Positions 1 to 62,453 of a DNA stretch of 62,453 bases are shown here, piece after piece (the stretch's first letter is position 1; every line of letters starts with the position of its first letter). The DNA comes from Bacilli bacterium (GTDB taxonomy: Bacteria > Bacillota_I > Bacilli_A > RF39 > UBA660). The position numbers and the translations under genes are program-made. The notes beneath the pieces are model-generated. The model saw only the letters and a program-made list of their open reading frames with translations. It made no database searches and was not told the origin of the DNA. The stretch is from positions 1-62,453 of the forward strand of contig JAFOMI010000005.1 of the NCBI GenBank assembly GCA_017418945.1. Reading direction: 5' to 3'.

Positions 1-30
1 AAAAAAAGACTTTAAATAAAGTCTTTTTTG
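1..30 (-). terminator. Intrinsic terminator downstream of rplL
   Basis: The minus-strand RNA reads AAGACTT-TATTTA-AAGTCTT followed by a T-run directly after the rplL stop. An A-run on the other side could make it bidirectional. Confidence 0.6.
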
Positions 31-396
31 TTATGCTAATTCTACTGTAGCACCTAATTCTTCTAATTGAGATTTAATATTGTTAGCTTCATCTTTAGAA
101 ATTTTTTCTTTAATAGTACCACCGTTATCAGCGATATCTTTAGCTTCTTTTAAACCTAAACCAGTAATATCTCTAATAGCTTTGATAACTGGAATCTTTT
201 GTCCACCAGCTGAAACTAAGTTAACATTAACTTCGTTTGATTCTTCAGCAGCAGCAGCAGCTGGAGCAGCGGCAACAGCTACAGCAGTTGGATCAATTCC
301 GTATTCTTCTTTCATAGCGTCTACTAATTCTTTAATTTCTAATAAATTCATTTCGTTTAATGAAGCAATAAAATCTTTTGCATTTAATTTAGCCAT
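31..396 (-). CDS. rplL: 50S ribosomal protein L7/L12
   Basis: 121 aa with an Ala-rich hinge (AVAAAPAAAAAEE) and a C-terminal KIPVIKAIRDITGLGLKEAKD motif. It sits downstream of rplJ. Confidence 0.97.
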   Translation of the reverse strand: MAKLNAKDFIASLNEMNLLEIKELVDAMKEEYGIDPTAVAVAAAPAAAAAEESNEVNVNLVSAGGQKIPVIKAIRDITGLGLKEAKDIADNGGTIKEKISKDEANNIKSQLEELGATVELA

Positions 397-418
397 ATTC
401 TTATTTCTCCTTCCAAAA

Positions 419-916
419 TTATTCGCTTTTTTCTTTTTCTTCGCTAAGCATATTTAAAGCGATAGATAAATCTTTTACTGTACCAATTAGTCCAGAAGCA
501 AGCATAGTAAGTAATCCTTCTCTTGATGGTAAAGTTGATAATTCTTTGATTTTATCTAATGATGTAACTTCTCCATCAACAATTCCTCCTTTAATTTCTA
601 AAGCTGGGTGATCTTTTGAGAAATCACTTAAAGCTTTAATTGGAGCAACTGAATCATCTGAGTATGCCATTGCACTAGGACCATTTAGACAATCGTCAAG
701 ATTATAGTTTAAACTATCTAATGCTCTTTTTGCTAAAGTATTTTTCCAAACTTTATAATTAGAACCACTATCACGTAATGTTCTTCTTAATTCAGCTGTT
801 TCTTCAGCAGTAAGACCACGGTAGTCAAACAAGATAAATGAAGCACTATTTTTAGCAATATCAGTTATTTCTTCAACAACTGTTTGTTTAGCTTCAAGTA
901 TTTTTGCGTTTGCCAT
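419..916 (-). CDS. rplJ: 50S ribosomal protein L10
   Basis: 165 aa of typical L10 sequence, immediately upstream of rplL, with AGGAGG 6 nt before the ATG. Confidence 0.96.
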   Translation of the reverse strand: MANAKILEAKQTVVEEITDIAKNSASFILFDYRGLTAEETAELRRTLRDSGSNYKVWKNTLAKRALDSLNYNLDDCLNGPSAMAYSDDSVAPIKALSDFSKDHPALEIKGGIVDGEVTSLDKIKELSTLPSREGLLTMLASGLIGTVKDLSIALNMLSEEKEKSE

Positions 917-1060
917 ACTTTCCTCCTTGCTTTATATATCAAAAAAGTCTTTGTACTAGGACAAAGACTTACATAGTTTATAAGCTTTTTTGTCCTCGGT
1001 AAGAAATTAAGTTTTTATAAAACACTTACTGTCTTCGGTACATGAACTTTTTTAATAACA
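917..1060 (-). promoter_or_regulatory. rplJ (L10) leader with terminator/attenuator hairpin
   Basis: A 165-nt untranslated gap lies between rplA and rplJ. The minus-strand RNA contains GTACCGAAGACAGTAAG...CTTACCGAGGAC pairing. It then has the hairpin AAGTCTTTGT-CCTAG-TACAAAGACTT plus T6 just before the rplJ SD. This layout matches the Firmicute L10(L12)4 autoregulatory leader. Confidence 0.55.
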
Positions 1061-1081
1061 ATTTTATTATATATATTTTTA

Positions 1082-1783
1082 TTAATTTGTCAATGTATTA
1101 ACATCAACTTTTACACCAGGACCCATAGTTGAAGATACTGATATATTCTTAATATATGTTCCTTTAGCTGTTTGTGGTTTTGCTTTTACTATTACATTAA
1201 CAAATGCTTTTAAGTTTTCAACTAACTTATCAGCATCAAATGATACTTTACCAATAATAGCATGAACATTACCATAGCTATCAGTTCTATATTCAATTCT
1301 TCCTTTTTTAACGTCTTCAATTGCTTTTTTAACGTCTGTTGTAACAGTACCAGTTTTTGGGTTTGGCATTAATCCTTTTGGACCTAAAACCTTACCTAAT
1401 TTACCAAGTAATGGCATCATTTCTGGTGTAGCAATAATAACATCAAAATCTAACCAATTTTCTTTTTGGATTTTATCTACTAAATCAGCTTCACCAACAA
1501 AATCAGCTTCTGCTTCTTTTGCAGCTTTAGCTTGTTCAGCATTCTTTGTTAAAACTAAAACTTTTTTAGTTTTACCAGTTCCGTTTGGAAGTACTATAGC
1601 ACCTCTTAATTGTTGATCAGTTTTTTTAGTATCTAAATTAAGATTAATAGCAACTTCTACAGAACCATCAAATTTAGTTGTACTAGTTTTTTTAACTAAT
1701 TCAATAGCTTCTTCTTTTGTATAAGCTTTATTTTTTTCAATTAATTCTAAAGCTTGTACGTACTTTTTACCTTTCTTTTTCAT
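1082..1783 (-). CDS. rplA: 50S ribosomal protein L1
   Basis: 233 aa of canonical L1 sequence ([28 protein letters not shown]), downstream of rplK. Confidence 0.97.
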
Positions 1784-1841
1784 ATTTCCTCCTTGTGGTT
1801 TTTGCGGATATATCCTCCCACATATCTATATATGTAAAATT
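1784..1841 (-). promoter_or_regulatory. Putative L1-binding leader motif upstream of rplA
   Basis: The minus-strand RNA reads ATATATAGATATGTGGGAGGATATATCCGCAAAAACCACAAGGAGG-ATG. A GTGG...CCAC stem encloses GAGG, and the sequence is paralogous to the motif upstream of rplK. Confidence 0.35.
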
Positions 1842-2267
1842 CTAATCCTTAATTTCGATACCCATATTCTTTGCGGTACCTGCAATAGTTTTCATTGCTT
1901 CTTCAACTGTATAAGCATTTAAATCTGGTAATTTTGTTTCTGCGATTTGTCTTAATTGTTCTTTTGTAATTGAACCAGCAATTGCTTTTGATCCTGTTGC
2001 AGAAGCAGATTTAACACCAGCAGCTTTCTTAATTAAGAATGCAGCAGGTGAAGTTTTTACTTTGAAATCAAATGATCTATCATCGTAAATATAAACTTCT
2101 ACTGGAACTATATCGCCCATTTTATCTTTTGTAGCATCATTAAATCTGTTACAAAAATCTGGTAATGGAATACCGTATGGACCTAATGCTGTACCAACTG
2201 GTGGAGCAGCTGTAGCCTTTCCTGCAGGGATTTGAAGTTTTACTTTGTTTACTAATTCTCTTGCCAC
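1842..2267 (-). CDS. rplK: 50S ribosomal protein L11
   Basis: Contains KLQIPAGKATAAPPVGTALGP. I place the start at the GTG at 2267 (VARELV...), 6 nt after GGAGGTG. The track start at 2276 is a GTG inside that SD. Confidence 0.95.
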   Translation of the reverse strand: MARELVNKVKLQIPAGKATAAPPVGTALGPYGIPLPDFCNRFNDATKDKMGDIVPVEVYIYDDRSFDFKVKTSPAAFLIKKAAGVKSASATGSKAIAGSITKEQLRQIAETKLPDLNAYTVEEAMKTIAGTAKNMGIEIKD

Positions 2268-2276
2268 GAAAAACAC

Positions 2277-2345
2277 CTCCTATAAATTTTTTTCGCGAGT
2301 GGTACAAATGACTTATATGCCTCCCACTTCATCTATATATAAAAA
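2277..2345 (-). promoter_or_regulatory. Putative L1-binding leader motif upstream of rplK
   Basis: The minus-strand RNA reads ATATATAGATGAAGTGGGAGGCATATAAGTCATTTGTACCACTCGCG. It shares ATATATAGAT..GTGGGAGG.ATATA...CCAC with the rplA-proximal copy. Confidence 0.35.
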
Positions 2346-2393
2346 TACATAGTGCCTTAATAATATAACATCTTTTTTGATGTTTTTCAAGTA

Positions 2394-2933
2394 CTATTTG
2401 TCAAGTTCTATTTGTGTTAAATCAACTTCAACTGTAGTTTCTTGACCAAATAAATCTATTGATACTTTTGCTCTATTATTTTCTTTATCTATTTCTATTA
2501 CTTTACCAGCCATTAATTTAAATGGACCATCATTAATTTTAACTTTATCTCCTTCAGTTAAATCAACAATAATTTCTTTTTCTGGTACTCCAATAGTTTT
2601 TAATATATTTTCAACTTCATGTTTAAATAATGGGAATGGTTTAGCTCCTTTTCCTGATGAACCTAAGAATCCAGTAACACCTGGAGTGTTTCTAACAACA
2701 TACCAAGCTTCATCAGTCATAATCATTTCAACTAAAACATATCCTGGGAATAATTTTTTAACTCTTTCTTTTTTTACTCCATCTTTTATTTCAATTTCTT
2801 TCTTTTCAGGAACAATAACTCTAAATATGTAATCTTGCATGTTCATTGATTGAATTCTCATATCTAGTTTTTCTTTAACTTTATTTTCATGACCTGAATA
2901 AGTATTAACTACATACCATTGCTTTTCTTCCAT
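2394..2933 (-). CDS. nusG: Transcription termination/antitermination factor NusG
   Basis: 179 aa with a WYVVNTYSGHENKV N-terminus and a KOW region. It follows the conserved secE-nusG-rplK order. Confidence 0.95.
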   Translation of the reverse strand: MEEKQWYVVNTYSGHENKVKEKLDMRIQSMNMQDYIFRVIVPEKKEIEIKDGVKKERVKKLFPGYVLVEMIMTDEAWYVVRNTPGVTGFLGSSGKGAKPFPLFKHEVENILKTIGVPEKEIIVDLTEGDKVKINDGPFKLMAGKVIEIDKENNRAKVSIDLFGQETTVEVDLTQIELDK

Positions 2934-2944
2934 TTTAATACCTC

Positions 2945-3160
2945 CTATTCAAACCAACCACTTATAGTATCAACAATTGCTTTAAAATCAATCATTTTAA
3001 TTAATACTATAATATATTGAATTAACATAAAGAATAATGCAAAGAATACGATTGTAAATAATGTAATTGCTACATTTTTCCATAGTTCTTTACCTTTACA
3101 CCATCTTATTCTTTTTGCTTCTGATTTCATATCAGATATTAAATCTTTAATCTTTTCCAT
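2945..3160 (-). CDS. secE: Preprotein translocase subunit SecE
   Basis: 71 aa with a single C-terminal TM helix preceded by a basic segment. It lies directly upstream of nusG. Confidence 0.85.
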   Translation of the reverse strand: MEKIKDLISDMKSEAKRIRWCKGKELWKNVAITLFTIVFFALFFMLIQYIIVLIKMIDFKAIVDTISGWFE

Positions 3161-3263
3161 AAAATCACCTTTATTCCAAATAAAAAAACACTTTCTGTGT
3201 CTTCATAACTAAATAATAACACATTAGTATTAATTAGTCAATGAAAATCAAAATGTTTTTCTT

Positions 3264-3881
3264 TTATTTATTAATGATATTAGATAACTTATTTTTAATT
3301 CTTGAAATAGTTCCATCTACTGCTTTTGGTGTTATATCTAAAATACTAGCTATTTCTTTATAACTAAATCCTTGTACTCTTAAATCAAATACATCTTTTT
3401 CAGAATTTGTTAATAATTCATCAATCTTATTATATAATTCTTCTTTTTCCTCTGCTTCTATAAATGATAATTCAGGATCAACATTTTTTTCATCTAATAT
3501 AATTTCAGTAAGAGGTCTTCCTACAGAATTAGTTGTACTATCTAAAGATATAGATGTATTTAAAAGTTTATGTTTATCTCTTGAAATATCTCTAATAAAA
3601 GTTGCTAACTGTCTATCAATGCATAAATTTGCGAATGTATAAAATTTAACATCTTTATGTTCTTTAAAAGAATTTATAGCATTTGTTAAACCAAGTCTAC
3701 CTTCTTGTAAAATATCATTATAATCATAACCCATAGATTCAACATACTTTTTATATTTAAGAGCTTTAATCTTAATAATATTTTCATATTTATTATAAAA
3801 GATATCTCTTGCTTCATCATTATTTTCTGAAACTAGATATAATAATTCATAATCATTTTCATTATTATATGATTTTGACAT
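3264..3881 (-). CDS. sigH: Sporulation-type sigma factor SigH-like (sigma-70 family, regions 2 and 4)
   Basis: Has a region 2 motif ILQEGRLGLTNAINSF and a C-terminal HTH (SYKEIASILDITPKAVDGTISRIKNKL). It sits between rlmB and secE, as B. subtilis sigH does. The start is ambiguous: ATG 3881 follows the rlmB stop, while ATG 3896 would overlap it. Confidence 0.8.
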   Translation of the reverse strand: MSKSYNNENDYELLYLVSENNDEARDIFYNKYENIIKIKALKYKKYVESMGYDYNDILQEGRLGLTNAINSFKEHKDVKFYTFANLCIDRQLATFIRDISRDKHKLLNTSISLDSTTNSVGRPLTEIILDEKNVDPELSFIEAEEKEELYNKIDELLTNSEKDVFDLRVQGFSYKEIASILDITPKAVDGTISRIKNKLSNIINK

Positions 3882-3885
3882 TCTA

Positions 3886-4581
3886 TCACCTTTCATCTCT
3901 TTGTCTTACTACTTCATATATTGTAATACCTGCTGCTACAGATGCATTTAAACTATTAATTTTACCTACCATAGGAATACTAATTATAAAATCACATTTA
4001 TCGTGTACTAATTTAGATATACCATTACCTTCTGCACCTATAACTAAACATGTCTTTGAATCATATTTACAATTTGTATATGTTTCTCCATCCATATCAG
4101 TTCCATATACCCAAAATCCAAAATCTTTTAATTTATCAATTGTTTGAGCAATACTACTTACTTCTACTATATTAATATTATTTAAAGCACCCGCAGAAAC
4201 TTTCATAACTGTTGAATTAATTTCAACACCTCTTCTTTTTGGAATTATTATTGCATCTACTCCAGCTGCTTCACAAGTTCTAATAATTGCACCTAAATTA
4301 TGTGGATCTTCTAAATGATCTAGCATAACAACAAATTTAGCATTTTCTAGATCATTTAGTTTTCCATATTTAAAATCTTCAATTTCAAGTACTATTCCTT
4401 GATGATTTCCTTTATATTTTCTATCTATTTCTCTTTTATCTACTCTTATAATCTTAACATTATTTTTTTCTAAATCAGATATAATTCCTTTGTCATCAAA
4501 AGTATTAGCCATTAAAACTTTTTTAATTTGTTTATTACTATCGATTACTTCTCTAGCCACATTTCTACCAAATACTATCAT
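3886..4581 (-). CDS. rlmB: 23S rRNA 2'-O-methyltransferase, SpoU/TrmH family (RlmB/YacO-like)
   Basis: 231 aa with SpoU motifs (DPHNLGAIIRT, LVIGAEGNGIS, SLNASVAAGI). Synteny is mrnC-rlmB-sigH. Confidence 0.85.
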   Translation of the reverse strand: MIVFGRNVAREVIDSNKQIKKVLMANTFDDKGIISDLEKNNVKIIRVDKREIDRKYKGNHQGIVLEIEDFKYGKLNDLENAKFVVMLDHLEDPHNLGAIIRTCEAAGVDAIIIPKRRGVEINSTVMKVSAGALNNINIVEVSSIAQTIDKLKDFGFWVYGTDMDGETYTNCKYDSKTCLVIGAEGNGISKLVHDKCDFIISIPMVGKINSLNASVAAGITIYEVVRQRDER

Positions 4582-4958
4582 TATTCTACCTCCAAAATCA
4601 TTTTAAATAATTCTTCTATCCTATCTTTATTATTACTCATATATAAAAATCCAAATAAACATTCAAAACCAGTTGCCCATTTATAAGTTACTATATCTGT
4701 ATTTTTAGGATGTGAATATGTACTTGCATTTCTACCTCTTTTAACATAATCTATTTCCTCATCTGTTAATATATTATTATCAAGTAAATAATTAATAAAA
4801 ACGCATTGTCTTTTTGCAGGAACATACTTCATTGCTTCATTTTGTAACTTATTTGCTTTATTTATACCTAGTGATATTAAATATTCTCTTACTTTTAATT
4901 CATATACTGCGTCACCTAAATACGCTAAAGAAAGTACATTTATTTCATTTATACCCAT
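4581..4958 (-). CDS. mrnC: Mini-ribonuclease III
   Basis: Has an LAYLGDAVYE RNase III-like signature. The likely start is the ATG at 4958, after AGGTGGTGA. The track start at 4985 adds an unsupported extension. Confidence 0.85.
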   Translation of the reverse strand: MGINEINVLSLAYLGDAVYELKVREYLISLGINKANKLQNEAMKYVPAKRQCVFINYLLDNNILTDEEIDYVKRGRNASTYSHPKNTDIVTYKWATGFECLFGFLYMSNNKDRIEELFKMILEVE

Positions 4959-5118
4959 TTTTTCACCACCTATATAATAACACACTTTTTTTAATTTAAA
5001 AATTATAATTTAAAACAAAGAGATATTAACATATTTAAAAAATAAAATCAAATCACAAAAATATATTTTTTAATGTTATATTTTAACAATAATCTAATTA
5101 TTAAAAAGAATACCTCTA

Positions 5119-5403
5119 TTAATCTGGTATTCTTATAATTATTTCTCCATCTTTTGAATAAAGATATTTTTCTCTAGCGTATCTTGCTACATAATCCGGA
5201 TCTTGAAGTTTAGTAACTGTTGCTTTTAATTCTTCTTCTTTATCTTTTAATTCAATTAATTGATTTTCAAACTCTTTTTTTTCTTTTGATTTTTGATATA
5301 TTTGATACATTGTTTTTCCAACATTATCTATTAATGTTATTCCAAAAACAAGATAAATAATAAAAATAATAAGCATTTTTCTTTTTATTTTTTTTCTTTT
5401 CAA
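5119..5403 (-). CDS. Septum formation initiator (FtsB/DivIC family)
   Basis: Basic N-terminus, one TM helix, a coiled coil (ENQLIELKDKEEELKATV), then DPDYVARYAREKY. It lies downstream of yabP-yabQ as in Bacillus. The start is uncertain (TTG 5403, GTG 5412 or ATG 5376). Confidence 0.7.
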   Translation of the reverse strand: MKRKKIKRKMLIIFIIYLVFGITLIDNVGKTMYQIYQKSKEKKEFENQLIELKDKEEELKATVTKLQDPDYVARYAREKYLYSKDGEIIIRIPD

Positions 5404-5468
5404 ATATATCACTTCCTTTACTGTATAGTTATTTTTAGTTTATCACATTTTTGAATATTGAGTCAAAC

Positions 5469-5741
5469 TTAATTGCTTTTATGTGTAAAGTAATAATCAA
5501 AAAAATATAAACCTAAAATAAAACTTAAAAACATATAAAAATGAAGTGAAAAATTATTTATTTTTTTCAATAGAATAAAATATAATAATGAATGATTTAA
5601 CATAAATAAAAAACTTATTATAAATCTATATATTTTATTTTTATTAAGTAATATTTTCTTATTTATGTTAAATGTAAATTTGAAAAACATTCCATAAATA
5701 AAACTTAGAAATAAAGATTTTAGTTGAACAATTAAAATCAT
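5469..5741 (-). CDS. yabQ: Spore cortex biosynthesis protein YabQ-like membrane protein
   Basis: 90-aa polytopic hydrophobic protein that overlaps the yabP stop by 4 nt, in the conserved yabP-yabQ-divIC arrangement. Confidence 0.6.
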   Translation of the reverse strand: MILIVQLKSLFLSFIYGMFFKFTFNINKKILLNKNKIYRFIISFLFMLNHSLLYFILLKKINNFSLHFYMFLSFILGLYFFDYYFTHKSN

Positions 5742-6025
5742 TTGAATAGTTTAACAAATATAGATGATTCTTTCTTATTTTGTTCTTCTTCATATACTAC
5801 AGAATTAATTTTACCTTTTATTGTAATATTACCCTGATATGTATCTAATTTTATTATTTCTAAATCTTCTCCTTTTATATGCATATTACCTTGTATTGTT
5901 TCTATCATAAACTCTTCTTTATCAAAATTATCTATTTTAATAATTCCTGTTATTATAATATTTTTTCTTTCTGAAACTGAAAATGAATGACTTAAATTAG
6001 TACTAATTTCCTTAATCTTATCCAT
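5738..6025 (-). CDS. yabP: Sporulation protein YabP
   Basis: 95 aa with YabP-like beta-rich repeats (NIIITGI..., MHIKGEDLEI..., NITIKGKINSVVY). Confidence 0.8.
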   Translation of the reverse strand: MDKIKEISTNLSHSFSVSERKNIIITGIIKIDNFDKEEFMIETIQGNMHIKGEDLEIIKLDTYQGNITIKGKINSVVYEEEQNKKESSIFVKLFK

Positions 6026-6088
6026 ATTTTTCCTCCATATTATAAAATATGAAATATTTTTTTATTTAGAACAAAAAAAGAAGCTTAA

Positions 6089-6364
6089 TTAAGCTTCTTC
6101 AGTTGCAACTTCAGCGTTTTCATATTCACCTAAAATTGCTGCTTCTATCATTTGTCTGCCTTCTGGAGTAATTGGATGAACAATATCTCTATATGTTCCC
6201 GATGGTGTTTTTCGACTTGGCATTGCAACAAATAAACCATTATCACCAGCGATTATTCTGATGTCATGAATTGCAATTAGATCATCTAATAGAATAGATG
6301 CTATCCCTTTCATTCTAGAACCTTCTTTTTCTAGTTTTTTAACATTTACCGATGTAACCTTCAT
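6089..6364 (-). CDS. spoVG: Septation/sporulation regulator SpoVG
   Basis: MKVTSVNV...GIASILLDDLIAIHDIRIIAGDNGLFVAMPSRK is canonical SpoVG. The start is the ATG at 6364 after AGGAGGG, so the track's N-terminal extension is rejected. Confidence 0.95.
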   Translation of the reverse strand: MKVTSVNVKKLEKEGSRMKGIASILLDDLIAIHDIRIIAGDNGLFVAMPSRKTPSGTYRDIVHPITPEGRQMIEAAILGEYENAEVATEEA

Positions 6365-6445
6365 ATTATCCCTCCTTAGTAGAATGTTAACTTTATTATA
6401 TAACACGTTTTGTTGAAAAAGCAACACTTTTTTTGTTACTGTTTT

Positions 6446-7042
6446 TTATAGTTCAGTATATTCAGCATCAATTACATTTTTATTTTCTAATTTCTTTGAT
6501 TTTTTTATAACTCTTTTAATTGAAAAACATTCAATTAAATCTAATAAAGAATATACTAGAATTGATATACCTAAAATTTGTACTAATTTTTGAGCACCTT
6601 GAAATGGATTAATAATTAATAGTATTCCAAGTAAAACTATAATTAATGAAATAATAATTGAAGATAATGCACTTTTATTATTATTTAATGTTAATGAATA
6701 AGATAACTTAGTTACTCCATTAATTAACATCCATATTCCAAGAAGTAATGGTATTATACTAGCAATTGTATCTGGTTTAACAAGTATTATTATTCCAAAT
6801 ATTAAAACAAATACTCCTAATATAAATCCAAATTCTAAATAATTTTGACTTTCCTTATCAGTAAAGAATGACACAACTGATATTACTCCCCACGCAATTA
6901 AAATAATTCCTAATGCGTAAGATACTAAATGAATTGCATCTTCTGGTCTTGCCAATAAGAAAGACCCTATTAAAATAAAAATAATTGAAAATAAAATTGA
7001 AGTTATATTCATTTTTTTAATTTTAACTTCTAAATTTTCCAT
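6446..7042 (-). CDS. DUF308/HdeD-like polytopic membrane protein
   Basis: About 198 aa with six evenly spaced TM helices and repeated G-rich helix pairs typical of the HdeD family. Confidence 0.55.
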   Translation of the reverse strand: MENLEVKIKKMNITSILFSIIFILIGSFLLARPEDAIHLVSYALGIILIAWGVISVVSFFTDKESQNYLEFGFILGVFVLIFGIIILVKPDTIASIIPLLLGIWMLINGVTKLSYSLTLNNNKSALSSIIISLIIVLLGILLIINPFQGAQKLVQILGISILVYSLLDLIECFSIKRVIKKSKKLENKNVIDAEYTEL

Positions 7043-7092
7043 AGCTATCACCCAATTTTATTCTAACACAATTATAAATTTAAATCTATATT

Positions 7093-7629
7093 TTATTTTT
7101 TTAAGTATTTATCTATTATTTCTTTAACAAAAAATTTATATTCAACATCTTCTTTATTATTATCATTTGCTTCTATTAAACATAAAGGTGGAAATAAAAC
7201 ACACCAAAAGTTTTCTCCTTTACCTTCGCCTAAAGTAATAACAAGTGATTCATAATTTCCTTCTTTATAAGTTATTCCTTTATATTTTTTCTTTGGAAAG
7301 TAATTATATCCATAGTTAACTGTATATTTTTTATCATACCCTATATTTTTTAATTTATTATTGACTACTTTTGATAACTCTTCTTTGTGTTCATTTATTA
7401 TTCTTCTAATATCATTAATAGATTCTACATTTTTTAGTAATTCAAGTATTCTATTTTGAACTTCATTTCTAACTTGTATTTTAACATTTTGATCATAAAT
7501 TGTATTAGATGCCGCTACTACTCTAAATCTAATAGCTTCATCTGGAATTACAACTTCTTTAGAATCATTACTCTTTATCATATAACTAAATATTAATATA
7601 GAACATAATAATACTATTATTTTCTTCAT
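7093..7629 (-). CDS. spoIIR: Stage II sporulation protein R
   Basis: Has a signal/anchor sequence, IRFRVVAASNT, and the hallmark FWCVLFPPLC motif. Confidence 0.8.
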   Translation of the reverse strand: MKKIIVLLCSILIFSYMIKSNDSKEVVIPDEAIRFRVVAASNTIYDQNVKIQVRNEVQNRILELLKNVESINDIRRIINEHKEELSKVVNNKLKNIGYDKKYTVNYGYNYFPKKKYKGITYKEGNYESLVITLGEGKGENFWCVLFPPLCLIEANDNNKEDVEYKFFVKEIIDKYLKK

Positions 7630-7674
7630 AAAAAAATCATCCTTTCAATTACTTTATGGATGATTTAAAAATTA

Positions 7675-8388
7675 TTATTCAATATTTGTTATAAAAACCA
7701 TTCTATTTCTTCCTTGCATATCTTTTTTTAAAGTTATAATAGAATCTTTTAAATATAATTCTTTATATTTTTTTATATCTTCAAATTGTGTCATTCCAAT
7801 TTCAAACGCAATTAAATATTTATCATTTATAATACTTTTTATATTTTTTAATATTTCTTCATAAAAATATAAACCGTTATTATCAGCATATAAAGCAATA
7901 TTTGGTTCGTTATTTTTTACTATATCCATTATTTCTTCATCATATGAAATATATGGTGGATTACTTATAATAACATCAAATTTTTGATTTATACCTTCAT
8001 AAATATTTGTATTAATAAAATTAATATTTACATTATTATTAATTGCATTTTCTTTTGCGACTATAAGTGCATCTTTTGAAATATCTGTTGCATATACATT
8101 TGAATCTATTTCTTTTTTTAAACTTATTGCTATTGCACCTGATCCAGTACCAATATCTAATATATTTATTTTTTTATTAAATTTATCTTTTATAAACTTA
8201 ATTGTATAATCAACTAACTCTTCTGTTTCAAATCTTGGAATTAATACATTTTTATTTACTTTAATAATATTTCCATAAAAATCTACTTCTCCAACTATAT
8301 ATTGAACTGGTTCATTATTCTCTAATCTTTTTATAGCATCATTTAAATTACCTTTATAGTATTTTTTTAAATATTCTATATCAGTCAT
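7675..8388 (-). CDS. prmC: Release-factor glutamine N5-methyltransferase
   Basis: Has a SAM-binding motif (DIGTGSGAI) and an NPPY motif (ISNPPYIS). It overlaps the prfA stop in a TAATG arrangement. Confidence 0.9.
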   Translation of the reverse strand: MTDIEYLKKYYKGNLNDAIKRLENNEPVQYIVGEVDFYGNIIKVNKNVLIPRFETEELVDYTIKFIKDKFNKKINILDIGTGSGAIAISLKKEIDSNVYATDISKDALIVAKENAINNNVNINFINTNIYEGINQKFDVIISNPPYISYDEEIMDIVKNNEPNIALYADNNGLYFYEEILKNIKSIINDKYLIAFEIGMTQFEDIKKYKELYLKDSIITLKKDMQGRNRMVFITNIE

Positions 8389-9446
8389 TATTCTTCTCCA
8401 GCTAATTTTCTTCTTATATCTTCATTTACTAGAGCATCTACTATTTCATCTAACTTACCTTGCATTATTCTATCTAATTGCATAATAGTTAAATTTATTC
8501 TATGATCAGTTACTCTATTTTGTGGATAGTTATAAGTTCTAATTTTTTCAGATCTATCTCCAGTTCCTATTTTATTTCTTCTTTCTGATCCTAGTTTTTC
8601 ATCTAGTTTTCTTTGTTCTTCTTCATATAATCTAGCTTTTAATATTTCCATTGCCTTTTCTTTATTTCTAAGTTGGCTTCTTTCATTTTGACATGTTACT
8701 ACTACACCAGATGGTATATGAGTTAATCTAACAGCAGAGTCAGTAGTGTTAACTCCTTGACCTCCTGCACCAGAACTTCTATATACATCTACTCTAACAT
8801 CTTCATCTTTTATTTCAATATCTACATTTTTTACTTCTGGCATAACAAGTACTGTCGCAGTTGATGTATGAACTCTTCCTTGAGATTCAGTTTGTGGAAC
8901 TCTTTGAACTCTATGAGAACCTGATTCATATTTTAATTTTGAATAAACATTTTCACCTTTAATCATAAACTCTATTTGTGAAAAGCCTCCAGCTGTTCCT
9001 GGTTCTTCATTTATTACCTCAATCTTCCATCCCATATTTTCAGCATATCGTGAATACATTTCAAATAAGTCTCCTGCAAATATATTTGCTTCATCTCCAC
9101 CTGCAGCTCCTCTTATTTCTACAATTATATTCTTATCATCATTAGGATCTTTTGGTAATAATAATACTTCTAATTCTTTTTCTAAAGTTTCTTTTTGAGT
9201 TGATAAATTATTAACATCTTCTTTAGCAAGTTCAGCCATTTCTTTATCATTTAATAATTCTTTAGCTTCTTCTAAATCACTTAATACTTTTTTATATTCT
9301 TTATATTTTTCAACAGTTTCTTTTATTGATGACTGCTCCTTTGATAGAGTAGTCATTAGTTCTACATTACTAAGTACTTCAGGTTTTGATAGTTCCTCTG
9401 TTATTTCATTATATCTATTTAATGTTGCTTCTAATCTCTCTATCAT
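8388..9446 (-). CDS. prfA: Peptide chain release factor 1
   Basis: Has the GGQ motif (SGAGGQGVN) and the RF1-type P-x-T tripeptide (RVPQTESQGR). Confidence 0.97.
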   Translation of the reverse strand: MIERLEATLNRYNEITEELSKPEVLSNVELMTTLSKEQSSIKETVEKYKEYKKVLSDLEEAKELLNDKEMAELAKEDVNNLSTQKETLEKELEVLLLPKDPNDDKNIIVEIRGAAGGDEANIFAGDLFEMYSRYAENMGWKIEVINEEPGTAGGFSQIEFMIKGENVYSKLKYESGSHRVQRVPQTESQGRVHTSTATVLVMPEVKNVDIEIKDEDVRVDVYRSSGAGGQGVNTTDSAVRLTHIPSGVVVTCQNERSQLRNKEKAMEILKARLYEEEQRKLDEKLGSERRNKIGTGDRSEKIRTYNYPQNRVTDHRINLTIMQLDRIMQGKLDEIVDALVNEDIRRKLAGEE

Positions 9447-9455
9447 ATAAGCCTC

Positions 9456-9887
9456 CTATTCTTCTATATCTTCTTCGTCTACTATAGTTAAATCTTTCAT
9501 ATCTTCTTCATCATCTTTGCTGTCATCTACTGATTCATCTGAATAATCATCTTCAATATCTTCTGAATCTTCATTCATTTCATCTTCATCTTCTTCACTA
9601 ATATCATCTTCATCACCATTATCTATTACAACTTTAACAACATGATTTTCTTTTAAATCCCAATAACTAGAATCTATAAATATAAATCTTCCATCTGTTG
9701 TTAATGCAGTAAAGAAATCAGCTATTTTTGAAGCAAATTCTTCATCACTTAATCCAAGTAAATTGCATACTTCTTTAAATAATTGTGGTGTATTATATTG
9801 TTTTTTATCTTCACTAATTAATTCAAATGCTATATCTGTATAGCTCATTAATTCTAATTCTTCAATACTCATCTTTCTTATACTCAT
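9456..9887 (-). CDS. rpoE: RNA polymerase delta subunit
   Basis: Has an N-terminal HARE-HTH-like domain (SYTDIAFELI...GRFIFIDSSYWDLK) followed by a long Asp/Glu-rich tail. Confidence 0.85.
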   Translation of the reverse strand: MSIRKMSIEELELMSYTDIAFELISEDKKQYNTPQLFKEVCNLLGLSDEEFASKIADFFTALTTDGRFIFIDSSYWDLKENHVVKVVIDNGDEDDISEEDEDEMNEDSEDIEDDYSDESVDDSKDDEEDMKDLTIVDEEDIEE

Positions 9888-9902
9888 ATTATATTCCTCC
9901 GC

Positions 9903-11594
9903 TTACATTTTTTCAGGTATTTCTATACCTAATAAATTACATCCTACTTTTAATACATTCATAACTATAGAGATTAAATAAACTCTTGAATTTCTTTCGT
10001 CTATATCATCACTTAAAATCTTAAATGTATTATAGTATTCACTATAAGTTTGTGCTAATTTAATTAAATATCTAGATAAGATATATGGTTCATTTTTATC
10101 TATAACTTCTTTTAATACATTATTAAAATTATATATTTGTTTAACTAAGTCATAAGATAAATCATCATGTAATTTATCATATTTAACATCATTAATCAAT
10201 ACTTCAGTATTAAGTTTACGTAAAATACTCTTTATTCTAACACACATATATTGAATATATGGACATGTTTCTCCTTGAAATTCAAGCATTTCATCTATAT
10301 CAAATACTTCATCTTTAATTCTTGAATTATATAAATCTCCAAATATGATTGCTCCAATACCAACTTTCTTAGCAACTTCATCAATATCTTCTAAATCAGG
10401 ATTTTTTTCTAGTATCTTATCTTTTGCTTTAGAAACTGCATCTTTAATAATATCTTCTAGTTTAATAAAGTTACCTTTTCTAGTAGACATCTTACCTTCT
10501 TTTAATCTATACATACCATAAGATACATGAACTAATCCATTAACATATTTAGGATCTAAATCAAGATATTTTGCTACTGCAAATACTTGTTTAAAATGAA
10601 GTTCTTGTTCATAACCTGTTACATATATTGATTTATCATAATCATATGTTTTTGCTCTATACATAATTGCCGCTAAATCACGAGTTGCATATATACTTGA
10701 TCCATCACTTTTTTCTATAATACAAGGTGTATTAATTCCATCTTCTTCAAGATTAACTATTTTAGCACCTTGACTTATTTCTAATTTATTATTCTTTTCT
10801 AGTATTTTAATAATATTTTCTTTTGCATCTACGTATGAAGCTTCACCTTTAATACTATCAAATTCAATACCAAGTTTTTTATATGTTTCATAGAATTCAT
10901 CTAAACTTAATTCTCTAAACTTTTTCCATAAAGATATACAGTAAGGATCTCCTTCTTCTAAAAGTTTAAAGTTATTTCTACATCTTTCTAATACTTCAGG
11001 ATTCTCACATTCTTGGTTTATTCTAACGTATATTTCAACTAATTTATCTATAGGATCAGTAGATAAATCATATTCATTACCCCATAATTTGTATCCCTCA
11101 ATTAATTTACCAAATTGAGTTCCATAGTCTCCTAAATGATTTATACCAACAGTATTATATCCTAAATATTTATATATATTATATAATGCATGTCCTATCA
11201 AAGTTGTTCTCATATGACCTATATGGAATGGCTTTGCAATATTAGGAGATGAATATTCAACACATACAGTTTTACCGTTTGATTCTTCTTTACCAAAATG
11301 ATCTTTAGTATTTTCATATTCTTCAAATACTAATTTAGTTAAATATTCTTTATTAATATAAAAATTTAAATAACCATTAACACTTTCTATTTTTTCTACT
11401 ATTGGAGAATTAATTGAATCTTTTAATTCATCCGCAATTACCATTGGTGCTTTATGTAATTCTTTTGCAAGTATAAAACATGGAAAAGTATAGTCACCTT
11501 TTTCTTTCTCTTTAATTTCCTTAATTAAATCATATGTCTTAATGTTTACTTTTTCGTCTAATAAATTAGATAACTCTTTTTTTAAATCAACCAT
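9903..11594 (-). CDS. argS: Arginine--tRNA ligase
   Basis: 563 aa with class I HIGH (PFHIGHMR) and KMSK-like (KMSTRKG) motifs. Confidence 0.95.
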   Translation of the reverse strand: MVDLKKELSNLLDEKVNIKTYDLIKEIKEKEKGDYTFPCFILAKELHKAPMVIADELKDSINSPIVEKIESVNGYLNFYINKEYLTKLVFEEYENTKDHFGKEESNGKTVCVEYSSPNIAKPFHIGHMRTTLIGHALYNIYKYLGYNTVGINHLGDYGTQFGKLIEGYKLWGNEYDLSTDPIDKLVEIYVRINQECENPEVLERCRNNFKLLEEGDPYCISLWKKFRELSLDEFYETYKKLGIEFDSIKGEASYVDAKENIIKILEKNNKLEISQGAKIVNLEEDGINTPCIIEKSDGSSIYATRDLAAIMYRAKTYDYDKSIYVTGYEQELHFKQVFAVAKYLDLDPKYVNGLVHVSYGMYRLKEGKMSTRKGNFIKLEDIIKDAVSKAKDKILEKNPDLEDIDEVAKKVGIGAIIFGDLYNSRIKDEVFDIDEMLEFQGETCPYIQYMCVRIKSILRKLNTEVLINDVKYDKLHDDLSYDLVKQIYNFNNVLKEVIDKNEPYILSRYLIKLAQTYSEYYNTFKILSDDIDERNSRVYLISIVMNVLKVGCNLLGIEIPEKM

Positions 11595-11598
11595 ATAA

Positions 11599-11976
11599 TT
11601 ACTCCTTTACTTTCATATTTAAAACAAAACTACCAATATCTTCTCCTTGTAATTTTAAATTATAATTAATAGTAATTTCATTTTCAAACACATTATATTT
11701 TGTTGTTTCAATAACCGCGTCCATATAAAAATTTAATTCTTTAATATAATATGTACCTTCCATTTTTTTAGTGTCATCAAATATAAAATCAATAATTGAT
11801 TCATCATTTTCTTTATGTAATCTTATATTATTTCCTATTTCGATTTCATATAAATCTTTCTCTATTTTAAAAATATATTTATTATTTTTAAACTTACAAT
11901 CAATATTATTATAATGAAATTCCTCTTCATTATTCTTAATATATAAATCCATAGATAAATATTTGATATAAAACAC
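11599..11976 (-). CDS. DUF1934 (YwiB-like) beta-barrel protein
   Basis: Small protein directly upstream of argS, as ywiB is in Bacillus. The start is uncertain because the track GTG lies within the SD-like AAGGTG, and the next ATG is at 11952. Confidence 0.5.
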   Translation of the reverse strand: MFYIKYLSMDLYIKNNEEEFHYNNIDCKFKNNKYIFKIEKDLYEIEIGNNIRLHKENDESIIDFIFDDTKKMEGTYYIKELNFYMDAVIETTKYNVFENEITINYNLKLQGEDIGSFVLNMKVKE

Positions 11977-12074
11977 CTTCTTTTTGTCAAAAGAATTATA
12001 TCATATACTTTATAAAAATGCACTTATATTTTATTCTTTTTTTTACATAATATAAATAGATTAATGGTGATTAT

Positions 12075-13997
12075 ATGAAAAACAGAAGATTATTATTAAA
12101 AATATTTATTATTTTAATTGCTTTTATATGTCTATTTTTTTCAATTATGTATATGTATGTTAAATTATCTCCTAAACTAGATTTAAAGAAAACAAATAAC
12201 ATAATTATATATGATAAAAATAATAAAGAATTCTTTAGGGGAAATGGATCAAAAGAATGGATAGATTTAAAAGACATAGATAAAGACTTAATAAATGCGA
12301 CAATATCTACTGAAGATAAAAGATTTTATAAACATAATGGTTTTGATTATATTAGAATAATAAAATCATTCTTTATAAATTTAAAATCCGGCTCTATTGA
12401 AGAAGGTGCTTCAACAATAACACAGCAATATGCTAGAAACTTATATCTAACATTTGATAGAACTTATAAAAGAAAAATTAAAGAAGCATATTTAGCTTTT
12501 AAAATGGAAATTAATTATTCAAAAGATGAAATACTAGAAGGTTATTTAAATACAATTAATTATGGTAATGGAGTATTTGGAATAGAAAATGCTTCTCATT
12601 ATTATTTTAATAAAAGTGCAAAAAATTTATCTTTGGCAGAAGCTTCTATGCTTGCGGGTATTCCAAAATATCCACAGGAATATTCACCTATAAATAATAT
12701 TAAAAGTGCTAAAAAAAGACAAAAACAAATTTTATATAATTTATATAAAAATAAAATAATTACTAAAAAAGAAATGAATGATGCATATAAAGAAAACTTA
12801 ACTTATTATGGGAAAAAAGAAACTTTAAACTTAACAACGTTAATGTATTATAAAGATGCAGTTATGAATGAATTAAATGAATTAAAAATTATTCCAAATG
12901 ATTATTTAAATAATAATAGTATAAAGATATATACTAATCTAGATTTAGAAGCTCAGCAAGAATTAGAAAATGCAATTAATAATAATATAAATGAAGATAG
13001 TGAATTACAAGTTGCAAGTTCATTAATAGATAATAAAACTGGAAAAATAATTGCTTTAGTTGGTGGAAAAGATTATGAAAAAAGTCAGTTTAATAGAGCT
13101 ATATCATCTAAAAGGCAAATAGGATCTACTATTAAACCATTTTTATATTACACTGCACTAGAAAATGGTTTTACACCATCATCTTCATTCTTATCAACAG
13201 ATACTTCATTTAATCTTCAAAATGAAGTTTATAAACCAAGTAACTATGGAGATATATATCCAAATAAAAAAATACCTATGATAATAGCACTTGCATATTC
13301 AGATAACATTTATGCATTAAAAACAAATCTCTTTTTAGGAGATAATGCTCTTGTTAATACTTTAAATAAAGTTGGAATTAAAAATGTTAATAATAATGTA
13401 TCACTACCTCTTGGGACTAATGAAATGAATATCATAGATTTAACAAATGGATATTCAACATTAGCAAGTGAAGGAAACTATAAAAATACATATTTAATAA
13501 GAGCAGTTAAAAATAACAAGAATCACTTATTATATGAACATAGAATTAATAAAAAGAAAGTATTAGATAATAATTTTACATTTATTCTAAGTGAATTATT
13601 AAATAATTGCTACGATAATAATCTTGTAGATTATAGTGAACCTACTTGTCTAACAATTAGACCTAAACTAACAAAAAAATACGCAATAAAAACAGGAAGT
13701 ACTAATACAGACTCTTTAATAGTAGGTTATAATAAAGATTATACTTTAGGAACTTGGGTTGGATATGATAATAATATTAATCTAAAAAAAGAAGATACTA
13801 AAGTAGCTAGAAATATATGGGCAGATACAATAGAAAATTATTTAAGAGATAAAGAAGATAAATGGTTTGATAAACCTAAAGATGTTAATGCAGTTTTAGT
13901 AAATCCATTAAATGGATATCTTGCAACTAACAATTCAAAAAGAAAAAAATTTATTTATTATTTAAAAGGTACAGAACCTAAAACTATAGACAAATAA
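12075..13997 (+). CDS. Class A penicillin-binding protein (glycosyltransferase + transpeptidase)
   Basis: Has an N-terminal TM helix, GT51 motifs (EDKRFYKHNGFD, GASTITQQ), and transpeptidase SxxK (STIKP), SxN (SDN) and KTG (KTGST) motifs. It is the only plus-strand gene in the left replichore of this window. Confidence 0.9.
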   Translation: MKNRRLLLKIFIILIAFICLFFSIMYMYVKLSPKLDLKKTNNIIIYDKNNKEFFRGNGSKEWIDLKDIDKDLINATISTEDKRFYKHNGFDYIRIIKSFFINLKSGSIEEGASTITQQYARNLYLTFDRTYKRKIKEAYLAFKMEINYSKDEILEGYLNTINYGNGVFGIENASHYYFNKSAKNLSLAEASMLAGIPKYPQEYSPINNIKSAKKRQKQILYNLYKNKIITKKEMNDAYKENLTYYGKKETLNLTTLMYYKDAVMNELNELKIIPNDYLNNNSIKIYTNLDLEAQQELENAINNNINEDSELQVASSLIDNKTGKIIALVGGKDYEKSQFNRAISSKRQIGSTIKPFLYYTALENGFTPSSSFLSTDTSFNLQNEVYKPSNYGDIYPNKKIPMIIALAYSDNIYALKTNLFLGDNALVNTLNKVGIKNVNNNVSLPLGTNEMNIIDLTNGYSTLASEGNYKNTYLIRAVKNNKNHLLYEHRINKKKVLDNNFTFILSELLNNCYDNNLVDYSEPTCLTIRPKLTKKYAIKTGSTNTDSLIVGYNKDYTLGTWVGYDNNINLKKEDTKVARNIWADTIENYLRDKEDKWFDKPKDVNAVLVNPLNGYLATNNSKRKKFIYYLKGTEPKTIDK

Positions 13998-14020
13998 AAA
14001 AATATCTCTAAAGATATTTT

Positions 14021-14965
14021 TTATTTTTCTATTTTTATTATAAATTCATATAACTTATCAAATTCATAACTATCATAAGTAGATACAAATCCTTCTTCTT
14101 TTAAAGAATTAATAAATTCTTTTACTTTTTCTTGCAATATATCTCTTTTTGATTCATCATTTTCTTCAATCATAATAGGTTCATCATTAATAGTTTCTAT
14201 TTCTCTTTCTTCATTTATATTTCTTAATGATTCCATAGGTACATTATTTATTACTTTTTCTTTAGGCTTATCAAAGAAAGAATCAAAATTTAATGAAGGT
14301 TCTGTTTTAATTTCTGTTTTGATTTCTGTTATATTTGAAACAGGTATATATTCTTCATTATTAATATAACTATTTATTAAATTTTCTGTTTCTCTAACAT
14401 TTAATCTTTCATTCATTATTCTATTTAAAATTTCTACTTGTTCATCTTCATTTTCTATTTTAAGTAAACTTCTAGCATGTCTTTCACTAATCTTATTATT
14501 TAATAATGCATCTTGAACATCATTTGATAAATTTAATAATCTTAATTTATTAGAAATTGAACCTTGAGTTTTACCCATTCTTGATGCTAATTCATCTTGT
14601 GTTAAATATCCTCTATCTAATAATTTTTTATATGACTTTGCTTCTTCAATTGGAGATAAATTTTTTCTTTGAATATTTTCTACAATTGCTACTTCAGCAG
14701 ATTCATTATCATTTAAATCAATAATTATTGCAGGCACTTTAGTTAAACCAGCAATATAAGAAGCTTTATATCTTCTTTCACCTGCAATTATTTCATATTT
14801 AGTTCCGACTTTTCTTAAAACTAAGGGTTGAATAATTCCATGTTGTCTTATTGATTTTGCAAGTTCATTTAATGCATCTTCATCAAAAGATAATCTTGGT
14901 TGAAAACGGTTTGGAATAATATCATCTAACGATACTTCAATTATTTCCTTTTCCATATTATTCAT
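14021..14965 (-). CDS. noc: ParB/Noc-family CTP-dependent DNA-binding protein, Noc-like
   Basis: Has the IPNRFQPR box, a GERR arginine patch, and an HTH (TQDELASRMGKTQGSISNKLRLLNL...KISERHARSL). By eye the HTH resembles B. subtilis Noc (GKGQSTIANKLRLLKL...KITERHARAL) more than Spo0J. The C-terminus (EFDKLYEFIIKIEK) is also Noc-like. It lies directly downstream of rsmG. Confidence 0.8.
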   Translation of the reverse strand: MNNMEKEIIEVSLDDIIPNRFQPRLSFDEDALNELAKSIRQHGIIQPLVLRKVGTKYEIIAGERRYKASYIAGLTKVPAIIIDLNDNESAEVAIVENIQRKNLSPIEEAKSYKKLLDRGYLTQDELASRMGKTQGSISNKLRLLNLSNDVQDALLNNKISERHARSLLKIENEDEQVEILNRIMNERLNVRETENLINSYINNEEYIPVSNITEIKTEIKTEPSLNFDSFFDKPKEKVINNVPMESLRNINEEREIETINDEPIMIEENDESKRDILQEKVKEFINSLKEEGFVSTYDSYEFDKLYEFIIKIEK

Positions 14966-15028
14966 AATAATCCCTCACTTTTTATTCTATTCTTATATAT
15001 TTATAATAATATAATAAAAATCCATTTT

Positions 15029-15733
15029 TTACAATGGATTTTTTTTAATTTCACTAAATTTTCTAGGATATCTTTTTTTATTATTCCCTACTTTTTTTAT
15101 AACAGGTAAATTTCTAATACTACCTTCAATTGGTAAATTAAAAGTAATTAATTTTTCAAGAGTTGAATTCATAGTTTCTATTGTACTTTCAGCTTCTTTT
15201 AATTCTTCATCTAAAGTTGCTTTTAAAGGAATAAAATATCCATTTACTTTAACTAGTGGCATACATATTTCTACTAATATATTTAATCTTGCAAAAGCTC
15301 TACTAGTTACAATATCATATTTTTCTATATTATTTCTTGCAAATACTTCTGCTCTTTCATTACAAATAAATATATTATCTAATCCTAATTCTTTTTTTAC
15401 TAAGAATAGAAAATCTACTCTTTTTCTTAGTTTTTCAACAAGAGTTACTTTTAATTTTGGAAAACATATTGCTAGAACTATTCCAGGAAAACCTGCACCT
15501 GTTCCTACATCACATAAACTAACTTCTTTTTTTAAATTATATGCTTTTATTAAAGTTAAACTATCATAAAAATGTTTTAAATATACTTCTTCTTTTTCAA
15601 CAATTCTTGTTAGATTAACATTTTCATTATAACTAACTAATAATTCATATAAACTTTCTAATTTTTTCATTTGATCTTTAGTTAAAGTTATATCTAATTT
15701 TTTTACTTCTTCATTAAAACTATTTATATTCAT
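15029..15733 (-). CDS. rsmG: 16S rRNA (guanine527-N7)-methyltransferase
   Basis: GidB family with [10 protein letters not shown], and it overlaps the end of mnmG. Confidence 0.92.
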
Positions 15734-17540
15734 TAAAATACCTCTTCATATATACAGAAAGAATTGCTATATCACTTGGATTAACTCCACTAATTCTACT
15801 TGCTTGAGAAAATGACATTGGTCTTACTTCTTTTAGTTTAACTCTTGCTTCACTTGCTAAATTTGGAACTTTATCATAATCAATATCCACAGGAATTTTT
15901 TTGTTTTCTAATTTTCTCATTTTCTCTGCTTCTTTTCTAGCCTTTTTGATATATCCTTCATATTTAATTTGTATCTCTGCTTGTTCTAATTCTAATTCAT
16001 CATATTCTTTACTAAATTTATCTTTTATATCAAATATTGAATTTTCAGTTCTTTTTACAAAATCAATTCCAGACATACTTTTTTCAGACTTAATTTTAAT
16101 ATTATTTAATTCTTCTATTATTAAATCAATATTTTCTTCCTTATTTATTAGTCTATCATATTGTTCTTTATTGATTAATCCAACTCTATAACCATGTTTT
16201 CTAAGTCTTAAATCAGCATTATCACTTCTTAGTAATAATCTATATTCCGCTCTTGATGTTAATAAACGATAAGGATCTCTAACACCTTTTGTTACTAAAT
16301 CATCTATTAGTACACCAATATATGCTTCATCTCTTTTTAATATAAGAGGTTCTTCATTTTTCATTTTTAAACCTGCATTTATACCAGCCATTAATCCTTG
16401 ACAAGCCGCTTCCTCATAACCACTAGTACCGTTTATTTGACCAGCTGTATATAAATTTTCAACTATTTTAGTTTCAAGTGTTGGATATAAATCTCTTGAA
16501 TCAATTGCATCATATTCAATTGCATATGCATATCTTAATATTTTAGCATTTTCAAGTCCTGGTAAACTATGTACCATTTCTTCTTGAACATCATGTGGCA
16601 TACTTGTTGAAAAACCTTGAATATATATATCATCGAAATATCTACTTTCTGGTTCTAAGAATAATTGATGTCTTTCTTTATCCGCAAATCTAACAATCTT
16701 ATCTTCAATTGAAGGACAATATCTAGGACCAGTTCCAAGTTTTTCTTTTATTCCACCATACATACTAGATTTAGTTAAATTATCCCTAATTATTTTATGA
16801 GTTAATGGTGTTGTATAAGTTAAATAACAAGGCTCTTGTTCTTCTACTTTATAATATGGTTTATCATCAAAACTAAAGGTATATAACTTATCATCACCTG
16901 GTTCCATTTTTGTTTTAGAAAAATCAATAGTATCTCTTTGAACTCTTGGCGGTGTTCCTGTTTTTAATCTTAATATTTTAAATCCTAATCTCTCTAGATT
17001 TTCAGATAAATATAATGAAGGTCTTGTATTTGTTGGACCAGATCTTGTTCTAGTATCACCTACTAATATATCTGCTTTCATATAAGTCCCTGTTGTTAAA
17101 ATAACAGATTTTGCACTTATTTCTTCTCCACCAGATAGCTTAACTCCATGAATTACATTATCAACTACTATTAAGTCTTCAACCATATCTTCAAGTAATG
17201 TTACATTTTTATTTTCTTTTAATAATCTTTGCATTTCCTTTGGATATGTTACTTTATCACCTTGTGCTCTTAAAGATCTAACTGCAGGACCTTTTGAAAA
17301 ATTAAGCATTTTCATTTGTAATAATGTTCTATCTGCAACTTTACCCATCATTCCGCCTAAAGCATCTATTTCTCTAACTACTATTCCTTTTGCAGACCCT
17401 CCAATATGAGGATTACATGGCATCATTGCTATATGATCAATAGATCCTGATACTAGTAATGTTTTAAATCCCATATTAGCTAATGCAAGTGTAGCTTCAC
17501 AACCAGCATGTCCTCCACCAACAACAATTGCATCATACAT
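15720..17540 (-). CDS. mnmG: tRNA uridine 5-carboxymethylaminomethyl modification enzyme MnmG (GidA)
   Basis: Has an FAD-binding N-terminus ([15 protein letters not shown]) and full-length GidA similarity. The start is the ATG at 17540 after AAGGAAGTGA. Confidence 0.97.
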
Positions 17541-17611
17541 AAATATCACTTCCTTTTTATATAAAAGTTTTAAGCAAATGTATTATACTATATTTATAAT
17601 AACTTATCAAA

Positions 17612-17634
17612 TAAAAAAACTACATTTGTAGTTC
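17612..17634 (-). terminator. Intrinsic terminator after the sigma-factor gene
   Basis: The minus-strand RNA reads AACTACA-AA-TGTAGTT followed by T7. Confidence 0.55.
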
Positions 17635-17641
17635 ATTTACT

Positions 17642-18814
17642 TTAATTTAAAAAATCTTTTAAATTTTTAACTTCTTTTTTTCTATATAGCAAATATAATG
17701 CTTTTTCTTCATTTTGTCTAATTCTTTCTCTTGAAATATTGTAATCATTAGATATTTCTTCTAATGTCATTGGTCTATTTCCATCTAAACCAAACCTTTT
17801 TATAATAACATCTTTAAGTCTTTTGTTTCTACTATTAGTACGTAGATTGCTTGTATTTGTATCAAAAGTTTCATTTAGTATTTTCATTAATTTACTTCTT
17901 AATTCACTTTTTTCAACATTATCTATTGCTTTTTCATAATTAGTGTCTGGAATAAAATTTAATAATTCATCTGATTTATCATCATCTGCTTTTAATTGTT
18001 TATTTAAACTATTATAAGAATAATTGTATTTTAAAGCATTTATAACATCAAGTTCTTCTAATTCAGTTATTTTAATTAAATCTTCTACACTAGGACTCTT
18101 ACCATTATTATTTTTTAAATACATAGATGTTGCTATTCTAATCTTATTTATTTTTACATTTAAATTTGCTGGTATTCTAATGATTTCATTTGTATTATAT
18201 ATTGCTTTTCTAATTGTACATTTTATCCACCAAGTTGCATAAGTAGATAGCTTTAAATTTTTATCTAATTCAAATCTATCTAACGCCTCTATTAAACCAA
18301 TTGTACCTTCTTGAATTAAATCTTTATAATCAATACCTCTACCTACAAAATTCTTAGCAATTGAAGCTACTAATCGTAAATTAGATTCAATTAATATTTC
18401 TCTGGCTTGCATATCCCCATTCTTATATTTTTCAAGTAATTCTCTCTCTTTTTCAGGACTTAAAATAGGAATTCTTGAAATATCTTTTATATAAGAAGTA
18501 GATGTAGTATCCTCTATTTCAACATTTAAATCTATTTGTTCATCCATGTCTTCAATTGAATAATCTTTATAAATAATATAATTTTTAATAAAAACTTTTA
18601 TAGTATGATTTGTTAAACCATTATAAAATTTTTCAAACTTTTCTTTATTTATAAAACTATCTATAACATAATCATTTATTAATTCTTCTAATAAGTCATT
18701 TAATCTTGATTTTCTTTCTAATATTTCTAATATTTCATCATCAGATATATTAGGATTTATATTTTCTTTTTTAAAAATAGTTTCTAATGTTTTAAATACA
18801 TCTTCTTTTTTCAA
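17642..18814 (-). CDS. Divergent RpoD-like (group 1/2-type) sigma-70 factor
   Basis: 390 aa. Has region 1.2/2 (YIKDISRIPILSPEKERELL, NLRLVASIAKNF, DLIQEGTIGLIEALDRFE, STYATWWIKCTIRKAI), region 3 (IRIPANLNVKINKI) and region 4.2 (TLEEISNDYNISRERIRQNEEKAL). It ends with NLKDFLN, as RpoD does. Confidence 0.85.
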   Translation of the reverse strand: MKKEDVFKTLETIFKKENINPNISDDEILEILERKSRLNDLLEELINDYVIDSFINKEKFEKFYNGLTNHTIKVFIKNYIIYKDYSIEDMDEQIDLNVEIEDTTSTSYIKDISRIPILSPEKERELLEKYKNGDMQAREILIESNLRLVASIAKNFVGRGIDYKDLIQEGTIGLIEALDRFELDKNLKLSTYATWWIKCTIRKAIYNTNEIIRIPANLNVKINKIRIATSMYLKNNNGKSPSVEDLIKITELEELDVINALKYNYSYNSLNKQLKADDDKSDELLNFIPDTNYEKAIDNVEKSELRSKLMKILNETFDTNTSNLRTNSRNKRLKDVIIKRFGLDGNRPMTLEEISNDYNISRERIRQNEEKALYLLYRKKEVKNLKDFLN

Positions 18815-18887
18815 TTAAAGCACCTCTCTTTTTCGTAAATTATATTATATATATTTATAAAAAAAAGTCAAAAGAAAAACAAAATAT

Positions 18888-19811
18888 TTAAATAATATAT
18901 TTTGCTTCTTTATTATTATAAATAATATCATATAAATTGTTAATTAAAGTACAATTTAATTTATATTTATCAATTATTACCTTAACACTAGATAATGTAT
19001 TTAAACCTTCTATAGTATCTTTTATTTCTTTGTGAACATGATCTAAATCATAACCTTGCCCAATTAAAATACCCGCTCTTTTATTTCTACTCTTTTCACT
19101 AATTGATGTTAGATATAAATCACCAATACCCGCTAATCCATAAAAAGTACTTTCTTTTGCACCAAGTTTTAATCCTATTTCTTTTATTTCTCTTATTCCT
19201 TCAGTAAAAACATATGAATCTACATTAATTCCATAATTTAGTCCTTTAACTATTCCACTTATTAATGCTATAACATTTTTAAGAGCTGAACAAACTTGTA
19301 AACCTATAATATCATCATTATATGTTATTTTTAAATTATCATTCTCTAAATATTTTATTAATTCTTTATTACCTGATAACTCAACAAATGTTTTATTATC
19401 TGTACCTAATTCAGACGCAAATGATGGACCCATAATAATATTTGTTTCTTTTCCTAATTCCTCTTTTATAACATCTGATAATAATTTTTCATTCTCTAAT
19501 CCTTTTGACGCTAATAGTATTTCTTGATTATTAATATATTTTTTTATATCTTTACAAGTACTTCTAACAAAATTAGATGGCACTACTATTACAACTATTT
19601 CACTATCTTTTAATGCCTCTTCATAATCTAGATAACACTTTGTATTATTATTTAATTTAATACTAGGTATTTGCATGCATTCATGATTTATATTAATTGA
19701 ATCTCTCTCTTCTTTTGTAAAAGACCATATTTTAACATTATTATTTTTTTCAAATGAATGAGCTAATGCACACCCAAAACTACCACTACCAATTATTGTA
19801 ATATTTTTCAT
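18888..19811 (-). CDS. gpsA: NAD(P)H-dependent glycerol-3-phosphate dehydrogenase
   Basis: Has a Rossmann N-terminus (ITIIGSGSFGCALA) and GpsA-like motifs (GLKNVIALISGI, AGIGDLYLT). The start is the ATG at 19811, just after the mnmE stop. Confidence 0.88.
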   Translation of the reverse strand: MKNITIIGSGSFGCALAHSFEKNNNVKIWSFTKEERDSININHECMQIPSIKLNNNTKCYLDYEEALKDSEIVVIVVPSNFVRSTCKDIKKYINNQEILLASKGLENEKLLSDVIKEELGKETNIIMGPSFASELGTDNKTFVELSGNKELIKYLENDNLKITYNDDIIGLQVCSALKNVIALISGIVKGLNYGINVDSYVFTEGIREIKEIGLKLGAKESTFYGLAGIGDLYLTSISEKSRNKRAGILIGQGYDLDHVHKEIKDTIEGLNTLSSVKVIIDKYKLNCTLINNLYDIIYNNKEAKYII

Positions 19812-19816
19812 AATTC

Positions 19817-21154
19817 CTACTTTCCTAAACAAAATCTACTAAATATTTTATCTATTAATTCATTATCATAACTATCTCCAGTTACTTCTCCTAAATAATC
19901 TATTATATTTTTTATGTCTATTTCAAGCATATCTATTGGAATATTATTATTTAAAGCTTCAACTAGATTATTTGAAGCTTTTTTAGCTTTCTTTAATAAA
20001 GATATTTCTCTTGCATTTGAAATATAAGTCATATCTCCATCATTAATTTCATCTAATTTAAATAATTCATTTATTTTATTTAATAATTCTTCAATATCAT
20101 TATTTTCCGCACTTACTGATACATGATCTAAATCTAATATTAATTTACTATCTAAATCTTTTTTATTAACAACAATAATTCTTTTTTTATTCTTTGTTTT
20201 TTCAAGTAAATCTTTATCTTCATCAGTTAATTTCTCATTATTATTTAATACTAATAATACTAAACTAGCACTATCTAATAAAGATAAACTTTTTTCTACT
20301 CCAATTTTTTCCACAGTATTTGTTGTTTCTCTTACTCCTGCGGTATCTAAGAAATTAATTAAAACACCATTAATTCTAATACTTCCTTCTACTATATCTC
20401 TTGTTGTTCCTGGTATATCTGTTACTATTGCTTTATCTTCATCTAATAATCTATTTAATAAAGAACTCTTTCCAACATTTGGTCTTCCTATAATAACAGT
20501 ATTAATTCCTTCTTTTATAAGTTTTCCACTTTCAGAAGTCTTTAATAAATCATCAATCTCACTATTTAATTCATTAGAAAATCTTTTTATATCCTCAATT
20601 GTCATTATCTCTATATCTTCATATTCTGGATAATCTATATTAACTTCTATATTTGATATTAAATTCAATGCTTTATCTCTTAATTTTTTTATTTTACTTG
20701 ATAATCTTCCTTCTACACCAGATATTGCTAATTTTCTTGCACTTTCAGTTTTGGCATCTATTAAATCCATTACAGATTCAGCTTCTATTAAATCTATTCT
20801 ACCATTTAAAAATGCTCTTTTAGTAAATTCACCTGGTTCTGCAAGTCTTGCACCATTTTCAAGTAATAATTCTAAAATCTTATTAGTAACAGATATTCCC
20901 CCATGAGTATTTATTTCTATTATATTTTCTTTAGTATAAGTTTTTGGAGCTAAGAATACTGAAATTAAAACTTCATCTATTACTTTACCGTTTTCAATAA
21001 TATGTCCATAGTTAATAGTATTTGATTTAAATGAATATATATTTCTATCAAATATTTTATTTACAATTTCAAGAGCTTCATCACCACTAATTCTAACAAT
21101 TGAAATTGCTCCTACACCTTGTGCTGTTGAAATAGCTGCAATAGTATCGTACAT
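19817..21154 (-). CDS. mnmE: tRNA modification GTPase MnmE (TrmE)
   Basis: Has a G domain (GRPNVGKSSLLN, DTAG, NKKD) and the C-terminal CLGK motif. Confidence 0.97.
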   Translation of the reverse strand: MYDTIAAISTAQGVGAISIVRISGDEALEIVNKIFDRNIYSFKSNTINYGHIIENGKVIDEVLISVFLAPKTYTKENIIEINTHGGISVTNKILELLLENGARLAEPGEFTKRAFLNGRIDLIEAESVMDLIDAKTESARKLAISGVEGRLSSKIKKLRDKALNLISNIEVNIDYPEYEDIEIMTIEDIKRFSNELNSEIDDLLKTSESGKLIKEGINTVIIGRPNVGKSSLLNRLLDEDKAIVTDIPGTTRDIVEGSIRINGVLINFLDTAGVRETTNTVEKIGVEKSLSLLDSASLVLLVLNNNEKLTDEDKDLLEKTKNKKRIIVVNKKDLDSKLILDLDHVSVSAENNDIEELLNKINELFKLDEINDGDMTYISNAREISLLKKAKKASNNLVEALNNNIPIDMLEIDIKNIIDYLGEVTGDSYDNELIDKIFSRFCLGK

Positions 21155-21185
21155 ATAATCACCTCTTAATTAAATATATCATTTT

Positions 21186-21217
21186 TTTAAAAAAAGAAAA
21201 AGTAGCGAAGCTACTTT
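21186..21217 (-). terminator. Intrinsic terminator after jag
   Basis: The minus-strand RNA reads AAAGTAGC-TTCG-GCTACTTT followed by a T-rich run. Confidence 0.6.
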
Positions 21218-21219
21218 TG

Positions 21220-21834
21220 TTATCTTTCTATATATTTTATAACAACTTTTCTATTAGGTTCTTCCCCTTCACTTTCAGTTGATATATTTTTAAAATCTGC
21301 TAAAGCACTATGAACTAATCTTCTTTCATATGAATTCATTGAATCCATAGTAATTGGTTCTTTTGTTTTTAAAACTTCTTTTGCTAATTTTTTAGCTAAT
21401 CTTTCAATATTGTGTTCTTGTCTTTCTTTATAGTTTTCAACATCTAATACTACATTAATATGCATATTAGTTTGTCTATAAATAGCTGCTCTTAATAATG
21501 TTTGAATAGATGAAAGAGTTCTACCATTCTTACCTATTAAAATTGAACTGTTTTCAGAATGCATAGTTATTTTAATATAATTTTCAGTTCTTTGAGTTTC
21601 TAATATAATATCTTCTAAACCCATTCCTTTTACTACGTTTTTTACAAATTCCTTTGAAAAATCAATAACATCACTTTTTAAAACAACATTTAAATTATAT
21701 TTTTTCTTTTTTAATAATCCAACTGTTTCTTCTTTGACATCTGTTATCATTTCATCTTCTTTTACATTTAATTCTTTTAATGCTTGAAGAGTTAATTCTT
21801 CAATATTTTTTCCTTCAAAATTATATTTTTTCAT
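21220..21834 (-). CDS. jag: RNA-binding protein Jag/KhpB (KH + R3H domains)
   Basis: Has a KH-like segment (IGKNGRTLSSIQTLL) and an R3H segment (MNSYERRLVHSAL). It lies downstream of yidC. Confidence 0.85.
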   Translation of the reverse strand: MKKYNFEGKNIEELTLQALKELNVKEDEMITDVKEETVGLLKKKKYNLNVVLKSDVIDFSKEFVKNVVKGMGLEDIILETQRTENYIKITMHSENSSILIGKNGRTLSSIQTLLRAAIYRQTNMHINVVLDVENYKERQEHNIERLAKKLAKEVLKTKEPITMDSMNSYERRLVHSALADFKNISTESEGEEPNRKVVIKYIER

Positions 21835-21846
21835 AACACTTACTCC

Positions 21847-22794
21847 TTACATACTTTTTTTAGTTTTAATTTTCTTTGCTACTAAGTTTTGAGCTATTGC
21901 AAATAATGTTGATGATATCCAGTATAAAGATAATGCAACAGAAAAGTTAATAGACATAATTGCAAACATAATTACCATCATATTACCCATCATATTAGGA
22001 TTAATATCATTAGTTTGTGGAGTTGGAGCTGTTTTATTTAATTTTTGTTGAATATATGTTGTTACTACTAATAATAAAACAATAATAATATATTCATAAT
22101 GACCACCCATAATAGCTTTTAATGGAGTTGATCCTAAAATAAGTCCAAATAATTTTCCTTCAAAAATAACTGGTACTCTATTAATTGCTTCATAGAATGC
22201 AAATAATAAAGGAATTTGAATAAATGCAAATAAACAACTTGAGAATGGATTAACATTATATTTCTTATATAATTGCATTGTTTCTAATGATTTTTTTTGA
22301 ATTGATTCTTGATCAGTTTTACCTTCATATTTTTTTTCAATTCTATTTAATTCAGGTTGCATTTCTTTCATATATTCAGATTGCATTGCAGTCTTTTGAG
22401 TAAATGGTACTAAAATTAATCTAATTAATAAACCAATTACTATAATTGAAATACCATAGTTATTAATAAATTTATTTAATCTAACAATTAACCAAGCTAA
22501 TGGTTTAACAAAAACAGTTTCCCATAAACCATCATAATTACTATCAGATATTTTAAAATTTTCACATTTTGGTAATTTACTAATATCTATTTGTTTCTTA
22601 TATTCATTATATTTTTCTATTAAACCTTTATCAGTAGGTTGACATAATATATTTTCATTTAATGTTATTTTAACTGAATCATCTTCATAATAGACTACTT
22701 TATTTGTTTTTTTATCTTTTAATACAGTTGTACATCCTGTTAATACAAATACCATAACAATTATAACTAATACTTTTTTAATTTTTTTATTCAT
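21847..22794 (-). CDS. yidC: Membrane protein insertase YidC/SpoIIIJ (lipoprotein type)
   Basis: Has a lipobox (VLTGCTT) and a YidC/Oxa1 core with multiple TM helices. It overlaps the rnpA stop. Confidence 0.92.
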   Translation of the reverse strand: MNKKIKKVLVIIVMVFVLTGCTTVLKDKKTNKVVYYEDDSVKITLNENILCQPTDKGLIEKYNEYKKQIDISKLPKCENFKISDSNYDGLWETVFVKPLAWLIVRLNKFINNYGISIIVIGLLIRLILVPFTQKTAMQSEYMKEMQPELNRIEKKYEGKTDQESIQKKSLETMQLYKKYNVNPFSSCLFAFIQIPLLFAFYEAINRVPVIFEGKLFGLILGSTPLKAIMGGHYEYIIIVLLLVVTTYIQQKLNKTAPTPQTNDINPNMMGNMMVIMFAIMSINFSVALSLYWISSTLFAIAQNLVAKKIKTKKSM

Positions 22795-23131
22795 CTTGTT
22801 CTCCTTCTAGTTTACATAATATATCTAACAAATATTTTTTCTTTTCATCAAAGGAATATTTGCTAATTTCTTTCCTTAATATTATAACATAATCATATTT
22901 GCTTGAAAATACTAAATTACTCTTATCTATAATGTCCTTAATTTGTCTTTTATTTTTATTTCTAGTAACTGCATTTCCTAACTTTTTAGATACACACACA
23001 CAGAATCTATAATATTTGTTATCCTTATTATTAAAAGAATATAAACAATAAAGTTTATTTTTATATAATTTTCCATTTTTTATAACTGTATCTATTTCAG
23101 ATTGTTTCTTAATGATATTTAATTTTTTCAT
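22787..23131 (-). CDS. rnpA: Ribonuclease P protein component
   Basis: 114-aa basic protein with an RnpA motif (GNAVTRNKNKRQIKD), in rpmH-rnpA-yidC synteny. Confidence 0.9.
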   Translation of the reverse strand: MKKLNIIKKQSEIDTVIKNGKLYKNKLYCLYSFNNKDNKYYRFCVCVSKKLGNAVTRNKNKRQIKDIIDKSNLVFSSKYDYVIILRKEISKYSFDEKKKYLLDILCKLEGEQDE

Positions 23132-23176
23132 ATTTTCACCTCGAATACAAAAAAAACCACTAAAATGTGGAATTAA

Positions 23177-23299
23177 TTATTTAGATAATCTTTTACGACC
23201 TTTTTGTCTTCTGCTATTTAATACTTTACCTTTAACTCTAGAAAAAAATCCATGTTTCTTTTTCATACTTCTATTATTTGGTTGAAAAGTTCTTTTCAT
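23177..23299 (-). CDS. rpmH: 50S ribosomal protein L34
   Basis: [18 protein letters not shown]... is canonical L34. The start is the ATG at 23299 after GGAGGTG, so the track's 21-aa extension is rejected. Confidence 0.95.
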
Positions 23300-23404
23300 A
23301 AAATTACACCTCCAAGTCAATAAAACATTATAGATTATAATAGTTTTTCTAAAATAAGTCAATTATTTTTTTGTAAATATAAAATTTATTGCATTTTTTA
23401 ACAT

Positions 23405-23600
23405 TTTTTGTGGAAAAGATTTAATTTTTTTCTTATAATATATAGTCAAATCAGTTTATAACATTTATTAACATACATGTGGAAAAATATTTTGTGTGGA
23501 GAAAATGATTGTTAAAACAATAAAATGTGGAAAATGTGGAAAATAATATTTTTTGTTTTAAAATAAATAAAAAATTTATAACAATTCCTGTGGAAAAGGG
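23405..23600. promoter_or_regulatory. oriC DnaA-box cluster (rpmH-dnaA spacer)
   Basis: Six same-orientation 9-mers TGTGGA(A/G)AA (complement TT(T/C)TCCACA) lie at 23409, 23478, 23495, 23526, 23535 and 23589. The pair at 23526/23535 abuts directly. The surroundings are AT-rich, and coding-strand polarity switches here. Confidence 0.8.
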
Positions 23601-23699
23601 TTGTTAATTATTTTTTGTATAGTTTTATTGTTCAAAAATCAAATAAAATAGTTTATAATAAAATATGATTAGTGAAAACTCTGTGGGGGAGGTGTTAAT

Positions 23700-25067
23700 T
23701 TGGATAATAAAGACTTAATATGGGAAAAATTTCTAAGTATTATAAAGAAAAGAATTAACTCCGTTGGTTATGATACATGGTTCAGTGAAGCTTATCTATA
23801 TTCTTTAAGTGATGAAGCAGTAATAGTTGTTCCAACAATAACTCATAAAAAACACTTAGAAGAAAAATATATGGATATTATCGAAGATATATTTAATTCA
23901 ATAACTGGAACCAATTTTATAATTAAACTAGTTCTTGAAAATGAAATAGAGAAGAAAGAAATAAAATTAAATGATGATTTAATTGATGAAGAAGTAGGTG
24001 TTCCTTTAGTTAGTTATAAAAAGACTAATTTAAATCCAGATTATACCTTTGAAAACTTTGTAGTAGGAGAAAGTAATAGATTTGCACAAGCTACTGCACT
24101 TGCTGTTGCAGAAAGTCCTGGTAAAATGTATAATCCTTTATTTATATATGGAAATAGTGGACTTGGTAAGACACATTTAATGCATGCTATTGGTAATTAT
24201 ATAATAAAAACAACTAATAAAAGAGTATTATATACAAATACAGATGACTTTGTAACTGAATTTTTAGGATTAAATAGATCTTTTAATAAAGGAAATAATT
24301 TAGAAAAAGTTGCAGCATTTAAAGATAAATATAATAATATAGATGTATTAATAATAGATGATATACAATATTTAGGAAATGCTCCTAAATCACAAGAAGA
24401 GTTTTTCCACACATTTAATAAACTTTTTGATAACAAAAAACAAATAATAATATCTAGTGATAATTCACCAGATGATTTAAAAAATCTAGAAGATAGATTA
24501 AAAACAAGATTTAACTGTGGATTAAAAGTTAATATTTTTCCACCAGACAATGAATTAAGAAAAAAAATATTAAAAAATAAGATAGCAAATATGAATTTTG
24601 AGTCTTCAATATCAGAAGATGTTATTGATTATATTGCTAATACATGCCAATCAGATGTTAGAAACTTAACTGGTGCATTAACAAGAGTATGTGCTTATAA
24701 CACAGTTTTCTACCAAGATGTTATAACATTAGATTTAGCTATAGAAGCATTAAAAGGTACAATCCATAATGCTACTAATACAACAAATGATATAGTAAAA
24801 ATACAAAGAGTAGTTGCAAATTATTATAATGTTACTGTTGAAGACCTAAAATCAAAGAGAAGAGTTTCTACAATAGCTTTTCCAAGACATATTGCAATAT
24901 ACCTATCTAGATTATTAACAGATGAATCATTAATAAGAATAGGAATGGAATTTGGTGGCAGAGACCATACAACAGTAATGAGTTCAATAAAAAAGATAGA
25001 TAAAGACATAAAAAGTAATAAACAATTAGCAGAAATAATTGAAGAAATTAAGAAAAAGTTAGAATAA
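23700..25067 (+). CDS. dnaA: Chromosomal replication initiator protein DnaA
   Basis: Has AAA+ Walker A (GNSGLGKTHL) and Walker B (LIIDDIQ) motifs and a domain IV DNA-binding signature (RHIAIYLSR...GGRDHTTV). The start is an apparent TTG at 23700, 5 nt after GGGGGAGGTG. Confidence 0.96.
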   Translation: MDNKDLIWEKFLSIIKKRINSVGYDTWFSEAYLYSLSDEAVIVVPTITHKKHLEEKYMDIIEDIFNSITGTNFIIKLVLENEIEKKEIKLNDDLIDEEVGVPLVSYKKTNLNPDYTFENFVVGESNRFAQATALAVAESPGKMYNPLFIYGNSGLGKTHLMHAIGNYIIKTTNKRVLYTNTDDFVTEFLGLNRSFNKGNNLEKVAAFKDKYNNIDVLIIDDIQYLGNAPKSQEEFFHTFNKLFDNKKQIIISSDNSPDDLKNLEDRLKTRFNCGLKVNIFPPDNELRKKILKNKIANMNFESSISEDVIDYIANTCQSDVRNLTGALTRVCAYNTVFYQDVITLDLAIEALKGTIHNATNTTNDIVKIQRVVANYYNVTVEDLKSKRRVSTIAFPRHIAIYLSRLLTDESLIRIGMEFGGRDHTTVMSSIKKIDKDIKSNKQLAEIIEEIKKKLE

Positions 25068-25230
25068 GGTGGAAAAAATATTTTAATTAACAACATTTTC
25101 AACATCTATAATTTGTTATAAATAAAGGGAAAAGTATAGTTTTAAACAGTTTTCCACTTCAATAAAAATAATAAAATACTATAATAAAAAAAATAAAAAA
25201 ACATTTTGAAAAAATAGAGGAGGATTTAAA
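25068..25230. promoter_or_regulatory. dnaA-dnaN spacer: second oriC half with candidate DNA-unwinding element
   Basis: Has near-consensus boxes GGTGGAAAA (25068) and inverted TTTTCCACT (25150), followed by an almost pure A/T tract (about 25161-25215). This is analogous to the bipartite B. subtilis oriC. Confidence 0.5.
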
Positions 25231-26352
25231 ATGAAATTTATTATTAAAAAAGAAATATTATTAGAAAATTTAAATTATGTATCACATGCAGTATCAACAA
25301 AGAATGTTATTCCAGTATTATCAGGAATTAAGTTTGATTTAAGAGAAGAAGGATTATATTTAATATCATCAGATAATGAAATAGATATACAAGTATTTAT
25401 TGATAAGAAATATATAAATAAAATAGAAAAAACAGGTTCTATAGTAATTCAAGGTAAGTTCTTATTAGATATAGTTAGAAAATTACCAGAAGGTGAAATT
25501 AATATTGAAGTTGTAGATGGATTAAAAATAATGTTATATAACGAAAACTCTAACTTCAATTTAAATGGTATTGATCCAGACGAATTTCCAAATTTAAATA
25601 TGGAAAAGAGTAATAATCCAATTAATTTAGATAAAAAAGTTATTAAAACTATGGTTAGTCAAACTATATATGCGACTTCTACGCAAGAAACAAGACCTAT
25701 TTTAACAGGATTAAACTTTAAAATAGATAATGATGTATTAGAATGTATAGCAACAGATTCATATAGATTAGCTAAGAAAACTATTAAATTAGAAAAAGCT
25801 GTGGAAAATCCAATTAATATAGTTATTCCAGGAAGAAATATTGGTGAATTAGTTAAAATATTAAATGATGACGAAGAAACAGTAAAATTACATATATTTA
25901 CTAATAAAGTATTATTTGAATTTGACAATATATTATTCCAATCTAGACTTTTAAATGATATATTCCCAAATATTAGTAGATTAATACCTACTGAATTTAA
26001 ATATGTTATTAAAGCAAATTTAAATGATATTTATAATGTTGTTGATAGAGCATCTTTATTAACAAGTGAAAAAGAAAAGAATGTTATAAAATTTGAAACT
26101 AATGAAAATACTTTAATTGTAACTAGTAATACACCAGAAATTGGTAGAGTAGAAGAAAAATTATCAATTTCTAAAGAAAATCCAGAAGATATTAAAATTG
26201 CTTTCTCAGCAAAACATATGATGGATGCGTTAAGAACAATTAATAGTAAAGATGTAAGAATATTATTAAATTCAGAAATAAGTCCAATTATTTTAAATAC
26301 TGATGATAGTGATGATTTATTACAATTATTAATGCCAATTAAAACAATATAA
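25231..26352 (+). CDS. dnaN: DNA polymerase III beta sliding clamp
   Basis: 373 aa with a three-domain clamp and a typical N-terminus (MKFIIKKEILLENLNYVSHAVS), downstream of dnaA. Confidence 0.97.
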   Translation: MKFIIKKEILLENLNYVSHAVSTKNVIPVLSGIKFDLREEGLYLISSDNEIDIQVFIDKKYINKIEKTGSIVIQGKFLLDIVRKLPEGEINIEVVDGLKIMLYNENSNFNLNGIDPDEFPNLNMEKSNNPINLDKKVIKTMVSQTIYATSTQETRPILTGLNFKIDNDVLECIATDSYRLAKKTIKLEKAVENPINIVIPGRNIGELVKILNDDEETVKLHIFTNKVLFEFDNILFQSRLLNDIFPNISRLIPTEFKYVIKANLNDIYNVVDRASLLTSEKEKNVIKFETNENTLIVTSNTPEIGRVEEKLSISKENPEDIKIAFSAKHMMDALRTINSKDVRILLNSEISPIILNTDDSDDLLQLLMPIKTI

Positions 26353-26356
26353 TAAG

Positions 26357-26386
26357 AAAAAAGTTCAAAAAATTGAACTTTTTTTA
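26357..26386 (+). terminator. Intrinsic terminator after dnaN
   Basis: AAGTTCAA-AAAA-TTGAACTT followed by T5. Confidence 0.65.
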
Positions 26387-26499
26387 TTTTTTCAACAATA
26401 AAAGACAATTTTTTTATATTTTATATATAAAAATAGTGGATATTATTTTCTTGTGGAGAAAATAATTTATAGAAATCAAATTAGATAGGGGGAATAAAA

Positions 26500-26952
26500 A
26501 TGATTTCTTATGAAATAAATTGTGATACATTAGCTTTAATTCCAGTATCTGAGAATGAAACAAAAATAATTGAAAAAGAAAGAGAATTTATTGTTAATGT
26601 ACCAGTATTTAAAATAATAGAAAACAGTTGTGAATATTTTGGGAGTTCTTATTTAGGAAGACATGAAGGAACTAAAAAATTGATAGGTATTACTCATAAA
26701 GCACCTATAATAATTGAAGAAACTAATAAATTAATATATTTTCCTACAAGTTCGCCTAGATTATTTAATTGTAGTTGGATAGGTTTAAATCATATAAAAA
26801 ATTATCAAAGTAATAATGGAAAAACTGTTTTATCATTTAATAATGATGAGAAAATAAGTCTTGATATTTCGTTTGGATCTTTTGATAATCAGGTTTTAAG
26901 AGCAACTAAATTAGAATCAGTTTTAAGAAAAAGAATAAATCAATCAAATTAA
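26500..26952 (+). CDS. comK: ComK-family competence transcription factor homologue
   Basis: 150 aa. It aligns by eye to B. subtilis ComK: CEYFGSSYLGRHEGT against CRFFGSSYAGRKAGT, ITHKAPIII against ISHKPPIMV, CSWIGLNHI against CGWISHVHV, and SFDNQVLRA against SFENQVYRT. Confidence 0.8.
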   Translation: MISYEINCDTLALIPVSENETKIIEKEREFIVNVPVFKIIENSCEYFGSSYLGRHEGTKKLIGITHKAPIIIEETNKLIYFPTSSPRLFNCSWIGLNHIKNYQSNNGKTVLSFNNDEKISLDISFGSFDNQVLRATKLESVLRKRINQSN

Positions 26953-26980
26953 GGCAAAAAATAGGTAAAAAAAGTAAAAA

Positions 26981-27004
26981 AAAGGGCAAAAACGCCCTTT
27001 TTTG
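26981..27004 (+). terminator. Intrinsic terminator after comK-like gene
   Basis: AAAGGGC-AAAAAC-GCCCTTT plus a T-run. It is immediately followed by an extended -10 (TGGTATAAT, 27005-27013) for recF. Confidence 0.65.
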
Positions 27005-27082
27005 TGGTATAATTATATTGTATGTGTAGGAGCATTATTTAAGGTGGTATGTTAAAAAAATGGTTAAAAAAATAGGGTTTAA

Positions 27083-30092
<3,010 letters not shown>

Positions 30093-30103
30093 GAGGATAA
30101 AAT

Positions 30104-32560
30104 ATGGATCACAGTAAAGATAAATTACAAGAAAATAATATTGTTAAAGAAATAGAAACATCATTCCTAGAATATTCAATGAGTGTTATCGTAGCAAGAG
30201 CGTTACCTGATCTTAGAGATGGTTTAAAGCCTGTTCATAGACGTATTCTATGGTCAATGTATGAATCAGGCTATACACCTGATAAACCTCATAAAAAGTC
30301 GGCTAGAATAGTCGGAGACGTTATGGGTAAATATCACCCACATGGTGACTCATCAATTTATGAAGCTATGGTTCACATGGCACAAGATTTTAGTTATAGA
30401 AACTGCTTAGTTGATGGACATGGAAACTTTGGTAATATTGAAGGTTATGGAGCAGCGGCAATGCGTTATACTGAAGCAAGACTTTCAAAAATATCATTAG
30501 AATTATTAAGAGATATACAAAAAGAAACAGTTGATATGATTCCAAACTTTGACGAATCAGAAAAAGAACCAGCTGTACTACCATCTAGATTTCCTAATAT
30601 ATTGGTTAATGGAACAATGGGTATTGCTGTTGGTATGGCAACTAATATTCCACCACATAATTTAGGAGAAGTTATTGATGGCTGTGTTGCATATATTGAT
30701 AATCCTAATATTGATACATTAGGTTTAATGCAATATGTTAAAGGACCTGACTTTCCTACAGGTGGTATAATTTTAGGAAATAGTGGAATAAAAAATGCTT
30801 ATGAAACAGGTAGAGGAACAATTACTATTAGAAGTAAAGCTTCTATTGAAGAAAAAGATGGCAAACATTATATAGTTGTTACAGAAGTTCCATATGGTGT
30901 AAATACTCAAATATTAAAAAATAAAGTAGCAGAACTTGTTCACAACAAAACTATTGATGGAATTGCAGATTATCATACTGATTTAAAAGATGGTGTAAAA
31001 ATTACAATTACACTTAAAAAAGATGCAAATGCCCAAGTTGTTTTAAATAATTTATATAAACATACTGATTTTCAAAAGAATTTTGGTGTAATATTCTTAA
31101 TGCTTGATAAAGGAGTTCCAAAAACTCTTGGATTAAAAGATATTATTTCAAAATACATAGATTATCAAAAAGAAATTATTATTAGAAGAACAAGATATGA
31201 TTTAAAGAAAGCTGAAGATAAAGTACATATCTTAGAAGGTTTAAAAATTGCCTTAGATCATATTGATGAAGTAATAAAGATAATTAGAGGATCTAAAACA
31301 GATGCTGAAGCAAGAGAAAAATTAATGAGCAATTTTGGTTTATCAATAGCACAAAGTGATGCAATTCTTGAAATGAAGTTAAGAAGATTAACTGGATTAG
31401 AAAGAGATAAAATAATTGCAGAATTAGAAGATTTATTAAAGAAAATTGAAGAATATAAGTCAATTTTAGCTAGTGAAGAAAAGGTATTAGCAATTATTAA
31501 ACAAGAATTACTAGAAATTAAAGAAAAATATTCGGATGATAGAAAAACTAAAATTGATATGACAGCAATAGACTTTATTGAAGATGAATCTTTAATTCCT
31601 GTTGAAGATATAATTATTAATTTAACAAATAAAGGTTATATTAAGAGATTACCTATTGATACATATAAAGTTCAAAACAAAGGCGGAGTTGGAGTTAAGG
31701 GTATGACAACTAATGAAGAAGACTTTGTTGAACAAATGGTTACTTTAAAGACTCATGATCATGTATTATTCTTTACTAATAAAGGTAAAGTTTATAGAAT
31801 TAAAGGATATGAAGTTCCAGAATTTAGTAGACAAGCTAAAGGATTACCAATAATAAATCTACTACCAATTGAAAAAGATGAATTTGTAAAAGCTATTTTA
31901 CCAGTAAGAGTAGAAGAAGGAATTGAAAATAAATTAATTACATTTGTAACTAAGAGAGGTCTTGTTAAGAGAACAGCAATTTCAGAATTTGAAAATATTA
32001 GAGTAAGTGGTAAAATTGCTATTGGATTAAAAGAAAATGATGAATTATTATCAGTATTTTTAACAAATGGTAATGATCAAATATTAATTGGAGCATCTAA
32101 TGGTAGAATGGTAAAATTTAATGAAGAAGAAATTAGAATTTTAGGTAGAACTGCTAGTGGTGTTAAAGGAATTGATATTGATGAAAATACTAGTTGTGTA
32201 AGTGCATCAGTTATTAATGAAAAAGATGAAATATTAATAATAACAGAAAAAGGTTATGGTAAACGAACAAACGTTTGTGAATATAGATTAACACATAGAG
32301 GAAGTAAAGGTGTTAAAGGATTAAATGTAACAGAAAAAAATGGTTCATTAGTATCAATTAATAAAGTTGAACCAGATTCTGATTTAATTATTATAACAAA
32401 TAGTGGTATTGTTATTAAAATTAGACTTGATCAAGTTTCTAAGATGAGTAGAGTTACACAAGGCGTAAGATTAATTAATTTAAAAGATGATCAAAAAGTT
32501 GCTACTGTATCATTATCAAAACAAGATAATAATGAAGAAGAAGTAACTGAAAATAATTAA
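30104..32560 (+). CDS. gyrA: DNA gyrase subunit A
   Basis: Contains [11 protein letters not shown], an active-site region ([10 protein letters not shown]) and a C-terminal beta-pinwheel repeat region. 818 aa. Confidence 0.98.
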
Positions 32561-32564
32561 TATA

Positions 32565-32597
32565 AAAACTATGTTTCTTATGAAACATAGTTTTTTA
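32565..32597 (+). terminator. Intrinsic terminator after gyrA
   Basis: CTATGTTTC-TTAT-GAAACATAG followed by T6. Confidence 0.7.
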
Positions 32598-32616
32598 TAA
32601 ATAATAAAAAATATAC

Positions 32617-32644
32617 AAAAAATATTTCCCGGGAAATATTTTTT
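32617..32644. promoter_or_regulatory. Noc-binding-site (NBS) type palindrome, copy 1
   Basis: A perfect 28-bp palindrome, AAAAAATATTTCCCGGGAAATATTTTTT. Its core TATTTCCCGGGAAATA equals the published B. subtilis NBS consensus ATTTCCCGGGAAAT. Confidence 0.7.
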
Positions 32645-32656
32645 ATAAAAATTAAA

Positions 32657-32678
32657 TAATGTTTCACGTGAAACATTA
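32657..32678. promoter_or_regulatory. parS centromere-like site 1
   Basis: A perfect 22-bp palindrome, TAATGTTTCACGTGAAACATTA. Its core at 32660-32675 matches the Firmicute parS consensus TGTTNCACGTGAAACA. Confidence 0.8.
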
Positions 32679-32719
32679 AAAAAATTGACTTATTAAATAA
32701 TAAATAGTATATTATAAAT

Positions 32720-32790
32720 GCACAACGAAAAACTTGGAATCAGGTCAGGATAGAAATATAGCAGCCTTAACATTTAATTTTCGTGTGTGC
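32720..32790 (+). ncRNA. ffs: Signal recognition particle RNA, small (4.5S-like) form
   Basis: A single hairpin of about 71 nt. The 5' GCACAACGAAAA pairs with the 3' TTTTCGTGTGTGC. The conserved domain IV sequence CAGGUCAGG-AUA-GAAA-UAU-AGCAGCC corresponds to E. coli CAGGUCAGGUCCGGAAGGAAGCAGCC. TTGACT-N17-TATATT lies upstream (32685-32713) and a T7 run follows (32791-32797). Confidence 0.8.
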
Positions 32791-32816
32791 TTTTTTTGTG
32801 TATAGGTGAATAATAT

Positions 32817-33221
32817 ATGAATGAAAATAAAATATTAAATGAATTAAATAAACTTTTAAATAAAGCAATAAAGCATAATGAAGTACCAGTTGCAGCATTA
32901 ATAATTTATAAAAACAAAATTATTTCAAAAGCTTATAATAAAGTTAATAAAAAAAATAACATTTTAAATCATGCAGAAATCATAGCAATTAAAAAAGCTT
33001 CAAAAAAATTAAAAAATTGGAGATTAAATGATTGTATTTTATATGTAACATTAGAACCATGTGATATGTGTAAATCAATTATAAAAAAAACTAGAATTAA
33101 AAATATAGTTTATTATTCAAAACAAAATTTAAATAAAACAGAAAATGATCCTATATATTTTTATAAAGAAAATATTATATTTTCCACTTTATTAAAATCA
33201 TTTTTTCAATCAAAAAGATAA
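32817..33221 (+). CDS. tadA: tRNA adenosine(34) deaminase
   Basis: Has CDA-fold zinc motifs (HAE in NHAEIIAI, PCDMC in LEPCDMCKSII). It sits next to ffs and dnaX, as in Bacillus. Confidence 0.88.
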   Translation: MNENKILNELNKLLNKAIKHNEVPVAALIIYKNKIISKAYNKVNKKNNILNHAEIIAIKKASKKLKNWRLNDCILYVTLEPCDMCKSIIKKTRIKNIVYYSKQNLNKTENDPIYFYKENIIFSTLLKSFFQSKR

Positions 33222-33237
33222 TGTTTCACGTGAAACA
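33222..33237. promoter_or_regulatory. parS site 2
   Basis: TGTTTCACGTGAAACA, starting at the nucleotide right after the tadA TAA stop. Confidence 0.8.
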
Positions 33238-33256
33238 TGGTTTCATTTAGTTTTAA

Positions 33257-33272
33257 TGTTCCACGTGAAACA
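33257..33272. promoter_or_regulatory. parS site 3
   Basis: TGTTCCACGTGAAACA, identical to the classical B. subtilis parS 16-mer and exactly 35 bp after site 2. Confidence 0.8.
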
Positions 33273-33291
33273 TAGTTTTATTTTAATTTAA

Positions 33292-33307
33292 TGTTTCACG
33301 TGAAACA
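33292..33307. promoter_or_regulatory. parS site 4
   Basis: TGTTTCACGTGAAACA, exactly 35 bp after site 3. Confidence 0.8.
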
Positions 33308-33414
33308 TACAATACGATATCAATCAATGTTTCATAAAAGAGCAAAACATAGTATTAATTATATTTTATAAATTTTATAAAATTTAAATGCGAAAATTTT
33401 ATTTAAAAAATACC

Positions 33415-33442
33415 AAAAAATATTTCCCGGGAAATATTTTTT
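33415..33442. promoter_or_regulatory. Noc-binding-site (NBS) type palindrome, copy 2
   Basis: A 28-mer, AAAAAATATTTCCCGGGAAATATTTTTT, identical to copy 1. Confidence 0.7.
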
Positions 33443-33455
33443 ATGAATTAGATAG

Positions 33456-33477
33456 TAATGTTTCACGTGAAACATTA
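33456..33477. promoter_or_regulatory. parS site 5
   Basis: TAATGTTTCACGTGAAACATTA, identical to the 22-mer of site 1. It lies 13 nt after NBS copy 2. Confidence 0.8.
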
Positions 33478-33569
33478 CTGTTTTTTTATAAAAAAATAGT
33501 CCAGAAACCCTTTATTTATATAGAATTTTAAACAAAATGTGATATAATTAACATGAAAGGAAAATGTAT

Positions 33570-35225
33570 ATGTTATACCAAGCATTATATAGAAAATATA
33601 GACCTAAAACATTTAATGATGTATGTGGACAAAAAATAGTGGTTCAAACATTAAAAAATACAATTAATTATAACAAATTAACTCATGCTTATATGTTTGT
33701 TGGACCTCGTGGTACTGGTAAAACAAGTATTGCAAAGATATTTGCAAAAACAATTAATTGTGAACATCCAATTGATGGTAATTCGTGTGAAAAGTGTGAA
33801 ATTTGTAAATTATCAAATAATAATGAAAATGTAGATATAATTGAAATGGATGCTGCTTCTAATAATGGAGTGGATGAAATTCGTGAAATAAAAACTCATG
33901 TTACTCTAATGCCAACATTTTCAAAATATAAAGTTTATATTATTGACGAGGTACATATGTTATCATCAGGAGCTTTTAATGCACTTTTAAAAACATTAGA
34001 AGAACCACCAAAACATGTAATATTTATTTTAGCTACAACAGAGCCTCAAAAAGTTCCATTAACAATTCTTTCAAGATGTCAATGCTTTGAATTTAAACCT
34101 ATTCCTTCAAACTTAATGAAAGAAAAAATAAAATATATTTCTAATGAAGAAAATATTGAAATAGAAGATTCTGCGATTGAACAAATATGTATTGATTCAA
34201 ATGGAGGATTAAGAGATGCAATAGGTTTATTAGATCAATTAAATTCTTATACTAATGGAAATATTAAAAAAGAAGATGTCTTATTATTGAATGGAAGATT
34301 AAGTACAGAACAAATAAATAAATTTATAGATTATATATGTGATAACGATATTAATTCTGTTTTTAATTTTAGTAATAAAATTGATGAAGATGGTAAGGAT
34401 TATCAATTTTTTTGTGAAGATATAATTAAATATTTAAAGGATTTATTATTGGATCATCAAATTAATAAGAGAAACGAAATTGTAAGTAAAATAGGAAAAG
34501 ATAATATCATTAATATAATATATTTAATATCAGATTATATAAACTATATAAGAAATGTTAAAGAAAAGAAAATATATTTTGATTTATTAATAATAAAAAT
34601 GTTAGATTTGTTAAATAAAACAAATGTTCGTATTACTGAAACTAAGGAAGTTTCTAATGAATTAAAGAAAACTGAATTAAAACAAGATAATATACAAATT
34701 AAAATTGCTGAAGAAAAGATTGAAGAAAACAAAGAAAAATTAAATCCTAATCAGTCAAATAATTATTATGATTATAAAGAATTAATGAAAATAAGATTAA
34801 ATAATATTTTAAGAATTGCAGATAGAGAATCGTTAAAAGAATATATAGAATTCTTTGACCAATTAGAAGGAAGTTTAGATAATTTAGATGAGAGAAAAAT
34901 ATATAATTTATTATTAGATTGCTCTATTAAGGCTGGTTCTAAAGATGGTATAATAATAACAGCATCTAATGAAAATATACTTAACGAATTATATGATAAT
35001 TTCTTTGATATTGAAAAATTATTTATTAATAAAATTTCTAAAGAATTAAAAGTATGTTTTTACTTAGATTCTGAATGGGATAGTGAAAGAGCTATATATA
35101 TTAAAAAAATAAAAAATAAAGAAAATATTGAAGAATTAGATGAAAAAAATATTTTTGAAAAAATTAAAGATAAAGATAAATCAGAAAATAATGAATTTGC
35201 TGATTTATTAGAGATAGGAGAATAA
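33570..35225 (+). CDS. dnaX: DNA polymerase III subunit gamma/tau
   Basis: Contains YRKYRPKTFNDVCGQ, Walker A (GPRGTGKTS), a zinc module (CEHPIDGNSCEKCEIC), DEVHMLS and SRCQ. The start is ATG 33570 (better SD spacing) or 33564. Confidence 0.95.
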   Translation: MLYQALYRKYRPKTFNDVCGQKIVVQTLKNTINYNKLTHAYMFVGPRGTGKTSIAKIFAKTINCEHPIDGNSCEKCEICKLSNNNENVDIIEMDAASNNGVDEIREIKTHVTLMPTFSKYKVYIIDEVHMLSSGAFNALLKTLEEPPKHVIFILATTEPQKVPLTILSRCQCFEFKPIPSNLMKEKIKYISNEENIEIEDSAIEQICIDSNGGLRDAIGLLDQLNSYTNGNIKKEDVLLLNGRLSTEQINKFIDYICDNDINSVFNFSNKIDEDGKDYQFFCEDIIKYLKDLLLDHQINKRNEIVSKIGKDNIINIIYLISDYINYIRNVKEKKIYFDLLIIKMLDLLNKTNVRITETKEVSNELKKTELKQDNIQIKIAEEKIEENKEKLNPNQSNNYYDYKELMKIRLNNILRIADRESLKEYIEFFDQLEGSLDNLDERKIYNLLLDCSIKAGSKDGIIITASNENILNELYDNFFDIEKLFINKISKELKVCFYLDSEWDSERAIYIKKIKNKENIEELDEKNIFEKIKDKDKSENNEFADLLEIGE

Positions 35226-35227
35226 AA

Positions 35228-35521
35228 ATGAATATAAATCAATTAATGCAACAAGCACAAAAAATGCAAAAAGATATGAAAAAATCGCAAGAAGAAGTTT
35301 CAAATATGATTTTTACTTCAAAACAAGAATTAGTAGAAGTAGAAATGGATGGAAATAAAAAGGTTAAAAAGATTACTATAAATAAAGATATAGAAAAAGA
35401 TGATATTGAAGCATTAGAAGACATGATTCTAATATCTATTAATGATTGTATAAATCAAGTAGATAAAACTATGGAAAACAAATTAGGTAAATATGCAAAT
35501 ATGATGCCTGGTTTATTCTAA
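35228..35521 (+). CDS. ybaB: Nucleoid-associated protein YbaB/EbfC
   Basis: 97 aa starting MNINQLMQQAQKMQKDM, in dnaX-ybaB-recR synteny. Confidence 0.9.
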   Translation: MNINQLMQQAQKMQKDMKKSQEEVSNMIFTSKQELVEVEMDGNKKVKKITINKDIEKDDIEALEDMILISINDCINQVDKTMENKLGKYANMMPGLF

Positions 35522-35522
35522 T

Positions 35523-36125
35523 ATGAAATATCCAAAAAGTTTAACTGAGTTAATTGAATGCTTTAAAAACTTACCTGGAATTGGAGAAAAAAATGCAGAA
35601 AGATTAAGCTATGCAGTGTTAAAGTTTAATGAAGATGATGCAATTAAGTTTTCTGAAGCTATTAAAAATGTTAAGAAGAATATTAAAAAATGTTCTATTT
35701 GCAATAATTTAACTGAAGATAGTGATATTTGTGATATTTGTAATGATGATAATAGAGATTTATCCACTATTTGTGTTGTGGAAAACACAAAAGATCTAAT
35801 TTTGTTTGAAAAATCAAATGCTTTTAAAGGAAAATATCATGTTTTAGAAGGATTAATATCACCACTTGAAGGAATTAATCCAGAAGATATAAAAATTAAT
35901 CAATTAATACAAAGAATAAAAAAGGAAAATATAAAAGAAGTAATATTAGCTCTTAATATGAGTATGGAAGGTGAAACTACTTCATTATATATTACTAAAT
36001 TATTAGAAGGAACTGATGTTTCTGTATCAAAAATTGCTGCTGGTATTCCAGTAGGTGCTGATATGGAATATTTAGATTCTCTAACTATTCAAAGAGCCTT
36101 AGAAGGTAGAAATAAAGTATCATAA
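35523..36125 (+). CDS. recR: Recombination protein RecR
   Basis: Has an HhH motif (LPGIGEKNAERL), a C4 zinc finger (CSICNN...CDIC) and a Toprim domain. Confidence 0.95.
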   Translation: MKYPKSLTELIECFKNLPGIGEKNAERLSYAVLKFNEDDAIKFSEAIKNVKKNIKKCSICNNLTEDSDICDICNDDNRDLSTICVVENTKDLILFEKSNAFKGKYHVLEGLISPLEGINPEDIKINQLIQRIKKENIKEVILALNMSMEGETTSLYITKLLEGTDVSVSKIAAGIPVGADMEYLDSLTIQRALEGRNKVS

Positions 36126-36163
36126 TTTATAATTATTAATAGTATTATATAATAGGTGATATT

Positions 36164-36349
36164 ATGAAATTATTATTTAAAATAATTAAGAAAGTTTCAG
36201 TTAGTATTGGTTTATTATATTCTTATAATATATTTATGAGTCAATATAATATACCAATACCTATAAATATATATACTATTGCAATTACATATGTACTTGG
36301 TATTCCAGGTTTTATAGGATTAATATTATTTTATTTAATTAATTTTTAG
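36164..36349 (+). CDS. bofA: BofA-like pro-sigma-K processing inhibitor (short form)
   Basis: 61 aa with two TM helices. NIPIPINIYTIAITYVLGIPGFIGLILF resembles B. subtilis BofA GIHVPINLVTTAISGILGIPGIAALVVI. Its position after recR matches Bacillus. Confidence 0.65.
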   Translation: MKLLFKIIKKVSVSIGLLYSYNIFMSQYNIPIPINIYTIAITYVLGIPGFIGLILFYLINF

Positions 36350-36362
36350 ATAGAGGGATTAT

Positions 36363-37286
36363 ATGTTAGAAAAATATATGGATGATCAACCAATAGTAAC
36401 AAAATTACTATTAAATAGTTTTAATAATAATAAATTAGTTCAAGCTTATCTATTAATATCAAATGATAAGTCTTTTTTGCTTGATTATTCTATATCTTTT
36501 TCTAAAAAACTTATAACACCTAATTATGATTCTAATATATGTAATATGATAGATAATAATAGTTATCCAGAATTAAAAATAATTAATCCTGTTAATAATG
36601 TTATTAAGAAAGAACAACTTTTAGAATTACAACAATCATTTCAAGTTAAACCAACATTAGGAGAAAAATTAGTTTACATAATTAATGGAGCAGACTTACT
36701 GCATTCATCTTCTGCAAATACAATATTAAAATTCTTAGAAGAACCTAACGATAATATAGTGGCAATATTATTAACTGATAATGTTTCTAAAGTTTTACCT
36801 ACTATTAAATCAAGATGTCAAAATTTAGTATTTAATAACAAAAAGCAGGTTGATGAAAATAAATTAGATTCATTATTTTTATACTATAAAACAAATATTG
36901 ATGATAGTGAAACAAGTAAAGATGATTTTAATTATCTATTAGATAAAACTATAGATTTTATTACTCAAATTGATAAAATAAAAATTAAGGAATTTATACA
37001 TTTTAAAGATTCAATATTTGATGTATTTAAAACAAAAGATTATTTTATTATTATGTTCAATTTTATGTTATATTTTTATTATGATTCATTAAATTATACT
37101 CTTTCTAGAGAATTAGTATATATGAATAAATATCAAAATCAAATTTGCGAATTTACAAATAATAATAAAATAGAAGAATTAATAGAAAAATTAAAAATAA
37201 TAGAAGAAACAAAATTAAAACTTGATACAAATATGAATTTAAAAATGTTAATGGATGACTTTATTATTAAGTATAGTGAGGTGTAA
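36363..37286 (+). CDS. holB: DNA polymerase III delta' subunit
   Basis: An AAA+-like clamp-loader fold with LKFLEEP and SRCQ motifs, upstream of ricT as in Bacillus. Confidence 0.85.
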   Translation: MLEKYMDDQPIVTKLLLNSFNNNKLVQAYLLISNDKSFLLDYSISFSKKLITPNYDSNICNMIDNNSYPELKIINPVNNVIKKEQLLELQQSFQVKPTLGEKLVYIINGADLLHSSSANTILKFLEEPNDNIVAILLTDNVSKVLPTIKSRCQNLVFNNKKQVDENKLDSLFLYYKTNIDDSETSKDDFNYLLDKTIDFITQIDKIKIKEFIHFKDSIFDVFKTKDYFIIMFNFMLYFYYDSLNYTLSRELVYMNKYQNQICEFTNNNKIEELIEKLKIIEETKLKLDTNMNLKMLMDDFIIKYSEV

Positions 37287-37288
37287 TT

Positions 37289-38083
37289 ATGGCAAATATT
37301 GATGTAGTTGGAGTTACATTTAATAAAAATGGAAGAAAATATTATTTTTTACCAAATAATTTAAAATTAAGAGAAGGTTTAACAGTTATTGTTGAAACAG
37401 AAAGAGGATTACAATTTGGATATGTTGTTGAACTAACAACTTTAAATAAAAATATAGATCCTTCATCAATGAAAAATGTAATAAGAGTAAGTACAAAACA
37501 AGATTATAATGATCATAAAAATAATATAAAAGATTCTAAAAAAGCATTTGAAAAATGTAAAGAATTAATTGAAAAAAATGGACTTGATATGAAATTAATT
37601 GATGCAGCTTATAATTTTGAAAGAACACAATTATATTTTACGTATATATCTAATGATAGAGTTGATTTTAGAGAATTAGCAAAGCAATTAGCCGCAATTT
37701 ATAAAGTAAGAATTGAATTAAGACAAATAGGTCCAAGAGATAAAGCAAAAGAAGTTGGAGGACTTGGTCCTTGTGGAAGACCTTTATGTTGTTCTAAATT
37801 CTTATATTCATTTAATAATATAACAATCAATATGGCAAAAAATCAAAATATATCTTTAAATCCAACTAAAATTAATGGAGCATGTAATCGTTTATTATGC
37901 TGCTTAGAATATGAAGATGAAACATATTTAGAAGAAAGAAAAAAATATCCATCAATAGGACAAATTGTTGAAAAAGATGGTAAGAAAGGAAAAGTAATTT
38001 CTGTTGATATATTTAGAAAATCTTATAAAATAGAGACTAAAGAAAAAGAAATTATTGAAGTTTTCCACAATGAAAGTAATTAA
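37289..38083 (+). CDS. ricT: PSP1-domain protein RicT/YaaT
   Basis: Has a PSP1 domain (RIELRQIGPRDKAK) and a Cys cluster (GPCGRPLCC...CNRLLCCL). Confidence 0.88.
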   Translation: MANIDVVGVTFNKNGRKYYFLPNNLKLREGLTVIVETERGLQFGYVVELTTLNKNIDPSSMKNVIRVSTKQDYNDHKNNIKDSKKAFEKCKELIEKNGLDMKLIDAAYNFERTQLYFTYISNDRVDFRELAKQLAAIYKVRIELRQIGPRDKAKEVGGLGPCGRPLCCSKFLYSFNNITINMAKNQNISLNPTKINGACNRLLCCLEYEDETYLEERKKYPSIGQIVEKDGKKGKVISVDIFRKSYKIETKEKEIIEVFHNESN

Positions 38084-38786
38084 TGATTTATTAGGATATA
38101 ATATGAAAATTGTTCAAGATACAGATTATTTTAACTTTTCATTAGATTCTGTACTTTTATATAATTTTTTAAATTTAAAGAAAAATATGAAAATAATAGA
38201 TATATGTTCTGGAAATTGTCCTATTCCTTTATTATTATCAAAAAAAGTTAATAGTAAAATAATAGCAGTTGAATTACAAAAAGAAATATATGAATTAGGG
38301 AAAGAATCTATAGAAATAAATAATTTAAGTAATCAAATTGAGCTTTTAAATATGGATGCCAAAGAATTAACAAAAAAGTATGATACAGATACTTTTGATT
38401 TAATAACATGTAATCCACCATATTTTAAAATAAATGAAAAGACAAAAAAGAATGATAATAAAGTAAAATCAATTGCAAGACATGAAATAGAAATAAAATT
38501 AGAAGATATAATTATAATTGCAAGAAAACTTTTAAAGAATAATGGCAGTTTAGTATTAGTTCATAGACCAGAAAGACTAACTGATATAATTGTTTTAATG
38601 CAAAAATATAATATTTCTCCTAAAAAAATACAATTTATTTATCCAAAAGAAAAAACTGAAAGTAATATGATATTAATTGAGGGAACAAAGAATGGTAATA
38701 ATGCTATTAAAGTAATTGAACCATTAATAATACATGATGATAATGGAGAATATAGAGATGAAATAAAAAAAATATTTACAGAATAA
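38070..38786 (+). CDS. tRNA (adenine-N6)-methyltransferase family protein (YabB/TrmN6-like)
   Basis: Has a SAM MTase fold (DICSGNCPI) and an NPPY motif (TCNPPYF). The start is probably the ATG at 38070, which overlaps the end of ricT. Confidence 0.75.
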   Translation: MKVINDLLGYNMKIVQDTDYFNFSLDSVLLYNFLNLKKNMKIIDICSGNCPIPLLLSKKVNSKIIAVELQKEIYELGKESIEINNLSNQIELLNMDAKELTKKYDTDTFDLITCNPPYFKINEKTKKNDNKVKSIARHEIEIKLEDIIIIARKLLKNNGSLVLVHRPERLTDIIVLMQKYNISPKKIQFIYPKEKTESNMILIEGTKNGNNAIKVIEPLIIHDDNGEYRDEIKKIFTE

Positions 38787-38860
38787 AATGTAAATATTTT
38801 TAATATTAAAATGATAATATATTACTTATGTTATAATAATAAGATAAGAGAGGTGAAAAA

Positions 38861-39703
38861 ATGAGTCAAAAAAGTTATAATGGAAATCCAACTTTATATT
38901 TAGTACCAACTCCTATTGGCAATCTTAGTGATATGACATATAGAGGAGTTGAAACTTTAAATAATTCTGAAGTTATTTTTTCAGAAGATACTAGAGAATC
39001 AAAAAAATTATTAGATTATTTTGATATTAAGAAAAAATTAATACCATGTCATAAATTTAATGAAGATGATGCGTATCTTAAAGTACTTGATTATTTAAAT
39101 CAAGGTTTTGATGTGTCAATTATTACAGATAGAGGAACTCCATGTATTAGTGATCCTGGATATGTATCAGTTTTTAAAGTAATTAAATCTGGTTACAATG
39201 TTGTATGTTTACCAGGTGCGACTGCATTTACACCTGCCTTAGTTAATAGTGGACTTAACCCAAATAATTTCTTGTTTTATGGTTTTTTAAATAGTAAAAA
39301 AAGTGCTAAGAAGAAGGAATTAGAAGAATTAAAACTATTAAAATATACAATTATCTTTTATGAATCACCATTTAGAATTATAGAAACTTTAGAATTAATT
39401 AAAGAAATAATGGGTAATAGAAATGTTAGTATTTCAAGAGAAATAAGTAAGAAACATGAAGAAGTTTATAGAGGAACTATAGAAGAAGTAATAAAAGAAT
39501 TAGAAGAACCTAAGGGTGAATTTGTTATAATTTTAGATGGAAATAAAGACGAAGAAAACTATGATGATATAGATATAATAGATCATATAAATATGCTTGT
39601 TAATAAAGGTATGAGAGATATAGATGCAATTAAAGAAGTATCAAAACTCCATAATATGCCAAAAAATGAAGTATACAAAATGTATTTAGAGGTGAAAAAA
39701 TGA
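38861..39703 (+). CDS. rsmI: 16S rRNA (cytidine1402-2'-O)-methyltransferase
   Basis: Has a tetrapyrrole-methylase fold (LYLVPTPIGNLSDMT, ITDRGTPCISDPG). Confidence 0.9.
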   Translation: MSQKSYNGNPTLYLVPTPIGNLSDMTYRGVETLNNSEVIFSEDTRESKKLLDYFDIKKKLIPCHKFNEDDAYLKVLDYLNQGFDVSIITDRGTPCISDPGYVSVFKVIKSGYNVVCLPGATAFTPALVNSGLNPNNFLFYGFLNSKKSAKKKELEELKLLKYTIIFYESPFRIIETLELIKEIMGNRNVSISREISKKHEEVYRGTIEEVIKELEEPKGEFVIILDGNKDEENYDDIDIIDHINMLVNKGMRDIDAIKEVSKLHNMPKNEVYKMYLEVKK

Positions 39704-40260
39704 GATTAATTGTGGGTCTTGGTAATCCAGGAAAGGAATATGAAAATACAAGACATAATATCGGATTTAATATAATTGATAAATATATTAAAAAGAATAA
39801 TTATAAATTAGATAAAGAAAAATTTAATGGAAGATTCACTAAAATCAATATAAATGGAGAAGATGCAATATTACTTGAGCCGCTTACTTATATGAATTTA
39901 AGTGGTGATTCAGTTAGAAAAGTTATAGATTTTTATAAGATTAAAGTGGATGATATTCTTGTTATTCAAGATGATTTAGATATGCCAGTTGGAAAGATAA
40001 AATTAAAAGAAAAGTCATCTTCTGGAGGACATAATGGAATTAAAGATATAGAAAATAAATTGGGAACTAATAGATTTAAAAGACTAAAAGTGGGTATATC
40101 TAATAATAAATTAATAGATACAAAAGATTATGTTTTAGGAAAATTTAATAAAGAAGAAAAAGAAATACTTGATAAATCATATGATATTTGTTTAAATATC
40201 ATAGAAGATTTTTTTGTTATGAATTTTGATTTATTAATGGGAAAATATAATAAGAGATGA
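39700..40260 (+). CDS. pth: Peptidyl-tRNA hydrolase
   Basis: Contains LIVGLGNPGKEYENTRHNIGF and GGHNGIKDI. Confidence 0.95.
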   Translation: MRLIVGLGNPGKEYENTRHNIGFNIIDKYIKKNNYKLDKEKFNGRFTKININGEDAILLEPLTYMNLSGDSVRKVIDFYKIKVDDILVIQDDLDMPVGKIKLKEKSSSGGHNGIKDIENKLGTNRFKRLKVGISNNKLIDTKDYVLGKFNKEEKEILDKSYDICLNIIEDFFVMNFDLLMGKYNKR

Positions 40261-40264
40261 TAAT

Positions 40265-43200
40265 ATGATTGAAAAGCTATTAGAAATTAATGAATTTAAT
40301 AATATTGGTATTACAGGATTAACAAATGAGTTAATTTCTTTTTGCGTTTCAAATATAAATAAAAAATCAAATAGAGATATATTACTTGTTACTAATTCAT
40401 TATATGAAGCAAATATAATTTATCAATCTTTATCAAAAGTTAATAGTAATTGTTATTTATTTCCAATGGATGATTTTTTAACAAGTGAAGCATTAGCAAT
40501 ATCACCTGATTTATTATCAATAAGATTAAATACATTAAATGAATTATCTGGTGGAAAAAATAATATAGTAATTACAAATTTAATGGGATTACTAAGATAT
40601 CTTCCTAATAAAAAACTGTGGAAAACTAATATTATAAATATAAAAAAGGGTGACATAGTAAATAAAGATGAATTAACATCTAAACTTATTTCACTTGGTT
40701 ATAAAATGGAAACTACTGTTACTAATACAGGTGAATTTGCATCAAGAGGGTTTGTTTTAGATATTTTTCCTACAAGAGAAGATAATCCAGTAAGATTAGA
40801 ATTTTGGGGAGATGAAATAGATTCTATAAGATATTTTGATTCTTCTTCGCAAAGATCATTAAAAGAAATAAGTGAGATTATAATTAGTTCAAATACTGAG
40901 TTTATTAATGAAAAAAATATAGATATAGAGAATAAACAAAAGTATTTACCATTAGTAACAGATTCTGTTTGTTCAATTATTGATTATTTAGATAATCCAA
41001 TTACTATAGTAAAGGATTATAATCAATTAAAGAATTCATATGTAAGTTTAAGAAATGAAATATTCGAATACGATAAGACATTAAATGATTCTTTAGATAC
41101 AAATTATATGTTTAATTTAGAAGAAATAAATGTTAAGGATATTATCTATCTTTTAACTGTGGATAACTTATTAAATGAAAAAAAGTTAGATAAAATATAT
41201 AATATTGGTGCTAAAAATATAAATAACTTTAAATCAAATATTGAATTAATTAATGAGTTTATTAATTCATCATTATTTAAAAAGAAAACAGTTATTATTT
41301 GTTTAAATTCAGATAAAAAGATTGAAAATGTTCAAAAGTTTTTAAATATAAAATCTGTAATTACAAATATTAATGATATAAAGATAAATGAATTAAATAT
41401 TATAAAAGAAGACTATGATGAGGGATTTGAAGTTAATGACTTTATTTTTATTACTGAAAATGAATTATTTGGTCAAAAATATAAAAATGTTAACTATAAG
41501 AATAAATATAAAGCAGGAACAAAAATTAAAGATTTAAATAATTTAACTGTAGGAGATTATGTAGTCCATTTAAATCATGGTGTTGGTATATATAATGGAA
41601 TTAAAACTCTTGTAAAAAATGGTAATAAAAAGGATTATTTAGAAATTATTTATCAAGATAATGGAAAATTATTTATTCCTGTAGAAAAAATAGATTTACT
41701 TAGTAAATATTCTAGTAAAGAAGGAGCAATGCCTAAATTAAATAAACTAGGTGGTTCTGATTGGAAGAAGACTAAATTAAGAATTAAGAATAAAGTAAAG
41801 GATATTGCAGAAAAATTATTAAAAATTTCTGCCGAAAGAAGTTTAAAAGAAGGATTTGCTTTTAAGAAAGATGATGAACTTCAAAGGGATTTTGATAATG
41901 AATTTTCATATAACTTAACAAAAGATCAATATATATCTATAGAAAAGATAAAACAAGCAATGGAATCAAAAGTTCCTATGGACATGCTTCTTTGTGGTGA
42001 TGTAGGTTATGGAAAAACAGAGGTTGCCTTTAGAGCAATATTTAAAGCTATTGATAGTGGAAAACAAGTTGCATACTTATGTCCTACTACTATTCTTTCT
42101 AATCAACAATATTCAAATGCATTAGAAAGATTTAAAAATTTTGGAATAGAAATTGCTTTATTAAATAGATATACTTCACCAAGAAGAGTAAGTGAAATAT
42201 GTCATAGATTAGAAGAAGGTAAAATAGATTTAGTAATAGGTACTCATAAATTATTAAATCCTAAAATTAAATTTAAAGATTTAGGCTTACTTGTTATAGA
42301 TGAAGAACAAAGATTTGGAGTTACACATAAAGAAAGAATAAAGGAATATAAGGCAAATATTGATGTATTAACTTTATCGGCAACACCAATACCTAGAACT
42401 CTTCAAATGTCTTTAGTAGGAATAAGAGATTTAGCACTTATTGAAACTCCACCAGCATCAAGATATCCTGTTCAAACTTATGTAGTTGAAGAAAGTAATG
42501 CATTAATTAAAGATGCTATATATAAAGAAATGTCTAGAAATGGACAAGTATTTATTCTTTATAATAGAGTTGAACACATTGAGGAAAAAAGAATAGAATT
42601 AATGAATCTTATTCCAGAAGCGGATATTAGAATTGCACATGGTCAAATGTCAAAAGAAGAAATAGAAGATGTAATGAATAGCTTTATAAAAAATGAATTT
42701 AACATTTTATTATGTACAACAATTATTGAAACAGGAATAGATATACCAAATGTAAATACTTTAATTATATATGATGCAGATAGATTTGGTTTATCACAAC
42801 TTTATCAAATTAGAGGTAGAGTTGGAAGAAGTAATAAAATAGCGTATGCATATTTAATGTATGGTAAATCAAAGGTATTAAATGATAATGCGGTAAAAAG
42901 ATTAAATGCAATAAAAGAATTTACTGAACTTGGAAGTGGTTTTTCTATTGCAATGAGAGATTTATCAATTAGAGGTGCTGGTGATATTTTGGGTTCAGAA
43001 CAAGCAGGATTTATAGATTCTGTTGGATACGATCTATATGTTAAAATACTTAATGATGAAGTAAGTAGATTAAAGGGTATGGAAGTTAAGGAAGAAGAAA
43101 TAGAAAATGAAAAACCATTAATAGAAGTATCTACACATATTTCAAGTAATTATGTTAATAATGATTCTTTAAAAATTGAGATTCATAAACTAATTAATAA

Positions 43201-43561
43201 GATTGATTCAAAAGAAAAAATAGAAGAAGTTAAATCTGAATTAGAAGATAGATTTGGTAAATTAAAAGATGATGTTATTGTTTATATGTATAGTGAATGG
43301 TTTGAAAAACAAGCTAAATCACTACATATAAATGATGTAAATCAAAATAACTTATATGTAGAGTTTTCATTGAATAAAGATATAATAGACAAATTAGATG
43401 TATCAGATTTATTTGTGTATGCGTCTAATTTAACTGATAAATTTAGATTTAATTATAAAAATGATAGATTATTTATTAAATTATTATTAAGTGGATTAGA
43501 TAATCATTTCATTTATTACATAACAGATTTACTTGATTATATTATAAAAGAGATGAAATAA
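40265..43561 (+). CDS. mfd: Transcription-repair coupling factor
   Basis: 1098 aa. Has a CarD/RID region (GDYVVHLNHGVGIY), SF2 helicase motifs (GDVGYGKTEVA, DEEQRFG, SATPIPRT) and a TRG motif region. Confidence 0.95.
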   Translation: MIEKLLEINEFNNIGITGLTNELISFCVSNINKKSNRDILLVTNSLYEANIIYQSLSKVNSNCYLFPMDDFLTSEALAISPDLLSIRLNTLNELSGGKNNIVITNLMGLLRYLPNKKLWKTNIINIKKGDIVNKDELTSKLISLGYKMETTVTNTGEFASRGFVLDIFPTREDNPVRLEFWGDEIDSIRYFDSSSQRSLKEISEIIISSNTEFINEKNIDIENKQKYLPLVTDSVCSIIDYLDNPITIVKDYNQLKNSYVSLRNEIFEYDKTLNDSLDTNYMFNLEEINVKDIIYLLTVDNLLNEKKLDKIYNIGAKNINNFKSNIELINEFINSSLFKKKTVIICLNSDKKIENVQKFLNIKSVITNINDIKINELNIIKEDYDEGFEVNDFIFITENELFGQKYKNVNYKNKYKAGTKIKDLNNLTVGDYVVHLNHGVGIYNGIKTLVKNGNKKDYLEIIYQDNGKLFIPVEKIDLLSKYSSKEGAMPKLNKLGGSDWKKTKLRIKNKVKDIAEKLLKISAERSLKEGFAFKKDDELQRDFDNEFSYNLTKDQYISIEKIKQAMESKVPMDMLLCGDVGYGKTEVAFRAIFKAIDSGKQVAYLCPTTILSNQQYSNALERFKNFGIEIALLNRYTSPRRVSEICHRLEEGKIDLVIGTHKLLNPKIKFKDLGLLVIDEEQRFGVTHKERIKEYKANIDVLTLSATPIPRTLQMSLVGIRDLALIETPPASRYPVQTYVVEESNALIKDAIYKEMSRNGQVFILYNRVEHIEEKRIELMNLIPEADIRIAHGQMSKEEIEDVMNSFIKNEFNILLCTTIIETGIDIPNVNTLIIYDADRFGLSQLYQIRGRVGRSNKIAYAYLMYGKSKVLNDNAVKRLNAIKEFTELGSGFSIAMRDLSIRGAGDILGSEQAGFIDSVGYDLYVKILNDEVSRLKGMEVKEEEIENEKPLIEVSTHISSNYVNNDSLKIEIHKLINKIDSKEKIEEVKSELEDRFGKLKDDVIVYMYSEWFEKQAKSLHINDVNQNNLYVEFSLNKDIIDKLDVSDLFVYASNLTDKFRFNYKNDRLFIKLLLSGLDNHFIYYITDLLDYIIKEMK

Positions 43562-43577
43562 TTTCATCTCTTTTTTT
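43550..43577 (+). terminator. Intrinsic terminator after mfd
   Basis: GAGATGAAAT/ATTTCATCTC inverted repeat spanning the stop codon, followed by T7. Confidence 0.65.
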
Positions 43578-43618
43578 ATGTTATATGATATAATACATAT
43601 ATAATATAGGAGGTAATT

Positions 43619-44086
43619 ATGAGAAAATTTGAAAGAATAAGTGAAGCAGAATTTGAAAAAGTTCTAAAAGATAAATGTGATTATGAGGATATTAAATTAC
43701 CAGAAAGATCAACTAAACATTCAGCAGGATATGATTTTATAAGTCCATTTGATTTTGAATTAAATCCAGGAGAAACAATTAAAGTTCCATCTGGAATTAA
43801 AGTATGTATGAATGAAGATGAATATTTAGCTATATTAGTAAGAAGTAGTATGGGATTTAAATATAATATTAGATTATGTAATCAAGTAGGAATTATTGAT
43901 TCAGATTATTACAATAATCCTGATAATGAAGGACATATGTTTATTGCTTTAAAAAATGAAGGGGAAAAAGTTTTTAAAGTAGAAAAAGGTGGAAAATATG
44001 CACAAGGTATTTTTCAAAAATTCTTATTAACAGATGATGATGAGGCAAGCGGTGAAAGAAAAGGTGGATTTGGTTCTACTAATTAA
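43619..44086 (+). CDS. dut: dUTP diphosphatase (trimeric dUTPase family)
   Basis: Has dUTPase motifs (AGYDF, RSS, GIIDSDY) and a C-terminal RKGGFGST. Confidence 0.85.
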   Translation: MRKFERISEAEFEKVLKDKCDYEDIKLPERSTKHSAGYDFISPFDFELNPGETIKVPSGIKVCMNEDEYLAILVRSSMGFKYNIRLCNQVGIIDSDYYNNPDNEGHMFIALKNEGEKVFKVEKGGKYAQGIFQKFLLTDDDEASGERKGGFGSTN

Positions 44087-44136
44087 TAATTAAAAGATTA
44101 TACTAATTATGGTATAATCTTTTTAGGTGAAGAAAA

Positions 44137-44886
44137 ATGTTAGATACTCATTGTCATGTATATAAAGAAGAAATGAATAATTATATAGAAATAATTGAAG
44201 AATGTAATAGAAATTCTATTTCAATGATAATTAATGCAGTTGATATTGAATCAAGTAAAGAAATAATTGATTTATCAAAGAAATATAATAATGTATATGC
44301 TTCAATTGGTATAAATTATGATAGTATAGATAAGGCAATTGAAAAAGATTTAGTTCTTCTTGAAGATTTAATAAAAAAAGAAAAAGTAGTTGCACTTGGT
44401 GAAATAGGTTTGGATTATTATTGGACTAAAGATAATAAAGAAAAACAAATTACATTTTTTAAAAAGCAATTAGAACTTGCAAAAAAATATGATTTACCTG
44501 TTATAGTGCATGCAAGAGAATCTATTCAAGATGTATATGATATATTAAAAGAAAGTAATGTTAGAAAAGGATCATTACATTGTTTTTCAGGAAGTTTAGA
44601 AATGGCAAAAGAATTTATAAAACTAGGTTTTAAAATTGGAGTAGATGGACCAATTACATATAAGAATAATAAAAAAGGAATAGAAATTATTAAAAACATA
44701 GATTTAAAAGATATACTAATTGAAACAGATAGTCCTTATCTATCACCTGAGCCAAATAGAGGTAAACAAAATAGTCCTCTTAATTTAAAATATATTGTGG
44801 AAAAAATATCAGATATTAAAGAAATAAGTAAAGAAGAAGTAATAAAAGTTACAACTAATAATGCTAAGGAGTTATTTAGAATATGA
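44137..44886 (+). CDS. tatD: TatD-family metal-dependent DNase/hydrolase
   Basis: Has DTHCH at the N-terminus, GEIGLDY, VHAR and ETDSPYL. Confidence 0.9.
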   Translation: MLDTHCHVYKEEMNNYIEIIEECNRNSISMIINAVDIESSKEIIDLSKKYNNVYASIGINYDSIDKAIEKDLVLLEDLIKKEKVVALGEIGLDYYWTKDNKEKQITFFKKQLELAKKYDLPVIVHARESIQDVYDILKESNVRKGSLHCFSGSLEMAKEFIKLGFKIGVDGPITYKNNKKGIEIIKNIDLKDILIETDSPYLSPEPNRGKQNSPLNLKYIVEKISDIKEISKEEVIKVTTNNAKELFRI

Positions 44887-45692
44887 ATCAAGAATTAATA
44901 AAAGATTATAATTTTAAGAAAAAATTTGGTCAAAATTTTTTAAAAGATGAAAATATATTAAGAAATATAATTACTAAATCAGAAGTAGATAAAGATACAT
45001 TAGTTATAGAAATAGGGATAGGAGCAGCATATTTAACTTATTATTTGAGTGAAACTTCTAAAAATGTACTAGGTTATGAAATAGATGAAACTTTAAAAGA
45101 TATAATAGATGAACAATTAAAAGATAAAGATAATGTGGAAATAATATATAATGATTTTTTAAAAACTAATCCAATTGATGATATAAAAAAATATGATTTT
45201 AAAAAATTATATGTAATTGCAAATTTACCATATTACATAACAACACCAATAATTACTAAGTTAATAGAAGATAAGTTACCTATAGAAAAAATAGTAGTTA
45301 TGGTTCAAAAAGAAGTTGGAGATAGATTTAATGCTAAACCTAATTCAAAAGAGTATAATTCATTAACTATATTTTTAAATTATTATTTTGAAATAAGAAA
45401 ATTAATGGATGTATCTAGAAATTCATTTGTACCAAAACCAAATGTAGATAGTGCAATAATAGAATTTAAAAGAGTAAATAAGTATAAAGCAAATAATGAA
45501 GAATTATTTTTCAAGATTGTTAGAGATTCTTTTAAATTTAAGAGAAAGAATCTTAGAAATAATTTAAAAGGATATGACTTAGATAAAATTAATATAATTT
45601 TAAATAAAATTGGAAAAGATTTAACAGTTAGAGCAGAAGCTTTAACAATAGATGATTTTATATTTATTAGTAATAATTATGAAGAAGATTAA
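44883..45692 (+). CDS. rsmA: 16S rRNA (adenine1518/1519-N6)-dimethyltransferase
   Basis: KsgA motifs are present (KKKFGQNFL, EIGIGAAYLT, NLPYYITTPI). Confidence 0.93.
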   Translation: MNQELIKDYNFKKKFGQNFLKDENILRNIITKSEVDKDTLVIEIGIGAAYLTYYLSETSKNVLGYEIDETLKDIIDEQLKDKDNVEIIYNDFLKTNPIDDIKKYDFKKLYVIANLPYYITTPIITKLIEDKLPIEKIVVMVQKEVGDRFNAKPNSKEYNSLTIFLNYYFEIRKLMDVSRNSFVPKPNVDSAIIEFKRVNKYKANNEELFFKIVRDSFKFKRKNLRNNLKGYDLDKINIILNKIGKDLTVRAEALTIDDFIFISNNYEED

Positions 45693-45732
45693 ACATCTTC
45701 TTTTTTTATACATATAATATATTGGTGATATT

Positions 45733-46494
45733 ATGATAAAAAAGGGAGATTTTGTATCTAGAAATAAGTACAATAATGATTATATTTTTAAAGTTATTGA
45801 TATAAGAAATAATATATATTATTTATCAGGAGTTAATATAAGATTACTAGCAACTTCTTATGAAGAAGATTTAAAGCTAGAAATAAAAGAAGATAGATTG
45901 GAAGATGAGGATTTAGCAAATAGAATTATTAGTAATACAGATATAAATAAGGAAGAATTTTTTTATTTACCTGGAAAAATATTACATATAGATGCTGATG
46001 AAGATTATTTAAGAAGATGCTTAAAATTTTATAAAAAAGTTGGTTTAGAAGCATATGGTGTATTAGAACAAGAAGAAGATTTATCAAAGAGAATAAGTAT
46101 ATTTTTAAAAGATATTAAACCAGATATTGTTGTTATAACTGGACACGATGTTTTTTATAAGAATAAAAAGGGATATATGAATAGTAATTATTTTTCGGAT
46201 GCTATTAAAGAAGCAAGAAAATATGAAAAGTCTTATGAAAAATTAAAAATAATAGCAGGAGCATGTCAATCTGATTTTGAAAAATTAATAAAATCGGGTG
46301 CAAATTTTGCTTCAAGTCCTAAAAGAATAAATATTCATGCACTAGATCCAGCTATAATTGCGTCTGTAATTGCGTTAACAGAAAATACCAAGGAAATAGA
46401 TTTAATAAAGACTTTAAATAAGACAAAATGCGGTCCTGATGGGATAGGAGGAATTAGATGTTATGGAAGCATGTTTGTTGGATATCCAAAATGA
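45733..46494 (+). CDS. yabG: Sporulation-specific peptidase YabG
   Basis: 253 aa with an ILHIDAD...VVITGHD...GACQS core, as in the YabG (U57) family. It lies downstream of rsmA, as in Bacillus. Confidence 0.8.
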   Translation: MIKKGDFVSRNKYNNDYIFKVIDIRNNIYYLSGVNIRLLATSYEEDLKLEIKEDRLEDEDLANRIISNTDINKEEFFYLPGKILHIDADEDYLRRCLKFYKKVGLEAYGVLEQEEDLSKRISIFLKDIKPDIVVITGHDVFYKNKKGYMNSNYFSDAIKEARKYEKSYEKLKIIAGACQSDFEKLIKSGANFASSPKRINIHALDPAIIASVIALTENTKEIDLIKTLNKTKCGPDGIGGIRCYGSMFVGYPK

Positions 46495-46563
46495 TTTGTA
46501 AAATTTGACAAATATAGCATGTTGTGTTAATATATGACTCGTTTATTCAAAGGGGGATATATT

Positions 46564-47865
46564 ATGAAGATTAGAAAATATGACTCAATCCTATTAGAAA
46601 TTGAAGAATTATCAAAGGATGAAATTGCCAATGGTAAAAGATTAAAGGAATTAGCAGAATTATTAGATAGTCAAAGAAAATTTATTAATAATTTTAATAT
46701 GAATGAAATTAAAGAATCATTAAAAGAATGTAATACTTATGAAGAATATAATGCATATAAGAATTTATTAAAAGAAAAGAAAACTTATATGAATAATGAT
46801 GAAAAAATAAATGCAATTCTTGAAGGTAATTATAAAGCTGCTAATAATAAAAGAAAATTAACTTTAAAAAAGGGTTTAAAAACAATAGGAATTCTTGGTT
46901 TAGGAACTGCTCTTGGAATTTCTTTATTTAGTTGTGTTATTAATAAGGGTAAAAATAAAGATAAACGTATTGATGGAGTAGTAAAAGAATATAATGATGA
47001 AGAAACTATAAATAATAATGCTACTTATGATAATAATACTAATAGTATTAATAATAAAGAAACTAATAAAGATTTTAAAAATTCTAAGAATATAAATAAA
47101 GATCAAAAAGAAAATACAACTGAAAAGAAAAAAGATGATGTTTCTAATAATAATGTTAATAAGACAAAAAAAGGATTAAAACCAAAAGATGAAACAACTA
47201 TAACTACTGATAATTCAGATAAAACAAGAACTGTGACTGGATATACAGGAAAACCTGTTGAAAAGATTTTAAAAGAAAATGTAGAAGTTAATACTGATGG
47301 AAAATTACCTATTGAACCATCTGTAACTATAATTGATAATACAAAAGAAAATAATAAAAAAGATACTTATGTTGAAGAAACTAATACAGAAAAATTACCT
47401 CCAATCACTAATGTAGAAGGAAATAATGAAATTACTCATGAAATTCCTAATAATAATACTGGTGAAAAGGAATATGATAAAGAAGATATCGATAAAAAAG
47501 ATACAGTTGTAGAAGAAAAAAATACTGAAGAATTACCTCCAATTAGTGTAGTTGAAGGAAATGATGAAAAAACTTATGATGTAATTAATAAAGATTCTTG
47601 TGATTCAATAAGAGAATATGAAGTAATTGAAGATAATACATTTGATTTACCATCACTTGATAATGTAGATGAAGCATCTTACATAGAAGATAGTAAAATT
47701 GAAAATTATACAGTTACTGATTTTACAGAAATAGAAAACATTTATTATGAAGATAATAATTATGAATTACCATCATTTGATAATGTAGAAGAAGATTATA
47801 CTGAAGAATTACCATCAAGTATAGAATCAAATGGTAAAACATACAGTATTAAGTATGGTATGTAA
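46564..47865 (+). CDS. Hypothetical bitopic membrane protein with Asn/Lys/Glu-rich repeat ectodomain
   Basis: The start is the ATG at 46564 after AAGGGGGA. It has an N-terminal helical region of about 110 aa, one TM helix (TIGILGLGTALGISLFSCVI), and a low-complexity region with repeated (E/D)LP(P/S) motifs. I recognise no family. Confidence 0.6.
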   Translation: MKIRKYDSILLEIEELSKDEIANGKRLKELAELLDSQRKFINNFNMNEIKESLKECNTYEEYNAYKNLLKEKKTYMNNDEKINAILEGNYKAANNKRKLTLKKGLKTIGILGLGTALGISLFSCVINKGKNKDKRIDGVVKEYNDEETINNNATYDNNTNSINNKETNKDFKNSKNINKDQKENTTEKKKDDVSNNNVNKTKKGLKPKDETTITTDNSDKTRTVTGYTGKPVEKILKENVEVNTDGKLPIEPSVTIIDNTKENNKKDTYVEETNTEKLPPITNVEGNNEITHEIPNNNTGEKEYDKEDIDKKDTVVEEKNTEELPPISVVEGNDEKTYDVINKDSCDSIREYEVIEDNTFDLPSLDNVDEASYIEDSKIENYTVTDFTEIENIYYEDNNYELPSFDNVEEDYTEELPSSIESNGKTYSIKYGM

Positions 47866-47882
47866 TTAAGGGGGCTTAAACA

Positions 47883-49046
47883 ATGGAAAGATTTAAAATA
47901 GATATAAATAAATCAAAATTAAGTATTGTAGGTCTAGCTTTAGCATTAGGACTTACAGGATGTAATAGTAATAAAGTTAGAAATGATTTAGCAGTTAAAG
48001 AAGATACAAGTGCATCAAAATCTACTGAAGTTTCAACTGAATATTCAACTGAAATAGTTACTAGTGAAGAATTAAATATAAATGATAATGCTTCTATTGA
48101 AAAAGTTTTAGATGAAAACTATAGTGATTATATGGATTTCTATAATGAAGTAGGTATGAGTAAGGATGATTTAAGAGACGTTATATTTATAATTAATGAT
48201 AAATATCAAGATGAAGATGGAAACTTATTAGTAGATGAAGAAAGAGTTCACAATGCTTATTCAAATTTAAATCAAATGCTTGTTAATACTTCAGTTCTTC
48301 AATCAATGGATAATATTAATACAATTGAAATGGATGAAGAAATTGGAAAACAAATAGATAATAGTTGGGATATTAAAACTCATCCAACTATTGTACCTCT
48401 AATTGATAAAAATATTTCTGGTGGTATTGCAACAGCTGAAAAAATTAAGGAATTTGAAGAATTAAGAAATCATGTTATAGAAGAAATGAATACTAATAAT
48501 AAAATTGATAAAGAAACAATTAACTCATTTGTTAAAAAAATGGAAATAGATGATTATAATACTAATAGTGATAATCTTGGAAAAGTAAGAAAAAATGGTC
48601 AAAAATATTTATTAGCTGATTCAAAATTAAGAGTTCTTTATTTAGCAGCTATAGCTAATCCAAAAACTATTTATTTAGAAGGTTATGAAGGAATTGATAA
48701 GAATATTAAAATAAATCCAACAAGTGAAGAAAGATTCTTAAAAAATGATATTTTAACATTAGTTCAAGAAGGTATGCTTAATGGACAAGCTGTTGATGCT
48801 ATTCTAGAAGATAGTGAAAAGGGTTCCTTAGCATATACTCCTGAAGAACAAGAAATAATTAATAATTATGGATTATCTAACGATCAATTAAGATTAGTTT
48901 TAAGTTATGCTCATTATTTAACTACAATGGCTTATTATAAATATGATAAAATGACTTGTAGTGCAGAAGCAAAAACAATTAATACTATTGAAAGTATCAA
49001 AGAATATAGTAATAGTATGTCTAAACAATATAAAAAAGAACAATAA
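47883..49046 (+). CDS. Hypothetical lipoprotein
   Basis: Has a lipobox (LALGLTGCNS) and a good SD (AAGGGGG). 387 aa, and I recognise no family. Confidence 0.65.
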   Translation: MERFKIDINKSKLSIVGLALALGLTGCNSNKVRNDLAVKEDTSASKSTEVSTEYSTEIVTSEELNINDNASIEKVLDENYSDYMDFYNEVGMSKDDLRDVIFIINDKYQDEDGNLLVDEERVHNAYSNLNQMLVNTSVLQSMDNINTIEMDEEIGKQIDNSWDIKTHPTIVPLIDKNISGGIATAEKIKEFEELRNHVIEEMNTNNKIDKETINSFVKKMEIDDYNTNSDNLGKVRKNGQKYLLADSKLRVLYLAAIANPKTIYLEGYEGIDKNIKINPTSEERFLKNDILTLVQEGMLNGQAVDAILEDSEKGSLAYTPEEQEIINNYGLSNDQLRLVLSYAHYLTTMAYYKYDKMTCSAEAKTINTIESIKEYSNSMSKQYKKEQ

Positions 49047-49161
49047 TAAGAGATAAAAGAGGTTATATAATATAATCTCTTTTTTTTCTAGATTCTTTAT
49101 GATAAAATAAGGTTATATATATGAACTTATTGTCATAATATGTAATAAATTGGAGGTTTAT

Positions 49162-50412
49162 ATGCGTAAATTAATTATTAAAGGTCAAAATTTATTAGAA
49201 GGAGAAGTAAATATTAGTGGAGCAAAAAATAGTGCAGTAGCTTTAATTCCAGCTGCTTTATTAAGTGATGAAAAAGTTGTTTTAACTAATGTTCCAAATA
49301 TTTCAGATGTTGACGCTTTAGAAGAAATATTATTATATTTAGACGCCAAAATAGATAGAACAAATGATAATAAAATTACTATATACTCAAGTGAAATTAG
49401 TAATAAACCAATACATGCAGATTTAGCTAAAAAATTAAGAGCTTCATATTATTTTATGGGTGCAATGCTTGGAAAATATAAACATGTTGAAATGAGTTTT
49501 CCTGGAGGATGTTCAATTGGTAAAAGACCTATAGATTTACATTTAAAAGGATTTAAAGCTTTAGGTGCAAAGATAACAGGTGATGAAGAAAATATTATTA
49601 TAGATGCTGATAAACTAGTAGGAACAGATATTTATTTAGATTTTGCATCAGTAGGTGCTACTATTAATATTATGCTTGCTGCAGTTAGAGCAAAAGGTAA
49701 AACTGTAATAAAAAATGCTGCAAAGGAACCTGAAATACCTAATATAGCTGAGTTATTAAATAAAATGGGAGCAGATATAAAGGGTGCAGGAACAAATGTT
49801 ATTACTATAAATGGTGTAGAACATCTAGGATCTTGTGAACATAGAGTTTTACCAGATAGAATAGAAGCAGGAACATATGCAATTATAGGAGCAGCTTGTG
49901 CTAGTAATTTAAGAATTAATAATATAGTTCCAGAACATATTGATTCATTACTTGAAAAATTAAAAGAAATGAATGTTAATATAAAAGTTGGTAAAGATTA
50001 TCTAGTTATAAAAGAAAGTAAAAAGATAAAAGCAACAGAAATAATTACACTAGTTTATCCTGGCTTTCCAACAGATTTACAACAAGTTTTAGCTTCATTA
50101 ATGACTAAAGCAAAGGGTGAATCTACTATTGAAGAAACTATTTGGGAAAATAGATTTTTAAATTTATATGAACTTGGAAAAATGGGAGCTAAGATTGATG
50201 TTAATGGTAAAAAAGCGTCAATTATTGGTCCAACTAAATTAATAGGAACAGAAGTTAATGCAACAGATTTAAGAGCTGGTGCTGGATTAATAGTTGCAGC
50301 TTTAATTGCTGAAGGAACTACAACTATTAATAATGCAGATTATATTTTAAGAGGATATGAAAATATTGTGGAAAAGTTATGTAATATAGGAGCAGATGTT
50401 ATATTACAATAA
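49162..50412 (+). CDS. murA: UDP-N-acetylglucosamine 1-carboxyvinyltransferase
   Basis: Contains GEVNISGAKNSAVALIPAALL and a catalytic loop (FPGGCSIGKRPIDLH). The start is the ATG at 49162, since the track TTG at 49150 lies inside the SD (TGGAGG). Confidence 0.96.
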   Translation: MRKLIIKGQNLLEGEVNISGAKNSAVALIPAALLSDEKVVLTNVPNISDVDALEEILLYLDAKIDRTNDNKITIYSSEISNKPIHADLAKKLRASYYFMGAMLGKYKHVEMSFPGGCSIGKRPIDLHLKGFKALGAKITGDEENIIIDADKLVGTDIYLDFASVGATINIMLAAVRAKGKTVIKNAAKEPEIPNIAELLNKMGADIKGAGTNVITINGVEHLGSCEHRVLPDRIEAGTYAIIGAACASNLRINNIVPEHIDSLLEKLKEMNVNIKVGKDYLVIKESKKIKATEIITLVYPGFPTDLQQVLASLMTKAKGESTIEETIWENRFLNLYELGKMGAKIDVNGKKASIIGPTKLIGTEVNATDLRAGAGLIVAALIAEGTTTINNADYILRGYENIVEKLCNIGADVILQ

Positions 50413-50514
50413 AAATATAACTTTTACTTGCAATAAATAATTTAAGTTGTTATAATATAATAGATTTTTAAAAAATTCTATAACTTTTAGTTATGGCGAG
50501 AGGAGAGAATAATA

Positions 50515-50727
50515 ATGGCAAAGGAAAATAAAGAAATATATCAAGATTGCAAAGTAATTTGTGCTTGTGGTGCAACATTTGATACAAAATCAACTAAAAA
50601 TGAAATTCACGTTGAAGTATGTTCTGAATGTCATCCATTCTATACTGGAAAACAAGTTAGAACTTCTAAAAAAGGTAATGTTGAAAAATTTAATGCTAAA
50701 TATGGATTAAATAAAGAAGAAAAATAA
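50515..50727 (+). CDS. rpmE: 50S ribosomal protein L31 (Zn-ribbon type A)
   Basis: 70 aa with CxC...CxxC (CACG...[10 protein letters not shown]). TTGCAA-N17-TATAAT lies upstream (about 50438-50466). Confidence 0.93.
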
Positions 50728-50772
50728 TTAGACTTATGTCTAATTTTTTTGTATAATAAAATTGGTGATAAT

Positions 50773-51207
50773 ATGAAAGTAGCTATTGCCTCTGATCATA
50801 GAGGATTTGAATTAAAAAAATATATAATAAATAAAATGAAAGATGTAGAATTTGTAGATTTAGGAACTAATAGTATCGAGTCTACAGATTATCCTATATA
50901 TGCTTTTAAATTAGGAGAGTATGTAACTAATAATAATTGTTTTGGTGTAGCAATTTGTGGTAGTGGTATAGGTATTTCAATAGCATGTAATAAAGTAAAA
51001 GGTGTTAGATGCGCAAGGGTTAGTTCTATAAAAGATGCAATAGTAACAAGGGATGATAATGATTCAAATATAGTTGCATTTTCATCTGCAATTTCAAAAA
51101 GGAAAGCAGTAAAAATTATTCGTTCATTTATAAATGAAGAATTTAAAAAAGCACCAAGACATGTAAAAAGAATTAATCAAATTAATGAATATGAAAGAAG
51201 TAATTAA
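50773..51207 (+). CDS. rpiB: Ribose-5-phosphate isomerase B
   Basis: MKVAIASDHRGFELK and ICGSGIGISIACNK indicate the LacAB/RpiB family. The start is the ATG at 50773. Confidence 0.9.
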   Translation: MKVAIASDHRGFELKKYIINKMKDVEFVDLGTNSIESTDYPIYAFKLGEYVTNNNCFGVAICGSGIGISIACNKVKGVRCARVSSIKDAIVTRDDNDSNIVAFSSAISKRKAVKIIRSFINEEFKKAPRHVKRINQINEYERSN

Positions 51208-51229
51208 CATATAATTAAATGGTGATTAT

Positions 51230-52162
51230 ATGAGAAAATTACTTCTTTTTTTACTTTTTAGTTTTTTAATTCCAATTATTATTAGTGGAATTTGTTTTAA
51301 TTATAAAATAGTAAAAGTTCTTTCAGGATTTAATCATAATGAATGTAATAAGAAAGTATCTATAAGGGTCTTAAAAAAAGATAATAGTATTGAAAATATT
51401 GATTTAGAAGAGTATTTAATAGGAGTAGTTTCTTCAGAAATGCCTGTATATTTTGAAGATGAAGCTCTAAAAGCGCAAGCAGTCGCATCAAGAACGTATG
51501 CCTTAAAGCAAATGGAAAATAATAAGGATAGAGAATATGATGTAACTGATGATATAAATTATCAAGTATATCAATCTAATGATGAATTAAAAGAAAAATG
51601 GGGAAATAAATATGATGACTATTATAACAAAATAAAAAATGCTGTGGAAAATACTAGGGGTGAGTATGTTTCATATAATGATGATTATATTTATGCCTTT
51701 TTCTTTTCCACAAGTAATGGATATACAGAAGACAATGTTAATGTGTTTGGTAAAGATTTACCATATTTAAAACCTGTTATTAGTGATGTAGATAAAGAAG
51801 AAAATCAAAATTTTGAAGTATCAACAAGTTTAAGTAAAACAGATTTTTATTCTAAATTAGGAATAGAATATAATGATTTATTAAGAATAACGAATATAAA
51901 TAAAACATCTTCAAACAGAATTTTATCTTTAGAAGTAAATGGTGTAACTTTTAAAGGAAGAGAGTTTCAAAAATTATTGGGTTTAAGATCAAATGATTTT
52001 GATGTTATAGAAAATGAATCTACTATCCTTATTAAAACAAGAGGTTTTGGTCATGGAGTAGGACTTAGTCAATATGGATCTAATGGACTTGCTAAACAAA
52101 AAAAGAATTATATTGAAATACTAAAATACTATTATCAAGGTACCGAAATAAAAAAATTATAA
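51230..52162 (+). CDS. spoIID: Stage II sporulation protein D (lytic transglycosylase family)
   Basis: Has an N-terminal anchor and SpoIID/LytB motifs (EEYLIGVVSSEMP, ALKAQAVASRTYAL, GHGVGLSQYG). Confidence 0.88.
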   Translation: MRKLLLFLLFSFLIPIIISGICFNYKIVKVLSGFNHNECNKKVSIRVLKKDNSIENIDLEEYLIGVVSSEMPVYFEDEALKAQAVASRTYALKQMENNKDREYDVTDDINYQVYQSNDELKEKWGNKYDDYYNKIKNAVENTRGEYVSYNDDYIYAFFFSTSNGYTEDNVNVFGKDLPYLKPVISDVDKEENQNFEVSTSLSKTDFYSKLGIEYNDLLRITNINKTSSNRILSLEVNGVTFKGREFQKLLGLRSNDFDVIENESTILIKTRGFGHGVGLSQYGSNGLAKQKKNYIEILKYYYQGTEIKKL

Positions 52163-52214
52163 TTTAATGTATATTTTTTATTTTATTAACCAAAATTTTA
52201 ATGAGGTGAATAAA

Positions 52215-52835
52215 ATGAAAAATAGAAGATTGAAAGGATTTGTTTTACCAACATTTAGTGCATTTTTAGTATCAATATTATTTATTACAATTATTAGTTT
52301 AGGTAAAAATCAAACAGAAGAAGTAAATGATAAAGTTGATTATACTTATTCTAATGAAAGTATAGTTTCAAATACTTTACCTGTTTTAAATGAAGATGAT
52401 GTTATCATAAGACCATATCAAGCCGAAAAAATTAATATATATAAAAAGTTTTATGATGGAGAAAATAATACTGATAATGCAATAATATATTATAAAGATA
52501 CTTATATGCAAAATTCAGGAATTTTATATAATAACGATGAAGAATTTAATGTTGTCTCAATATTAGATGGAGAAGTTATTGAAGTTAAGAAAGAAGATTT
52601 ACTTGGATACGTTGTTGAAATAAAACATTCTAATAATTTAATAAGTTCTTATGAAGGATTAAAAAGTGTTAATGTAAAAAAAGGTGATAGAATTACTCAA
52701 GAAACTTTAATAGGTAAAAGTGGAGAAATAAGTTTAGATGTAAATCTAAAAAATGCTTTATTATTTGAATTAATAAAAGATGGAAAATATGTTAATCCAG
52801 AAAATTATTTTGATAAAAAAGCAAATGAAATATAG
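52215..52835 (+). CDS. Membrane-anchored LytM/M23-domain protein, SpoIIQ-like (degenerate metal site)
   Basis: The start is the ATG at 52215 after GAGGTGA. It has a TM anchor and an M23 fold (DGEVIEVKKEDLLGYVVEIKHSNNLISSYEGL...GDRITQETLIGKSG). The usual second His-containing motif is replaced. It lies between spoIID and mbl. Confidence 0.6.
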   Translation: MKNRRLKGFVLPTFSAFLVSILFITIISLGKNQTEEVNDKVDYTYSNESIVSNTLPVLNEDDVIIRPYQAEKINIYKKFYDGENNTDNAIIYYKDTYMQNSGILYNNDEEFNVVSILDGEVIEVKKEDLLGYVVEIKHSNNLISSYEGLKSVNVKKGDRITQETLIGKSGEISLDVNLKNALLFELIKDGKYVNPENYFDKKANEI

Positions 52836-52843
52836 GTGTTAAT

Positions 52844-53833
52844 ATGTTTGGAAAAGATATAGGAATAGATTTAGGTACAGCAAATATATTAATTCATGTA
52901 AAAGGAGAAGGTATTGTTTTAAATGAACCTAGTGTAGTTGCAGTAGAAGCTGATTCAAAAAAAGTATTAGCAGTTGGTGAAGAAGCATATAAAATGCTAG
53001 GTAGAACACCTGGGAAAGTGTTAGCAATTAAGCCTTTAAAAGATGGGGTTATTGCTAATTTTGAATTAACAGTTGCTATGTTAAATTATTTTATAAAAAA
53101 GGTAGAAGCTAAAACAGCTTTTTCAAAACCAACTATATTAATTTGTTGTCCTACAAATATAACTGATGTTGAAAAAGAAGCTATAAAAGAAGTAGCAGAA
53201 GTAACTGGTGCTAAAAAAGTATATATAGAAGAAGAACCAAAAGTTGCTGCAGTAGGAGCAGGATTAGATATTTCAAAACCAAATGGTTCAATGGTAATTG
53301 ATATTGGTGGAGGAACAACAGATATTGCTATTTTATCTTTAGGTGATATAGTAACTAGTAAATCATTAAAGGTAGCAGGAAATGTTTTTGATCAAAAAAT
53401 AATTGATTATATTAAAGAAAAATATAAACTATTAATTGGAGAAAGAACGGCGGAAGATATTAAAATTGATATAGGTTCAGCATTTAATGATGATAAAAAA
53501 AGAAAAAAAGTAATTAAAGGAAGAAATCTTGAAACAGGTTTACCTTGTTCTAAGACAATTACATCAAGTGAAGTATATGAAGCTTTAGAAGGAAGTTTAT
53601 ATGATATTATAGATGGAGCTAAATGCGTGCTTGAAACTACTTTACCAGAATTAGCTGCGGACATAGTAGAAAATGGTATTGTTTTAACAGGTGGAGGAGC
53701 TTTATTAGATGGTCTTGATAAATTACTTAATAATGAATTAAAAATACCAGTTAGAATTGCAGAATCTCCTTTAACATGTGTTGCAGATGGAACAGGAATA
53801 ATGCTTTCTAATCTAAGTTTGATAGAAAAATAA
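52844..53833 (+). CDS. mbl: Rod-shape-determining actin homologue, Mbl-like MreB paralogue
   Basis: Contains DIGIDLGTANILIHVKGEGIVLNEPSVVA, ICCPTNIT, DIGGGTTD and YKLLIGERTAEDIKI. These closely track B. subtilis Mbl as I recall it. Confidence 0.9.
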   Translation: MFGKDIGIDLGTANILIHVKGEGIVLNEPSVVAVEADSKKVLAVGEEAYKMLGRTPGKVLAIKPLKDGVIANFELTVAMLNYFIKKVEAKTAFSKPTILICCPTNITDVEKEAIKEVAEVTGAKKVYIEEEPKVAAVGAGLDISKPNGSMVIDIGGGTTDIAILSLGDIVTSKSLKVAGNVFDQKIIDYIKEKYKLLIGERTAEDIKIDIGSAFNDDKKRKKVIKGRNLETGLPCSKTITSSEVYEALEGSLYDIIDGAKCVLETTLPELAADIVENGIVLTGGGALLDGLDKLLNNELKIPVRIAESPLTCVADGTGIMLSNLSLIEK

Positions 53834-53887
53834 GTATAGTACTTATTTTTTTTTACTCTTTATGATAAAATAAATATAGGTGATAAG

Positions 53888-54994
53888 ATGAGTAGTAATA
53901 TTTTAGATAATTTAAAAATAATACTTGTAGTATTTTTATGTGTAGCATTATTAATGCCTGTTGTAATGAAAATAGCAAATCATGTTAATGCATTAGATAT
54001 ACCAAATGAAAGAAAAGTCCATAAAGAACCAATGCCAAGATTAGGTGGACTAGCTATATTTATGGGATTCTTATTAGGATATATGTTATTTTGTTCACAA
54101 ACTCCACAAATGATATCAATATTAATAGGAAGTTTTGTTTTAATAATAGTAGGTATGATAGATGATATTAATCCAGTAAGACCTTTATTTAAATTTTCTG
54201 GTCAATTAGTAGCAGCTATTATAGTTGTTTATTATGGTAATGTAATAATGCAAGATATATCAGCTTATGGTTTATATATTAATTTTGGATTTTTAGCAAA
54301 ACCAATTACAATTTTATTTATTATTTCAATAGTTAATTGCTTAAATTTAATAGATGGATTAGACGGATTAGCAGGTGGAATTGCAACAATATTCTTTATA
54401 ACTATTTCATTTATAATAAGTATTATGGGAATATATAATGGATTAGATGCATCTTTATCATTAATAATGATAGGGGCAACATTAGGATTCTTACTTTATA
54501 ATTTTCATCCAGCCAAGATATTTATGGGTGATAGTGGATCTATGTTCTTGGGATATATGATAGCAGTTATATCATTATTAGGATTCAAAAATGTTACATT
54601 AACTTCATTTTTAGTTCCTGTATTAATTCTTGCTATTCCAATATTAGATACATTCTTTGCAATTGTAAGAAGATTACTTAAAGGAGAATCATTTGCAAAA
54701 GCAGATAAAGAACATTTTCATCATCAAATATTAAAAAGAGCAGGAAATCAAGTAAAAACAGTTTTAATAATTTACTTAATACAAATATTATTCTCAATTG
54801 CGTCAATTGTTTATGTTTTAGGTAATCCTAAGTTAGGTCAAATTATTTATGTTATTTTACTTGTTATAATTGTTTGGATAGTTGCAACAACAAATATTGT
54901 TTTTGATAGAACTAAACTAATTGAAAAAGTTGAAAACTTTAAAAGCAAAAAAATAACTAGAAGTAAACAAAATAAAAAAATTGTCAAAAAATAG
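53888..54994 (+). CDS. Glycosyltransferase family 4 polyprenyl-phosphate sugar-1-P transferase (TagO/WecA/MraY-like)
   Basis: About 10 TM helices, with motifs NERKVHK..PRLGG, NLIDGLDGLAGG and MGDSGS. Confidence 0.85.
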   Translation: MSSNILDNLKIILVVFLCVALLMPVVMKIANHVNALDIPNERKVHKEPMPRLGGLAIFMGFLLGYMLFCSQTPQMISILIGSFVLIIVGMIDDINPVRPLFKFSGQLVAAIIVVYYGNVIMQDISAYGLYINFGFLAKPITILFIISIVNCLNLIDGLDGLAGGIATIFFITISFIISIMGIYNGLDASLSLIMIGATLGFLLYNFHPAKIFMGDSGSMFLGYMIAVISLLGFKNVTLTSFLVPVLILAIPILDTFFAIVRRLLKGESFAKADKEHFHHQILKRAGNQVKTVLIIYLIQILFSIASIVYVLGNPKLGQIIYVILLVIIVWIVATTNIVFDRTKLIEKVENFKSKKITRSKQNKKIVKK

Positions 54995-55094
54995 ACTTTT
55001 TAGACTAAATTAATCATTGACATAAAAATAATTATATTTATAATTGTTGTTAGAAAAATAAGAAGTTTAAACTTCTTTTTTTGGTGGAGGACAT

Positions 55095-56336
55095 ATGTTC
55101 AAGGATTATAATAAATATTTATCAGCAAGTTTAAAAGTGTATATTTTTGTATTAGTTATTATATCTATACTAAAGATAGTTGGATTAGACTATTTTGGAA
55201 TAGATTCAAATAATCCAATATTAGTAGAAATAGATAAATTATTTGAAAATAGGTATTTATTAGATTTTTATTATTTAATAACTTTAACTTTTTATACGTA
55301 TGTGGTAGTAAGTATTAGTTGTGATTCTATAAATTCTGTTAAATATACTTTATTAACCTTACCAATATCATATTTAGTCCAAAATTCCAAATATTGGTTT
55401 GGTTTAAGTAATATATCTATTGTAGTAGATTTTGTTTATCTATTTTTGCTATGTATAATTTATAATAAAATTTATAAAACTATATCATATAAGAAATTAA
55501 CCAAGAGATTTATAATCTATAATATAATTAGTTTCTTGATTCAATTAGTATCATATATCACAAGATATAAATATAAAATTGAATATGATTATGGATTTAT
55601 TACAAATTTTATTTTAAATTTTGATTACATGATTTTAACTGTAATTATTTACAAATTAGCTTTTATGAAAGGAGTTGATTCTGTATGCATATACCAAACG
55701 GAAGTTGGTTCATTTTTGCAAAAGAAACAAAACTTAAAGAAATCGCTTCAAGAATTGCGAAAAAACTTTCAAAGTAATTTGAAAAATTTCAAAAAATACA
55801 ACAAAGAAGAAAAACTAACATTTATTCTTTATTTAACTTTTAGTTTTATATGGAATGTATTAAGTGTATTATTAATTTTATTATTTGCTAGATTAAATTA
55901 TTCTTTTGTTGAGTGCATATTTATATTAACATCCTTTTGGCTTTCAAAAAGTAAATTTGGTAAAGCATTTCATTTTAATAGTATGGCAGTATGCTTTGTA
56001 GTTTCTAATTTAACTTATTTTATATTAAATAGAGTAACTACACCATTAGGTATAAGTATATTTGTTCCTATATTACTAGGAGTGGGTCTTTCTTATTTTA
56101 CTTCTAAATTGGTTAAAAAAACATATAAAACATTATATAGAGGTATGCCTATTGATTTATTTAATGATACTATTTTAAAAGTGGTAGATAAGAATAGTCA
56201 AAAATATAATATTTGTAAAGAATTTTATATAGATAATGTTACTGACTTATCATTATCATTTAAATATAATTATTCAGTAGCTGGAATAAGAAAGATAAAA
56301 GAAAGAATAAATGAAAAGATAAAAGAACTTAATTAA
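55095..56336 (+). CDS. Polytopic membrane protein: N-terminal 6-TM module, AgrB-like 4-TM module, C-terminal HTH-like tail
   Basis: 413 aa, with SD GGTGGAGG. Residues from about 245 to 340 show an AgrB-like His...Cys pair spaced by 7 (FGKAFHFNSMAVCFVVS, H293/C300). The C-terminal 60 aa resemble sigma region 4-type HTH (DLSLSFKYNYSVAGIRKIKERI). The domain assignments are tentative. Confidence 0.45.
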   Translation: MFKDYNKYLSASLKVYIFVLVIISILKIVGLDYFGIDSNNPILVEIDKLFENRYLLDFYYLITLTFYTYVVVSISCDSINSVKYTLLTLPISYLVQNSKYWFGLSNISIVVDFVYLFLLCIIYNKIYKTISYKKLTKRFIIYNIISFLIQLVSYITRYKYKIEYDYGFITNFILNFDYMILTVIIYKLAFMKGVDSVCIYQTEVGSFLQKKQNLKKSLQELRKNFQSNLKNFKKYNKEEKLTFILYLTFSFIWNVLSVLLILLFARLNYSFVECIFILTSFWLSKSKFGKAFHFNSMAVCFVVSNLTYFILNRVTTPLGISIFVPILLGVGLSYFTSKLVKKTYKTLYRGMPIDLFNDTILKVVDKNSQKYNICKEFYIDNVTDLSLSFKYNYSVAGIRKIKERINEKIKELN

Positions 56337-56464
56337 ATTAAGTTCTTTTTTTAATTGTATTGTTTTGTATCAGTAATTAAGTCTAATATTTTGAATTAGA
56401 AACCTATAGGGAGTGGTATTTATAAGAATAAAATTTATTTAAAAATATTAATAAGGAGTCATTT

Positions 56465-57205
56465 ATGAAATTTAATTTTAGCAGCAAGTATTATTTCATC
56501 TTTAATATATTATTATTTACTATTGTAATATATTATTACTTAAAAAATATTAAATTAAAAGGTGATATTATTAAGCTTTTTAAATGTGTAAATGAGTATG
56601 AAGAAATTATAACTGATCAAGGGAAGAAGAATCATGAGTATAATAATCAATTAATTGTATTAAAAGGTTATGTTGATGATAAAGAAAAGTTAGAAGAGTA
56701 TTTATATTCACTTATAGATGATCATAAAACTGGTCAAAATTTTGAAGTTAGACAGTTATCTAAATTACCACAAGGCGGAATAAAAGTTCTTTTATATAAT
56801 AAAATTTTTAAGATGAATAAAAATGGAATAAAATATGATATTTATGTTTCAAAAGAACTTAAAAATATATTACTTAATTTAGAAGTATGTATGTGTAAAG
56901 ATATAAGTTTAATCCTTGGAGTTTTTCTAGATAACGCAATTGAAGCAGCAGCTAGTACTGATAAAAAAGAAATATTGATGGATTTTAAGAATGATAGTAA
57001 ATATATAGAATTTAAAATTCTTAATAGTTATAATTTAGATAATATTTCTTTAGATAAAAATTCTTTTAATACTACTAAAGGACAAGGACATGGTTTTGGT
57101 CTTAGATTAGTAAAAGATATTGTAAGAAGAAACAAAAAATTAGAAGTAGTAACAGATTATGATAATGATTATTTTATTCAAACATTATTAATAGAAATAA
57201 AATAA
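56465..57205 (+). CDS. AgrC/HPK10-type histidine kinase core with a single TM helix (no polytopic sensor)
   Basis: Has an H-box (KNHEYNNQLIVL, His57), an N-box (VFLDNAIEAA) and a G-box (KGQGHGFGLRLVKDIV). Only one N-terminal TM helix precedes the kinase core. Confidence 0.75.
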   Translation: MKFNFSSKYYFIFNILLFTIVIYYYLKNIKLKGDIIKLFKCVNEYEEIITDQGKKNHEYNNQLIVLKGYVDDKEKLEEYLYSLIDDHKTGQNFEVRQLSKLPQGGIKVLLYNKIFKMNKNGIKYDIYVSKELKNILLNLEVCMCKDISLILGVFLDNAIEAAASTDKKEILMDFKNDSKYIEFKILNSYNLDNISLDKNSFNTTKGQGHGFGLRLVKDIVRRNKKLEVVTDYDNDYFIQTLLIEIK

Positions 57206-57297
57206 AAAAATTGTCGAAATTTTTAGTTTGATAATTTTATAAAAAAGTAATATTTAGAGTTATGATTTTATTGGACATGAAGAAGGAGGAATAAAAT

Positions 57298-57525
57298 ATG
57301 TCAAAAGGTATAATAAAGTGGTTTAATAATGAGAAAGGATATGGTTTTATAAACGGTAATAATAATGAAGATATATTTGTTCATTATACCGCTATTAAAA
57401 TAGATGGATACAGAACTTTACAAGAGGGTCAAGAAGTATCTTTTCAATTACTAAAAACTGATAAAGGTTTACAAGCTACTAATGTAATTCCTGTAAACAC
57501 AAGAGAATTAACTGCTGCTTTTTAG
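57298..57525 (+). CDS. cspA: Cold-shock protein (CSD)
   Basis: GIIKWFNNEKGYGFI (RNP1) and DIFVHY (RNP2). 75 aa with a long 5' UTR. Confidence 0.93.
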   Translation: MSKGIIKWFNNEKGYGFINGNNNEDIFVHYTAIKIDGYRTLQEGQEVSFQLLKTDKGLQATNVIPVNTRELTAAF

Positions 57526-57563
57526 CAGCTTTTATTGTATAATAGATTAAAGGAGATGATATT

Positions 57564-58079
57564 ATGCAATATATTATTAGAGGAAATAATACTGATTCTA
57601 TTAAGGAATATATTGAATCTAAATTAGAGAAACTTAATAAGTATTTTAGTGCAGATAATCTAACCGCAACAGTAGTAACAAAAAAAGAAGGAAGAAATCA
57701 AAAAATTGAGGTTACTATTCCAACAAATAGTTTTACTTTAAGAAACGAATGTGTTAATGAAGATTTATATGCTGCTATAGATAATGTAGTAGATAAATTA
57801 GAAAGACAAGTAAGAAAAAATAAAGATAAAATAAATAAAAAAAATAATAAGAAAATAATTGAAGATTTTGATTATATACTTGAAGATGAATTTCAAGATG
57901 AAGAAAAAATAGTAAAAAGAAAAAAATTAGAATTAAAACCAATTGATGAAGAAGAAGCAATTATTGAAATGGAAATGCTTGGTCATTCATTCTTCGTATA
58001 TAAAGATGTAGATACAAATGAAATATGTATTTTATATAAGAGAAAAAGTGGAAATTATGGAATAATTGAAACTAGATAA
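57564..58079 (+). CDS. hpf: Ribosome hibernation promoting factor (long HPF)
   Basis: Has an S30AE N-domain and a C-terminal dimerisation domain (KPIDEEEAIIEMEMLGHSFFVY). Confidence 0.92.
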   Translation: MQYIIRGNNTDSIKEYIESKLEKLNKYFSADNLTATVVTKKEGRNQKIEVTIPTNSFTLRNECVNEDLYAAIDNVVDKLERQVRKNKDKINKKNNKKIIEDFDYILEDEFQDEEKIVKRKKLELKPIDEEEAIIEMEMLGHSFFVYKDVDTNEICILYKRKSGNYGIIETR

Positions 58080-58101
58080 AAGTCTATTATAGACTTTTTT
58101 T
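58078..58101 (+). terminator. Intrinsic terminator after hpf
   Basis: AAAGTCTA-TTA-TAGACTTT followed by T7. Confidence 0.7.
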
Positions 58102-58140
58102 CTTGCAAAAAAAATGATATAATTATTTCGAGGTAATGGT

Positions 58141-59397
58141 ATGAAAAATAATAAAATTGTTATTCTATTTACATTTTTTATTTTAACTTTATTTATTCCG
58201 AATTTTGTACATGCGGAAGTTTATTCATGCCCAAAACTATTAGATTCAGTAAGTGAATATTATGATATAAATGACGAATTAGATACTTTAGTTTGTGAAA
58301 ATACAGATGATAATGATGTTGTAAGACAATGTAATGACTTAAATACTAGAAAAGCATTGCTATTATCAAAAATTTTTAAATATAATGATAAGATTGGAGA
58401 TACTTGTAATTCACCAGAATTAAGAAAAATAATAGAAGACAATGAATCAATATGTAAAAATACATTTGGTTCAACTTTAAAAGATTTAACAAAAGCTGTA
58501 ATGACTTTATTTTATATTTTAGCTCCTTTTCTATTAATAATATTTGGTTCAATTGATTTAGCTAAAATAGTAACTGGTGGTGGAGGAAAAGAATTTTCTG
58601 AACAATTAACTAAGTCAAAGAAAAATTTAGCAAAAAGAGTAATTGCGTTTGTTCTTTTATATATGACACCAGTTGTTGTTAATATACTTTTAAGTTTTAA
58701 TTTATCATCTTATTCATTAGATGGAGACTTTTATACTTGTAAGACAAAAACAACTTATACAATAGATAGATGGGAAGTAACATATATACCAAATAATAAT
58801 TCATCGTCTGGAAATGTTAGTGTTACTAATTGGCATACTGACTGGTTCCAAGGTGATGATAGATGGGGAGGATTACCATGGCACGGGGATGGAACAGTTG
58901 CAGCAGGTGGATGTGGTAGTTTGGCCACATCAATTGTTGCTTCACATTATAGTGGCAATGATACTGAGAGTTCTCCATATTATCCTGTAAATACTGCAAA
59001 AGAGTATTATAATAGAGAAATACAACCCAATTTGAGATCAGATGCTATAACTAAGTATTTTAATGAATGGCATCCAGAATTAGGTCTAAAAGCCACTTAT
59101 GTATTAGGAGATATTGATTATAATTATTTAGATAGTATTTTAGCAAAGGGTGGATGCGTAATTGCAGATTTTCAAAGTGATATAACTTATAATGGAGTTA
59201 GCATTTGGACTAGTGGTGGACATTATGTAACAATCATTGGTGGTAATCAACATTCAGGTTATAGAGTTGCTGATTCTAACGGTTCTCATGAAAATGGTTT
59301 TAGTGGAATAGCAGAATGGGCTCCTTATGGTCAGCATGTATTTGAAAAAGAATACATTAAATCACCTTGGTATTTCTATGTTATAGAAAAGTTATAA
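58141..59397 (+). CDS. Secreted/membrane protein: Cys-rich N-domain, TM hairpin, C-terminal C39-like papain-fold peptidase
   Basis: Has a signal peptide (..FVHA/EV), six Cys in the first 100 mature residues, and two TM helices around a basic GGGG loop. The C-domain has WFQGDDRW..GGCGSLATSIVASHY (Cys258), GGHYVTIIGG (His361) and RVADSNG (Asp). Confidence 0.7.
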   Translation: MKNNKIVILFTFFILTLFIPNFVHAEVYSCPKLLDSVSEYYDINDELDTLVCENTDDNDVVRQCNDLNTRKALLLSKIFKYNDKIGDTCNSPELRKIIEDNESICKNTFGSTLKDLTKAVMTLFYILAPFLLIIFGSIDLAKIVTGGGGKEFSEQLTKSKKNLAKRVIAFVLLYMTPVVVNILLSFNLSSYSLDGDFYTCKTKTTYTIDRWEVTYIPNNNSSSGNVSVTNWHTDWFQGDDRWGGLPWHGDGTVAAGGCGSLATSIVASHYSGNDTESSPYYPVNTAKEYYNREIQPNLRSDAITKYFNEWHPELGLKATYVLGDIDYNYLDSILAKGGCVIADFQSDITYNGVSIWTSGGHYVTIIGGNQHSGYRVADSNGSHENGFSGIAEWAPYGQHVFEKEYIKSPWYFYVIEKL

Positions 59398-59420
59398 ATT
59401 GTTTTAACAAAGGAGAAAAT

Positions 59421-60155
59421 ATGAAAAAGAAAAGAATAATAATGTTGTTAATTATTGCTATATATATAATTATATCTATTTATTGCGATTTTATTTCTTC
59501 TAAAGAAAAGGTGGTTTATTTAGGAAATATTACTAAAGTATATATAGAAAATAATAAAATTAAAGTAAAAAATGATAATTATAATATTAATAATAAAAAG
59601 GTAAAATTATATTTTAATAATAAATTTATAAATGCTTATCTAAATTCAAATAAAGCAAATTTTTATAAAACATATTATGCCTTTGATAATAATAAAAACA
59701 GATTATTATTTGAAGGTGATTTAGTTGCGACTTCCAGTAATTTGAATTTAAAAATTTTAGAATTTAATAACGTAAAAGTAACTAATTCGGATTTAAATAG
59801 TTTATCAATTGTTATTAATAAAGACATTACTTCTATTTATAACTGTAATAAATATTATGTTGATTTAAATAGAGATAGTAATATAGAAAAAGTCTTTTCT
59901 TTCTTTATCGATGAATCAGAAGAAATAGCTAAAGAATACATTGTTGTAAAACAAAAAGAAGATTATAAAATTCTAACTACACTTAAAATTGAAAAAAAAT
60001 CACCTTCTAGGAAAGATTTGAAAGTATTTAATTTTATTGATCTTGATAATGATAGAAATTATGAAATAATTTTAAGAAAGAATGAAGGTGGAGATTCTAC
60101 ACCAAAATTTGAAGTATTTAAAATGAAAGATGATAAATACATTAAAGTAAAATAA
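59421..60155 (+). CDS. Hypothetical N-terminally anchored envelope protein
   Basis: The start is the ATG at 59421 after AAAGGAG. It has one TM helix and a beta-rich Asn/Lys-rich ectodomain ending with a DLDNDRNYE (Ca-binding-like) motif. I recognise no family. Confidence 0.6.
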   Translation: MKKKRIIMLLIIAIYIIISIYCDFISSKEKVVYLGNITKVYIENNKIKVKNDNYNINNKKVKLYFNNKFINAYLNSNKANFYKTYYAFDNNKNRLLFEGDLVATSSNLNLKILEFNNVKVTNSDLNSLSIVINKDITSIYNCNKYYVDLNRDSNIEKVFSFFIDESEEIAKEYIVVKQKEDYKILTTLKIEKKSPSRKDLKVFNFIDLDNDRNYEIILRKNEGGDSTPKFEVFKMKDDKYIKVK

Positions 60156-60171
60156 AGAAGGAGGTTTTATT

Positions 60172-61053
60172 ATGTGTGATAGAACAGTTATCTTAGTTTT
60201 GTTATTTGTTTTAAAAATATTAATGTTTATAATTGTTCCAGGTTTATTTATTCTATTTAGTGATAAATTAGATAAAAAACACATGAATAATATTTATTAT
60301 ATTGAATTGCTTTTGCTAATTACTTTTATAGTATTAAGATTTATTAATAATCCATGTATTGTTAATTCAACTATATCAGGAATTAGTATTAATTCTAATA
60401 AGAATTCAAAAAATTATATATATTCATCAAATTCCGCAAATACTGTGGAAAGAATAGTAACTAATAAGATATATACAAAAAGTAATAAACAAAAGATATA
60501 TTATTTTAATATTAATAAATTACCTTTAAGTAATAAAAAGATATATTGCGATAATGATTATGCTTATATGAAGAATTATGGAAGTAATATAACTGCGTTA
60601 TCTATTATTGTATCTTCTTTATATGATGAAAATATTGATCCAATTAAAATATTAAATTTATCTATTGAAAATAATATATTTGATTGTGAAACTGGTGTTA
60701 ATACAGATGAATTAATTAGTTTAGTTAATAATAATTATAACTTAAGTAAAAGAGAAATTAATTATACTGAATTAAAAGATTATATTAGAAATGGTGGAAT
60801 AGTACTTGCGGAAATAAATGCAGGTTCAAAAGAAAAAACAGTTTCTTGTTCTGCATCATATATAGTGATTTATGATGTTGATAAACAAGGTAATTTTAGT
60901 ATTTTAAATCCAAATGATAAAGATTATAAATATATATGTCCTGAAAATTCAGAGGGATATGGTAAAGTAATTGATTCTAATACAAATGACAAATTATATA
61001 GTTTAGATGATATTAAAAGTATTAGTTCAAGATATATAATATTAGAGAGGTAA
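60172..61053 (+). CDS. Membrane-anchored C39-like peptidase paralogue with substituted catalytic residues (pseudo-peptidase)
   Basis: YGSNITALSIIVSSLY aligns to GGCGSLATSIVASHY (Cys to Ser). SASYIVIYD aligns to GGHYVTIIG (His to Ser). ILNPND aligns to VADSNG. Two N-terminal TM helices. Confidence 0.6.
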   Translation: MCDRTVILVLLFVLKILMFIIVPGLFILFSDKLDKKHMNNIYYIELLLLITFIVLRFINNPCIVNSTISGISINSNKNSKNYIYSSNSANTVERIVTNKIYTKSNKQKIYYFNINKLPLSNKKIYCDNDYAYMKNYGSNITALSIIVSSLYDENIDPIKILNLSIENNIFDCETGVNTDELISLVNNNYNLSKREINYTELKDYIRNGGIVLAEINAGSKEKTVSCSASYIVIYDVDKQGNFSILNPNDKDYKYICPENSEGYGKVIDSNTNDKLYSLDDIKSISSRYIILER

Positions 61054-61057
61054 TAAT

Positions 61058-61708
61058 ATGAAAAATATAAAAAAGATTATTATTCTATTATTTGTTATAT
61101 TATTAACTGGTTGTTCAGGAACATATAATTTAAAGTTTAATGATGATTTATCTATTAAAGAAGAATTAAATGTTGAAATTCCATCAACTGAAGAAAATAA
61201 ACAAAAGACATTAGATTTATTTAAAAATAATAAAATTAATAATAAAAAATATAGTATTAAATCTTCAAATAATAAATTAAAAATTAAATATAGTGAAGAA
61301 TATATATCTATTGAAGATTATATAGTAAATAGTAATTTATATCATTTATTATTTGATAATATTAGTTATGATAAAACAGATAAATATATAGAAGTAGAAG
61401 CAAAGAATGCTTTGGATTTAAAGAATAATTCTATATATAAAGTTAATAATTATGATATATCTTTGTTTCAAATAAATTTAGAATCAACACATAAAATATT
61501 ATCAAGTAATTATGATCAAAAAGAAGGAAATATATATTCTTGGACATTAGATGAAAATACTAAAGAAAAAGAAATAAATTTTAAAATTAGCACAGATTAT
61601 TATAAAAATAGAATAGTATATTTAGTGCCATTAATAATTATTGGATTAGTAATGGTTATATCATTTATATATTTATATAATAGAATTAGAAAAACCAATA
61701 GATTATAG
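61058..61708 (+). CDS. Hypothetical lipoprotein with C-terminal TM anchor
   Basis: Has a lipobox (LLTGCSG), a C-terminal TM helix (VYLVPLIIIGLVMVISFIYLY) and a basic tail. Confidence 0.6.
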   Translation: MKNIKKIIILLFVILLTGCSGTYNLKFNDDLSIKEELNVEIPSTEENKQKTLDLFKNNKINNKKYSIKSSNNKLKIKYSEEYISIEDYIVNSNLYHLLFDNISYDKTDKYIEVEAKNALDLKNNSIYKVNNYDISLFQINLESTHKILSSNYDQKEGNIYSWTLDENTKEKEINFKISTDYYKNRIVYLVPLIIIGLVMVISFIYLYNRIRKTNRL

Positions 61709-61730
61709 TACTCTTAGGAGTACTTTTTTG
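61706..61730 (+). terminator. Intrinsic terminator closing the 4-gene envelope operon
   Basis: AGTACTC-TTAG-GAGTACT followed by T6. An extended -10 (TGATATAAT) for secA follows. Confidence 0.7.
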
Positions 61731-61775
61731 TTGTTTTAGTATGCTAAATTTGATATAATATTCTTGGTGATTAAA

Positions 61776-62453
61776 ATGGGAATAATAAAAAAATTATTTG
61801 ATTATGAATATAAAGAAATGAAAAAATTTACTTTATTAGCAGATAAAATAGAAGCTAAAAAAGAAGAATATGAAAAATTAAGTGATAAGGAATTACAAAA
61901 TAAAACTGAAGAATTTAAAAAAGAATTAAAGAATGGTAAAACATTAGATGATATTTTAGTAGATGCTTATGCAGTAGCAAGAGAAGCTTCTAAAAGAGTT
62001 ATTGGTGAATTTCCATACTATGTTCAGTTATTAGGAGCTATATCAATTCATTTTGGTAATATCTCTGAAATGAAAACTGGTGAAGGTAAAACATTAACAG
62101 AAGTAATGCCTGCATATTTAAATGCATTAGATGGTAAGGGTGTTCATATAGTAACAGTAAACGAATATCTTGCTGCACGTGATGCTGAATGGATGGGTAA
62201 AATCTTTAACTTTTTAGGATTAACTGTAGGTGTTAATGGAAGAGAATTAACTCCACAAGAAAAACAAGCAGCATATAATGCTGATATCTTATATTCAACT
62301 AATAATGAAATAGGTTTTGACTATTTAAGAGATAATATGGTTGTTAGAAAAGAAGATAGAGTACAAAGACCATTAAATTTTGCAATAGTAGATGAAGTAG
62401 ACTCTGTACTTATAGATGAAGCAAGAACTCCACTTATTATATCTGGTGGTTCT
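61776..62453 (+). CDS. secA: Preprotein translocase ATPase SecA (5' part, runs off the window)
   Basis: An open frame from ATG 61776 to the window end (226 codons, absent from the ORF track because it has no stop). It contains MKTGEGKTL (Walker A), VTVNEYLA and [20 protein letters not shown]. Confidence 0.95.

What the first reader, a model, noticed from the sequence alone, without database searches (positions are those of the whole stretch)
14021..14965. The only ParB-family gene here is Noc-like, lacks the Noc membrane-targeting helix, and has no soj/spo0J partner at the canonical rsmG locus
In Bacillus the order is rsmG-noc-soj-spo0J. Here rsmG is followed by a single ParB-family gene and then a convergent PBP gene. 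I aligned its HTH by eye to B. subtilis Noc and Spo0J as I remember them. At the four positions reported to switch parS/NBS specificity (ParB-type R-T-A-G, Noc-type Q-K-K-R) it has Q-K-N-R (GKTQGSISNKLRLLNL...SERHA). That is Noc-like at three positions, and Asn is novel at the fourth. IPNRFQPR and the C-terminal ...EFDKLYEFIIKIEK also resemble Noc. However, the protein starts about 7 residues before the conserved box and lacks anything like the N-terminal amphipathic helix (MKHSFSRFFGL in B. subtilis) that Noc needs for membrane recruitment. It also carries an acidic insertion of about 90 aa before the C-terminal domain. With five parS and two NBS sites 18 kb away, this raises two questions: which protein reads parS, and what a membrane-helix-less Noc does.
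Basis: partly seen in the sequence, partly recalled or inferred. Interest (0 to 1): 0.65.

Follow-up and report, generated by a model that had tools for sequence, protein, structure and literature searches.

The report
Noc variant lacking its membrane helix
This gene encodes the Noc-type (not ParB-type) DNA clamp of a large group of uncultured gut bacteria. It lacks the N-terminal membrane anchor thought essential for Noc and has an anchor-like motif inside a long acidic linker. Relatives encode a normal ParA/ParB pair elsewhere, so it is an unusual variant of a known protein and probably not a stand-in for ParB.

Summary
ORF 14021-14965(-) is the only ParB-family gene in the 62-kb oriC window. 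It follows rsmG and has Q-K-N-R at the four specificity positions. A stop three codons upstream of the ATG rules out a hidden N-terminal helix. Five perfect parS and two perfect NBS sites lie 18 kb away.

A tree places the protein in the Noc clade, apart from Spo0J. All 150 best 50%-identity clusters share its build: a short N-terminus, Q173 and R201, and a long acidic disordered linker. The linker holds a conserved [KR]FFxx[FL] or FxxFF motif that mirrors the N-terminal anchor of canonical Noc.

Published work says one lysine at position 179 or 184 is enough for NBS specificity, so the Asn matters little.

The "sole ParB" idea is weakened. About a third of family members keep noc-soj-spo0J. 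In a relative from the sister branch of the non-adjacent clade, canonical soj-spo0J lie 9.6 kb downstream of the helix-less Noc on the same contig. The closest whiA relatives of this genus have whiA-soj-spo0J.

For this genome itself no Spo0J was found in the window. None was found in about 115 kb of sister-species flank either.

Verdict: a new variant of a known kind; interest moderate.

The parts
14021..14965 (-). noc-like gene, 314 aa. It belongs to the helix-less, long-linker Noc family.
   Evidence: ORF. Pfam ParB_N plus HTH_ParB. TIGR04285 scores 277 bits against a cutoff of 315. Noc clade has 95% SH-aLRT support.
14971..14976 (-). Ribosome-binding site GAGGGA, 5 nt before the ATG. An in-frame TGA at 14975-14977 blocks any N-terminal extension.
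   Evidence: Sequence and translation.
14669..14947 (-). N-terminal CTP-binding (ParB_N) domain, aa 7-99. It holds PNRFQPR, GERR (R65 corresponds to Noc R89) and ENIQR (N97 corresponds to Noc N121).
   Evidence: The roles of R89 and N121 come from PMC8429893.
14369..14665 (-). HTH_ParB DNA-binding domain, aa 101-199. The specificity residues are Q134, K140, N145 and R162.
   Evidence: The roles of the residues come from PMC7383237.
14159..14350 (-). Acidic disordered linker, aa 206-269, net charge -8.
   Evidence: AlphaFold pLDDT is below 50. Composition.
14264..14293 (-). Linker motif LNFDSFFDKP, aa 225-234. It is of F-x-x-F-F type and resembles the SFSRFF of canonical Noc's N-terminus.
   Evidence: F227 and F231 are nearly invariant in close homologues. 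Family-wide motif enrichment is and the N-terminal comparison.
14024..14158 (-). C-terminal domain, aa 270-314: a helix plus a beta-hairpin. It is probably the dimerisation domain.
   Evidence: AlphaFold secondary structure. Conserved across the family.
15029..15733 (-). rsmG (gidB), the upstream neighbour.
   Evidence: Pfam GidB, E 1.8e-49.
12075..13997 (+). Class A PBP, convergent with the noc-like gene. It sits where soj-spo0J would be.
   Evidence: Pfam Transgly plus Transpeptidase.
32623..32638 (.). NBS 1, TATTTCCCGGGAAATA, a perfect site.
32660..32675 (.). parS 1, a perfect site 21 bp after NBS 1.
33222..33307 (.). Three parS sites (33222, 33257, 33292) at 35-bp spacing, directly after the tadA stop codon.
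33421..33436 (.). NBS 2, a perfect site.
33459..33474 (.). parS 5, a perfect site 22 bp after NBS 2.

Best explanation
This is the Noc orthologue of a large clade of uncultured, very AT-rich gut Bacilli.

Shown:
- It has the ParB/Noc fold.
- It has intact CTP-binding motifs.
- It has Noc-type base-reading residues (Q173 and R201, with permissive K179).
- It lies in the Noc clade.
- Perfect cognate NBS sites are present in its own genome.

Inferred:
- It nucleates on the two NBS sites beside the origin-proximal parS array and closes into a CTP-dependent clamp.
- It does not read parS.
- parS is read by a separate canonical Spo0J, working with Soj. In this lineage an ancestral rearrangement moved those genes away from noc, and in this genome they lie outside the window.

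The N-terminal membrane-targeting helix is absent throughout the family. In its place the long acidic inter-domain linker carries a short conserved aromatic motif. The motif reads [KR]FFxx[FL]E.E in most members and NFDSFF here. It copies the pattern of the canonical N-terminal anchor: RFFGLGEKE in Bacillaceae, MSKFFTFL in an Erysipelotrichaceae Noc.

My preferred mechanism is that this relocated motif is the effector tether. It would link the NBS-loaded clamp to the membrane or to a docking partner, and it would no longer be gated by packing against the CTP-binding domain. The identity of what it binds is not shown.
For: Family and specificity:
- TIGR04285 (Noc) is the best NCBIfam hit, 277 bits against 175 for generic ParB.
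- PDB Noc chains score 187-206 bits, against 161-172 for the Firmicutes, H. pylori, T. thermophilus and M. xanthus ParB chains; Caulobacter ParB scores 122.
- In the IQ-TREE tree the Noc clade has 95% and the Spo0J clade 96% SH-aLRT support, and the window protein lies inside the Noc clade.
- Q173 and R201 are present in 150 of 150 representative clusters and K179 in 140 of 150. GERR and ENxQR are present in all 150 and PNRFQPR in 148.
- Jalal 2020 reports that Q173 reads A1 and R201 reads C6, and that one lysine at 179 or 184 suffices. It also reports that R173 and G201 are invariant in ParB and that dual readers mostly have T or S at 201.
- Perfect NBS and parS sites are both present.

Clade-wide loss of the helix:
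- 144 of 150 representatives have 14-19 residues before the box.
- Canonical Noc proteins in my loci keep MKxxFSRFFGLG.

Linker motif:
- [KRSGN]FFxx[FLMIW] occurs in 61 of 146 linkers, against 3.8 (maximum 10) in shuffles.
- It is present in the x2, x1 and A subclades.

Coexistence with ParAB:
- 22 long-linker loci from species-representative genomes have noc-soj-spo0J, with a canonical Spo0J (RRALGRGLEELF N-terminus; R at 173 in 21 of 22 and G at 201 in 17 of 22).
- 25 of 80 soj-spo0J loci from metagenomes have the long-linker Noc gene directly upstream, and 25 are detached.
- One 448-kb contig carries rsmG, a helix-less Noc (513 aa, QKNR), 9.6 kb of other genes, then soj-spo0J.
- WhiA of the sister species groups at 99% with lineages where whiA is followed by soj-spo0J.
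Against: - The protein scores below the curated Noc cutoff (277 against 315). Only model positions 1-199 of 255 match.
- The defining N-terminal anchor is missing. In B. subtilis, Noc lacking those 10 residues cannot bind liposomes or complement.
- The internal motif sits in a strongly acidic context. Its net charge is -1 to -3, against +2 for the canonical anchor. The window's variant has a lower hydrophobic moment, 0.38 against 0.50. Binding to an anionic membrane is therefore doubtful.
- No Soj or Spo0J was found for this genus. Neither turned up in the 62-kb window or in about 115 kb of sister-species flank. ychF, rpsF, ssb and dnaB were also absent from both.
- Two profile searches did not surface a Spo0J that I could tie to this genus.
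- Only two NBS sites were seen. None occurs in the 115-kb flank of the sister species. A genome-wide occlusion role is therefore not evident.
- Nothing here is experimental.
Confidence: 0.6

Rival explanations
1. Sole ParB-family protein. This genus would have lost soj-spo0J, and the helix-less Noc (alone or with an unknown factor) would serve both NBS and parS. It would then be a two-in-one centromere-binding and occlusion protein.
For: No second ParB or ParA was found in the window. None was found in about 115 kb of flanking sequence of the sister species. At the position where the closest relatives have whiA-soj-spo0J, this genus has whiA-Abi_2-htrA followed by a defence island. NBS and parS sit 21-22 bp apart.
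Against: Q173 and R201 are the NBS-specific states. R173 and G201 are invariant in real ParB proteins, and dual readers mostly carry T or S at 201. Five perfect parS sites in a 24% GC genome imply a dedicated reader. The missing block also contains essential genes (rpsF, ssb, rpsR, dnaB), so it must have moved and cannot simply have been deleted. Every relative in which both genes could be seen has a separate canonical Spo0J. The window's contig ends inside secA, so much of the genome is unseen.
Confidence: 0.12
2. Same protein identity, different effector. The helix-less Noc never touches the membrane. Its linker motif would be a docking peptide for a protein partner, such as a division, replication-initiation or SMC/ParB-associated factor. 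The protein would organise or regulate the origin region next to ParB-parS and would not perform nucleoid occlusion.
For: The motif is embedded in an acidic, proline-rich disordered linker. It sits at a variable distance from the folded domains, which is typical of a short linear docking motif. The NBS sites seen are origin-proximal and paired with parS. No NBS occurs in 115 kb of flank. From my own knowledge, S. aureus Noc has been reported to influence replication initiation.
Against: The motif pattern is the same as the proven membrane-targeting peptide of canonical Noc and the N-terminus of an Erysipelotrichaceae Noc. No candidate partner was identified. The NBS census covers only about 15% of a genome of roughly 1.2 Mb.
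Confidence: 0.25
3. A decaying or functionless Noc remnant that lost its anchor.
For: It lacks the element needed for Noc function in B. subtilis and falls below the NCBIfam cutoff.
Against: The exact protein recurs on 16 metagenome contigs. About 100 columns are invariant across 41 homologues, including all catalytic and DNA-reading motifs. The same build is shared by all 150 best clusters at 50% identity. Perfect NBS sites are retained.
Confidence: 0.03

Closest known systems
Noc (YyaA) of Bacillus subtilis and Geobacillus thermoleovorans (TIGR04285; PDB 7OL9, 7NFU, 7NG0, 6Y93)
   Same: Position after rsmG. ParB_N, HTH and C-terminal domain architecture. PNRFQPR, GERR and ENxQR CTP motifs. 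Q173, K179 and R201. An identical 16-bp NBS site in the genome. 206 bits to 7NG0. Same clade in the tree.
   Different: It lacks the N-terminal 10-aa amphipathic helix, alpha2 and the loop (22 residues fewer). It has N in place of K at position 184. The linker is about 55 aa longer here, and up to about 500 aa longer in relatives. The linker is acidic and disordered and carries an anchor-like motif internally. The two NBS sites seen are paired with parS at the origin and are not scattered. soj-spo0J do not follow it.
Spo0J/ParB of Firmicutes (TIGR00180; PDB 6SDK, 4UMK)
   Same: Same superfamily fold and CTP-clamp motifs. About 40-50% identity over 200 aa.
   Different: Q and R at positions 173 and 201, in place of the invariant R and G. 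No N-terminal LG(R/K)GL ParA-activating peptide. No adjacent ParA. It falls outside the Spo0J clade (96% support).
Noc of an uncultured Erysipelotrichaceae bacterium (locus L084) and of Limosilactobacillus alvi (L088)
   Same: Members of the Noc clade outside Bacillaceae. The L084 N-terminus, MSKFFTFL, has the same K-F-F-x-F-L pattern as the linker motif of the long-linker family.
   Different: In those proteins the motif is at the N-terminus and the linker is short. Here the N-terminus is bare and the motif is internal.
Staphylococcus aureus arrangement (noc next to rsmG, parB elsewhere, no parA). This is from my own knowledge. A 2026 preprint abstract returned speaks of an 'incomplete partition system'.
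   Same: It is a precedent for noc and parB being unlinked in Bacilli.
   Different: As far as I know, S. aureus Noc keeps the N-terminal anchor. Relatives of the present organism keep ParA.

Membership tests
Noc (nucleoid occlusion protein, TIGR04285) | ParB_N plus HTH_ParB plus C-terminal dimerisation domain | tested here: met
   Pfam. The AlphaFold model has folded regions 1-205 and 270-313.
Noc (nucleoid occlusion protein, TIGR04285) | Curated NCBIfam score cutoff | tested here: not met
   277.4 bits against a cutoff of 315. Only model positions 1-199 of 255 are matched.
Noc (nucleoid occlusion protein, TIGR04285) | NBS-specificity residues Q173, K179, K184 and R201 | tested here: met
   The protein has Q-K-N-R. 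The two base-reading residues and one permissive lysine are present, which Jalal 2020 found sufficient. Binding itself was not measured.
Noc (nucleoid occlusion protein, TIGR04285) | Cognate NBS sites in the same genome | tested here: met
   Two perfect 16-bp NBS sites in the window.
Noc (nucleoid occlusion protein, TIGR04285) | N-terminal 10-aa amphipathic membrane-targeting helix | tested here: not met
   17 residues precede the PNRFQPR box, against 39 in B. subtilis Noc. An in-frame stop lies three codons upstream of the ATG. The helix is absent in 144 of 150 family representatives.
Noc (nucleoid occlusion protein, TIGR04285) | CTP-binding and clamp motifs (GERR R89, ENLQR N121) | tested here: met
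   GERRY and ENIQR are present and invariant in the family. Activity was not measured.
Noc (nucleoid occlusion protein, TIGR04285) | Phylogenetic placement with Noc and apart from Spo0J | tested here: met
   Noc clade 95% and Spo0J clade 96% SH-aLRT support.
Noc (nucleoid occlusion protein, TIGR04285) | Membrane recruitment of DNA and inhibition of division over the nucleoid | not testable with these tools
   This needs liposome, localisation and genetic assays.
Chromosomal ParB/Spo0J | R173 and G201 parS-reading residues | tested here: not met
   Q and R at those positions. R and G are invariant in ParB.
Chromosomal ParB/Spo0J | N-terminal LG(R/K)GL ParA-stimulating peptide and an adjacent parA | tested here: not met
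   The N-terminus is MNNMEKEII. No Soj hit occurs in the window. Spo0J proteins of relatives have RRALGRGLEELF.

The most novel reading that the evidence does not exclude
In this clade Noc may have been repurposed from a genome-wide nucleoid-occlusion factor into an origin-specific partner of ParB. NBS and parS sites set 21-22 bp apart would load two different CTP clamps side by side. The helix-less Noc would use a relocated anchor motif in a long acidic tether, no longer gated by the CTP domain, to attach the origin region to the membrane or to a division or replication factor. In the extreme form, this genus has lost Soj-Spo0J altogether and something other than a canonical ParB keeps the parS array under selection.
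Probability: 0.2. Interest if true: 0.8.

Novelty: new variant of a known kind. Interest (0 to 1): 0.55.

Why it matters
The current model of Noc rests on an N-terminal amphipathic helix whose exposure is gated by CTP. Removing that helix abolishes function in B. subtilis.

Here a very large natural family lacks the helix. All 150 best clusters at 50% identity share this build, and they come from human, ruminant, rabbit and rodent gut metagenomes. The family keeps every DNA-reading and CTP motif and its exact NBS target. It also carries an anchor-like peptide in a different place.

If the internal motif works as a tether, the membrane switch can be rebuilt outside the CTP-gated N-terminus. If it does not, Noc has a function that needs no membrane binding.

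Either result would bear on how ParB-family CTP switches diversify. The family offers a natural 'N-terminal deletion' Noc to test.

The rearrangement history also adds another lineage in which the ancestral Firmicutes ORI gene cluster has been broken up. Here noc-soj-spo0J was split by insertions of uvrB-whiA and larger blocks.

Tried and rejected
2. Profile searches of the protein collection with Spo0J of relatives. The 120 rows shown were saturated by other lineages, and none could be tied to this genus. The one candidate I looked up (P0393) was a different organism in different samples.
3. Contig walking from the window's left end through sister-species contigs. I covered about 115 kb: rpoBC, tilS-ftsH, rpsLG-fusA-tuf, eno, secG, rnr, smpB, nrdD, dapA, uvrBA, lgt, whiA, Abi_2, htrA and a defence island. 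No soj or spo0J was found, and tblastn found no remnants.
4. Walking right failed because the contig ends in secA.
5. Linking Noc and Spo0J of one MAG through neighbouring NCBI accession numbers gave no overlapping block.
6. Exact look-up via RpsR was rejected because RpsR differs between genera.
7. A UvrB tree to assign detached loci to subclades was unresolved. The WhiA tree was informative.
8. A hidden upstream start was rejected.
9. Dual specificity caused by N184 was rejected on published mutational data.
10. A second structure prediction on a relative with the consensus motif was dropped. Many relatives use non-ATG starts, and the tool gives no contact information.
11. I could not re-test the earlier claim that NBS-parS pairing is conserved in over 100 species. 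My loci do not cover the gyrA-tadA-dnaX region. Laid metagenome contigs only hint at it.

Full report
WHAT IS THERE

The window is a 62-kb oriC region with 23.8% GC. It runs from rplL through rnpA, dnaA, dnaN, gyrBA and dnaX to secA. The ORF at 14021-14965(-) encodes 314 aa with Pfam ParB_N (aa 7-99) and HTH_ParB (aa 101-199). It follows rsmG and meets a convergent class A PBP.

A ParB-family HMM and a Soj query were run over all six-frame ORFs of the window. They hit only this gene.

The start codon is secure. A GAGGGA ribosome-binding site lies 5 nt upstream, and an in-frame TGA lies three codons before the ATG.

The exact protein recurs on 16 metagenome contigs, many of them from ruminant gut samples (coded runs that hold the stretch include sheep and bovine gut metagenomes), always in the same context.

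There are five perfect parS sites and two perfect 16-bp NBS sites at 32.6-33.5 kb. Each NBS lies 21-22 bp upstream of a parS.

IS IT NOC OR PARB?

- NCBIfam ranks Noc (TIGR04285) first at 277 bits. This is below the curated cutoff of 315, because only model positions 1-199 of 255 match. Generic ParB scores 175 bits.
- Against solved structures, Geobacillus and B. subtilis Noc score 206 and 187 bits. The Firmicutes, H. pylori, T. thermophilus and M. xanthus ParB chains score 161-172 bits; Caulobacter ParB scores 122.
- In an IQ-TREE tree of 123 N-terminal plus HTH regions, Spo0J forms one clade (96% SH-aLRT). Noc forms another (95%). The Noc clade contains Bacillaceae Noc, Erysipelotrichaceae and Lactobacillaceae Noc, and a 73-member 'long-linker' family (89%) that holds the window protein.
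- At the four specificity positions the protein reads Q-K-N-R.

Jalal et al. 2020 (PMC7383237) make three relevant points:
- Q173 reads adenine 1 and R201 reads cytosine 6 of NBS.
- A single lysine at 179 or 184 is enough to license them.
- R173 and G201 are invariant in ParB, and dual-specificity variants mostly carry T or S at 201.

The Asn at position 184 is therefore not a novel specificity state. It is the family norm: 119 of 120 close homologues and 127 of 150 representative clusters. The protein is predicted to be NBS-specific. The CTP motifs (PNRFQPR, GERR, ENxQR) are invariant. Their roles are documented for Noc R89 and N121 (PMC8429893).

THE MISSING HELIX IS A FAMILY TRAIT

The 150 best clusters at 50% identity are 227-785 aa long and score 259-411 bits. 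All align from their residues 1-5, and 144 of them have only 14-19 residues before PNRFQPR.

Canonical Noc proteins in my loci keep MK..FSRFFGLGEKE. An Erysipelotrichaceae Noc starts MSKFFTFL and a Limosilactobacillus Noc starts MAFSLFNFG.

In B. subtilis, Noc lacking the first 10 residues neither binds liposomes nor complements a delta-noc delta-minCD strain. By that standard this family should be inactive in classical occlusion.

THE LINKER

In the window protein, aa 206-269 are predicted to be disordered (pLDDT below 50). This stretch has net charge -8 and is about 55 aa longer than in B. subtilis Noc. It is followed by a confident helix plus hairpin C-terminal domain.

Across the family the median linker is 221 aa, rich in E, N, P and D. 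It contains a short conserved motif: [KRSGN]FFxx[FLMIW] occurs in 61 of 146 linkers, against 3.8 (maximum 10) in shuffles. The consensus is NKFFNFLEDE. The motif occurs in all three subclades.

The window protein has the F-x-x-F-F variant, LNFDSFFDKP (aa 225-234). F227 and F231 are nearly invariant among close homologues. Some close homologues also have KGFGLGK just before it.

The pattern matches the canonical N-terminal anchor: [KR]-F-F-x-[LF]-x-E-x-E compares with RFFGLGEKE, and it equals MSKFFTFL of L084. I read this as the anchor peptide relocated into the linker.

A caveat applies. The motif's local charge is negative (-1 to -3, against +2). The window variant's hydrophobic moment is lower, 0.38 against 0.50. 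Membrane binding is therefore plausible but not assured, and a protein-docking role is a serious rival.

WHO READS parS?

A scan of species-representative genomes gave 80 loci. Twenty-two long-linker genes are followed directly by soj and a canonical spo0J. That Spo0J has an RRALGRGLEELF N-terminus. It has R at 173 in 21 of 22 and G at 201 in 17 of 22. Forty-seven others plus the window protein form a clade (80%) in which soj-spo0J are not adjacent. This clade splits into x1 (98%) and x2, which holds the window.

A metagenome scan with the Spo0J profile gave 80 soj-spo0J loci:
- 25 have the long-linker Noc gene directly upstream.
- 25 have none within at least 3.5 kb upstream.
- 30 are too short to tell.

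The detached loci sit after whiA or after tilS-ftsH. They are followed by mscS, abgT, ychF, rpsF and ssb.

One 448-kb contig (L189) carries both genes. Its order is rsmG, a 513-aa helix-less Noc (QKNR, GKFFTMF motif), KilA-N, uvrB, lgt, trxB, tilS, ftsH, soj and spo0J. The gap between the Noc gene and soj is 9.6 kb. Its Noc belongs to x1 (99% with L046).

For the window's own genus I walked about 115 kb from the left end on sister-species contigs (88-89% Noc identity). I found uvrB-uvrA-lgt-whiA followed by Abi_2, htrA and a defence island, but no soj or spo0J. tblastn finds no remnant of soj, spo0J, ychF, rpsF, ssb, rplI or dnaB.

WhiA of this genus groups at 99% with lineages (L144, L114) where whiA is followed directly by soj-spo0J-mscS-abgT-ychF-rpsF-ssb-rplI-dnaB. 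That block contains essential genes, so in this genus it has moved and has not simply been deleted. I could not find where it went.

The window's right end is a contig break inside secA in the source sample. The 115-kb sister-species contig appears, from coordinates, to end near the same point.

Given five perfect parS sites in a 24% GC genome, I put about 80% on a canonical Spo0J being encoded elsewhere.

MECHANISM AND VERDICT

Shown:
- Noc-clade identity.
- Noc-type reading residues.
- Intact CTP motifs.
- Cognate NBS sites.
- Family-wide absence of the N-terminal anchor.
- A conserved anchor-like motif in the disordered linker.
- Coexistence of the family with canonical Soj-Spo0J.

Inferred:
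- NBS-specific, CTP-dependent clamping next to ParB-parS at the origin.
- The linker motif acting as the effector tether.
- A separate Spo0J in this genome.

I found no paper describing such Noc proteins. Garcia et al. [quoted passage not shown]

This is a new variant of a known kind. The 'only ParB' framing is true of the window but probably not of the genome.

Noticed in passing
L017:9920 and L053:9909 (noc-like gene match begins at 10001 in both): A near-perfect NBS (one mismatch) lies about 80-90 bp upstream of the noc-like gene in two relatives. This could mean autoregulation by the gene's own product. The window's own gene has no such site.
   Followed up: no
Alignment A1 columns about 270-330 (linkers of close homologues P0019-P0120): Close homologues carry 1-5 tandem copies of a P-x-IEDKVYP repeat in the linker. 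The window protein keeps only a degenerate trace (…EIETINDEPIMIEE).
   Followed up: no
window 17642-19832: A 390-aa sigma-70-family gene and a gpsA-like gene are inserted between mnmE and mnmG. These two genes are normally adjacent.
   Followed up: no
window 62453 (right end, inside secA); L202: The source sample's contig ends at the same point inside secA; by my coordinate arithmetic the 115-kb sister-species contig ends near there too. This suggests a repeat, such as an rRNA operon or an IS element, just beyond it.
   Followed up: partly
window 32620-32707, 33192-33323, 33412-33499: When gut-metagenome contigs are laid on this stretch, depth jumps 3-7 fold exactly over the NBS and parS sites. 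Many contigs diverge immediately outside them. Many other organisms in these samples therefore share the same site sequences. No listed strain variant falls inside a site.
   Followed up: partly
L101:10997-20942, L107, L102: In the sister species whiA is followed by Abi_2, an HtrA-like protease and a strain-variable defence island. The island holds an integrase, a 934-aa RelA/SpoT-domain protein, type I/II R-M, GmrSD, Fic and HNH genes. This is the position where relatives have soj-spo0J.
   Followed up: partly
L157, L159, L162, L182: In one lineage soj-spo0J sit directly beside rnpA, divergent from the rnpA-yidC-jag-mnmE-mnmG-rsmG string. They occupy the place where dnaA normally lies.
   Followed up: no
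L189:8573-9926: A KilA-N/Bro-N-type gene, typical of phages, sits between the noc-like gene and uvrB. It hints that mobile DNA took part in splitting noc from soj-spo0J.
   Followed up: no
L192-L201:11466-12584: An IS605 OrfB/TnpB (Cas12f-like) gene lies two genes downstream of spo0J in the P0393 organism.
   Followed up: no

Follow-up and report, generated by a model that had tools for sequence, protein, structure and literature searches.

The intergenic spaces of the gyrA-ffs-tadA-dnaX region in a clade of uncultured low-GC Bacilli probably serve as a centromere-like zone close to the origin, where two paralogous CTP-dependent DNA clamps are loaded, a reading for which there are no binding data. 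ParB and Noc are the textbook case of DNA-binding paralogues whose divergence has given them mutually exclusive sites and different jobs. Here, we describe Noc-binding sites (NBS) and parS sites set side by side near the origin, both in the window (the whole stretch of DNA analyzed, 62,453 nucleotides) and in species-level genomes of the clade. No description of an NBS-parS juxtaposition was found in the literature, and the pairing is, as far as could be found, not previously described.

NBS and parS sites between gyrA and dnaX

A 28-bp perfect palindrome (AAAAAATATTTCCCGGGAAATATTTTTT) occurs in two identical copies, at 32617-32644 (NBS-1; core TATTTCCCGGGAAATA at 32623-32638) and 33415-33442 (NBS-2; core 33421-33436), each followed by a copy of an equally invariant 22-bp perfect palindrome (TAATGTTTCACGTGAAACATTA) at 32657-32678 (parS-1; core TGTTTCACGTGAAACA at 32660-32675) and 33456-33477 (parS-5; core 33459-33474). 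No strand is assigned to any of the NBS or parS sites. The spacers from NBS to parS measure 12 and 13 nt, and the centers of the paired palindromes lie 37 bp (first module) and 38 bp (second module) apart. The original prediction had given these coordinates, sequences, and spacers, all of which proved exact on recheck, and had called the modules identical in their palindromes and unrelated elsewhere, which also held: the spacers agree at ~5 of 12 positions, and the flanks have only a few A residues in common.

The remaining parS sites lie between the modules, at 33219-33238 (parS-2; core 33222-33237), directly after the tadA stop codon, at 33254-33273 (parS-3; core 33257-33272), 35 bp from parS-2, and at 33289-33308 (parS-4; core 33292-33307), 35 bp from parS-3. 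The core of parS-3 is the TGTTCCACGTGAAACA variant, itself the classical parS consensus. All five parS cores fall between gyrA and dnaX (32660-33474), about 9 kb (7.5-10 kb) from dnaA, and all five sites share the 20-mer TAATGTT[TC]CACGTGAAACAT. From the position of dnaA (23700-25067) and a GC-skew switch near 23 kb, the modules were placed 7.5-10 kb from the origin; the ParABS criterion of a parS palindrome (TGTTNCACGTGAAACA) near oriC is met, with five sites in the window.

Two genes are flanked by the modules, namely, ffs (small SRP RNA; 32710-32806, forward strand; Rfam RF00169, 54.9 bits against a gathering score of 40) and tadA (32817-33221, forward strand; NCBIfam TadA, E = 4e-24, 85 bits, under the curated cut-off of 150); the tadA synteny is kept in 97 related loci. 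parS-1 sits 7 bp upstream of the -35 element of a promoter-like site of ffs, and parS-5, upstream of dnaX, lies in a hairpin with a T run (33450-33483) that also scores as terminator-like. The terminator-like hairpin of gyrA (32567-32597, forward strand) is a decayed sixth parS, with three mismatches to parS in its core (32572-32587, TGTTTCTTATGAAACA); its counterpart in L037 and L100, the nearest relatives, is a perfect parS set within a longer palindrome.

The NBS 16-mer has two perfect matches in the 62 kb (0.33 in shuffles, even allowing up to 3 mismatches), and the parS 16-mer has four, together with the variant at 33257 (0.24 in shuffles). CCCGGG is confined to the two NBS, and CACGTG to the five parS, apart from one further copy at 62176 whose surroundings do not resemble parS; the expectation that the 62 kb would hold no further CCCGGG-centered or parS-type CACGTG-centered copies was thus met.

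Conservation, alternation, and spacing in the clade

Species-level genomes of the clade were scanned by pattern for an NBS within 21-51 bp of a parS. The clade can be named by its depositors' labels only (in the NCBI taxonomy, 'Candidatus Scybalousia' is placed under Bacteroidales and 'Inordinaticella' is absent). The pairing was observed in at least 120 species-level genomes, and gyrA-ffs-tadA-dnaX synteny is common to 119 of the 120 NBS-parS loci. Relatives contain 306 perfect 14-mer NBS cores; T stands at position -1 in 99% of NBS and 97% of parS, at positions that the search did not select. The original prediction rested on reading the two palindromes as NBS and parS, and this was borne out, as positions outside the 14-mer core search rebuild the published 16-bp sites. 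Clade-wide, the extended NBS consensus is AAAWT-ATTTCCCGGGAAAT-AWTTT.

Loss of the pairing in relatives would have refuted the prediction; instead, it is kept, and an NBS-only scan of metagenomes agrees independently. Low-GC metagenome contigs yielded 186 AT-flanked NBS, 59 of which have a parS within 60 bp; 52 of these 59 lie in gyrA-dnaX context and 7 lack a recognizable flanking gene (at least 2 of the 7 on contigs of 1.0-1.4 kb). The gyrA-dnaX neighborhood holds 134 of the 186 (~72%), and the other ~28% lie elsewhere, without parS, which rules out a strict limitation of NBS to the origin cluster. NBS is heavily concentrated at the gyrA-dnaX locus but not exclusive to it: other clade loci (861 kb) contain 2 NBS and no parS. 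No viral contig matched the composite NBS-parS pattern, in keeping with an arrangement that is not mobile. In other AT-rich Firmicutes with both Noc-type and ParB genes, 744 kb held 62 perfect parS (83 at up to 1 mismatch) and no perfect NBS (2 at up to 1 mismatch).

Relatives also show runs of parS without NBS, and 29 of 75 related dnaX genes carry a perfect NBS inside the coding sequence, via near-unused codons. As a correction to the original prediction, NBS is not always paired, with a lone site inside dnaX in many relatives and a few elsewhere.

In many species, the sites form strictly alternating NBS/parS tandem arrays of up to 11+11 copies. Alternation is also apparent in the site order of 119 loci, with 596 runs against 489 expected under random labeling (z = 9.2). 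Independent tandem arrays have unit lengths of 64, 75, 76, 82, 84, and 117 bp, always with one NBS and one parS per unit, and cores within arrays differ at 2.2% of positions against 7.1% for spacers (p = 7e-8); these patterns, together with the NBS kept within dnaX, favor selection on the sites. Distances between NBS and parS run from about 21 to 50 bp and fall into three observed classes roughly one helical turn apart, which peak at 26-27, 35-36, and 47-48 bp; when each locus contributes a single distance, the periodicity has p ~0.001, shared ancestry not being fully removed from this test. Distances from parS to parS show no helical phasing in the clade. The fixed spacing of 37-38 bp proposed from the window had to be abandoned, as the 37 bp of the window corresponds to 48 and 57 bp in the nearest relatives and the clade spans 21-50 bp.

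Such loci could also arise if two independent systems merely shared real estate, with no functional coupling between their clamps, a possibility that we judge unlikely and still take seriously. Tandem duplication of a stretch with one of each site gives alternating arrays, and the array units are 90-92% identical, so some of the alternation does come from recent duplication; the excess of alternation over random labeling, the repeated rise of arrays of different unit length with one NBS and one parS each, and the tight pairs in non-array genomes such as that of the window count against this reading. Both systems need origin-proximal non-coding DNA, of which a compact genome offers little, the long gyrA-ffs-tadA-dnaX spacers being among the few such places; in other AT-rich Firmicutes with both genes, parS commonly lies near parB, but NBS is not common. 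The variable spacing (21-50 bp and more), which shifts between close relatives, the parS-only runs, and the unpaired NBS in dnaX and elsewhere all suit uncoupled systems, whereas the helical periodicity of hetero-site distances, which parS-parS distances lack, does not.

A boundary or roadblock, with site-bound Noc-like dimers confining sliding ParB clamps or the reverse, would keep the partition complex compact and away from the promoters of ffs, tadA, and dnaX. ParB-family clamps slide, and DNA-bound proteins can block them. With the interleaving, any two successive loading sites are separated by a tight binder, and the sites adjoin promoter-like and terminator-like elements, yet both modules of the window run NBS then parS rather than being mirrored around the parS array. 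Neither is there an orientation preference across the clade, where the distributions of NBS-to-parS and parS-to-NBS distances are alike, and published work shows Noc sliding off its own site as a clamp (PMC8429893). We regard this role as distinctly improbable.

The Noc-like and ParB proteins

The window encodes one ParB-family protein, a Noc-like protein of 314 aa (14021-14965, reverse strand) whose gene lies directly after rsmG and whose sequence has Pfam ParB_N and HTH_ParB domains and intact CTP motifs; neither a parS-type ParB nor a ParA-type Walker A motif was found in the window. The NCBIfam Noc model TIGR04285 gave 277.4 bits against a cut-off of 315, with model positions 1-199 of 255 covered, and the best PDB and Foldseek matches were to Noc (7NG0, 7NFU, and 7OL9). 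Aligned residue by residue to Noc 7NG0, the specificity residues are Q-K-N-R in the window protein and in 119 of 120 homologues; position 184 is N in the window and S, A, T, G, or V in the wider clade, not K. Published specificity rules state that Q173 reads A1, that R201 reads C6, that one lysine at 179 or 184 is enough, and that parS binders need R173 (PMC7383237). The Q-K-N-R residues of the window protein fit these rules, and proteins with Q-K-x-R are predicted to be NBS-specific; a score for Q-K-N-R was not found in the portion of the deep-mutational-scanning supplement text of PMC7383237 that was available. Without binding data, the Noc-like protein is presumed from its sequence to be the NBS-binding clamp.

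The N-terminal amphipathic membrane helix is absent from the window protein: its longest open reading frame begins 19 residues before the RFQPR motif, and its alignment to 7NFU begins at chain residue 26. The helix is also absent from the 120 homologues and from 24 of 26 wider-clade Noc-like proteins with a readable N terminus. The original prediction, which spoke of Noc, needs a correction here: the protein resembles Noc in sequence and yet is without the membrane helix by which Noc function is defined. A long, acidic linker carries a conserved F-x-x-F-F motif instead, in a region where the AlphaFold pLDDT is <50 and the structure is uninformative.

A scan of genome contigs for GK.R....N.LRLL gave 100 matches, none from the clade, and a clade without ParB was considered until a later scan on GERR.RA...EN.QRE motifs revealed a clade ParB family; the first scan had missed it because the recognition helix reads LGLL, not the near-universal LRLL. 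The clade ParB is Spo0J-type, with R173 and G201 and its best PDB match to Spo0J 6SDK (211 bits, against 151 bits to Noc); given the LGLL helix, its exact specificity is assumed, not known. A ParA gene adjoins ParB in 91 of 106 clade loci, and five MAGs carry both the site cluster and parA-parB, in one case on a single contig. Clade members with parA-parB have ~64-73% GyrA identity to the window, and parA-parB was not seen in the window's genome or its closest relatives. No ParB was found beside the sites in the 120 site loci or around the noc-like genes, and soj-spo0J is missing from its ancestral place after noc; parAB of the window's genome is inferred to lie outside the 62 kb. Judged by their sequences, both protein types are present in the clade with matching specificity residues.

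The mechanism originally offered was either two ParB-family clamps side by side or one bispecific protein. With a Noc-type protein in the window and parA-parB with the R/G residues in five clade genomes that carry the site cluster, the first option is supported and the second is not. Binding of both palindromes by a single bispecific protein had drawn on the lone ParB-family gene in the 62-kb window, the missing soj-spo0J after noc, and the first codon-level scan that found no ParB in the clade; that scan was blind to the LGLL helix, the five MAGs pair an R173/G201 ParB and adjacent ParA with the NBS-parS cluster, and Q-K-x-R proteins are predicted to be NBS-specific where parS binders need R173 (PMC7383237), which leaves this option very hard to sustain.

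We give almost no credence to generic hairpins (intrinsic terminators or REP-like repeats), the outcome that would have refuted the prediction: parS-5 and the decayed gyrA parS are terminator-like with T runs, a perfect parS within a longer palindrome ends gyrA in relatives, and NBS is flanked by A6/T6, but the sites are not high-copy dispersed hairpins (2 NBS and 0 parS in the 861 kb, none elsewhere in the window), their exact sequence rather than pairing potential is conserved, terminator-like scores are limited to parS-5 and the decayed parS (the NBS hairpin is too poor in G-C pairs to reach one), NBS is also kept in the coding sequence of dnaX, and the clade encodes proteins of the cognate types. 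For some parS hairpins, terminator activity is best regarded as a secondary role.

Proposed mechanism and comparison with known systems

In the loading zone that we favor, ParB of the canonical type, whose gene would lie with that of ParA in another part of the genome, would nucleate on parS, and the Noc-like protein encoded after rsmG would nucleate on NBS. With the sites interleaved at 21-50 bp and preferring ~2.5, 3.5, and 4.5 helical turns, neighboring dimers could be bound at the same time, on approximately opposite sides of the helix, and the released clamps would form a single mixed nucleoprotein complex over the same few kb beside oriC. Within it, ParB would do its usual jobs, ParA-driven segregation and probably condensin loading, and the Noc-like part may have a second function at the origin, e.g., tethering this region or marking it for the machinery of division or segregation. 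Binding, CTP-dependent clamping, co-occupancy, and biological output are all inferred, the organisms being uncultured and binding data lacking. As a caveat to the model, pairing is not obligatory, and spacing differs even among close relatives.

We also put forward, tentatively and with more doubt than conviction, that the Noc paralogue is not a nucleoid-occlusion factor but a second obligate centromere component, ParB and an MTS-less Noc-like clamp building one mixed partition complex on helically phased, alternating sites. If true, the clade either retains an early stage of ParB-to-Noc divergence or has put Noc to a new use, and would provide the first example in nature of a loading zone common to two paralogous CTP clamps.

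The loci offer a natural test case of two CTP-gated sliding clamps on the same DNA, which may cooperate, block each other, or co-condense, and they bear on the rise of Noc function after ParB duplication. Practically, they supply an orthogonal site pair at defined spacings that could be used in vitro and in ParB/Noc-based DNA labeling. The loading zone would also give these gut Bacilli, a large uncultured group, a described centromere.

We consider the system a variant of known systems, new in its pairing, with binding and function inferred. It shares with the Noc-NBS system of Bacillus subtilis and Staphylococcus aureus the same 16-bp palindrome and a protein nearest to Noc in sequence and fold, with CTP motifs, the Q/K/R residues, and a gene in the noc position after rsmG. 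It differs in the N at position 184, a score under the curated Noc cut-off, the long acidic linker, and the absence of the N-terminal amphipathic membrane helix on which occlusion by Noc depends (PMC8429893). [quoted passage not shown]

Chromosomal ParABS systems are alike in their canonical parS palindromes, clustered in the window within 10 kb of oriC, and in a Spo0J-type ParB with an adjacent ParA, which other members of the clade encode. They differ in that the clade parS are interleaved with the sites of a second paralogous clamp, in arrays of up to 11 composite units, that parAB no longer lies beside noc in the lineage of the window, and that the ParB helix reads LGLL. Among plasmid centromeres, F sopC consists of tandem repeats and P1 parS of two box types in fixed helical phasing, and one ParB reads all motifs. 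The likeness to these lies in tandem arrays of short protein-binding repeats as a centromere; in the clade, by contrast, the motifs belong to two paralogous proteins and are chromosomal and clade-conserved.

NBS and parS sites in the window and in related genomes

The window is a replication-origin region (~23% GC, standard bacterial code) with a GC-skew switch near 23 kb. Its minus strand carries rnpA-yidC-jag-mnmE-gpsA-sigA-mnmG-rsmG, and its plus strand carries dnaA-dnaN-comK-recF-gyrB-gyrA-ffs-tadA-dnaX-recR. The site coordinates, palindromes and module distances of the original prediction were exactly reproduced: the 28-bp NBS palindrome AAAAAATATTTCCCGGGAAATATTTTTT occupies 32617-32644 and 33415-33442, and the 22-bp parS palindrome TAATGTTTCACGTGAAACATTA at 32657-32678 and 33456-33477, at centre-to-centre distances of 37 bp (first module) and 38 bp (second module). 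Identity between modules was restricted to the palindromes, as expected from the claim that spacers and flanks are unrelated. The NBS 16-mer had two perfect matches in the window and none other with fewer than three mismatches (shuffles, 0.33 matches); the parS 16-mer had four, plus a TGTTCC variant at 33257 (shuffles, 0.24). The predicted lack of other CCCGGG-centred copies was borne out, with none in the 62-kb window outside the two NBS. The same held for parS-type CACGTG: the sole further CACGTG, at 62176, has surroundings that are not parS-like.

One genome per species (GTDB) was scanned for NBS within 6-36 nt of parS, and at least 120 genomes matched. Uncultured "Bacilli bacterium" MAGs of animal or human gut origin made up almost all of the matches listed (other labels were Clostridium sp. 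CAG:710, CAG:417, CAG:1000, Erysipelotrichaceae, Tenericutes and Mollicutes). In 119 of 120 loci the sites shared the window's placement between gyrA, tadA and dnaX; the juxtaposition, whose conservation in relatives had been proposed as a check, is thus conserved. The pattern was absent from viral contigs. Relatives were searched with 14-mer cores only, leaving flanking bases unselected, and these flanks rebuild the published 16-mers and extend to AAAWT-NBS-AWTTT and A-parS-T.

When metagenomes were scanned for A/T-flanked NBS with no parS requirement, low-GC contigs supplied 186 NBS. Of these, 59 had parS within 60 bp, 52 of them in gyrA-dnaX context and seven without a recognisable flanking gene (at least two on contigs of only 1.0-1.4 kb). 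A further 32 lay within 500 bp of parS at the gyrA-dnaX locus, 43 were unpaired yet in that neighbourhood, and 52 lay elsewhere without parS. By these counts, the pairing is real and locus-specific, with NBS concentrated at gyrA-dnaX rather than confined to it. In agreement, other clade loci held two NBS and no parS in 861 kb, and the rest of the window held neither, which speaks against the dispersed high-copy hairpins that would have refuted the prediction.

A perfect NBS with A/T flanks also occurs inside the dnaX coding sequence of 29/75 related dnaX genes (loci L059, L027, L023, L071 and others, ~65% along the gene). It encodes I-S-R-E-I there and uses TCC and CGG, codons otherwise almost absent from the genome. 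This points to a putative protein-binding site that selection has preserved inside the gene; the window dnaX (33564-35225) has no internal NBS.

Other features were observed near the origin. A ComK-family gene (Pfam, 160 bits; 26500-26952, plus strand) is kept between dnaN and recF in 26 related loci, an unusual spot for a regulator of competence, the lineage being reduced and uncultured. The sporulation-type genes spoIIR, spoVG, yabP and divIC (about 5000-7650, minus strand; also related loci L121 and L448) raise the possibility of sporulation in these uncultured low-GC Bacilli. The edge of L121 (20531-20972), near a relative's origin region, encodes a protein of 7562 residues built of Flg_new and DUF285 repeats.

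ParB-family proteins of the window and the clade

The sole ParB-family gene of the window (14021-14965, minus strand) directly follows rsmG, the same position as Bacillus noc, and its product recurs on metagenome contigs whose genes are ordered identically. The protein has ParB_N and HTH_ParB domains and scores higher with the Noc model than with the generic ParB model (277 bits, below the Noc cut-off of 315). Its nearest solved structures by sequence and predicted fold are Noc 7NG0 and 7NFU (206 bits versus 172 for Spo0J), and its modelled DNA-binding domain resembles the Noc-NBS complex 6Y93 (TM 0.91). The four published specificity positions are Q-K-N-R, as in 119/120 close homologues. Q173 reads the A distinguishing NBS, R201 reads C, a single lysine at 179 or 184 suffices, and R173 is invariably retained in parS binders (Jalal et al. 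2020, PMC7383237); these rules predict NBS binding, and no parS binding, for the window protein. Noc-type genes with Q-K-K/R-R directly upstream of parA-parB were common in Clostridia-labelled genomes (loci L127, L137, L144, L146, L165, L193, L202, L208, L216 and others), with many parS and essentially no NBS; judged from sequence, Noc-type specificity residues are not limited to Bacilli.

Noc requires an N-terminal amphipathic helix for membrane recruitment and occlusion (PMC8429893), whereas none was found in the window Noc-like protein or across its clade homologues. Its linker is long, acidic and disordered, with a conserved motif, I-D-F-N-T/S-F-F (SLNFDSFFDK at residues about 222-231 in the window; homologues P0001-P0120). 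The F-x-x-F-F of this motif matches FSRFF of the N-terminal membrane helix of B. subtilis Noc, and the motif could represent a peptide for membrane or partner binding that has changed place. AlphaFold models this segment with low confidence. Some homologues also carry GFGLGKG and IEDKVYP repeats.

No soj-spo0J was found after noc-like genes. A first codon-level scan for canonical ParB returned no clade ParB (a control pattern matched 3/3 available clade noc-like genes) because the recognition helix is LGLL instead of LRLL; scanning on other motifs recovered the family in clade MAGs. The LGLL helix (KSRSHITNMLGLL; loci L240, L275, L384, L400 and about 100 more) departs from a near-universal LRLL, with R173 and G201 retained. 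Among the matches listed, a family-specific scan placed ParB in 106 of 115 loci (totals are at least these), with R173 and G201 in 80/106 motif-parsed sequences (S at 201 in the rest), ParA adjacent in 91/106 loci and the Noc-like gene just upstream in 26/106. The best solved relative was B. subtilis Spo0J (211 bits versus 151 for Noc). At least five MAGs (CANORV01, CACYWH01, CAKOMK01, JAQVVC01 and CAJUTW01) were in both the ParB and the NBS-parS listings, with ParB and site cluster on the same contig in CANORV01.

Two side-by-side clamps or one bispecific protein had been proposed. The former is supported by the Noc-like protein in the window and the Spo0J-type ParB in the clade, including those five or more site-cluster MAGs; pending binding data, these are two putative clamps with matching site types. 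The single bispecific protein was rejected since the clade encodes both paralogues, the second being an R173 ParB with adjacent ParA. That the window's own genome carries parAB is an inference, the genes not having been seen there.

Alternation, spacing and proposed loading

We propose that ParB would load at parS and the Noc-like protein at NBS, that interleaving at about half-integer helical turns would let neighbouring dimers nucleate together, and that both clamp types would then coat the same origin-proximal kilobases. Our best guess is that the Noc-like coat would act as a tether or mark via the linker motif.

Strictly alternating NBS/parS tandem arrays occurred in many species among the matches listed, with 11+11 copies in locus L055, 9+9 in L075 (unit, 75 bp), 8+8 in L012 (unit, 64 bp), and units of 76, 82, 84 and 117 bp elsewhere. 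The main rival holds that two independent systems merely share one of few long spacers near oriC, with tandem duplication having multiplied their sites; in a further variant, the sites would act as a roadblock. Site order gave 596 runs versus 489 expected under random labelling (z = 9.2), a strong excess of alternation, and within arrays the 16-bp cores diverged at 2.2% of positions versus 7.1% for spacers (p = 7e-8).

The fixed 37-38 bp spacing of the original prediction was not kept, the first module having 48 and 57 bp in the closest relatives (L037 and L100; GyrA 95-96% identical) and distances being 21-50 bp clade-wide, with neither site order preferred. NBS-parS distances peak at 26-27, 35-36 and 47-48 bp and are scarce at 30, at 41 and from 51 bp up, a period of 10.5-11.5 bp at roughly half-integer helical turns. 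This periodicity power was reached by 0/5000 uniform shuffles and, with one distance per locus, stood near the 99.9th percentile of the null; parS-parS distances had no such periodicity. Shared ancestry as a contributor cannot be fully excluded.

A purely structural hairpin reading of the palindromes fails, although some parS hairpins probably double as transcription terminators, as judged from the terminator-like parS-5 (33450-33483) and the gyrA terminator hairpin (32567-32597), a decayed sixth parS that is a perfect parS within a longer palindrome in L037 and L100.

Comparison with known Noc systems

In the literature searched, neither juxtaposed NBS and parS nor arrays of them had been described. 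The component families are known; the NBS-parS arrangement and a helix-less Noc are new. In B. subtilis and S. aureus, NBS are spread across at least the half of the chromosome nearest the origin (PMC5540599), whereas those of the clade are concentrated beside parS at gyrA-dnaX.

Follow-up and report, generated by a model that had tools for sequence, protein, structure and literature searches.

Closely positioned parS sites are the usual layout of bacterial chromosomes. M. xanthus carries 22 parS sites within 3 kb, and in gut species parS clusters lie where the secondary diagonal of Hi-C maps crosses (PMC10197239). With more parS sites, ParB loads faster and condensation is more stable (PMC8299390). 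The 8–10 parS sites of B. subtilis are instead spread over ~0.75 Mb, a layout that the literature calls exceptional and that is a poor reference point for parS arrangement. The related clamp Noc reads Noc-binding sites (NBS), and the residues that separate the two specificities have been mapped: parS-specific variants always carried R173, while Q173 and R201 together with one lysine, at 179 or 184, conferred NBS binding (PMC7383237). Membrane binding by B. subtilis Noc requires an N-terminal helix. In S. aureus, noc lies beside rsmG, parB is separate and parA is absent, and a further system in this species, RicO-ricS, has been suggested to restrain ParB sliding or SMC loading (bioRxiv 10.64898/2026.03.06.710092).

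We analyzed a 62,453-bp stretch of DNA (the window) in which five parS sites, three of them in a tandem array at the core, probably make up a chromosomal, centromere-like cluster of ~850 bp, with a Noc-like clamp predicted to load alongside. The tandem array by itself adds little, being a very common chromosomal arrangement. The unusual part is that perfect NBS adjoin the parS sites, a pairing conserved in an uncultured low-GC gut bacterial group. Like the clusters of M. xanthus, C. glutamicum, Caulobacter and the gut species, this one consists of consensus 16-bp palindromes present in several copies within a narrow origin-proximal zone, and the loading of CTP-bound ParB clamps, at a rate that scales with site number, would be expected as in those clusters. 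Unlike them, the array lies away from parAB, around ffs-tadA between gyrA and dnaX, NBS are interleaved with its parS sites, and its cognate ParB was not found in ~72 kb.

Genomic setting

Gene order in the window (dnaA-dnaN-comK-recF-gyrB-gyrA-ffs-tadA-dnaX) and a switch in the sign of GC skew at ~22–24 kb placed the cluster near the origin, to the right of dnaA/oriC and about 9–9.8 kb from the dnaA start (23700). SRP RNA and an L10 leader were the only Rfam matches in the window. The small SRP RNA gene occupies 32710..32806 on the + strand (RF00169, 54.9 bits), followed on the same strand by tadA (32817..33221; Pfam deaminase domains). The host is an uncultured, spore-forming bacterium of the class Bacilli from the ruminant gut, with ~23% GC.

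Five parS sites within 815 bp

Five sites fit the 16-bp palindrome TGTTNCACGTGAAACA of the B. subtilis consensus. Four were exact copies of TGTTTCACGTGAAACA starting at 32660, 33222, 33292 and 33459 (reading of the sequence and motif search of the 62-kb window), and the same motif search placed a variant, TGTTCCACGTGAAACA, at 33257. Counted on both strands, these gave 10 matches against 0.03 in shuffles of the window. B. subtilis and this host share the class Bacilli, the 16-mer consensus of the Spo0J/parS system and a similar gene order in the origin region, but all parS sites seen here fall within 815 bp (32660–33474), close to the ~820 bp of the first-pass annotation. At ≤3 mismatches, no further parS or NBS was found elsewhere in the window apart from a hairpin at the gyrA terminator, so the motif is not a common dispersed repeat; in a close relative, none was found at ≤1 mismatch in the ~10 kb past the left end of the window.

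Site 1 (32660..32675, exact) lies in the interval from gyrA to the SRP RNA gene, 10 bp ahead of the -35 box of the promoter-like TTGACT-17-TATATT (32685–32713) of the latter. Sites 2, 3 and 4 are the array units at 33222..33237 (exact TGTTTCACGTGAAACA), 33257..33272 (TGTTCCACGTGAAACA) and 33292..33307 (exact), with starts exactly 35 bp apart. Tandem Repeats Finder reported the same array as a repeat at 33219..33309 (period 35, 2.6 copies, 87% matches, score 140). The T>C change in unit 2 falls at position 5, an ‘N’ of the B. subtilis consensus, and the resulting 16-mer equals the parS that PMC8299390 employed as ‘optimal’ for B. subtilis, so the three phased units are fairly called perfect, as they had been at first pass. 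The array had also been said to abut the tadA stop codon, and its first 16-mer does begin at the base after the TAA (33219–33221). Site 5 (33459..33474, exact) lies within a hairpin with a 15-bp stem (33450–33483) that is followed by a T-run.

A decayed fourth unit had been described at 33327 with both arms kept and the core lost. As an 18-mer it does start at 33327, but the 16-mer equivalent starts at 33328, 36 bp past unit 3 and not 35, and in the element ATGTTTCA...AAAACAT (33327..33350) only the left half-site ATGTTTCA is retained, the right arm being shifted by 6 bp. The remnant is kept between strains and does not fold (z = -0.3). Its phase is unlikely to be a matter of chance, because TGTTTCA occurs only ~0.29 times per kb elsewhere in the window; we estimate ~0.001 for an in-phase occurrence. 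It resembles the end of a duplicated unit that has been cut short.

Copy number and conservation of the cluster

All of the DNA is from metagenomes assembled with short reads, and these assemblies break or collapse at this repeat. In two scaffolds the array interior contained N-gaps, and two contigs ended within it. Among independent same-species assemblies, the window, L005, L006, L010 and L013 had three units and L009 and L014 had two, which indicates that the array is real and variable in copy number. Unit 2 reads TGTTTC in L009 and L014, and unit 3 reads TGTTCC in L006, L010 and L013. In practice, such arrays break short-read assemblies at the origin in many metagenome-derived gut genomes.

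As proposed at first pass, the gyrA-dnaX spacer was compared with relatives. In every relative that shared the gene order, parS sites clustered in the spacers around gyrA, tadA and dnaX, numbering 3 to at least 15 at varied periods. The 16-mer was kept while its flanks had diverged. Across 106 sites of the clade, 25 of 32 mismatches fell at positions 5 and 12, which are degenerate in the parS consensus.

Spacing and origin of the array

The array probably arose by tandem duplication of one parS site with its spacer, and its copy number still varies; on this view the 35-bp period simply tells how large the duplicated unit was, and no helical geometry has been selected. Periods at the gyrA-tadA-dnaX locus were 35, 36, 39, 45, 55 and 72 bp among close relatives, which argues that the geometry is a by-product of duplication. 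The helical meaning that the first-pass annotation had read into 35 bp does not survive the range of periods seen (26–72 bp), even among close relatives at one locus. A stronger form of that idea holds that exact phasing is selected, so that dimers would sit 120 degrees apart and three units would make ten turns in a higher-order complex. The arithmetic agrees, since three 35-bp periods add up to 105 bp, or ~10.0 helical turns of 10.5 bp each, and strictly even arrays are numerous in other taxa; in dozens of Collinsella species, for example, the spacing is exactly 39 + 39 bp. Even spacing is, however, what tandem duplication alone yields automatically. Copy number differs between strains of the species, and even arrays across phyla have periods of 30–55 bp that do not favor whole turns of the helix. 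We regard selected phasing as unlikely.

The even spacing had also been taken as a sign of a plasmid or phage centromere, against a chromosomal norm of single, dispersed sites that the literature does not support. We scanned one genome per species; in at least 120 species, three or more chromosomal parS sites lay close together. In 85 of 120 the array was even to within 1 bp (periods 30–55 bp), and 91 of 120 lay within 8 kb of parA/parB-like genes, so phased arrays are no mark of plasmids or phages. An integrated plasmid or phage centromere would nonetheless resemble this locus in part, since iterated repeats of this sort are a typical plasmid feature. The sopC centromere of F consists of 12 x 43-bp repeats, and the C. 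perfringens plasmid pJFP838A (404 kb) has four variant parS-like sites at 35/35/36 bp. The likeness lies in head-to-tail repeats with a fixed period and one palindromic ParB-type site each. Plasmid centromeres, in contrast, use replicon-specific variant sites, while the sites here fit the universal chromosomal consensus and sit among core genes (gyrA, SRP RNA, tadA, dnaX) whose order is conserved in the clade. The locus has no mobile-element genes and a uniform composition, and BLAST against plasmid and phage collections returned short parS-containing stretches only, the lone ‘phage’ match being a chromosomal rsmG-soj-spo0J fragment. Conserved gene order effectively refutes a mobile-element origin, the least probable of the readings considered here.

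A local zone of ParB nucleation, a role also suggested at first pass, is the best reading of the cluster. Each parS would be an independent loading gate for ParB dimers, which after binding would form closed, CTP-bound clamps and slide off. Neighboring gates would raise the loading rate and yet behave as one ParB point source, and by extension as a site of SMC loading.

Noc-binding sites beside parS

Two exact copies of TATTTCCCGGGAAATA lie beside the outer parS sites, a pairing absent from the first-pass annotation. NBS 1 (32623..32638) starts 37 bp ahead of parS site 1, and NBS 2 (33421..33436) starts 38 bp ahead of parS site 5. TATTTCCCGGGAAATA is identical to the NBS core of the oligonucleotide used for crystallography in PMC7383237. 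In the origin-region DNA covered here both NBS fall within the parS cluster, and those seen are paired with parS and not scattered like the NBS of B. subtilis and S. aureus. The NBS-parS pairs were common to all strains of the species. In the clade, 14 of 18 NBS lay within 54 bp of a parS, and in one relative a 72-bp unit containing NBS and parS was itself repeated. A scan of viral contigs gave no adjacent NBS-parS.

The two motifs differ by two bases per half-site. Of the 118 clade sites, 99 were parS-type, 18 were NBS-type and one was a variant with a single hybrid half-site; none joined a parS half to an NBS half.

Some of these palindromes also resemble terminators. The hairpin of parS site 5 is terminator-like (-15.9 kcal/mol, z = -6.1) and probably doubles as the ffs-tadA terminator. 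The gyrA terminator hairpin (32564..32595, +; -15.3 kcal/mol, z = -7.8) has parS half-sites as arms, CTATGTTTC-TTAT-GAAACATAG, and departs from parS at three positions, each of them in the core. The NBS palindromes have A-run/T-run flanks and a weak fold (-7.9 kcal/mol). The palindromes might then serve mainly as terminators or RNA hairpins of gyrA, ffs-tadA and dnaX, with an incidental likeness to parS and NBS. Incidental likeness sits poorly with 16/16 matches to two protein-binding consensuses in up to 15 tandem copies, as terminators are not so iterated. The array units have weak folds (z = -2.3 in one of them), it is the 16-mer and not its flanks that relatives conserve, and variation tracks the degenerate parS positions and not stem pairing. 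We consider a primarily terminator role very unlikely.

A Noc-like ParB-family protein

The sole ParB-family gene in the window (14021..14965, - strand) lies directly after rsmG. Its Noc-like nature, too, had gone unremarked in the first-pass annotation. Against solved structures the protein scored 206 bits with Noc and 172 bits with Spo0J. Its specificity residues are Q-K-N-R (Q173, K179, N184, R201), three of the four being Noc-type, and this combination was found in 119 of 120 among the homologues listed, the window protein counted. Asn184, in place of the canonical Noc Lys, is a family-wide difference. Q-K-N-R did not occur in the accessible part of the supplementary data of PMC7383237. 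From these residues the protein should read NBS and not parS, and it is the predicted reader of the NBS in the cluster. The residues of the CTP switch were also conserved, with R89 and N121 in 120 of 120 homologues and G86 and E87 in 119 of 120, while the third Arg of GERRxR is Lys.

The system resembles Noc-NBS of B. subtilis and S. aureus in its identical 16-bp NBS, in Q173, K179 and R201, in the CTP-switch residues and in the position of the gene after rsmG. It differs in Asn184, in a linker that is long and varies in length (the family spans 227–785 aa), in a score below the cut-off of the NCBIfam Noc equivalog TIGR04285 (277 vs 315 bits) and in its N-terminus. The 10-residue amphipathic membrane-targeting helix at the N-terminus was not present in the Noc-like protein: the ORF leaves 18 residues ahead of NRFQPR, compared with 40 in B. 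subtilis Noc. This interval was 18 or 20 residues in 113 of 120 close homologues and 15–20 in 142 of the 148 representatives in which the motif could be located.

Search for a parS-reading ParB

A parS-type ParB (R173/G201) was not found in ~72 kb, comprising the window and 10 kb past its left end. These flanks came from 10-kb look-ups with the genes at the window ends, which added ~10 kb on the left; on the right the contig ended <1 kb on. ParA, a second ParB and SMC/ScpAB were likewise absent from the window and flanks, and none of ParA, SMC/ScpAB or a parS-type ParB was found near noc or tadA in the relatives examined. Soj and Spo0J of B. subtilis, used as phmmer queries on all six-frame ORFs from the window and from the relatives’ loci, recovered no parS-reading ParB, nor did Pfam scans of nearly all window ORFs. 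The best 150 clusters of an exhaustive representative search from the Noc-like protein were all Noc-like. The neighborhoods of four family members on long contigs also had no parS-reading ParB; two of the four belong to a divergent subgroup that a second homologue search had reached. The Spo0J of a further organism (L158) was rejected as a seed for the clade ParB, its host being too distant (MnmG 51% identical vs 64% within the clade). In the ancestral origin cluster of Firmicutes, noc had parA and parB as neighbors, so the clade has lost or moved both genes. Outright loss is conceivable; we infer that the parS-reading ParB would be encoded at another locus of the genome, like the separate parB of S. 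aureus.

More radically, there may be no canonical ParB at all, the Noc-like protein being the genome's single member of the ParB family and binding both motifs, so that it would load across the entire cluster. It is the sole such gene in the ~72-kb origin region and in all relatives examined, its invariant Asn184 replaces the Noc Lys with an effect on specificity that is only conjectural, and dual-specificity ParB variants are possible (PMC7383237). In that study, however, parS binders always had R173 and dual variants mostly T or S at 201, and the protein here combines Q173 with R201. A promiscuous reader would also be unlikely to keep two strict site classes with no mixed-half sites among 118. 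A single reader of both motifs is improbable on this evidence.

Two proposed clamps at one locus

With separate readers, the NBS beside the outer parS sites would belong to the Noc-like CTP clamp, the product of the gene at 14021–14965, so that two related clamps would be loaded side by side. RicO-ricS of S. aureus offers a parallel in that a second sequence-specific DNA-binding protein has sites clustered with parS near the origin. That resemblance is functional only, as RicO, which carries its membrane helix at the C-terminus, is an unrelated protein and ricS lies 5–12 kb from parS, compared with 26–54 bp for NBS and parS here.

Tentatively, in a large low-GC lineage of Bacilli without cultured members, ParB-parS and a helix-less Noc-NBS could form a composite centromere near the origin, its sites 26–54 bp apart and co-amplified as one tandem unit; the two clamps may influence each other. 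Noc would then act at the centromere, for instance by tethering the origin or as an insulator or roadblock shaping the loading of ParB and SMC, and would not be a genome-wide nucleoid-occlusion factor. The arrangement could preserve an early stage in the divergence of Noc from ParB. Since only two bases differ per half-site, NBS could have arisen inside parS arrays, before the membrane helix and dispersal.

The locus offers a natural system in which parS and NBS are kept strictly distinct though one or two DNA turns apart, and a case of two sliding clamps that would share one short stretch of DNA. It also reveals a large Noc-like family with NBS-reading and CTP-switch residues and without the membrane helix by which Noc function is defined in B. 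subtilis. The insulation of ParB and Noc specificities in vivo, and a role for Noc before or without membrane binding, thereby become testable. As a separate observation, the linker of the Noc-like protein contains an F-x-x-F-F motif, a candidate for a relocated membrane helix; it has acidic flanks and is kept only in close homologues, and we note it as a lead.

The origin region

The parS cluster lies in the replication-origin region of a ~23% GC genome using the standard genetic code, recovered from ruminant-gut metagenomes. Gene order is rpmH-rnpA-yidC-jag-mnmE-gpsA-sigma factor-mnmG-rsmG to the left of the origin and dnaA-dnaN-comK-recF-gyrB-gyrA-SRP RNA-tadA-dnaX-yaaK-recR-holB to the right, and GC skew switches sign at ~22-24 kb of the window. 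Sporulation genes in the window comprised spoIIR, spoIID, yabG, yabP, and spoVG. The position of comK (26500-26952, + strand) between dnaN and recF was the same clade-wide (L102, L111, L139, and L163). Between mnmE and mnmG (17642-19832, - strand), the otherwise canonical origin cluster had two inserted genes, gpsA and one for a sigma-70-family protein of 390 aa; in one relative, L156, a different 207-aa gene replaced the sigma factor of this interval. Six consecutive-strand ORFs of 216-443 aa at 46534-49046 and 58141-61708 (+ strand) had no Pfam match. The gene for an AgrB-like protein followed by one for a GHKL-domain protein (55095-57205, + strand) suggests an agr-type quorum-sensing module.

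The parS array

Motif search located parS TGTTTCACGTGAAACA at 32660, 33222, 33292, and 33459 in the gyrA-dnaX interval and TGTTCCACGTGAAACA at 33257, with 10 matches observed over both strands compared to 0.03 in shuffled sequence. The variant base of TGTTCCACGTGAAACA, which is unit 2 of the array, is position 5, a degenerate position in the parS consensus, and this version is the "optimal" B. subtilis parS of PMC8299390. The central three sites are spaced exactly 35 bp apart, the first starting at the base that directly follows the tadA stop codon, and Tandem Repeats Finder reported 2.6 copies of a 35-bp repeat at 33219-33309. Direct reading of the sequence, motif search, and repeat finding all confirmed the first-pass annotation of three phased 35-bp parS units abutting the tadA stop. 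The decayed fourth unit of that annotation, near 33327, held up in part: a left half-site is present, but it sits 36 bp past unit 3 and has neither a right half-site nor a fold. It is most plausibly the truncated end of a duplicated block.

Independent assemblies of the same species showed that the array is genuine and that its copy number varies. Three units occurred in the window and in L005, L006, L010, and L013, and two in L009 and L014. The array also hampers short-read assembly at the origin: two scaffolds have N-gaps there (L007 ~3000-3130; L008 ~2770-2890), and contigs L011 and L012 end within it. Apart from the gyrA terminator hairpin, no further parS with up to three mismatches was found across the 62-kb window, nor was any with up to one mismatch found within ~10 kb past the window's left end in a close relative.

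Some of the palindromes in the cluster probably serve a second role. The arms of the gyrA terminator hairpin (32564-32595) are parS half-sites with a TTAT loop replacing the CACGTG core, and this element may be a parS turned terminator or a terminator turned parS. The parS site at 33459 lies within a hairpin (33450-33490; -15.9 kcal/mol, z = -6.1) whose 15-bp stem precedes a T-run and which probably doubles as the intrinsic ffs-tadA terminator. The parS site at 32660 sits 10 bp ahead of the SRP RNA promoter.

Conserved locus and changing arrays in relatives

We located the corresponding loci of relatives both through TadA in metagenomes and by a motif scan over one genome per species. Relatives shared the order gyrB-gyrA-[sites]-tadA-[sites]-dnaX, and the comparison of the gyrA-dnaX spacer proposed with the first-pass annotation found a parS cluster at the same place, in the gyrA/tadA/dnaX spacers, of every locus compared, with differing architecture. 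Layouts included five sites at 39 bp (L020) and four or five sites at ~140-177 bp (L025-L029). One Bacilli MAG had 15 sites spaced 35-37 bp apart (L136 4571-5087), and another had seven sites evenly spaced at 55 bp among nine in the stretch and ten across the locus (L066 5384-5894). L028 had 11 parS and three Noc-binding sites (NBS), and L032 (4445-4728) had at least four copies, running to the contig end, of a 72-bp composite unit of NBS, 10-11 bp gap, parS, and ~30 bp spacer. Such varied builds at one shared spacer indicate that the locus is conserved while its arrays turn over by duplication.

The sites fell into two strict classes. In 235 kb of clade DNA there were 99 parS-type and 18 NBS-type sites; one further variant had a single half-site of hybrid type, and no site joined a parS half to an NBS half. 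Among 106 parS-like clade sites, 25 of 32 mismatches were at positions 5 and 12. These patterns favor two distinct dimeric readers, each specific and under purifying selection. In 277 kb of clade DNA, 14/18 NBS were 26-54 bp from a parS.

NBS-parS interleaving and a Noc-like protein

The window contained exactly two NBS in 62 kb, identical copies of TATTTCCCGGGAAATA at 32623-32638 and 33421-33436, which agree with the NBS of the crystallography oligo in PMC7383237. In each case an outer parS (32660 or 33459) follows after 37-38 bp, and we estimate the chance of both falling within 60 bp of a parS by random placement in 62 kb at ~1e-4.

The sole ParB-family gene in the window (14021-14965, - strand, directly past rsmG) encodes a Noc-like protein whose closest solved structures are Noc (206 bits) and, with a lower score, Spo0J (172 bits). 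Specificity is set by R173/T179/A184/G201 in ParB and Q/K/K/R in Noc (PMC7383237), and the window protein has Q-K-N-R at these positions. In the same study R173 was present in every parS-specific variant, dual-specificity variants mostly had T or S at 201, and Q173 with R201 read NBS given one lysine at 179 or 184. By these rules, the window protein should bind NBS and not parS. It retains the CTP-switch residues (GERR with R89, plus N121) and the Noc-like C-terminal domain, but missed the NCBIfam Noc cut-off (277 vs 315 bits). Membrane binding by B. subtilis Noc requires an N-terminal amphipathic helix, for which the reading frame here is too short at its N-terminus.

Judged from homologous sequences, this departure from canonical Noc is family-wide. 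Q-K-N-R occurred in 119/120 homologues listed, including the window protein, and 113/120 of those listed had just 18 or 20 residues ahead of the NRFQPR motif. The best 150 clusters at 50% identity were all of the Noc-like type with Q173 and R201, ranging from 227 to 785 residues owing to a variable linker. A linker motif, SLNFDSFFDKPKEK (residues ~219-232), has the F-x-x-F-F pattern seen in the B. subtilis membrane helix SFSRFFG. Its conservation was confined to close homologues (106/120), as only 38/148 representatives of the broader family had it, compared to 9% of tails after shuffling. It may represent a membrane motif, or one for partner binding, in a relocated position. The Noc-like gene of a divergent relative is preceded, at ~55 bp, by a near-NBS with one mismatch, TATTTCCCAGGAAATA (L164 9946-9961), which may be autoregulatory; the window had no counterpart.

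We found no description of NBS-parS interleaving, or of the helix-less Noc-like family expected to read these NBS, in the searchable literature. In function, the S. aureus origin anchor RicO (bioRxiv 10.64898/2026.03.06.710092) offers the closest parallel to the pairing: it is a proposed limiter of ParB sliding, and its own sites cluster kilobases from parS.

The putative parS reader

Searches of the window, of 10 kb past its left end, and of the noc/tadA surroundings in relatives, a divergent subgroup among them, gave no parS-type ParB, ParA, or SMC. Since the ancestral Firmicute origin cluster had parA and parB beside noc, the clade has relocated or lost them. S. aureus, which has Noc and a separate ParB without ParA, is a precedent for relocation. 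From the upkeep of as many as 15 perfect sites, and from site classes that never mix, we infer that a parS-reading ParB is encoded elsewhere in the genome.

A ParB dimer binds parS and then CTP, closes as a clamp, and slides away, freeing the site. ParB loads SMC at parS, and higher parS numbers give faster loading and steadier condensation. On the best explanation, the cluster would be where ParB loads locally, and perhaps its main loading zone; it would have been built by tandem duplication and work as a single point source, with the adjacent NBS as putative loading sites of Noc-like clamps.

Phased parS arrays in other bacteria

One genome per species was scanned for triplets in which a perfect parS precedes two more 16-mers of parS or NBS type, at gaps of 10-40 bp. 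At least 120 species had such arrays, among them Collinsella, Streptococcus, Lachnospiraceae, Streptomyces, Acidobacteriota, Alpha-, Gamma-, and Deltaproteobacteria, Bacteroidota, and others. Collinsella (L038 and others) had an invariant 39 + 39 bp triplet in dozens of species. Among the matches listed, 85/120 arrays had periods of 30-55 bp that were constant to within 1 bp, and 91/120 were within 8 kb of parA/parB-like genes. Close spacing is also the rule in the literature and the scattered B. subtilis pattern the exception: M. xanthus has 22 parS in 3 kb, and in gut bacteria the Hi-C secondary diagonal crosses at parS clusters. The earlier views that chromosomal parS are normally single and dispersed, and that phased arrays resemble plasmid or phage centromeres, are not supported by these distributions. 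Nor is the helical meaning once attached to the 35-bp period, as periods vary even among close relatives at the same locus, which disfavors a selected helical geometry. The parS array itself is a further case of a well-known arrangement and is not exceptional.

A plasmid or phage source of the window array was rejected, with core genes surrounding the array and BLAST of plasmid and phage collections yielding no relatives beyond short stretches that contain parS. The C. perfringens plasmid pJFP838A (404 kb, NZ_CP013615.1; L159 6064-6185) does have four tandem parS-like sites at 35/35/36 bp, with variant cores (TGTTTCATGTGAAACA twice and TGTTTCACGTTAAACA twice). The single "phage" match, L158 (MT836448.1, "Bacteriophage sp.", UNVERIFIED), was a mislabelled bacterial chromosomal origin fragment with the layout mnmE-mnmG-rsmG-[three parS, 40/44 bp apart]-soj-spo0J.
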